From Candidatus Asbonarchaeum danakilense (GTDB lineage: Archaea; Nanohalarchaeota; Nanosalinia; Nanosalinales; Nanoanaerosalinaceae): a stretch of 20,413 nucleotides of DNA. A model generated the notes under the pieces. That model was not told where the DNA came from and made no database searches. It saw nothing but the letters and a program-made list of their open reading frames with translations. Made by a program: the position numbers and the translations under genes. How positions within the stretch are numbered: position 1 is the first letter of the stretch; the number at the start of each line of letters is the position of its first letter. Of the stretch, positions 1 to 20,413 are shown one piece after another. The stretch lies in assembly GCA_034190465.1 (NCBI GenBank), contig JAXINV010000001.1, positions 19,836 through 40,248 on the forward strand, read 5' to 3'.

Positions 1-1
1 C

Positions 2-121
2 TATGAAGGGGTCCAGCTGATCTCGGAACATGAGTTGTATGCACTGCGGAACTTCGATGAGTCACCGGCATCCTATCGTCGACAGGTGGATGACGATTAC
101 GGGACTGATGTGGAGCTGTAG
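2..121 (+). CDS. 3' end of an unidentified protein (partial, enters from left edge)
   Basis: Open frame from base 2 reads YEGVQLISEHELYALRNFDESPASYRRQVDDDYGTDVEL and stops at TAG 119-121. The composition is acidic like the other genes. Confidence 0.55.
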   Translation, partial: YEGVQLISEHELYALRNFDESPASYRRQVDDDYGTDVEL

Positions 122-130
122 GAGGGCAGT

Positions 131-145
131 GAAACTTGTTTATAT
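131..145 (+). promoter_or_regulatory. BRE/TATA promoter of the pilin-like gene (probably leaderless)
   Basis: GAAAC followed by TTTATAT (139-145), about 26 nt before ATG 171. Confidence 0.6.
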
Positions 146-170
146 CGACGGGGCCCATCGTTGACCGGTC

Positions 171-1979
171 ATGGGTCGGAACGGTATCACCCCTGTTATC
201 GCGGTTGTACTCCTGCTGATGATGACTGTCGCTGCAGCGGGAGGTGCCTATGCCTGGACGTCGGGCCTGATGGAGGGTTTCTTCGGCCGCGCTGAGGCGG
301 AGACGCAGCGTGATATCGCGATCAAGAACATTGCCTGTTTCAACCAGGCCCCGACTGCGGGGGACGGGGCCTACGTGGAGGTCTATTTCTCCAACACAGG
401 AACCAAGAAGCTGGATCTGCAACCTGTTGACATGCATATCCGGCCCAGAGATACGGGAAACATCAATTATAGTCTTACGAGGACGGGCATTAGTCTTACA
501 AGTGGTGCACTGAGCCCGATGATTGATTTCCAGTTTGGCGACGGGTTTGCGTCACCGGGGACGTCGTCAGCCTATATTATCGGCCTGGAAAGACGTTTTG
601 AGTCGGGTAAGAACTATGAGATCGAGTTCGTGTTCACGGACGAGGCTAATACCAAGCGTGTCGGCTACTGCCAGGCGCAGACAGGTGGCACGGCGACGTA
701 TGATACACGGGAGCCGGGGACAAACGATACGCAGACCGATCCTGCGGCCGGGGTGTCTATCGGTCTGAAACGAGGGTCGTTCCAGCTGCCGACGAATGTC
801 AGTGCACAGGATGTGCTTGTGGCTTCTGTGATGGCACTGAACAATGGATCTGAACGCGGCACGGCGACGGTGACGTTCACTGTCGATGATGACACGGGCA
901 CGGTGCGGAGCGATACGACGGACGTGACGCTGGATCCTGGTGAGAGCAGGGATGTTTCTACGTCGTTCGACGGTCTGACGCCAGGAGTCTACACCGTGAC
1001 GGCGTCGTGTTCGGGCTGTTCGTTCAACGGGCAGGTGTCCGGCCAACTGACGGTGACGGAGGCGCCGAACAGGACGGAGAATAAGACGACTACGACCGGC
1101 GGGCTCCGGCTCAGGTCGTTCACTGCACCTGGCTCGGTCGAGGCAGGAGGGATGCTGTCGCTGGAGGCGACGCTGGAGAACATGGCGGAGGTACGACGGG
1201 ATGTGGAGCTGGTGTTCACGCTTGTCGATGCAGAGGGATCCAGGACGGGTCGCAGCCGGGTGACGTCGACGATCTTGGCGGGACAGCAGGAGAAGCTGAC
1301 AGCGACACTCCAGGCACCGTCGTACGGGACGGATGCTACGTTGTCGGTGTCGTGCGCTGCCTGTAATGGAACCGGACGGCTATCACGGCAGGTGGCGGTA
1401 CAGCCGCCGCCGAGGCCGGAGGTCGGCATCCAGCGTGTCGATGCCCCCGCATCAGCAGATAGTTCGAGTAACATCACTGTCCAGGTGACGCTGCGGAACC
1501 AGGGCGAGGCGTCCGCGTCGCGCAGGGTCGTGGTGACGCTGCTTGACAACGGCGCGCCCCGGGACCAGTCGATGCGGACGGTCGAGGTCGGGGAGGGGGG
1601 CAGTAGGACGGCGACGTTCACCCTGACGACACCGGAGACGGGAGGAAATCTGTCGGTCGAGGCGACGTGCATGGACTGCGAGGCCTCGAACCGTGCGTCG
1701 GCCCGGCTAACGGTCGCAGCGCCTGCGACCGGTGGCGGGTTGCCGATTGCCCTGATCGTGGTTGTGGTCGTGGTGCTGGGTCTGCTCGCGGCGCTCGGCT
1801 ACTACCTGTACCAGCGTTCGTCGGAGGAAGGGCCGGAAGACCGGTCTGAAGGCAGTGATCAGGGACAGCCGCGCGGCCAGCAGTTCCGCCAGGGTGACAG
1901 GCAGCAGGGCGGTCAGGGCCAGCGTCCGCCACGCCAGCCGGAGGGGTTCGATGAGGACGATGACAAGTACTACCAGTAG
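171..1979 (+). CDS. Type IV pilin-like surface protein: class III signal peptide, pilin domain, three CARDB/Ig-like repeats, C-terminal TM helix and Q/G-rich tail
   Basis: The N-terminus MGRNG/ITPVIAVVLLLMMTVAAAGGAY matches the archaeal prepilin/archaellin pattern. There are three roughly 105-115 aa beta-rich repeats (L.N.G...LxPGE-type). A hydrophobic segment LPIALIVVVVVVLGLLAALGYYLY lies near the C-terminus. Confidence 0.85.
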   Translation: MGRNGITPVIAVVLLLMMTVAAAGGAYAWTSGLMEGFFGRAEAETQRDIAIKNIACFNQAPTAGDGAYVEVYFSNTGTKKLDLQPVDMHIRPRDTGNINYSLTRTGISLTSGALSPMIDFQFGDGFASPGTSSAYIIGLERRFESGKNYEIEFVFTDEANTKRVGYCQAQTGGTATYDTREPGTNDTQTDPAAGVSIGLKRGSFQLPTNVSAQDVLVASVMALNNGSERGTATVTFTVDDDTGTVRSDTTDVTLDPGESRDVSTSFDGLTPGVYTVTASCSGCSFNGQVSGQLTVTEAPNRTENKTTTTGGLRLRSFTAPGSVEAGGMLSLEATLENMAEVRRDVELVFTLVDAEGSRTGRSRVTSTILAGQQEKLTATLQAPSYGTDATLSVSCAACNGTGRLSRQVAVQPPPRPEVGIQRVDAPASADSSSNITVQVTLRNQGEASASRRVVVTLLDNGAPRDQSMRTVEVGEGGSRTATFTLTTPETGGNLSVEATCMDCEASNRASARLTVAAPATGGGLPIALIVVVVVVLGLLAALGYYLYQRSSEEGPEDRSEGSDQGQPRGQQFRQGDRQQGGQGQRPPRQPEGFDEDDDKYYQ

Positions 1980-2023
1980 TCGCCGTAACCTTCTTATTCT
2001 GCCACCTCCCATCCGGAAGTGGT

Positions 2024-2422
2024 ATGGGACGGACGTGCTCGGTGTATCTTGAGGACCAGGAGGGGGCGGTCATCCTGCTGAAGCTCGAGGAGGGCCGTTT
2101 CGAGGGCAAGTGGCGTCCCCCTGGTGGTGTGATCAAGGACGATGACAAGGATCCTCGCGAGGCGGCGAAGGAGTATGCCCAGGAGCAGCTGGGGGTCGAT
2201 GTGGAGCTGTTCCCGTACGAGGAGACGATTGAGTACAAGAACGATACGTCCTACGTGTTCAAGGGCCGGATGGTCGGCGTCAGTCCGGAGCCGGGCGAAG
2301 GGTTCGCGGAGCTGAAACGTGTGACGTACGATGAGATCCTGAACACGGATCTGGCCGGCTACACGGAGGCCGACCTGAAACGGCTGCCTGGTGATTTCTT
2401 CGGGAGGTATCCGGCTCAGTAA
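2024..2422 (+). CDS. Nudix-fold protein with degenerate Nudix box
   Basis: VILLKL...GKWRPPGG...EAAKEYAQEQLGV resembles the Nudix fold context, and the length (132 aa) fits. Confidence 0.75.
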   Translation: MGRTCSVYLEDQEGAVILLKLEEGRFEGKWRPPGGVIKDDDKDPREAAKEYAQEQLGVDVELFPYEETIEYKNDTSYVFKGRMVGVSPEPGEGFAELKRVTYDEILNTDLAGYTEADLKRLPGDFFGRYPAQ

Positions 2423-2940
2423 CGTTCGAGCCGCCCGTCGTTCTCTTCGAGGACGCCGATGTCGATGAGTTCGTCGATACCGTCGCTGACCGTCTTCTGT
2501 TCTGCTCCGCTCTCCTCGCTGATCGCCTGGACGATGTCCTCCCGCTGCTGCGGTTGCTCTGGTTCCAAGACGTAGAGGTGTGTCAATGCGGTGGTCGCGG
2601 CGTCTGACAGGTCGCTGAGGTCGTCGTCCTTGTCCCAGTCCTCGGCCCCGCAGTCACAGGTGGCGGGTTCGCCTCTGGTGAGGAGGACTTGGCCGCAGTC
2701 TTGGCACCGCCACGCTGTGATGGCCTGCTGTGCATGGCGTTCGTACTGTTCACGGATGTCGTCCAGCGCGTCCTGAAGTTCGTCGAGCTGGTCGCGGGTC
2801 AGGTGGTGGAAGACTTCTTCGTGGCTGTTGCCTTTTCTGGATATCTCGAGCAGGAACGGTTCGTCCGGGGGGCTGTCCTGCTGTTTGACCAGCCGGAGTT
2901 CGAGCTCGCCGATGACACGCTGGTAGGGCAGGTCGGACAT
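2416..2940 (-). CDS. Hypothetical protein with rubredoxin-like Zn ribbon and C-terminal winged helix
   Basis: The likely start is ATG 2940 (MSDLPYQ), 2 nt after the upstream stop. It carries WRCQDCG...CDCG and a C-terminal IDELIDIGVLEENDGRL wHTH-like pattern. Confidence 0.75.
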   Translation of the reverse strand: MSDLPYQRVIGELELRLVKQQDSPPDEPFLLEISRKGNSHEEVFHHLTRDQLDELQDALDDIREQYERHAQQAITAWRCQDCGQVLLTRGEPATCDCGAEDWDKDDDLSDLSDAATTALTHLYVLEPEQPQQREDIVQAISEESGAEQKTVSDGIDELIDIGVLEENDGRLERY

Positions 2941-2942
2941 GG

Positions 2943-3641
2943 CTAGATGAACATGGGCGTTGTCTCTCGGTAGGCTTCGTATGGCTCCGGGTCGTCGAGC
3001 TGGTCGATGACCTCCTGTTCCTCCCGGAGGGCAAGTTTGTAGTAGGTGTACAGCAGCACGGGCAGCATGAGCCCGGTCAGGACGGTCGGCCAGCCGATGA
3101 ACCAGCCCAGTGCGATCAATACGATGCCGACGTACTGTGGGTGACGGGAGTACCGGTAGATCCCGTCGGTGACGAGGTCGTCGCCGGCGGTGTAGATCGT
3201 GTACCAGCCGACGGCGACGGTCGCCATGCCGAGCACGGTGATGCCGGCGCCGATCAGCATCCACAGTGTCATGCCGAAGCTCTGCCCGAGCACGGAGAAG
3301 GAGACGAGATAGGTCTGGGGCTGTGCCGCGGCCGGTGAGACGAAGGAGGAGGTGAGGTAGATGCTGAGCGGGATGCCGTACATCTCGATGAACAGTGAGA
3401 CGATGAATGCGGCGTAGATGCCCATGGATTTCCAGTCAGCGTGTTTCCGGTACTGAAGAGGGATGAGGAAGATGAGGAAGCCGGCGATGTTCAACAGGAC
3501 GAGGTCCCACCGCTGCTGGACGACGAGCCGGTTGACCTGGCCGGTGAGGAAGTAGAGCAGGTGGTCGATGAACGAAGGCAGACCAACAATCGCGAGCGCT
3601 GCCAGGAACCCGAACCCGAACGACCGCCTGTCGATGGCCAT
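2943..3641 (-). CDS. Isoprenylcysteine carboxyl methyltransferase (Ste14/PEMT) family membrane protein
   Basis: Multiple TM helices, the family motif [20 protein letters not shown], and [11 protein letters not shown]. The start ATG 3641 is about 25 nt downstream of a minus-strand TTTTTTAT box. Confidence 0.9.
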
Positions 3642-3682
3642 GGACACTGACTCGCCGATGCACTGATAAAAAAGTAACCGGA

Positions 3683-3914
3683 CGCCTGCAGTTACGCAGG
3701 CGGCGCGATCTGTTGGGGTGTCCACAGGACACCCCTTCCCGCGTATCAATACTCATTAACGCTCCGAGTTAACTCGAGTCGACTGAAATCTTCGATTTCA
3801 GGACTCCGCGGAGGAATTGGGCCCCGACGACTACGAAACCGCTACGCGGTTTCTAGAGCAGAAATTCTCTACGAGAATTTCAAGATTTGAACGTCGAAAA
3901 CCTTGCAGGTTTTC
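3683..3914. repeat. Cluster of short perfect inverted repeats (palindromic hairpins)
   Basis: Hairpins at 3683-3702 (CGCCTGC/GCAGGCG), 3715-3735 (GGGGTGTCC-aca-GGACACCCC), 3765-3776 (CGAGTTAACTCG), 3783-3801, 3835-3853, 3861-3881 and 3896-3914. Confidence 0.85.
3816..3892 (-). repeat. Degenerate, interrupted direct copy of the tRNA-Lys 3' end (att-like)
   Basis: ATTGGGCCCCGACG (3816-3829) versus tRNA-end ATTGGGCCCGACG (3941-3953), and GATTTGAAC (3884-3892) versus the T-loop GATTTGAAC (3955-3963). The two pieces are separated by two hairpins. Confidence 0.6.
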
Positions 3915-3932
3915 TCACGGTTCAGAATCCCG

Positions 3933-3940
3933 AAAAAGAG
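3933..3940 (-). terminator. Oligo-T terminator after tRNA-Lys
   Basis: Minus-strand CTCTTTTT begins 2 nt after the discriminator base. Confidence 0.55.
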
Positions 3941-3942
3941 AT

Positions 3943-4221
3943 TGGGCCCGACGGGATTTGAACCCGCGACTATCGGGTATCTTCCCAGACCGACGAATCG
4001 GCCTGTCCCGTTCAACTGTAATCATCGGGCACGAAGATCAGAGATCTTCTCAAACCGTCTTCCCGCAGCAGCGGAAAGCCGGTGGCCCTCATCGCTTCTA
4101 ACCGGGAGTCCCAGTACAGCATGTCGTCCAGTCGGTCAGCCGTGCTGACCGGCTCCGCATGCCGCCTGGGCGTAGCAGGCGGTTAAAAGCCCGATGCTCT
4201 GCCAGACTGAGCTACGGGCCC
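3943..4221 (-). tRNA. tRNA-Lys(UUU) with a 205-nt intron at position 37/38 (exons 4221-4184 and 3978-3943)
   Basis: The joined exons read GGGCCCG TA GCTC AGTCTGGCA GAGC A TCGGG CTTTTA^A CCCGA TAGTC GCGGG TTCAAAT CCCGT CGGGCCC A. All four stems pair, the anticodon is TTT, and CCA is not encoded. Confidence 0.95.
3979..4183 (-). ncRNA. Bulge-helix-bulge tRNA intron, 205 nt, multi-hairpin
   Basis: The central helix is CUUU(32-35)/GAAG, with 3-nt bulges UA^A and AU^A and an outer helix CCG/UGG. Internal hairpins include CAGGCCGA-UUCG-UCGGUCUG. Confidence 0.85.
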
Positions 4222-4408
4222 AATGTAGTCCGTAGCGAACGGTGCCCGTGACTGATATCGCCTCCATCGGGCAGGAGGCAGCGGCGCGTCAGACGCCGTG
4301 GGCATGGAAGCGTACGGCGTCCACATTTATTAATGCTTCTCGCAGCCCGGGGCCGGCGCGGTGGACGGAGGCGCAACCGATTTAACCCGGCGAGGCGAAT
4401 TTCACCGC

Positions 4409-5137
4409 ATGGAGTTCCACGACGCGTTCTACCCCGACCCGGAGCTGGGCCGGGACGAGCAGGAGGAGATGCAGCGGACGGTCGCTGCCAGGGCGGTGTT
4501 CGAGGACCGGTTCGACTGGCAGGAGCCGGACGTGGTCGCGGGCATCGACCAGGCGTTCGTCGGCAACGAGCAAGCGGTCAGCGCCGCGGTCGTGCTGCAG
4601 GACGGTGAGGTCGTGGAACGGGTCAGGGCTGCGGAGCCGCTTCGGACACCGTACATCCCCGGTCTGCTCGCGTTACGCGAAGGTGAGGCCATCGTCTCGG
4701 TGCTGGAGCGGATGGACGCTGACCCCGACCTGCTGATGCTGGACGGCAGCGGCCGGATCCATTTCCGCCAGGCCGGCATCGCGACCCACATCGGGGTGTA
4801 CGCCGATGTCCCGGCCGTCGGCGTGGCGAAGAACCTGCTGTGCGGCGAACCGGAGCAGGACCTGGACCAGGCGTTCGAACAGGGGACGCGTATCCCCGTC
4901 CACGCTGACCACAGCGTGGAGAACCTGGACGACGAGGTCATCGGCTATGCGTACCAGTCGAAGCAGTTCGACGACACGTCGAGCCGTTCGATCAACCCGC
5001 TGCTCGTCAGCCCCGGGCACCGCGTCGGCAACGGGACCGCGGTCAACCTGGTGGAGGCGTTCTGCGACGGGTACAAGCTGCCGGAGCCGACCCGGCTGGC
5101 GGACCGGTACTGCGACGAGGTCAAGGAGGCACGCTAA
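4409..5137 (+). CDS. nfi: Endonuclease V (deoxyinosine 3' endonuclease)
   Basis: Motifs VAGIDQAF, PYIPGLLALRE, LDGSGRIHFRQAGIATHIG, GVAKN, VSPGHR and YKLPEPTRLAD. ATG 4409 lies about 25 nt after TTTAA. Confidence 0.95.
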   Translation: MEFHDAFYPDPELGRDEQEEMQRTVAARAVFEDRFDWQEPDVVAGIDQAFVGNEQAVSAAVVLQDGEVVERVRAAEPLRTPYIPGLLALREGEAIVSVLERMDADPDLLMLDGSGRIHFRQAGIATHIGVYADVPAVGVAKNLLCGEPEQDLDQAFEQGTRIPVHADHSVENLDDEVIGYAYQSKQFDDTSSRSINPLLVSPGHRVGNGTAVNLVEAFCDGYKLPEPTRLADRYCDEVKEAR

Positions 5138-5168
5138 TTTTAAGACCGCGCCGTTCCAACCATCGTGT

Positions 5169-5567
5169 ATGGACTTGCACTTAAACCGGCGTGACTTCCA
5201 GGTCGTCGCCACGTTCGCGGTGATCGATCTCGGCCTGACGGTGTACGGCATCTCGACCGGGCTCGGCACGGAGTTGTCGCCGTTCTTCCGGCCGTTCACG
5301 CAACGCCTGCCCTGGATGATCGGTGGCGCGTTGTTCTACCTCGCGGTCCTGGAAGTGTTCAACCTCCTACTTGCCGGCGAGCTGCGCAACGTGCTGGCAG
5401 CTGTCGGGGCGGGGATGCATCTGATGGGCATGTCGACCTGGGTGCTGGCGATCGTCTCCCCGGAGCTGGCCGGGAACATGTCGGTGCGGTACATGCTGTT
5501 CATCTGGACGTCGGTCGCTACGGCGGGCAGCTACGCGGTCTTTGAGCGGCGGGGCTGGCGTTACTGA
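5169..5567 (+). CDS. Small multi-pass membrane protein (DUF5658-like)
   Basis: Start ATG 5169 follows a TTTTAA box. It has four hydrophobic segments and a D.GLT..G...G.G.E.(S/N)P pattern. Confidence 0.7.
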   Translation: MDLHLNRRDFQVVATFAVIDLGLTVYGISTGLGTELSPFFRPFTQRLPWMIGGALFYLAVLEVFNLLLAGELRNVLAAVGAGMHLMGMSTWVLAIVSPELAGNMSVRYMLFIWTSVATAGSYAVFERRGWRY

Positions 5568-5884
5568 TAGCAGTGGAACACGTTGACGTTGTAGTCCTCT
5601 GCCGCGTCGAGGACCTTGTCGGCCCTGCCGCTTGACCCGATGACGATGACCTGGTCGGCGTAGTACAGCGCCTGCTCGATGTCATCCAGCTGGACGACCG
5701 GCTTGCCGAGCTCGGCGGCGTGCTGTTCGCCGAGCTGTTCCGCGTCGCCGGTGCCCGTGGTCACAACCTCTGAGATGAGGAACGGTGCCTCGGAGAAGCA
5801 GTCGTGGTGGATCGTGCCGTACTCTTTCTCCGGCAGCTCTTTCCGCCCGGTGATGAACGCGGGTTCGGGGTCGGACCAGGACAT
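5561..5884 (-). CDS. SLOG-superfamily (DUF2493/YspA-like) small protein
   Basis: FITGRK, ISEVVTTGTGDAEQLGEQHAAELGKPV and YADQVIVIGSSG match the SLOG Rossmann-like layout. Confidence 0.65.
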   Translation of the reverse strand: MSWSDPEPAFITGRKELPEKEYGTIHHDCFSEAPFLISEVVTTGTGDAEQLGEQHAAELGKPVVQLDDIEQALYYADQVIVIGSSGRADKVLDAAEDYNVNVFHCYQ

Positions 5885-5945
5885 GGGTTGTTGTCCGGGC
5901 CGGTCGTTTTTATGCCCTCGCGCCCCAGCTACATGCCGAGGAAGC

Positions 5946-6143
5946 GTGCTTCACGGGAAGGAGGGCGCACATCCGTCACAGCCTGACAGCTTCCTACTCT
6001 ACAATGCGGTGAGGGACGTCGATTTCGACGTCGAGGACCTGGTCGGTGACTTCGGCTGGTTCTACCACGGGAAGCATCTGGCGGTCGACCTGTCGATCGG
6101 GCTGCACTGTCTGGACGACGATCTCTGGGAGGAGCTACCCTGA
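5946..6143 (+). CDS. Short hypothetical protein, possibly a truncated gene remnant; start uncertain
   Basis: The 3' part is acidic and protein-like (DVDFDVEDLVGDFGWFYHGKHL...LWEELP). The only nearby in-frame start is GTG 5946, and the best-placed ATG (5933) is out of frame. Confidence 0.4.
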   Translation: MLHGKEGAHPSQPDSFLLYNAVRDVDFDVEDLVGDFGWFYHGKHLAVDLSIGLHCLDDDLWEELP

Positions 6144-6183
6144 CCGGTAACGTGATAAACCGGTGTTGCCAAGGTACATCCCG

Positions 6184-6450
6184 GTGACAGCGGACGACTA
6201 TACGGGGGCCGCGAAGCGTCTGGTCGAGCAGTACCAGGAGATAATGGGCGCTCCCGCCATCGGGGTTGCCCGGAAGAACGAGAACCTCAAACTGAAGGAA
6301 GACGACGTTACGGGGTTCGAAGGCGGCCGTGACGAACTCGATGCCCTGATAACCCAGTATGAGGAGATCATCGGTCAGGTCGCGGTGAGGATGGCGCGCA
6401 AGGCGCTCGCAGACGTCGACGTTGCACTCCCTGAACGGGTGGAAGCATGA
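6184..6450 (+). CDS. Small helical protein with internal two-fold repeat (putative signalling domain)
   Basis: GTG 6184 is about 25 nt after GATAAAC. The repeats are LVEQYQEIMGAPAIGVARK and LITQYEEIIGQVAVRMARK. The stop overlaps the next start (ATGA). Confidence 0.75.
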   Translation: MTADDYTGAAKRLVEQYQEIMGAPAIGVARKNENLKLKEDDVTGFEGGRDELDALITQYEEIIGQVAVRMARKALADVDVALPERVEA

Positions 6451-6734
6451 CAGCAGAGTATTTCATCATCGCCGGTATCGTGGTTCTGTTCTATGGGCTG
6501 TACATGGCTCTCAAACTCCGTGATACCCTGGGTTCGGGTGAGCTGAAACAGGCATGGGATCTGCTCACGGTGCTTATCGGAGTGTTCATCGTGGGCTATA
6601 TCGGCTACATCTGTGCCCAGTACTTCTTCACCCTGCCGGTCGAGCCCCGACTGGTGACGGGGGCGGTGTTCTTCCTCGGCGCGATCTTTGTCGCGGTCAC
6701 GGCCCGGGCCAATTACCGGGTCTTCCAGGTCTGA
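6447..6734 (+). CDS. Three-TM membrane protein resembling a stand-alone membrane sensor domain
   Basis: Three hydrophobic helices with a W..L..LI..F..GY..Y ... VFFLGAIFV pattern. It is translationally coupled to the upstream gene. Confidence 0.8.
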   Translation: MTAEYFIIAGIVVLFYGLYMALKLRDTLGSGELKQAWDLLTVLIGVFIVGYIGYICAQYFFTLPVEPRLVTGAVFFLGAIFVAVTARANYRVFQV

Positions 6735-6782
6735 GCCAGGGCTGACAGATGTAGGAGAGGGCTTACTCTGGTGCGTGCTGGA

Positions 6783-6820
6783 GGGGAAAAGAAAACAGGG
6801 TTCCGGGGCGGAGCGCCCCG
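6783..6820 (-). terminator. Hairpin plus T-tract terminator of the 7036-6836 gene
   Basis: CGGGGCG-gag-CGCCCCG (6804-6820) is followed on the minus strand by CTGTTTTCTTTT. Confidence 0.5.
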
Positions 6821-6835
6821 TTGTTGCTGGCGTTA

Positions 6836-7036
6836 TCAGAAGTCCTTGTGGACCCAGTACCGTTCGATCTTGTCGCCGTTGATCCAGTGGATCTCGTCCG
6901 CGGCATCGACCTTGAAGACGTTGTTGTCGTCGTGGAACGAGACGTTGTGGAGATGAAGTTCGTGTTCGACGCCTGAGTCCATCCAGACCATGACCTCGCC
7001 GGCTTCCTTCAGCTTGTGCTTGACCTGTTCGTACAT
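6836..7036 (-). CDS. 66-aa His-rich, beta-rich hypothetical protein (Sm-like fold possible)
   Basis: MYEQVKHKL...HELHLHNV...YWVHKDF. An SD-like GTGAG precedes ATG 7036, with TTTAAA upstream. Confidence 0.75.
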   Translation of the reverse strand: MYEQVKHKLKEAGEVMVWMDSGVEHELHLHNVSFHDDNNVFKVDAADEIHWINGDKIERYWVHKDF

Positions 7037-7121
7037 CTTTCTCACGGAGGATGATTGGTTCTGCGGGTTTAAATCATCCCCGGTACCCGACTTTTTATGC
7101 GGTGCTTCCCAAGATTGTACC

Positions 7122-7538
7122 ATGACGACACACCGGGCGCTGGTGCTGGAGGTCACGCAGGATCCGACACGGTTCTTCTCGGAGATCGCGGAGCACCTCC
7201 ACGTCGGTGAGGGCACTGTCGAGGACAAGATCGGTGACCTGGAGCAACAGGGACTGCTGAAAGGGTATGAACTGGAGGTAGATGCCGATAAGTTCGATAA
7301 GGAGTCGGTCGCTGTCGTCGGCTTCCAGTCGACGCCCGGGGCGTTCGCGGAGCTGCTGGAGGAGCTTGAAGGCAGGGAGGAGCTGGTCGATATGGTTAGC
7401 TCTGAGGAGGATCACATGGTCCTCGTCGAGGCGATGTTCGACGGCCCCGAAGAGATGCAGGCGTTCATCGATACGTTCGATGAGGAGAACGGTGTGCACA
7501 GGGTCAGTCCGGCGGTCGTGCTCCACCGTGCAGACTGA
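7122..7538 (+). CDS. Lrp/AsnC family transcriptional regulator
   Basis: HTH segment FSEIAEHLHVGEGTVEDKIGDLEQQGLLKGY followed by a RAM-like domain. ATG 7122 follows TTTTTAT (7092-7098). Confidence 0.85.
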   Translation: MTTHRALVLEVTQDPTRFFSEIAEHLHVGEGTVEDKIGDLEQQGLLKGYELEVDADKFDKESVAVVGFQSTPGAFAELLEELEGREELVDMVSSEEDHMVLVEAMFDGPEEMQAFIDTFDEENGVHRVSPAVVLHRAD

Positions 7539-7591
7539 TACCGGTCATTTTAAATTCGGTCGCGTCCATTGTATCGGTAGGTGATTACGTG

Positions 7592-7777
7592 ATGGGACTT
7601 CTCAGTGGAAGCAAAAAATGCGCGCAGTGCGGTAAAGATCTGTCGGACGTTGAAGATGTTGTCGAACAGGGCGGTAAGAAATTCTGTTCCAAGGATCACG
7701 CCGAAACGTTCGAGGAAGAGCACAGCGCTGACGACCACGACGACGAAGAGGACCGCGACGTCTGCGAGTTCTGTTGA
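7592..7777 (+). CDS. Small TRASH/YHS-like metal-binding protein
   Basis: CAQC...KKFCSKDH, a His/acidic tail and a terminal CEFC. SD AGGTGA lies upstream, and GTG 7589 is an alternative start. Confidence 0.75.
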   Translation: MGLLSGSKKCAQCGKDLSDVEDVVEQGGKKFCSKDHAETFEEEHSADDHDDEEDRDVCEFC

Positions 7778-7799
7778 GATCGTCCACTATACGCCGGAG

Positions 7800-7906
7800 C
7801 GGGGGAAGCCCCGGTCCGCCTTCTCTACCTTTATAAAATTTACATGTGTAATTTCCCTCCTGACCGGCCGCTAACGGGGGAAGCCACCGTGTTGATACCT
7901 TTATAA
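7800..7906 (+). promoter_or_regulatory. Duplicated promoter module upstream of the RNA polymerase operon
   Basis: CGGGGGAAGCC occurs at 7800-7810 and 7875-7885. TACCTTTATAA occurs at 7826-7836 and 7896-7906. Confidence 0.65.
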
Positions 7907-8011
7907 GAGTTATGTGGTAAGTCGTGCCCACCTTGCATGCAAGCACGCTGTGGCTTCTACGTCGAAACGAACCGTGCACCGCGTTAGCCATTCCACGCCA
8001 GGGGGATAACT

Positions 8012-8248
8012 GTGGCTATTGAGATAGAGAACCACGAGCTCGTACCAGAGCATCGGACGATGGAGGAAGACGAGGTAAACGAACTTCTGGAAGAATTCAA
8101 CATCGAGAAGGAGGACCTCCCGGAGATGACGACCGATGACGCGATGACGAAGCGCCTTGACGTAGAGCCCGGCGATGTTGTCGAGATCACGCGGGATTCC
8201 CCGACCGCGGGCGAAACAACGTACTATCGACGAGTGACGGAGGAGTAG
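8012..8248 (+). CDS. rpoH: DNA-directed RNA polymerase subunit H (Rpo5)
   Basis: HELVPEH...LP...D...GDVVEITRDSPTAGETTYYRRV, in the expected operon position. Confidence 0.97.
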   Translation: MAIEIENHELVPEHRTMEEDEVNELLEEFNIEKEDLPEMTTDDAMTKRLDVEPGDVVEITRDSPTAGETTYYRRVTEE

Positions 8249-9715
8249 ATGATGCAGAAACAGTTCCTCGAACGCATGGTGGAGGGCAACCTGGTTGAGC
8301 ACCAGATCGAGTCCTACAACGAGTTCGTCAACGAACGTATCCAGGCTATTCTGAACGAGGTCGGTGAGATCGAACCCGACCTGCCGGGCGGTGAAGAGCT
8401 TGTCATCAAGCTCGGCGAGATGGAGATTGAGGAGCCGATGGTCAAGGAGGCCGACGGCTCCATGGCGAAGGTAACGCCCAGCGAGGCGAAGAAACGAGAT
8501 ATCACATACGCATCACGGATCAGGGTCAAGATGACCCCGATCTTCGAAGGTGTCAAGCAGGAGCCGGAGACCGTCACGATCGGCGAGATCCCGGTGATGG
8601 TCGGTTCCGACCTGTGCCCGACCAGCGACATGACCCGCGAGGAGCTCATCGACGCGGACGAGGACCCCGAGGACCCTGGCGGCTACTTCATCATCAACGG
8701 CTCCGAGAAGACGATCGTCTCGATGGAGGAGATGGCGAACAACAAGCCGATCTTCCAGTTCGACGATGATGAGGAGATCTGCCGTATCAATTCTGAACGA
8801 ACGGGCTACGTGCAGCGCCATGTGTTGCGACGCGACGACGGGATCGTCAACATCTCGTTCGCGAACGTGAAGAAGACGCCTGCCGTCGTCATCATGCGTG
8901 CCTGTGGCATGGAGACGGACAAGGAGATCGTCGAGGCGATCTCTGACGAGTACGAGGGCGAGGTCTACCTCAACCTGTACGACACCGAGGTCGAGACGCC
9001 GGAGGAGGCGATCGACTACATCGGCCGGCATTCCGGTATCAATAAGGACCGTGACGAGCGTGTCCAGGAGATCCTGGACCAGTACCTGCTCCCGCACCTG
9101 GGCCAGGAGAAGGATGCCCGGATGGAGAAGGCGGAGTATCTCGGTAAGCTGATCAAGAACGTGATCGCGCTCGGGAAGGGCAAGATCCAGGAGGACGATA
9201 TGGATCACTACGCGAACAAGCGGCTCAACCTTGCCGGCGACCTGCTGGAGATGCAGTTCCGTAGCGTGTTCCTTGGCAAGTGGGGCTTCGTGGCGCGGAT
9301 GAAGTACAACTTCCAGAAGTCCGCGAAGCGGGGCCGCCTGCCGTCGCTGCAGTCGACGGTGGTGTCGGACACGCTGTCCGACCAGATCATGTCCGCGATG
9401 GCGACCGGCAACTGGGTCGGTGGCAGGACGGGTGTGTCCCAGCGGATGGAGCGTGGCAACATGATCAAGACGCTCAGCCACCTCCGCCAGGTCAACTCGC
9501 CGCTGAGTTCGCAGCGCCAGCACTTCGAGGCACGTGAGCTGCACCCGACGCACTGGGGGCGGCTGTGCCCGATCAAGACGCCGGAGGGTATGAACATCGG
9601 CCTCCGGAAGCACCTGGCGATCTCTGCGGACGTGTCGAGCGGGATGGACGAGAAACAGCGCAACCTCCTCAGGCAGCGGCTTGAGGACCGGGGCGTTGAA
9701 CGAGGTGATAGCTGA
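8249..9715 (+). CDS. rpoB2: DNA-directed RNA polymerase subunit B'' (Rpo2N)
   Basis: DPGGYFIINGSEK, DHYANKRL, TGVSQ and ARELHPTHWGRLCPIKTPEGMNIGL. Confidence 0.97.
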   Translation: MMQKQFLERMVEGNLVEHQIESYNEFVNERIQAILNEVGEIEPDLPGGEELVIKLGEMEIEEPMVKEADGSMAKVTPSEAKKRDITYASRIRVKMTPIFEGVKQEPETVTIGEIPVMVGSDLCPTSDMTREELIDADEDPEDPGGYFIINGSEKTIVSMEEMANNKPIFQFDDDEEICRINSERTGYVQRHVLRRDDGIVNISFANVKKTPAVVIMRACGMETDKEIVEAISDEYEGEVYLNLYDTEVETPEEAIDYIGRHSGINKDRDERVQEILDQYLLPHLGQEKDARMEKAEYLGKLIKNVIALGKGKIQEDDMDHYANKRLNLAGDLLEMQFRSVFLGKWGFVARMKYNFQKSAKRGRLPSLQSTVVSDTLSDQIMSAMATGNWVGGRTGVSQRMERGNMIKTLSHLRQVNSPLSSQRQHFEARELHPTHWGRLCPIKTPEGMNIGLRKHLAISADVSSGMDEKQRNLLRQRLEDRGVERGDS

Positions 9716-11508
9716 TGGCAGATGTATACTTTGACGGAGAACTGTTAGGGACCCACGACAACCCTGAGGAGCTACGTGAGACGGTTGTCGAGAAGCGACG
9801 AAACGGCGAACTGGACCAGGAGATCAATATCAGCTACGACGAGGACAAGGACGAGGTACGCATCGAGACTGATTCCGGACGTGTCCGGCGTCCTGTCGTG
9901 ATCGTCGAGGACGGCGAACCCCTGCTGACCGAGGACCACGTGGAGAAGCTGAACAACAAGGAGCTCTCCATCCGTGACCTGGTCGAGGAGGGTGTCGTCG
10001 AGTATCTGGACGCTGAAGAGGAGGAGAACGCCTACGTCGCGATGGACCGGGACGAGGTGACCGAGGAACATACGCACATGGAGCTCGACCCGGCGACGAC
10101 GCACGGTATCTCCGCGTCGACGGTCGTCTACCCGCAGCACAACCGTGGTGACCGTGTCAACTACGGGGCGAAGATGGCCGGCCAGGGCCTTGGCATGTTC
10201 ATGCGGAACTTCCATGACCGGTACGATACACGGGCGGACGTGATGAACTACCCGCAGGCGCCGATCGTGGAGACGCGGACGTACGACCATATCATCGAGA
10301 ACCATCCGATCGGGCAGAACATGGTCATCGCGATCTCGAGCTTCGAGGGCTACAACATCGAGGACGCTGTGATCTTCAACAAGTCCTCGATCGAGCGTGG
10401 CCTGGCCCGGTCCCACCACTTCCGTACCTATACTACGGAGTCACGTCGGTACTGGGGCGGGCAGAAGGACTCGATCACCGTTCCTGACAAGGACACGCGC
10501 GGCTACAAGTCGGAGGACGCGTACGCGAAGCTGGATCAGGACGGGATCGTCAATCCTGAGACGGAGGTCGAGTCTGGCGACGTGATCGTCGGCAAGACCT
10601 CGCCGCCGAAGTTCCTCGGCAGCTCCGAGGAGGTCAAGATGGGGCTGGCGGAGGAACGTGAGACGTCGAAGACCGTCCGCCACGGTGAATCCGGTGTCGT
10701 CGACAAGGTGATGCTGACGGAGACCGAGGAAGGCAACAAGCTCATCAAGACGAAGATGCGGACCGAGCGTATCCCGGAGCTGGGTGACAAGTTTGCGACC
10801 CGGCACGGGCAGAAGGGTGTTATCGGGCTGATCTCTCCTGAGCAGGATATGCCGTTCACGGATCAAGGTATCACGCCTGACATCGTGCTGTCAACGCACG
10901 CCATCCCGAGCCGTATGACTGTGTCGCAGCTCATCGAGGTCATCGGTGGCAAGGCTGCGGCGCTCCGCGGCGAGCAGACGGACGGCACGGTCTTCCATTC
11001 GGAGGACGAGGACGATCTGCGTGACACCTTGAAGGAGCTCGGCTTCCGGTACGACGGCAAGGAAGAGATGTACAACGGGGTCACGGGCAAGAAGATGGAT
11101 GCTGAGATATTCATCGGCCCCGGCTACTACCTGAAGCTCAGCCACATGGTCGAGGATAAGATCCACGCCCGTTCACGTGGCCCGGTCACGCTGCTGACGA
11201 AGCAGCCGACCGCAGGCCGTGCACGCGAGGGCGGCCTCCGGCTGGGAGAGATGGAGAAGGACGTTCTGGTCGGCCACGGTTCGGCCATGCTGCTGAAGGA
11301 GCGGTTCGGCTCGGATTCGACCGAGGCGTACGTCTGTGATGACTGCGGTGAGATCGGTATCTACGACCGCGAGGAGGACGTGACCTACTGTCCGAACTGT
11401 GACGACAGCGATGTCAGCGAGATCGAGGTCCCGCAGGCGTTCCTCCTGCTGCTGAACGAACTCAAGTCACTCATGATCGACCCGACACTCGAGGTCGAGG
11501 AGGAGTGA
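9715..11508 (+). CDS. rpoB1: DNA-directed RNA polymerase subunit B' (Rpo2C)
   Basis: GYNIEDA, GDKFATRHGQKG, PSRMT, KIHARSRGP, GGLRLGEMEKD and a C-terminal Zn finger. Confidence 0.97.
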   Translation: MADVYFDGELLGTHDNPEELRETVVEKRRNGELDQEINISYDEDKDEVRIETDSGRVRRPVVIVEDGEPLLTEDHVEKLNNKELSIRDLVEEGVVEYLDAEEEENAYVAMDRDEVTEEHTHMELDPATTHGISASTVVYPQHNRGDRVNYGAKMAGQGLGMFMRNFHDRYDTRADVMNYPQAPIVETRTYDHIIENHPIGQNMVIAISSFEGYNIEDAVIFNKSSIERGLARSHHFRTYTTESRRYWGGQKDSITVPDKDTRGYKSEDAYAKLDQDGIVNPETEVESGDVIVGKTSPPKFLGSSEEVKMGLAEERETSKTVRHGESGVVDKVMLTETEEGNKLIKTKMRTERIPELGDKFATRHGQKGVIGLISPEQDMPFTDQGITPDIVLSTHAIPSRMTVSQLIEVIGGKAAALRGEQTDGTVFHSEDEDDLRDTLKELGFRYDGKEEMYNGVTGKKMDAEIFIGPGYYLKLSHMVEDKIHARSRGPVTLLTKQPTAGRAREGGLRLGEMEKDVLVGHGSAMLLKERFGSDSTEAYVCDDCGEIGIYDREEDVTYCPNCDDSDVSEIEVPQAFLLLLNELKSLMIDPTLEVEEE

Positions 11509-11518
11509 GGTGATCACA

Positions 11519-13945
11519 ATGCGCAAAATTGATGAACTCAAGTTCGGCCTCATGCCACCGGAGAAGGTAGAAAACATCGCCGTCAAGCGGATCACGAAGG
11601 CGGAGGTCTACGACGCTGACGGCTATCCCGTCGAGGACGGTGTCATGGACCCGGCACTGGGTGTGCTGGACCCTGGCATGGTCTGTGGAACCTGTGGAGG
11701 CCGTATGCGTGACTGTAAGGGCCACTTCGGCTACATCGATCTCTCCAAGCCGGTGGTCAACGTGCTGTACGCGAAGAAGATACGGAACCTGATCCGGTTC
11801 ACATGTCGCGAGTGTCAGGCGCTGCTGACGAAGGACTCTGACAAGTCGCTGCGCAAGTCGAACCGGAAGACAACGTGTCCAGAATGTGAGGCCGAGCAGA
11901 AGGATGTCAGCATCGAGAAGCCGTACAGTTACTACGAGGGCGACGAGCAGCTGACCCCTGAAGATATCCAGGAACGTCTGGAGAAGATCCCGGATGAGAC
12001 AGCGGCGAAGCTGGGCGTGTCGGGCGGCCGGCCTGAGTGGCTGGTCATCGACAAGGTCCTCGTCCCGCCGGTGACGATCCGGCCGTCTATCACGCTGGAG
12101 AACGGCCAGCGGTCGGAGGACGATCTGACACACAAGCTGGTGGATGTGATCCGTATCAACCAGCGGCTGCGTAACAATATCGAGATCGAGGCGCCTGATT
12201 TCATCATCGACGACCTGTGGGAGCTGCTGCAGTACCACGTCGCGACGATGTTCGACAACGACCTGACAGGGGTGCCGCCGGCACGGCACCGTTCCGGCCG
12301 CTCACTGAAGTCCTTGATCGAACGGCTGAAGGGGAAGGAGGGGCGGTTCAGGCAGAACCTGATCGGGAAGCGTGCGAACTTCTCGGCACGTACTGTCATC
12401 TCGCCGGACCCGAACATCGGTATCAACGAGGTCGGTGTGCCGTATGAGATCGCGAAGCAGCTGACGATCCCGGTCAAGGTCAAGGAGGACAACATCGACG
12501 AGGTGGAGGAATGGATCATGAACGGTCCGGACACCCATCCCGGCGCCAACTACGTCTTCCGGCCTGACGGGTCGCGGAAGAAGGTAACCGATAACAATAG
12601 GGAGGAGCTTGTCGCGGAGCTGGAGCCTGGCTACACGGTGGAACGCCATCTGAAGGACGAGGACACGGTGTTGTTCAACCGGCAGCCGTCGCTCCACCGG
12701 CTCTCCATGATGGCGCACCATGTCAAGGTGATGCCGTACCGGACGTTCCGGCTGAACCTGGCTGTCTGTCCGCCGTACAACGCCGACTTCGACGGCGACG
12801 AGATGAACCTCCACGTCCCACAGACGGAGGAGGCTCGCGCCGAGGCGGAGGAACTGCTCGAGGTGCAGAACAATATCAAGTCACCGAAGTTCGGTGGCCC
12901 GATCATCGGCATGATGCAGGACCACATCTCCGGGCTGTTCCTGCTGTCCATGGAAGAGGAGATCCCCCGCGAGGACGCGTTCGACCTGCTGATCGCGGCT
13001 GGTCAGTACGACAAGGAGCTTCCCGATGGTGAGACGGTCAGCGGGAAGGAGCTGATTTCCCTGTTCATCCCGGACGAGGTCAACGTGGACAACGGTGATG
13101 TCCTGATCGAGGACGGTGAGCTGAAGGACGGTGTCATCGATGAGGACATGGTCGCCGACTACGGTGGCGAGATCATCAACCAGATCATGATCGAGGCGGA
13201 CGAGGAAACGGCGGTCACGTTCCTGAACACGGCGACGAAGCTCGGTGCGCTGTACCTCGACCGCCGCGGCTTCTCGATCAGTACCTCGGACCTCGAGGTG
13301 TCGAAGGAAGGTCGTGAAGAGATCCGGGAAGAGATTGATAAGGGCCGGGAAGAAGCACAGAAGATTCTCGAAGATTTCAAGAACGGCGATGTTGAGGCTA
13401 TGACCGGTAAGACGGTCCGCGAGACGTTTGAGGCCAAGATGACAAGCACGCTCCGTGGTATCTCGACGGAGGTGGAGAAGATCGTGGATGAGGACGTCCC
13501 AATGACGTCTGCCAGGGTCATGGCGGAGTCCGGTGCACGTGGCTCGATGACCAACCTGTCGGTTATGGCGGGCCTGCTCGGACAGGAGACTGTGAGCGGC
13601 AAGCGTATCAGCCGCGGCTTCAAGGACAGGAGTCTGCCCCACTTCCAGCCGGGAGACCTGTCTGCCCGCGCACGCGGGTTCGTAGATTCGTCCATCTATG
13701 GCGGGCTTGACCCGGACGAGATGTTCTACGAGGTCATGTCGGGTCGGGAAGGTCTGATGGACCAGTCGCTCCGGACACGGACGTCGGGCTACATGTACCG
13801 CCGTATCTCAAACGCGCTGCAGGACCTGTCGGTGGAGTATGACCGCTCTGTCCGTGCCGCTGACGGCACGATTGTCCAGTTCACAGCGGGCGAGGACGGT
13901 ATCGATCCGCAGAAGTCCGATAGAGGAGAGCTGATTGACGAGTAG
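11519..13945 (+). CDS. rpoA1: DNA-directed RNA polymerase subunit A' (Rpo1N)
   Basis: Catalytic motif YNADFDGDEMN, plus CKGHFG, GKEGRFR and FNRQPSLH. SD GAGGTGA precedes ATG 11519. Confidence 0.98.
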   Translation: MRKIDELKFGLMPPEKVENIAVKRITKAEVYDADGYPVEDGVMDPALGVLDPGMVCGTCGGRMRDCKGHFGYIDLSKPVVNVLYAKKIRNLIRFTCRECQALLTKDSDKSLRKSNRKTTCPECEAEQKDVSIEKPYSYYEGDEQLTPEDIQERLEKIPDETAAKLGVSGGRPEWLVIDKVLVPPVTIRPSITLENGQRSEDDLTHKLVDVIRINQRLRNNIEIEAPDFIIDDLWELLQYHVATMFDNDLTGVPPARHRSGRSLKSLIERLKGKEGRFRQNLIGKRANFSARTVISPDPNIGINEVGVPYEIAKQLTIPVKVKEDNIDEVEEWIMNGPDTHPGANYVFRPDGSRKKVTDNNREELVAELEPGYTVERHLKDEDTVLFNRQPSLHRLSMMAHHVKVMPYRTFRLNLAVCPPYNADFDGDEMNLHVPQTEEARAEAEELLEVQNNIKSPKFGGPIIGMMQDHISGLFLLSMEEEIPREDAFDLLIAAGQYDKELPDGETVSGKELISLFIPDEVNVDNGDVLIEDGELKDGVIDEDMVADYGGEIINQIMIEADEETAVTFLNTATKLGALYLDRRGFSISTSDLEVSKEGREEIREEIDKGREEAQKILEDFKNGDVEAMTGKTVRETFEAKMTSTLRGISTEVEKIVDEDVPMTSARVMAESGARGSMTNLSVMAGLLGQETVSGKRISRGFKDRSLPHFQPGDLSARARGFVDSSIYGGLDPDEMFYEVMSGREGLMDQSLRTRTSGYMYRRISNALQDLSVEYDRSVRAADGTIVQFTAGEDGIDPQKSDRGELIDE

Positions 13946-13955
13946 GTGATGAATC

Positions 13956-15344
13956 ATGCCAGAGAACAAGCTGAAGATGGGTGAGGAGGACCTCGAGCTC
14001 CCGGAACCGTACCAGGACCGGGACGATGCTGAGCAACTGAAGGAACGCTACCGGGACATGCTGTTTGAGCCCGGTGAGGCGATCGGCATCGTCGGCGCGC
14101 AGTCGATCTCGGAGCCGGCCACCCAGATGACGATGGAGACGTACCACAGCGCCGGTGCTGCGAAGGTGTCGATCACGCAGGGACTTCCGCGTATGATCGA
14201 GGTCGTGAATGCGCGACGGAACCCGAAGACACCGGTCATGAACATCTACCTGCATGACGAGTACCAGAGCCGCGAGGACGCGAAGGATGTCGCGGCGAAG
14301 ATCAAGGAGGTCACGTTCGACGACACGGTCCGGGAGGACACGCTGGACCTGATGAACCTGGAGCTCCGGTTCGTCCTGGACGAGGACGTGCTTGAGGAGT
14401 ACCGGGTGGAGAAGGACGATGTCGTCGCCAAGCTGAAGGACAAGCTGTCCAAGGCGGTCGTCAAGCGTGACGGTAACGAGATAACGATCTACCCTGAGGC
14501 GGATGACTACGATCTGACCGATCTGCAGGACATGAAGCAGAAGGCGATGGATCTCCGCCTGCAGGGCTTCAAAGGCGTTGAGGACGTCGTCATCTTTGAG
14601 GAGGACGGTGAGTGGCGCGTCCAGACCGCGGGTATCAACCTACGGAAGACGCTGAAGCTGGACGAGGTCGATGAGACCCGGACCCGGTGCAACGACCTGT
14701 TCGAGTTCGAGAAGGTGTTCGGCATCGAGGCGACCCGCAACCTGATCCTCGAGGAGCTGCAGGGCATCCTGGAGGAGCAGGGGATGACGGTCGATGTCCG
14801 CTGGCTGATGCTGATCGCGGACACGATGACGAAGGAGGGCGATATCCAGGGCGCCACCCGGTACGGTATCTGCGGTGGCAAGAACTCGGTGCTCGCCCGT
14901 GCGTCGTTCGAGGAGACGAAGAAGCACCTGACGACGGCAGCCATCAGCGGCGAGATCGACCCTCTGAACTCCATCGTGGAGAACATCATCCTGGGCCAGG
15001 TCATCCCGGCAGGGACAGGCCAGCTCGAGCTGCAGGCCAAGCCCGCGAAGGCGCCTGAGTCTGTGATTGAGAAGATTGAGGAGAAGCGGGAGGAACTTCG
15101 CCAGCGGAAGGAAGAGCGCATGGCGGAGCAGGAAGAAGCTGAAGCGGCCGAGGAAGAATCTGAGGACGAGGAGGCCGATGAGGCAGAGGTCGACTACGAG
15201 GACCTGGTGGATCGGACGATCGCCGACATCAAGCAGTACGCTGAGGAGCACGAGCTCGATATGGAGCAGCTGCTCGAGGCGGAAAAGGCAAACAAGGATA
15301 GAAAAACCTTAAAAAGCTGGATTGAGGACCAACTGGAGGAGTAA
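13956..15344 (+). CDS. rpoA2: DNA-directed RNA polymerase subunit A'' (Rpo1C) with acidic C-terminal extension
   Basis: [33 protein letters not shown] and ENIILGQ...GTG. SD AGGTGA is present. Confidence 0.97.
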
Positions 15345-15347
15345 GCA

Positions 15348-15620
15348 ATGAGTTTCAAGGAAGAACTGCAGAGTGCAGCGGAGGATGACCGGCTTGTGGT
15401 CGGTACCAGTGAGACGATCAAGCAGATGGACGACCTTGAACGTGTGATCGTCGCTGGCAACGCCCCGGCTGAGCTCGCTGACAGGGTCCGGGACGCAGCA
15501 GACGGTACCGATCTTGATGTCGAGGTCTTCGACGGCACGAACCAGGAGCTCGGTTCGCTGTGCCGGAAGCCGTTCGCTGCCTCCACGGTAGGTATTAAAA
15601 AAGTGACTGGCATAAAGTGA
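15348..15620 (+). CDS. rpl30e: 50S ribosomal protein L30e
   Basis: LVVGTSETIK, VIVAGNAP and FDGTNQELGSLCRKPF. It sits in the canonical position between rpoA'' and nusA. Confidence 0.92.
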   Translation: MSFKEELQSAAEDDRLVVGTSETIKQMDDLERVIVAGNAPAELADRVRDAADGTDLDVEVFDGTNQELGSLCRKPFAASTVGIKKVTGIK

Positions 15621-15626
15621 GAACAG

Positions 15627-16052
15627 ATGTCTGCAAGTATCAAGTTTGACACGGAAACCATCCGCAGTATCAATCTCTTCGAGGAAATCACCGGCGTCGA
15701 GGTCATGGACGCTATCACCCATGACGACAAGGCGTACTTCGTCGTCGAGGAGGGCAAGGTCGGTCTCGCCATCGGCAAGGGCGGTGAGACGATCAAGAAA
15801 GTGCAGCGCAACCTTGACAGGGATGTCAAGGTCTACGAGTACTCCGACAGTCTCAAGGAGTTCGTTGAGAACTTGGTCCCGGCGGATGTGAGTTCGGTGA
15901 AGTACGACCGGTCCGGTGAGAACAAGGTCGTGAAGATCGGCGTGGACCGCAGCGACTGGTCCCGCGTGGTCGGGAAGGACGGCAGGAACATCGACATCAT
16001 CAAGCGTTTCCTGAAGCGGGAGTTCGATGTCGATGATGTGAAGGTCGAGTGA
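15627..16052 (+). CDS. nusA: Archaeal NusA (two KH domains)
   Basis: GLAIGKGGETIK and VVGKDGRNI KH motifs, in the expected operon position. Confidence 0.95.
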   Translation: MSASIKFDTETIRSINLFEEITGVEVMDAITHDDKAYFVVEEGKVGLAIGKGGETIKKVQRNLDRDVKVYEYSDSLKEFVENLVPADVSSVKYDRSGENKVVKIGVDRSDWSRVVGKDGRNIDIIKRFLKREFDVDDVKVE

Positions 16053-16065
16053 CAGGACGGTTGAC

Positions 16066-16104
16066 ATATTTATAAAGTTTGCCGTAGAACCGTTCGCTAC
16101 GGCA
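16066..16104 (+). promoter_or_regulatory. Internal promoter for rps12-rps7 with a palindrome over the predicted start site
   Basis: TATTTATAAA is followed by the inverted repeat TGCCGTAG-N9-CTACGGCA (16080-16104). Confidence 0.6.
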
Positions 16105-16121
16105 CGGACAAGCGTGATACT

Positions 16122-16544
16122 ATGGGGCTTTATAATGGACGCAAAGTGAAGCAGCGAAGGCAGCGGTTCAGATGGAACGATATCGAATACAAGCGGAAGC
16201 AGCTGAATCTGAAGGAGCAGGCTGACCCGCTCGAGGGCAGTCCGCAGGCTCGGGGGATCGTCCTTGAGAAGCGTGTCATCGAGGCGAAGCAGCCGAACTC
16301 CGCTCTCAGGAAGTGCGTCCGTGTGCAGCTGATCAAGAACGGGAAGCAGCTGACAGCGTTCGTGCCTGGTGACGAGGCCATTGAGCACATCGACGAGCAC
16401 GACGAGATCTTGGTCGAGGGCATCGGTGGCGCTGACAACGGCCCGAAGGGTGACATCCCGACGGTCCGGTATCAGGTCGTGAAGGTAAACGGTGTATCAC
16501 TTGAAGAGCTTGTTGCAGGCAACAAGCAGAAGCCGACGAGGTAA
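16122..16544 (+). CDS. rps12: 30S ribosomal protein S12 (uS12)
   Basis: [31 protein letters not shown] and [12 protein letters not shown]. Confidence 0.98.
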
Positions 16545-16550
16545 TAACAG

Positions 16551-17150
16551 ATGGAAGACGTCAAGCTGTTCGACAAGTGGGACTGCCAGGAGGCTGAGAT
16601 CGAGGACGATGGTCTCCGCAGGGTCATCAACCTGGAGAACATCATGGCGCCACGCTCCCGTGGACGTCACTCCGATCAGCAGTTCTACAAGGCGGATGTC
16701 CAGATCGTCGAACGGCTGCTGAACCGGCTGTACGTCGCCGGTCACAAGGGGAAGAAGCATAAGATCTCATCCGGTCACAATGTCGGCAAGTCGGAGAAGC
16801 TATGGGAACTTATCGAGGACGCGTTCGATATGATTGAAGAGGAGACGGGAGAGAACCCGGTCCAGGTCCTCGTGACAGCGATCGAAAACTCCGCTGCCAA
16901 GGAGGAGGTCATCTCCTACCAGCGTGGTGGTGTCATCGCACGGCAGGCCGTGATCGTTTCTCCGATGCGGCGTGTGGATCTTGCACTCCGCCACCTCGTC
17001 CAGGGAGCCTACGGCAACCGCCTTGCGAACGAGAAGGACGCACAGGAGGCGCTGGCGGAGGAGATCATGGCTGCATACGATAACGATTCCAGCACGATGG
17101 CTGTACGTGACCGGCAGCGCAGAGAACGGGAGGCCGAGGGCGCCCGGTAG
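16551..17150 (+). CDS. rps7: 30S ribosomal protein S7 (uS7)
   Basis: KLFDKWD, IVERLLN, ENPVQVLVTAIENS, VSPMRRVDLALR and LAEEI. Confidence 0.97.
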   Translation: MEDVKLFDKWDCQEAEIEDDGLRRVINLENIMAPRSRGRHSDQQFYKADVQIVERLLNRLYVAGHKGKKHKISSGHNVGKSEKLWELIEDAFDMIEEETGENPVQVLVTAIENSAAKEEVISYQRGGVIARQAVIVSPMRRVDLALRHLVQGAYGNRLANEKDAQEALAEEIMAAYDNDSSTMAVRDRQRREREAEGAR

Positions 17151-17189
17151 GGTCGTGTCCTCGCTTTTACCGTTGGACGGTGCCTGGCG

Positions 17190-17672
17190 ATGGGGAATGA
17201 GGAAATCGTTCTACTGACGCTGGTACTCACCGCAGGTATCACTGCCACGGTTTTTCTCGTCGATAACGGTATCGAGCGGTCTGAGCCCGTCACCCCGCCG
17301 TCCCTTGTGATGGAGGTCGGGAACCAGACGGTGCAGGGGCTGGAAGCCCAGTACTGCTGGACGAAGCACAACAGGACGGCGTGTATCGACAAGGTCGCGC
17401 CAGAGAAGTTCAGCACCCGTGCTGTGCTCAATGCACAGAACGTCGGGATGGATGCACGGTTCCGGTTCCATCCACGCAATCACACCGCGCCCGACACGAT
17501 GACGCTGCGGGTGTTGATGAACGATGAAGGACGCCTGGTCACGGAACGCCGTATCAACGGTTCGACAAGTCTCCAGCTGCGGCCAGGGCTCTACATCCTG
17601 GTGGTGCAGTCAGAATGGGAGGCGGGCAACGTGACACACGTGTTCCAGATCGAGGTCAAGGGCGAGAACTGA
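17190..17672 (+). CDS. Membrane-anchored/secreted hypothetical protein with paired cysteines
   Basis: N-terminal hydrophobic helix, YCW...ACID, and a beta-rich C-terminus (PGLYILVVQSEWEAGNVTHVFQIEV). Confidence 0.7.
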   Translation: MGNEEIVLLTLVLTAGITATVFLVDNGIERSEPVTPPSLVMEVGNQTVQGLEAQYCWTKHNRTACIDKVAPEKFSTRAVLNAQNVGMDARFRFHPRNHTAPDTMTLRVLMNDEGRLVTERRINGSTSLQLRPGLYILVVQSEWEAGNVTHVFQIEVKGEN

Positions 17673-19184
17673 CTACATGAACGCGTCGATGTCGTCGTCC
17701 TCGATCTCCATCTCCTCGCTGTACTCCTGCGCCGCGTCTTCCAGGCCCTGTCCGGTGTCGAACTCCTCCGATCTACGTTCTCTGACGGAGACGAACGCCG
17801 GGTAGTCGACGGCTTCACCCACCACGATGCACTCGCCGACCCTGAGCCCGGGAATGGAGGAGATGACGTCCGAGGTGATGCCCTCCGAGCTCTGCTTGAT
17901 CCGGTCCAGGTCGTTCGGATTGGTGACCCGGAGGATGACATGGGTGTTGCACTGTGACAGCGCGGTGGTGGACAGCCCGACCGGCCGCTGCGATATCAGG
18001 CCGAGTGAGGCGTGGAACTTGCGACCCTCTCTGGCTATCTGCTTGATGGTACCCCGCGCGATCGCATGGTCGGAGGAGACGTTCTCAGGTGCGAAGTTGT
18101 GCGCCTCCTCGACGAGGAAGAAGTACGGTGGGATGTCGCCGCTCCGCCGGGCTTTGAACAGCTTGTCGGCGAAGTACGCGGCGATGATCTGCTTTTTGCG
18201 GTAGCCGACGATGTCGGACAGGTCGAGCACGATCATCTTACCGGGCTCGACACGGTCCAGCGACGGGTTGTCGTACCGCTTGAACAGGTCCATGTACTGC
18301 ATCCGGTTCAGCCGGTCGATCCAGATCTGCTTGGTCTTCTTCGGCATGTCGGCCTCCTCGACCCGCTGCTGCAGGTCGTCCAGCCCGAACACGCCGCCAC
18401 CCTTCCGCATTTCCTCCTTCATGTCGTCGAGTATCTTCTTGATCTCCCGTTTCTGCGGTGAGGTGACGTCGCTGAAGTACTGGTCCAGCTTGCCGGCGGA
18501 CAGTTCTGACAGCCCGATCTGGATGTCGCTGCCGTCGTAGACCTCGACACGGTCGCCGTACTCCGGGTCGTCCGCGAACCCGGCGTACTCGCCGTGCGGG
18601 TCCAGCGCGACGACCGCCATCTGTCCGTCGTCCGGGTCTCGGTCCAGCAGTTCCTCCAGCATGACGGAGGCGAGGTAGGACTTGCCGGCGCCGGACTGGG
18701 CGAGGATCGCGAGATGTTTCTGGAACAGCTTGGTCATGTTCAGCCGTGCCTCGAGGTCCTGGTGCTGGACGTCGCCGATATGGAGGCCGCCGTCCTGTTC
18801 CAGGCCGAGGAAGTCCGCCAGTCGGTCCCGGTCCGCGACGTAGAGGTCGGTGCCGGGCGAGGGCGGGAAGTACGGCCGCTTGATCATGTCGTTGTCGTGG
18901 TAAACACCCATGATCGTGCCTTCGCCGACGAGGTACTCCCTGTCCTCGGTGGGGAAGTGGTCCTGGAGTTCGATGCCCTGCCTGTTCGACTCGGAGACGG
19001 ACTCCGCCCGGTTGAAGAAGAGGTTGGTCTTCCGGACGGAGGAGACACGGGCGATGGCCCGGCCCTCCTCGGTGTCGAACTCGACGAACTGTTCCTTCTT
19101 GACGGGCTGCTCCAGGACGAAGGTGAACTCGTCCGAGGTCGGTGTGTCCTCAGTGGAGATGATCGTGCCCACTGGCTCTGGCAT
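17673..19184 (-). CDS. HerA/FtsK-family (DUF87) ATPase with N-terminal HAS barrel
   Basis: HLAILAQSGAGKS (Walker A), FLVEEAHNF (Walker B), IAREGRKF, ISQRP and LSQCNT. ATG 19184 lies about 25 nt after a minus-strand TTTTTTAT box. Confidence 0.92.
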   Translation of the reverse strand: MPEPVGTIISTEDTPTSDEFTFVLEQPVKKEQFVEFDTEEGRAIARVSSVRKTNLFFNRAESVSESNRQGIELQDHFPTEDREYLVGEGTIMGVYHDNDMIKRPYFPPSPGTDLYVADRDRLADFLGLEQDGGLHIGDVQHQDLEARLNMTKLFQKHLAILAQSGAGKSYLASVMLEELLDRDPDDGQMAVVALDPHGEYAGFADDPEYGDRVEVYDGSDIQIGLSELSAGKLDQYFSDVTSPQKREIKKILDDMKEEMRKGGGVFGLDDLQQRVEEADMPKKTKQIWIDRLNRMQYMDLFKRYDNPSLDRVEPGKMIVLDLSDIVGYRKKQIIAAYFADKLFKARRSGDIPPYFFLVEEAHNFAPENVSSDHAIARGTIKQIAREGRKFHASLGLISQRPVGLSTTALSQCNTHVILRVTNPNDLDRIKQSSEGITSDVISSIPGLRVGECIVVGEAVDYPAFVSVRERRSEEFDTGQGLEDAAQEYSEEMEIEDDDIDAFM

Positions 19185-19302
19185 ACCACGAGGTGCGGGC
19201 TGAAGTGATAAAAAAGCTTCCAGCGGTTCCGTCAGTTCCGGTAGCGTTGTTGCGGCGGCTGCAAACTTTAAATCCTGCCACAACGCATCTGTGGGCAGAC
19301 CT

Positions 19303-19890
19303 ATGCGTGACCGTTACCGTCAGACGCTGGTTCTGCTTGCCACCCTCTGCTGCCTCCCGGCCCTTGCAGCGGCAGGACCGTCGTCCATCCTCCCTGGACC
19401 GCCGCAGGAACGCACGCTGGGGGCCACGTACGGCCAGGGCGACACGATCACGATCAACCAGTCGGACATGACGCTGACGATGGGCGTGTCCCGGACACGC
19501 GTCCTGCGAGTGGAGAATAGCGGCATCCGCCCGGACGAGTACGCTGTCTGGACATCGACGAGTGGTGATGCATCGGTCTTCACGGAGTACGAGAACATCG
19601 CCAGCCGGGAGGGTACACGTGCACGGTTTGTCGTCCCGCAGGGGCAGACCAGGGAGGTCAGTCTGACGTTCACGCCGAGCACCTGTTACAAATCGGTCTG
19701 TGATGGATCGCTGACGATCCACGTGCTGAACACGGACTCGGGCCGGCGGTACGACATCCCGATCGAGCTGACGGTGAAACGCGCTGCGACCGGCGTGTCG
19801 GCGCCAGGTGTCATGCTCCCGCAGCTGGCGGCACTGCTCCTGCTGGCCGCGGTCACGGTCTGGGTCGGCCGTCCCGGGCCGAAAGCTTGA
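19303..19890 (+). CDS. Secreted Ig-like protein with signal peptide and C-terminal APG-TM anchor
   Basis: Signal peptide MRDRYRQTLVLLATLCCLPALAAA, a beta-rich body, and the tail VSAPGVMLPQLAALLLLAAVTVWVGR. Confidence 0.75.
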   Translation: MRDRYRQTLVLLATLCCLPALAAAGPSSILPGPPQERTLGATYGQGDTITINQSDMTLTMGVSRTRVLRVENSGIRPDEYAVWTSTSGDASVFTEYENIASREGTRARFVVPQGQTREVSLTFTPSTCYKSVCDGSLTIHVLNTDSGRRYDIPIELTVKRAATGVSAPGVMLPQLAALLLLAAVTVWVGRPGPKA

Positions 19891-19916
19891 AAGGACTGCC
19901 CCCCGCTTCTCCCGGT

Positions 19917-20413
19917 ATGATCACGGTACTCCGCCTCGGCCACAGGAGAGGCCGCGACGACAGGATCTCGTCCCATGTCGGGCTGACAGCCCGGCAGTTC
20001 GGCGCGGACAAGGTCATCTACTCGGGCGAGAAGGATGACAACATGCTGGAGAGCCTGGAGGACGTCCGCGACCGCTGGGGCGGACCGTTCGAGATCACGT
20101 ACCGCGAGGACTACCGCAGGGTCATCAAGGGCTTCGACGGCACGTCGGTCCACCTGACGATGTACGGCCTCCCGTTCCAGGAGAAAATGGATACGGTCCG
20201 GGAAGCGGAGGATCTGCTGGTCGTGGTCGGCTCACAGAAGGTTCCACGCGATGTCTACGGGCTGGTCGACCACAACCTTGCGGTCGGCCACCAGCCCCAC
20301 TCTGAGGTCGCGGCGGTCGGCGTGTTCCTGTACGAGTACAACGGCCGGGCGATCAGCGACGAGTTCGAGGACGCAAAGATCCGCGTGGAACCGACGGCGG
20401 ACCAGAAGAAGAC
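19917..20413 (+). CDS. trm56: tRNA (cytidine(56)-2'-O)-methyltransferase aTrm56 (partial, runs off window)
   Basis: Translated by hand from ATG 19917: MITVLRLGHRRGRDDRISSHVGLTARQFGA...RWGGPF...HLTMYG...VVGSQKVP...VGHQPHSEVAA. It is absent from the ORF track because it has no stop in the window. Confidence 0.95.
   Translation, partial: MITVLRLGHRRGRDDRISSHVGLTARQFGADKVIYSGEKDDNMLESLEDVRDRWGGPFEITYREDYRRVIKGFDGTSVHLTMYGLPFQEKMDTVREAEDLLVVVGSQKVPRDVYGLVDHNLAVGHQPHSEVAAVGVFLYEYNGRAISDEFEDAKIRVEPTADQKK

What the first reader, a model, noticed from the sequence alone, without database searches (positions are those of the whole stretch)
3979..4183. Exceptionally long (205 nt), highly structured BHB intron in tRNA-Lys(UUU): candidate intron-encoded ncRNA
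Seen: intact exons and a canonical bulge-helix-bulge at 37/38 (CUUU/GAAG helix, UA^A and AU^A bulges). The intron is almost entirely stem-loops: CCGCCUG/CAGGCGG, CGGUCAGC/GCUGACCG, CCGGU/ACCGG, CUUUCCGC/GCGGGAAG, GAAGAUC/GAUCUUC, CCCG/CGGG and CAGGCCGA-UUCG-UCGGUCUG. G-U pairs in two stems and the UUCG loop favour the transcribed strand. Two loops carry box-C-like CGAUGA (about 4094-4089 and 4027-4022), and a long-range GCUGUA/UACAGU pairing is possible. Known: most archaeal BHB introns are tens of nt, the long euryarchaeal tRNA-Trp introns encode C/D guides, and excised BHB introns circularise. Inference: the released circle may be a functional RNA (L7Ae-binding guide or a new class) carried in a tRNA-Lys.
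Basis: partly seen in the sequence, partly recalled or inferred. Interest (0 to 1): 0.8.

Follow-up and report, generated by a model that had tools for sequence, protein, structure and literature searches.

The report
Self-targeting methylation guide in tRNA-Lys intron
The long intron in this small salt-loving archaeon's lysine tRNA gene is a padded-out version of a compact guide RNA that pairs with the tRNA's own anticodon loop and most likely directs a sugar methylation onto the first anticodon base.

Summary
A tRNA-Lys(UUU) gene lies on the minus strand (4221-3943) with a 205-nt intron at 37/38 (4183-3979). Its splice sites have bulge-helix-bulge form, and the spliced product folds as a cloverleaf.

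The intron is not a new RNA class. Its conserved core is an 11-nt antisense to the tRNA's own anticodon loop, then a D-like box AUGA, a covarying stem, and a C-like box GAUGAUU. The fifth nucleotide upstream of the D-like box pairs with wobble U34, the box C/D methylation rule.

The same module occurs in Met(CAU), Glu(UUC) and Ser(CGA) introns of this genome and in relatives. In 45 of 46 detected modules an unbiased register scan gave nucleotide 34 as the unique best target.

A covariance model built without the window hits it at 27.2 bits. Fibrillarin, Nop5, L7Ae, EndA and RtcB genes are present. Elp3 and NcsA-type genes were not found in any of the 10 genomes of this family.

The many hairpins are variable padding: the sister species keeps only the core.

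No RNA data exist, and methylation is inferred. Earlier reports of this scan described the same design in other DPANN tRNAs. Published precedents are the tRNA-Trp and Nanoarchaeum tRNA-Met introns.

The parts
4184..4221 (-). tRNA-Lys(UUU) 5' exon, nt 1-37 (38 nt); anticodon UUU at 4187-4185
   Evidence: ARAGORN with introns; coordinates; cloverleaf of spliced product
3979..4183 (-). 205-nt intron at canonical position 37/38
3943..3978 (-). tRNA-Lys 3' exon, nt 38-73
4093..4103 (-). Guide GGUUAGAAGCG. Positions 2-11 upstream of the D-like box pair with tRNA nt 31-40 (10 bp, one G-U). Position 5 pairs with U34.
   Evidence: Register scan gives a unique best register; coordinates. Identical in the sister species.
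4089..4092 (-). D-like box AUGA (CUGA in most relatives)
4085..4088 (-). 5' strand (GGGC) of the stem that abuts both boxes (C stem of the kink-turn)
   Evidence: The equivalent stem covaries in 27 short modules. The model alignment pairs it with 4027-4030.
4027..4030 (-). 3' strand (GCCC) of the same stem
4020..4026 (-). C-like box GAUGAUU. The last U co-varies with the A of AUGA.
   Evidence: Association counts: C with UC 29, A with UU 15, others 3, of 47
4054..4083 (-). Hairpin C (ACCGGCUUUCCGC/GCGGGAAGACGGU) inside the C stem; variable insert
   Evidence: folds; replaced by other hairpins in the sister species
4033..4049 (-). Hairpin D (GAAGAUC-UCU-GAUCUUC) just 5' of the C-like box; member of a genome-wide hairpin family
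   Evidence: Near-identical copies lie in Met introns of other genera (one search hits to query 161-204).
4103..4106 (-). P stem 5' strand CCCG (its G is also the first guide nucleotide)
   Evidence: Conserved in the sister species. The equivalent pairing has other sequences in other Lys introns, read by eye.
4007..4010 (-). P stem 3' strand CGGG
4011..4019 (-). Spacer ACAGUUGAA opposite the guide; conserved in the sister species; no target found
3986..4005 (-). Hairpin E (CAGGCCGA-UUCG-UCGGUCUG). The sister species has a hairpin of different sequence at the same place.
3979..3984 (-). GAAG (pairs with C32-U35; central BHB helix) plus the AU of the 3' bulge
4133..4182 (-). Peripheral hairpins A (4182-4162) and B (core 4151-4133) between the 5' splice site and the guide; not conserved

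Best explanation
The intron is an expanded member of a family of tRNA introns that carry a one-kink-turn box C/D-type guide aimed at the host tRNA itself.

Proposed mechanism:
- The D-like box (AUGA) and the C-like box (GAUGAUU), held together by the GGGC/GCCC stem, form an L7Ae-binding kink-turn.
- Nop5 and fibrillarin assemble on it.
- The 10-11 nt just upstream of the D-like box pair with nt 31-40 of tRNA-Lys(UUU). In the precursor they pair with nt 31-37 plus the first intron nucleotides ACC, which mimic nt 38-40.
- The 2'-OH of wobble U34, opposite the fifth guide nucleotide, is methylated.
- The RNA then refolds into the cloverleaf/BHB form. EndA and RtcB remove the intron.

Shown here: the sequence anatomy, its conservation and covariation, the target register, and the presence of the protein genes. 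Inferred: L7Ae binding, methylation, the order of events, and whether the guide acts within the precursor or after excision. Hairpins A, B, C and E are lineage-specific padding.
For: (1) Register. The 12 nt upstream of the D-like box were slid along the whole mature tRNA. The unique best register put guide position 5 opposite nt 34 in 45 of 46 detected modules, out of 76 distinct intron-bearing tRNAs examined. These were Lys 12, Met 24, Glu 7 and Ser(CGA) 1; the one exception was a doubtful Thr call.

(2) With a slightly relaxed detector there are 47 modules. Guide positions 3-8 pair with nt 32-37 in 282 of 282 cells (258 Watson-Crick, 24 G-U, 0 mismatches). Guides of one tRNA species pair poorly with the others: own 6.0-9.1 nt against 2.0-5.0 nt.

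(3) The stem abutting both boxes is 98.5% paired in 27 short modules, and all 5 pairs change on both sides. The covariation score is 0.979, against 0.187 in shuffles (0 of 500 reach it) and at most 0.233 when the partners are slid.

(4) A covariance model built from those 27 modules, without the window, hits window 4104-4018(-) at 27.2 bits, E 5.6e-5. This is the best hit in the whole genome; the next scores 14.5 bits.

(5) The sister species keeps the guide and boxes letter for letter, while the surrounding hairpins are replaced.

(6) Fibrillarin, Nop5, L7Ae, EndA and RtcB genes are present.

(7) The unconstrained minimum-energy fold of the precursor contains the guide:anticodon-loop duplex in cis. 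The splicing-competent fold lies 7.3 kcal/mol above it.

(8) Named Aenigmatarchaeota records carry the same Lys guide in short introns (one read to its 3' splice site is about 38 nt), so the core stands without the padding.

(9) Precedent in print: the pre-tRNA-Trp intron guides Cm34 and Um39 (passages of PMC4090602, and PMC7994747). Um34 and s2Um34 exist in archaeal tRNAs (passages of PMC7668247).
Against: - No RNA data: no listed run holding the stretch is on record as RNA, so expression, splicing and methylation are untested.
- No C'/D' pair or second kink-turn was recognised in the window's intron. By my recollection, archaeal C/D particles normally use two.
- The box order is D then C, the D box is AUGA, and the C box departs from RUGAUGA.
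- The stem abuts the boxes without an unpaired 3-nt bulge in the canonical register. A kink-turn needs the alternative register (GAU as loop, second GA in the sheared pairs), which leaves a C.C opposition in most relatives.
- No Rfam C/D family reaches its threshold.
- The modules are homologous, so the counts are not independent events. Effectively there are four tRNA species plus within-species wobble-type changes.
- The Ser(CGA) duplex is only 6 bp.
Confidence: 0.7

Rival explanations
1. A folding and timing device without methylation. The antisense element sequesters the anticodon loop and an L7Ae-bound kink-turn organises the precursor. This controls when the BHB forms and the intron is cut, or keeps the precursor out of translation.
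For: The minimum-energy fold holds the antisense:anticodon duplex and is 7.3 kcal/mol below the BHB/cloverleaf fold. Only one kink-turn is seen, which by my recollection is atypical for an active archaeal C/D particle.
Against: A pure masking element would not need its 3' end fixed exactly one nucleotide from a NUGA box, so that nt 34 always falls at guide position 5. That holds in 45 of 46 modules across four tRNA species. Fibrillarin and Nop5 genes are kept.
Confidence: 0.12
2. Mostly neutral padding. The intron is long because repeated hairpin cassettes inserted into it, and the C/D-like core is a decaying relic without present function in this genome.
For: Hairpin D belongs to a hairpin family found at many places in the genome, including just behind this tRNA gene. 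The peripheral hairpins differ completely from the sister species. The D box is AUGA rather than CUGA.
Against: The core is identical to the sister species while everything around it has changed. AUGA is always accompanied by GAUGAUU (15 of 15), which is a coordinated change and not decay. The model built from other modules scores the window well.
Confidence: 0.08
3. The excised, circularised intron is a stable RNA with a trans target other than tRNA-Lys. For example, it could use the conserved spacer UUACAGUUGAAC after the C-like box as a second guide.
For: The spacer is conserved in the sister species. Circular tRNA introns and circular C/D RNAs are known in archaea (passages of PMC7994747, and PMC3491384).
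Against: No D'-type box follows the spacer. No complementary site other than the intron's own opposite strand was found in the assembly, though rRNA genes appear to be missing from it, so rRNA targets could not be tested. The spacer is not conserved in other Lys introns.
Confidence: 0.05
4. The antisense element is an internal guide for intron mobility. It would pair across the intron-less 37/38 site to direct reverse splicing, as internal guide sequences do in self-splicing introns.
For: The antisense spans the exon junction of the mature tRNA (nt 31-40). Related modules sit in four different tRNA genes.
Against: No ribozyme or reverse-splicing machinery is known for BHB introns (recalled). 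This reading does not explain the flanking C/D-type boxes or the fixed N+5 register. Rfam finds no self-splicing intron.
Confidence: 0.03

Closest known systems
Box C/D guide nested in the euryarchaeal pre-tRNA-Trp(CCA) intron (Haloferax volcanii; Pyrococcus sR50)
   Same: The guide lies in the 37/38 intron of the tRNA it targets. An antisense to the anticodon loop places nt 34 at the fifth position upstream of a D-type box. It uses L7Ae, Nop5 and fibrillarin. Methylation must precede or alternate with BHB formation. (Passages of PMC4090602, and PMC7994747.)
   Different: As I recall it, the Trp intron is a full C/D RNA with the order C-D'-C'-D. Its two guides, for C34 and U39, are named in the passages. 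Here there is one guide and one D-then-C motif closed by a stem. The host is tRNA-Lys(UUU), the target is a uridine, and the boxes are AUGA and GAUGAUU.
Stable C/D-like RNA in the 66-nt intron of Nanoarchaeum equitans elongator tRNA-Met (Randau 2012, PMC3491384)
   Same: It is a DPANN archaeon with a tRNA intron carrying a box D and a variant box C plus a GC hairpin. The RNA was shown to be stable and abundant. The same paper describes a C/D RNA with box D upstream of box C (passages).
   Different: The passages I read name no target and state no self-targeting rule. The host there is Met, not Lys. I did not see its sequence, so homology to the module here is untested.
sR-tMet, the stand-alone box C/D RNA for Cm34 of pre-tRNA-Met in haloarchaea (Joardar 2011, seen only as a table entry and reference in PMC4033218)
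   Same: Guide-directed 2'-O-methylation of the wobble nucleotide of a tRNA that decodes a split codon box. By my recollection it acts on the intron-containing precursor.
   Different: It is encoded outside the tRNA gene. I have not seen the paper itself.
Single-kink-turn self-targeting guides reported earlier by this scan in Arg, Met, Gln and Leu tRNA introns of other small archaea
   Same: Same layout: antisense to the host's own anticodon loop, one kink-turn, nt 34 as target.
   Different: Those are other genomes and other tRNAs, mostly with short introns, and they are unchecked AI notes. This case adds Lys(UUU) and Glu(UUC), a 205-nt padded form, and the link to a family in which Elp3 and NcsA-type genes were not found.

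Membership tests
Archaeal BHB (splicing-endonuclease) tRNA intron | Two 3-nt bulges separated by a 4-bp helix, with cleavage sites at 37/38 | tested here: met
   CUUU (nt 32-35) pairs with GAAG (3984-3981). The bulges are UA^A and AU^A. The spliced exons give a cloverleaf.
Archaeal BHB (splicing-endonuclease) tRNA intron | Flanking helices h (the anticodon stem) and h' (the outer helix) | tested here: inconclusive
   h is the 5-bp anticodon stem. h' is only C2-G, C3-G and perhaps G4.U, next to a multi-branch loop.
Archaeal BHB (splicing-endonuclease) tRNA intron | Splicing endonuclease and ligase encoded; cleavage observed | tested here: inconclusive
   EndA and RtcB genes are present. Cleavage cannot be tested here, and no RNA run is listed.
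Canonical archaeal box C/D sRNA | Box C (RUGAUGA) near the 5' end and box D (CUGA) near the 3' end | tested here: not met
   The order is D-like (4092-4089) and then C-like (4026-4020). The boxes are AUGA and GAUGAUU. The consensus sequences are recalled.
Canonical archaeal box C/D sRNA | Internal C'/D' motif and about 12-nt guide spacers | tested here: not met
   No second box pair was found in the intron. The spacer after the C-like box is not followed by a D'-type box.
Canonical archaeal box C/D sRNA | Antisense of about 10 nt or more ending next to box D, with the target nucleotide opposite position 5 | tested here: met
   A 10-bp duplex with nt 31-40 (11 bp with the precursor), with U34 at position 5.
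Canonical archaeal box C/D sRNA | Match to a curated Rfam C/D family | tested here: not met
   No match at gathering scores. Only 15.3 and 9.4 bits to two C/D families, against gathering scores of 75 and 40.
Canonical archaeal box C/D sRNA | L7Ae, Nop5 and fibrillarin encoded | tested here: met
Kink-turn (L7Ae-binding) | Canonical stem, 3-nt loop, tandem sheared G.A pairs, non-canonical stem | tested here: inconclusive
   The covarying stem abuts both boxes. With GAU read as the loop and the second GA in the sheared pairs, the layout fits a kink-turn: a C-G closing pair in 24 of 27, then U.U, then A-U in 8, C-G in 2 and C.C in 17 of 27. The kink-turn rules are recalled. Binding cannot be tested here.
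One-kink-turn self-targeting guide module of tRNA introns (as defined here from 27 short modules) | Guide, NUGA, covarying stem, (G/A)AUGA, scored by a covariance model | tested here: met
   Model R1, built without the window, gives 27.2 bits and E 5.6e-5 at 4104-4018(-). This is the top hit of the genome.
One-kink-turn self-targeting guide module of tRNA introns (as defined here from 27 short modules) | Guide complementary to the host tRNA's own nt 32-37, with nt 34 at position 5 | tested here: met
Pre-tRNA-Trp-type intron guide | Two guides methylating nt 34 and nt 39 of the host tRNA | tested here: not met
   Only one antisense element to the host tRNA was found.
Any of the above | 2'-O-methylation of the target demonstrated | not testable with these tools
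   No listed run holding the stretch is on record as RNA.

The most novel reading that the evidence does not exclude
In this family of small halophilic archaea, Elp3 and NcsA-type thiolase genes were found in none of the 10 genomes searched. In the same family, intron-encoded guides sit in both tRNA-Lys(UUU) and tRNA-Glu(UUC). The bold reading is that RNA-guided Um34 has replaced the near-universal xm5s2U34 protein pathway as the means of keeping split-box decoding accurate. Each tRNA gene would then carry the specificity determinant for its own essential wobble modification, which would explain why these introns are retained. The recurrent GAAGAYC hairpin next to the C-like box may supply the second protein-binding site that a one-guide particle lacks.
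Probability: 0.3. Interest if true: 0.8.

Novelty: new variant of a known kind. Interest (0 to 1): 0.6.

Why it matters
It gives tRNA introns in reduced archaeal genomes a concrete, testable function: a built-in guide for wobble methylation. That would explain why the core is conserved while the rest of the intron drifts.

It extends intron-encoded guides from tRNA-Trp, called 'a unique example' in a 2014 review (PMC4090602, passages), and from one Nanoarchaeum tRNA-Met. It now covers Lys(UUU), Glu(UUC), Met(CAU) and Ser(CGA), with a uridine target.

It points to a possible replacement of the Elp3/NcsA wobble-uridine pathway in one family.

It also matters for annotation. Standard tRNA and Rfam scans miss this gene, so such genomes look as if they lack tRNA-Lys.

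Tried and rejected
- RNA evidence: no RNA holder listed.
- Metagenome scan with an 18-nt stretch of the guide and D box: 9 contigs, none in a tRNA context, all chance.
- Genome-collection pattern scan: 38 stretches. Thirteen are tRNA-Lys introns of archaea and 25 are chance hits, mostly in bacterial records. The pattern allowed only 4-34 nt before the guide, so long forms like the window's could not be found this way.
- Second-guide idea for the spacer after the C-like box: no target in the assembly. A 16S primer motif found no rRNA gene, so rRNA targets are untested.
- Search for a tRNA-Lys(CUU) or a second Lys gene: none found. The one candidate at a contig end is an Arg(UCG)-like gene. The assembly is 92% complete, so absence is not shown.
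- Loose regex scans for the box pair across the genome give many hits in coding sequence: 65 against 9-13 in shuffles, and 28 against 3-10 with the strict rule. Two were inspected and look coding. The regex alone is therefore not specific; the covariance model is.
- The Gln(UUG), Arg(UCU), Thr(CGU), Ser(GGA) and Arg(CCG) introns of this genome hold no complete module.
- Protein-coding reading of the opposite strand: three ORFs overlapping or flanking the gene have no Pfam match at E up to 1.
- Rfam at a permissive threshold: nothing significant.
- My first two intron-boundary scripts were wrong or crashed and were replaced. ARAGORN itself mis-set the 3' boundary in three Lys genes (L002, L015, L021).
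- Literature searches for this design in Nanohaloarchaeota or DPANN returned no paper whose listed title or abstract describes it. The library lacks most subscription journals.

Full report
**What is there**

On the minus strand of the window lies a tRNA-Lys(UUU) gene:
- 5' exon at 4221-4184
- a 205-nt intron at 4183-3979
- 3' exon at 3978-3943

Default ARAGORN finds no tRNA in the window. Rfam at gathering scores finds no family. The exons, joined in a script, fold as a normal 76-nt cloverleaf.

The splice sites have bulge-helix-bulge form. C32-U35 pairs with GAAG at 3984-3981. The bulges are U36 A37^A and A U^A38. The outer helix is only 2-3 bp.

The intron folds better than shuffles on the transcribed strand (-92.8 kcal/mol, z -3.84). 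The opposite strand is slightly weaker (-82.2, z -3.45). Three ORFs overlapping or flanking the gene have no Pfam match.

**Length in context**

The genome (1.2 Mb, 81 contigs, 92% complete) has many long canonical-position introns:
- Met(CAU) 225 nt
- Thr(CGU) about 254-265 nt
- Arg(UCU) 149 nt
- Gln(UUG) 137 nt
- Glu(UUC) 133 nt

I searched 60 relatives of the same order with the gene and corrected the intron boundaries. This gave 28 distinct Lys(UUU) genes: 4 without an intron and 24 with introns of 26-214 nt, all at 37/38. The window's 205 nt is the second longest. The intron is therefore long, but not an outlier in its lineage.

**The conserved core**

Reading the relatives' introns side by side shows a shared module. 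It consists of about 10 nt complementary to the tRNA's own anticodon loop, then CUGA, then a stem enclosing a variable insert, then GAUGAU(C).

In the window the module reads as follows:
- guide GGUUAGAAGCG (4103-4093)
- D-like box AUGA (4092-4089)
- stem GGGC...GCCC (4088-4085 with 4030-4027)
- C-like box GAUGAUU (4026-4020)

Counting upstream from the D-like box, guide position 5 pairs with U34. Positions 2-11 pair with nt 31-40. The first intron nucleotides, ACC, repeat nt 38-40, so the precursor offers 11 bp. The fifth-nucleotide rule for box C/D methylation guides is established knowledge that I recall rather than a tool result.

Only the second one is the C-side box.

**Is it more than chance?**

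The same module sits in the Met(CAU), Glu(UUC) and Ser(CGA) introns of this genome, each with an antisense matched to its own anticodon loop. I fetched Met and Glu genes of the relatives and examined 76 distinct intron-bearing tRNAs.
- A simple detector found the module in 46 of them.
- The 12 nt upstream of the D-like box were slid over the whole mature tRNA. The unique best register put position 5 on nt 34 in 45 of 46. The exception is a doubtful Thr call.
- A detector allowing one stem mismatch gave 47 modules (Met 26, Lys 13, Glu 7, Ser 1).
- In those 47, guide positions 3-8 pair with nt 32-37 in 282 of 282 cells: 258 Watson-Crick, 24 G-U, no mismatch. Guides vary only by changes that keep pairing.
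- Guides pair poorly with non-cognate tRNAs.
- Two more modules (L005 Lys, L079 Glu) are visible by eye, but the detectors missed them.

These modules are related by descent, so the counts are not independent events. The independent signal is four tRNA species with four different matched guides, plus the wobble-only drift within each.

**The stem and the boxes**

I aligned 27 short modules without the window.
- The five pairs abutting the boxes are 98.5% paired, and all five change on both sides.
- The covariation score is 0.979. Shuffles give 0.187, and 0 of 500 reach the observed value. Slid partners give at most 0.233.
- A covariance model built from this alignment hits the window at 4104-4018(-) with 27.2 bits and E 5.6e-5.
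- That hit is the best in the whole genome. The next scores 14.5 bits.

The first nucleotide of the D-like box and the second nucleotide after GAUGA change together. C goes with UC 29 times, A with UU 15 times, C with CG twice and C with UA once, out of 47.

The stem abuts both boxes, so the canonical box C register leaves no 3-nt bulge. A register with GAU as the loop and the second GA in the sheared pairs gives a regular kink-turn layout, and it places the co-varying positions opposite each other. This reading rests on kink-turn rules that I recall, and it remains inconclusive. Most relatives would then have a C.C opposition at that position.

**What the padding is**

The sister species (G001) has a 190-nt Lys intron. 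Only these parts match the window:
- ACCGCCU at the 5' end
- CCCGGUUAGAAGCGAUGAG (guide and D box)
- CGAUGAUUACAGUU..ACGGGAC (C box, spacer, P stem)
- GGGAAGAU at the 3' end

Hairpins A, B, C and E are replaced by other hairpins. Named Aenigmatarchaeota records carry the same Lys guide and boxes in short introns; the one I read through to its 3' splice site (L139) is about 38 nt. So the stem-loops that made the intron conspicuous are dispensable additions.

Hairpin D (GAAGAUC-UCU-GAUCUUC, 4049-4033) is different. Near-identical copies precede the C-like box in Met introns of other genera (one search hits to query 161-204). The same hairpin family occurs at many other places in the genome, including 3914-3896 just behind this gene. 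This ties in with an earlier scan note on hairpin cassettes behind tRNA genes.

**Mechanism**

The genome encodes fibrillarin, Nop5, L7Ae, EndA and RtcB. The unconstrained minimum-energy fold of the precursor already contains the guide paired in cis with U33-A37 plus the first four intron nucleotides. A fold constrained to cloverleaf plus BHB is 7.3 kcal/mol higher (-127.9 against -135.2).

I therefore propose two alternating conformers: a methylation-competent one and a splicing-competent one. This is the kind of alternation reported for pre-tRNA-Trp (passages of PMC7994747).

L7Ae binding, methylation, and action in cis or in trans are all inferred. No RNA run is listed for this stretch.

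**Why U34**

Elp3 (TIGR01211) and the PP-loop family that holds NcsA-type thiolases (PF01171) were not found in this genome. No match over the cut-off was found in any of the 10 genomes of its family, which are 80-93% complete. In the two larger sister families:
- Elp3 matches 41 of 41 and 7 of 8 genomes.
- PF01171 matches 37 of 41 and 8 of 8 genomes at E up to 0.001.

The Glu(UUC) guide was seen in 8 of 8 genomes of the window's family whose Glu gene was fetched. It was seen in none of the 22 loci from other families.

The Lys guide was seen in 6 of 6, 6 of 6 and 2 of 17 Lys genes fetched from the three families. It therefore also co-occurs with Elp3.

Um34 and s2Um34 are known in archaeal tRNAs (passages of PMC7668247). 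A replacement of the protein pathway by guided Um34 in this family is possible but not shown.

**Comparison with what is known**

A 2014 review calls the tRNA-Trp intron guide 'a unique example' (PMC4090602, passages). Randau 2012 reports a stable C/D-like RNA in the Nanoarchaeum tRNA-Met intron, and a C/D RNA with box D upstream of box C. The passages I read name no target (PMC3491384). sR-tMet is a stand-alone guide for Cm34 in haloarchaea; I saw it only as a table entry and reference (PMC4033218).

Four literature searches listed no paper whose title or abstract describes Lys or Glu intron guides. Subscription journals are largely missing from the library.

Earlier reports of this scan describe the same one-kink-turn design in Arg, Met, Gln and Leu introns of other small archaea. 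I reached my reading before seeing them and took from them the lead to Randau 2012.

**Verdict**

The best explanation is an intron-encoded, self-targeting box C/D-type guide for 2'-O-methylation of U34, padded with non-conserved hairpins (confidence 0.7). It is a new variant of a known kind.

Noticed in passing
window 3882-3914 (minus strand), just 3' of the tRNA-Lys gene: A hairpin GAAAACC-UGCAA-GGUUUUC flanked by GA...GA and followed by GACGUUCAAAUC, which copies a T-arm-like tail. The same hairpin family (GAARAYC...GRUYUUC) occurs at many sites in the genome, behind other tRNA genes and inside several tRNA introns, including hairpin D of this intron.
   Followed up: partly
G000:C8:24742-25043 (L036), C31:6425-6635 (L037), C10:16265-16453 (L038): The Met(CAU), Glu(UUC) and Ser(CGA) introns of the same genome carry the same guide and box module. 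It is aimed at C34, U34 and C34 of their own tRNAs. The Ser duplex is only 6 bp.
   Followed up: yes
L036, L037, L002, L003, L004, L005 (introns of Met, Glu and Lys in several genomes): A recurrent structured insert, about 60-100 nt where it was read in full, starts with the palindromic hairpin AACUGCCGCGGCAGUU and is followed by two GC-rich hairpins. It is shared between introns of different tRNAs and sits either inside the C stem or upstream of the guide. Its function is unknown; it may be mobile.
   Followed up: no
Met(CAU) introns of the window's family (L036, L045-L052): Downstream of the C-like box there is a second conserved CUGAGAC-like box and a conserved CCAACAAAC element. This suggests a second guide or another function in the Met introns.
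   Followed up: no
G000:C3:28347-28558 (L040), Gln(UUG) intron: A 9-nt antisense to nt 33-41 of tRNA-Gln lies in the loop of a hairpin (CAGCAG-GUCCGAAAGA-CUGCUG). U34 again lies opposite the fifth nucleotide before CUGC, but there is no C-like box. It may be a degenerate or different guide.
   Followed up: partly
whole genome G000 and its family (10 genomes): Elp3 and PF01171 (NcsA/TtuA-type) genes were not found in any of the 10 genomes, though they are present in most genomes of the sister families.
   Followed up: partly
L105 (a record titled as a Colwellia MAG): This record carries an archaeal-type tRNA-Lys gene with the guide intron. Over the stretches printed (exon end, first intron nucleotides, guide and D box) it matches L014 letter for letter, so the contig is probably mis-binned.
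   Followed up: no
window 15351-15611 (G000:C12:35186-35446): A second, weaker L7Ae-family match (37.3 bits, 91-aa frame) lies in the same window. It was not examined.
   Followed up: no
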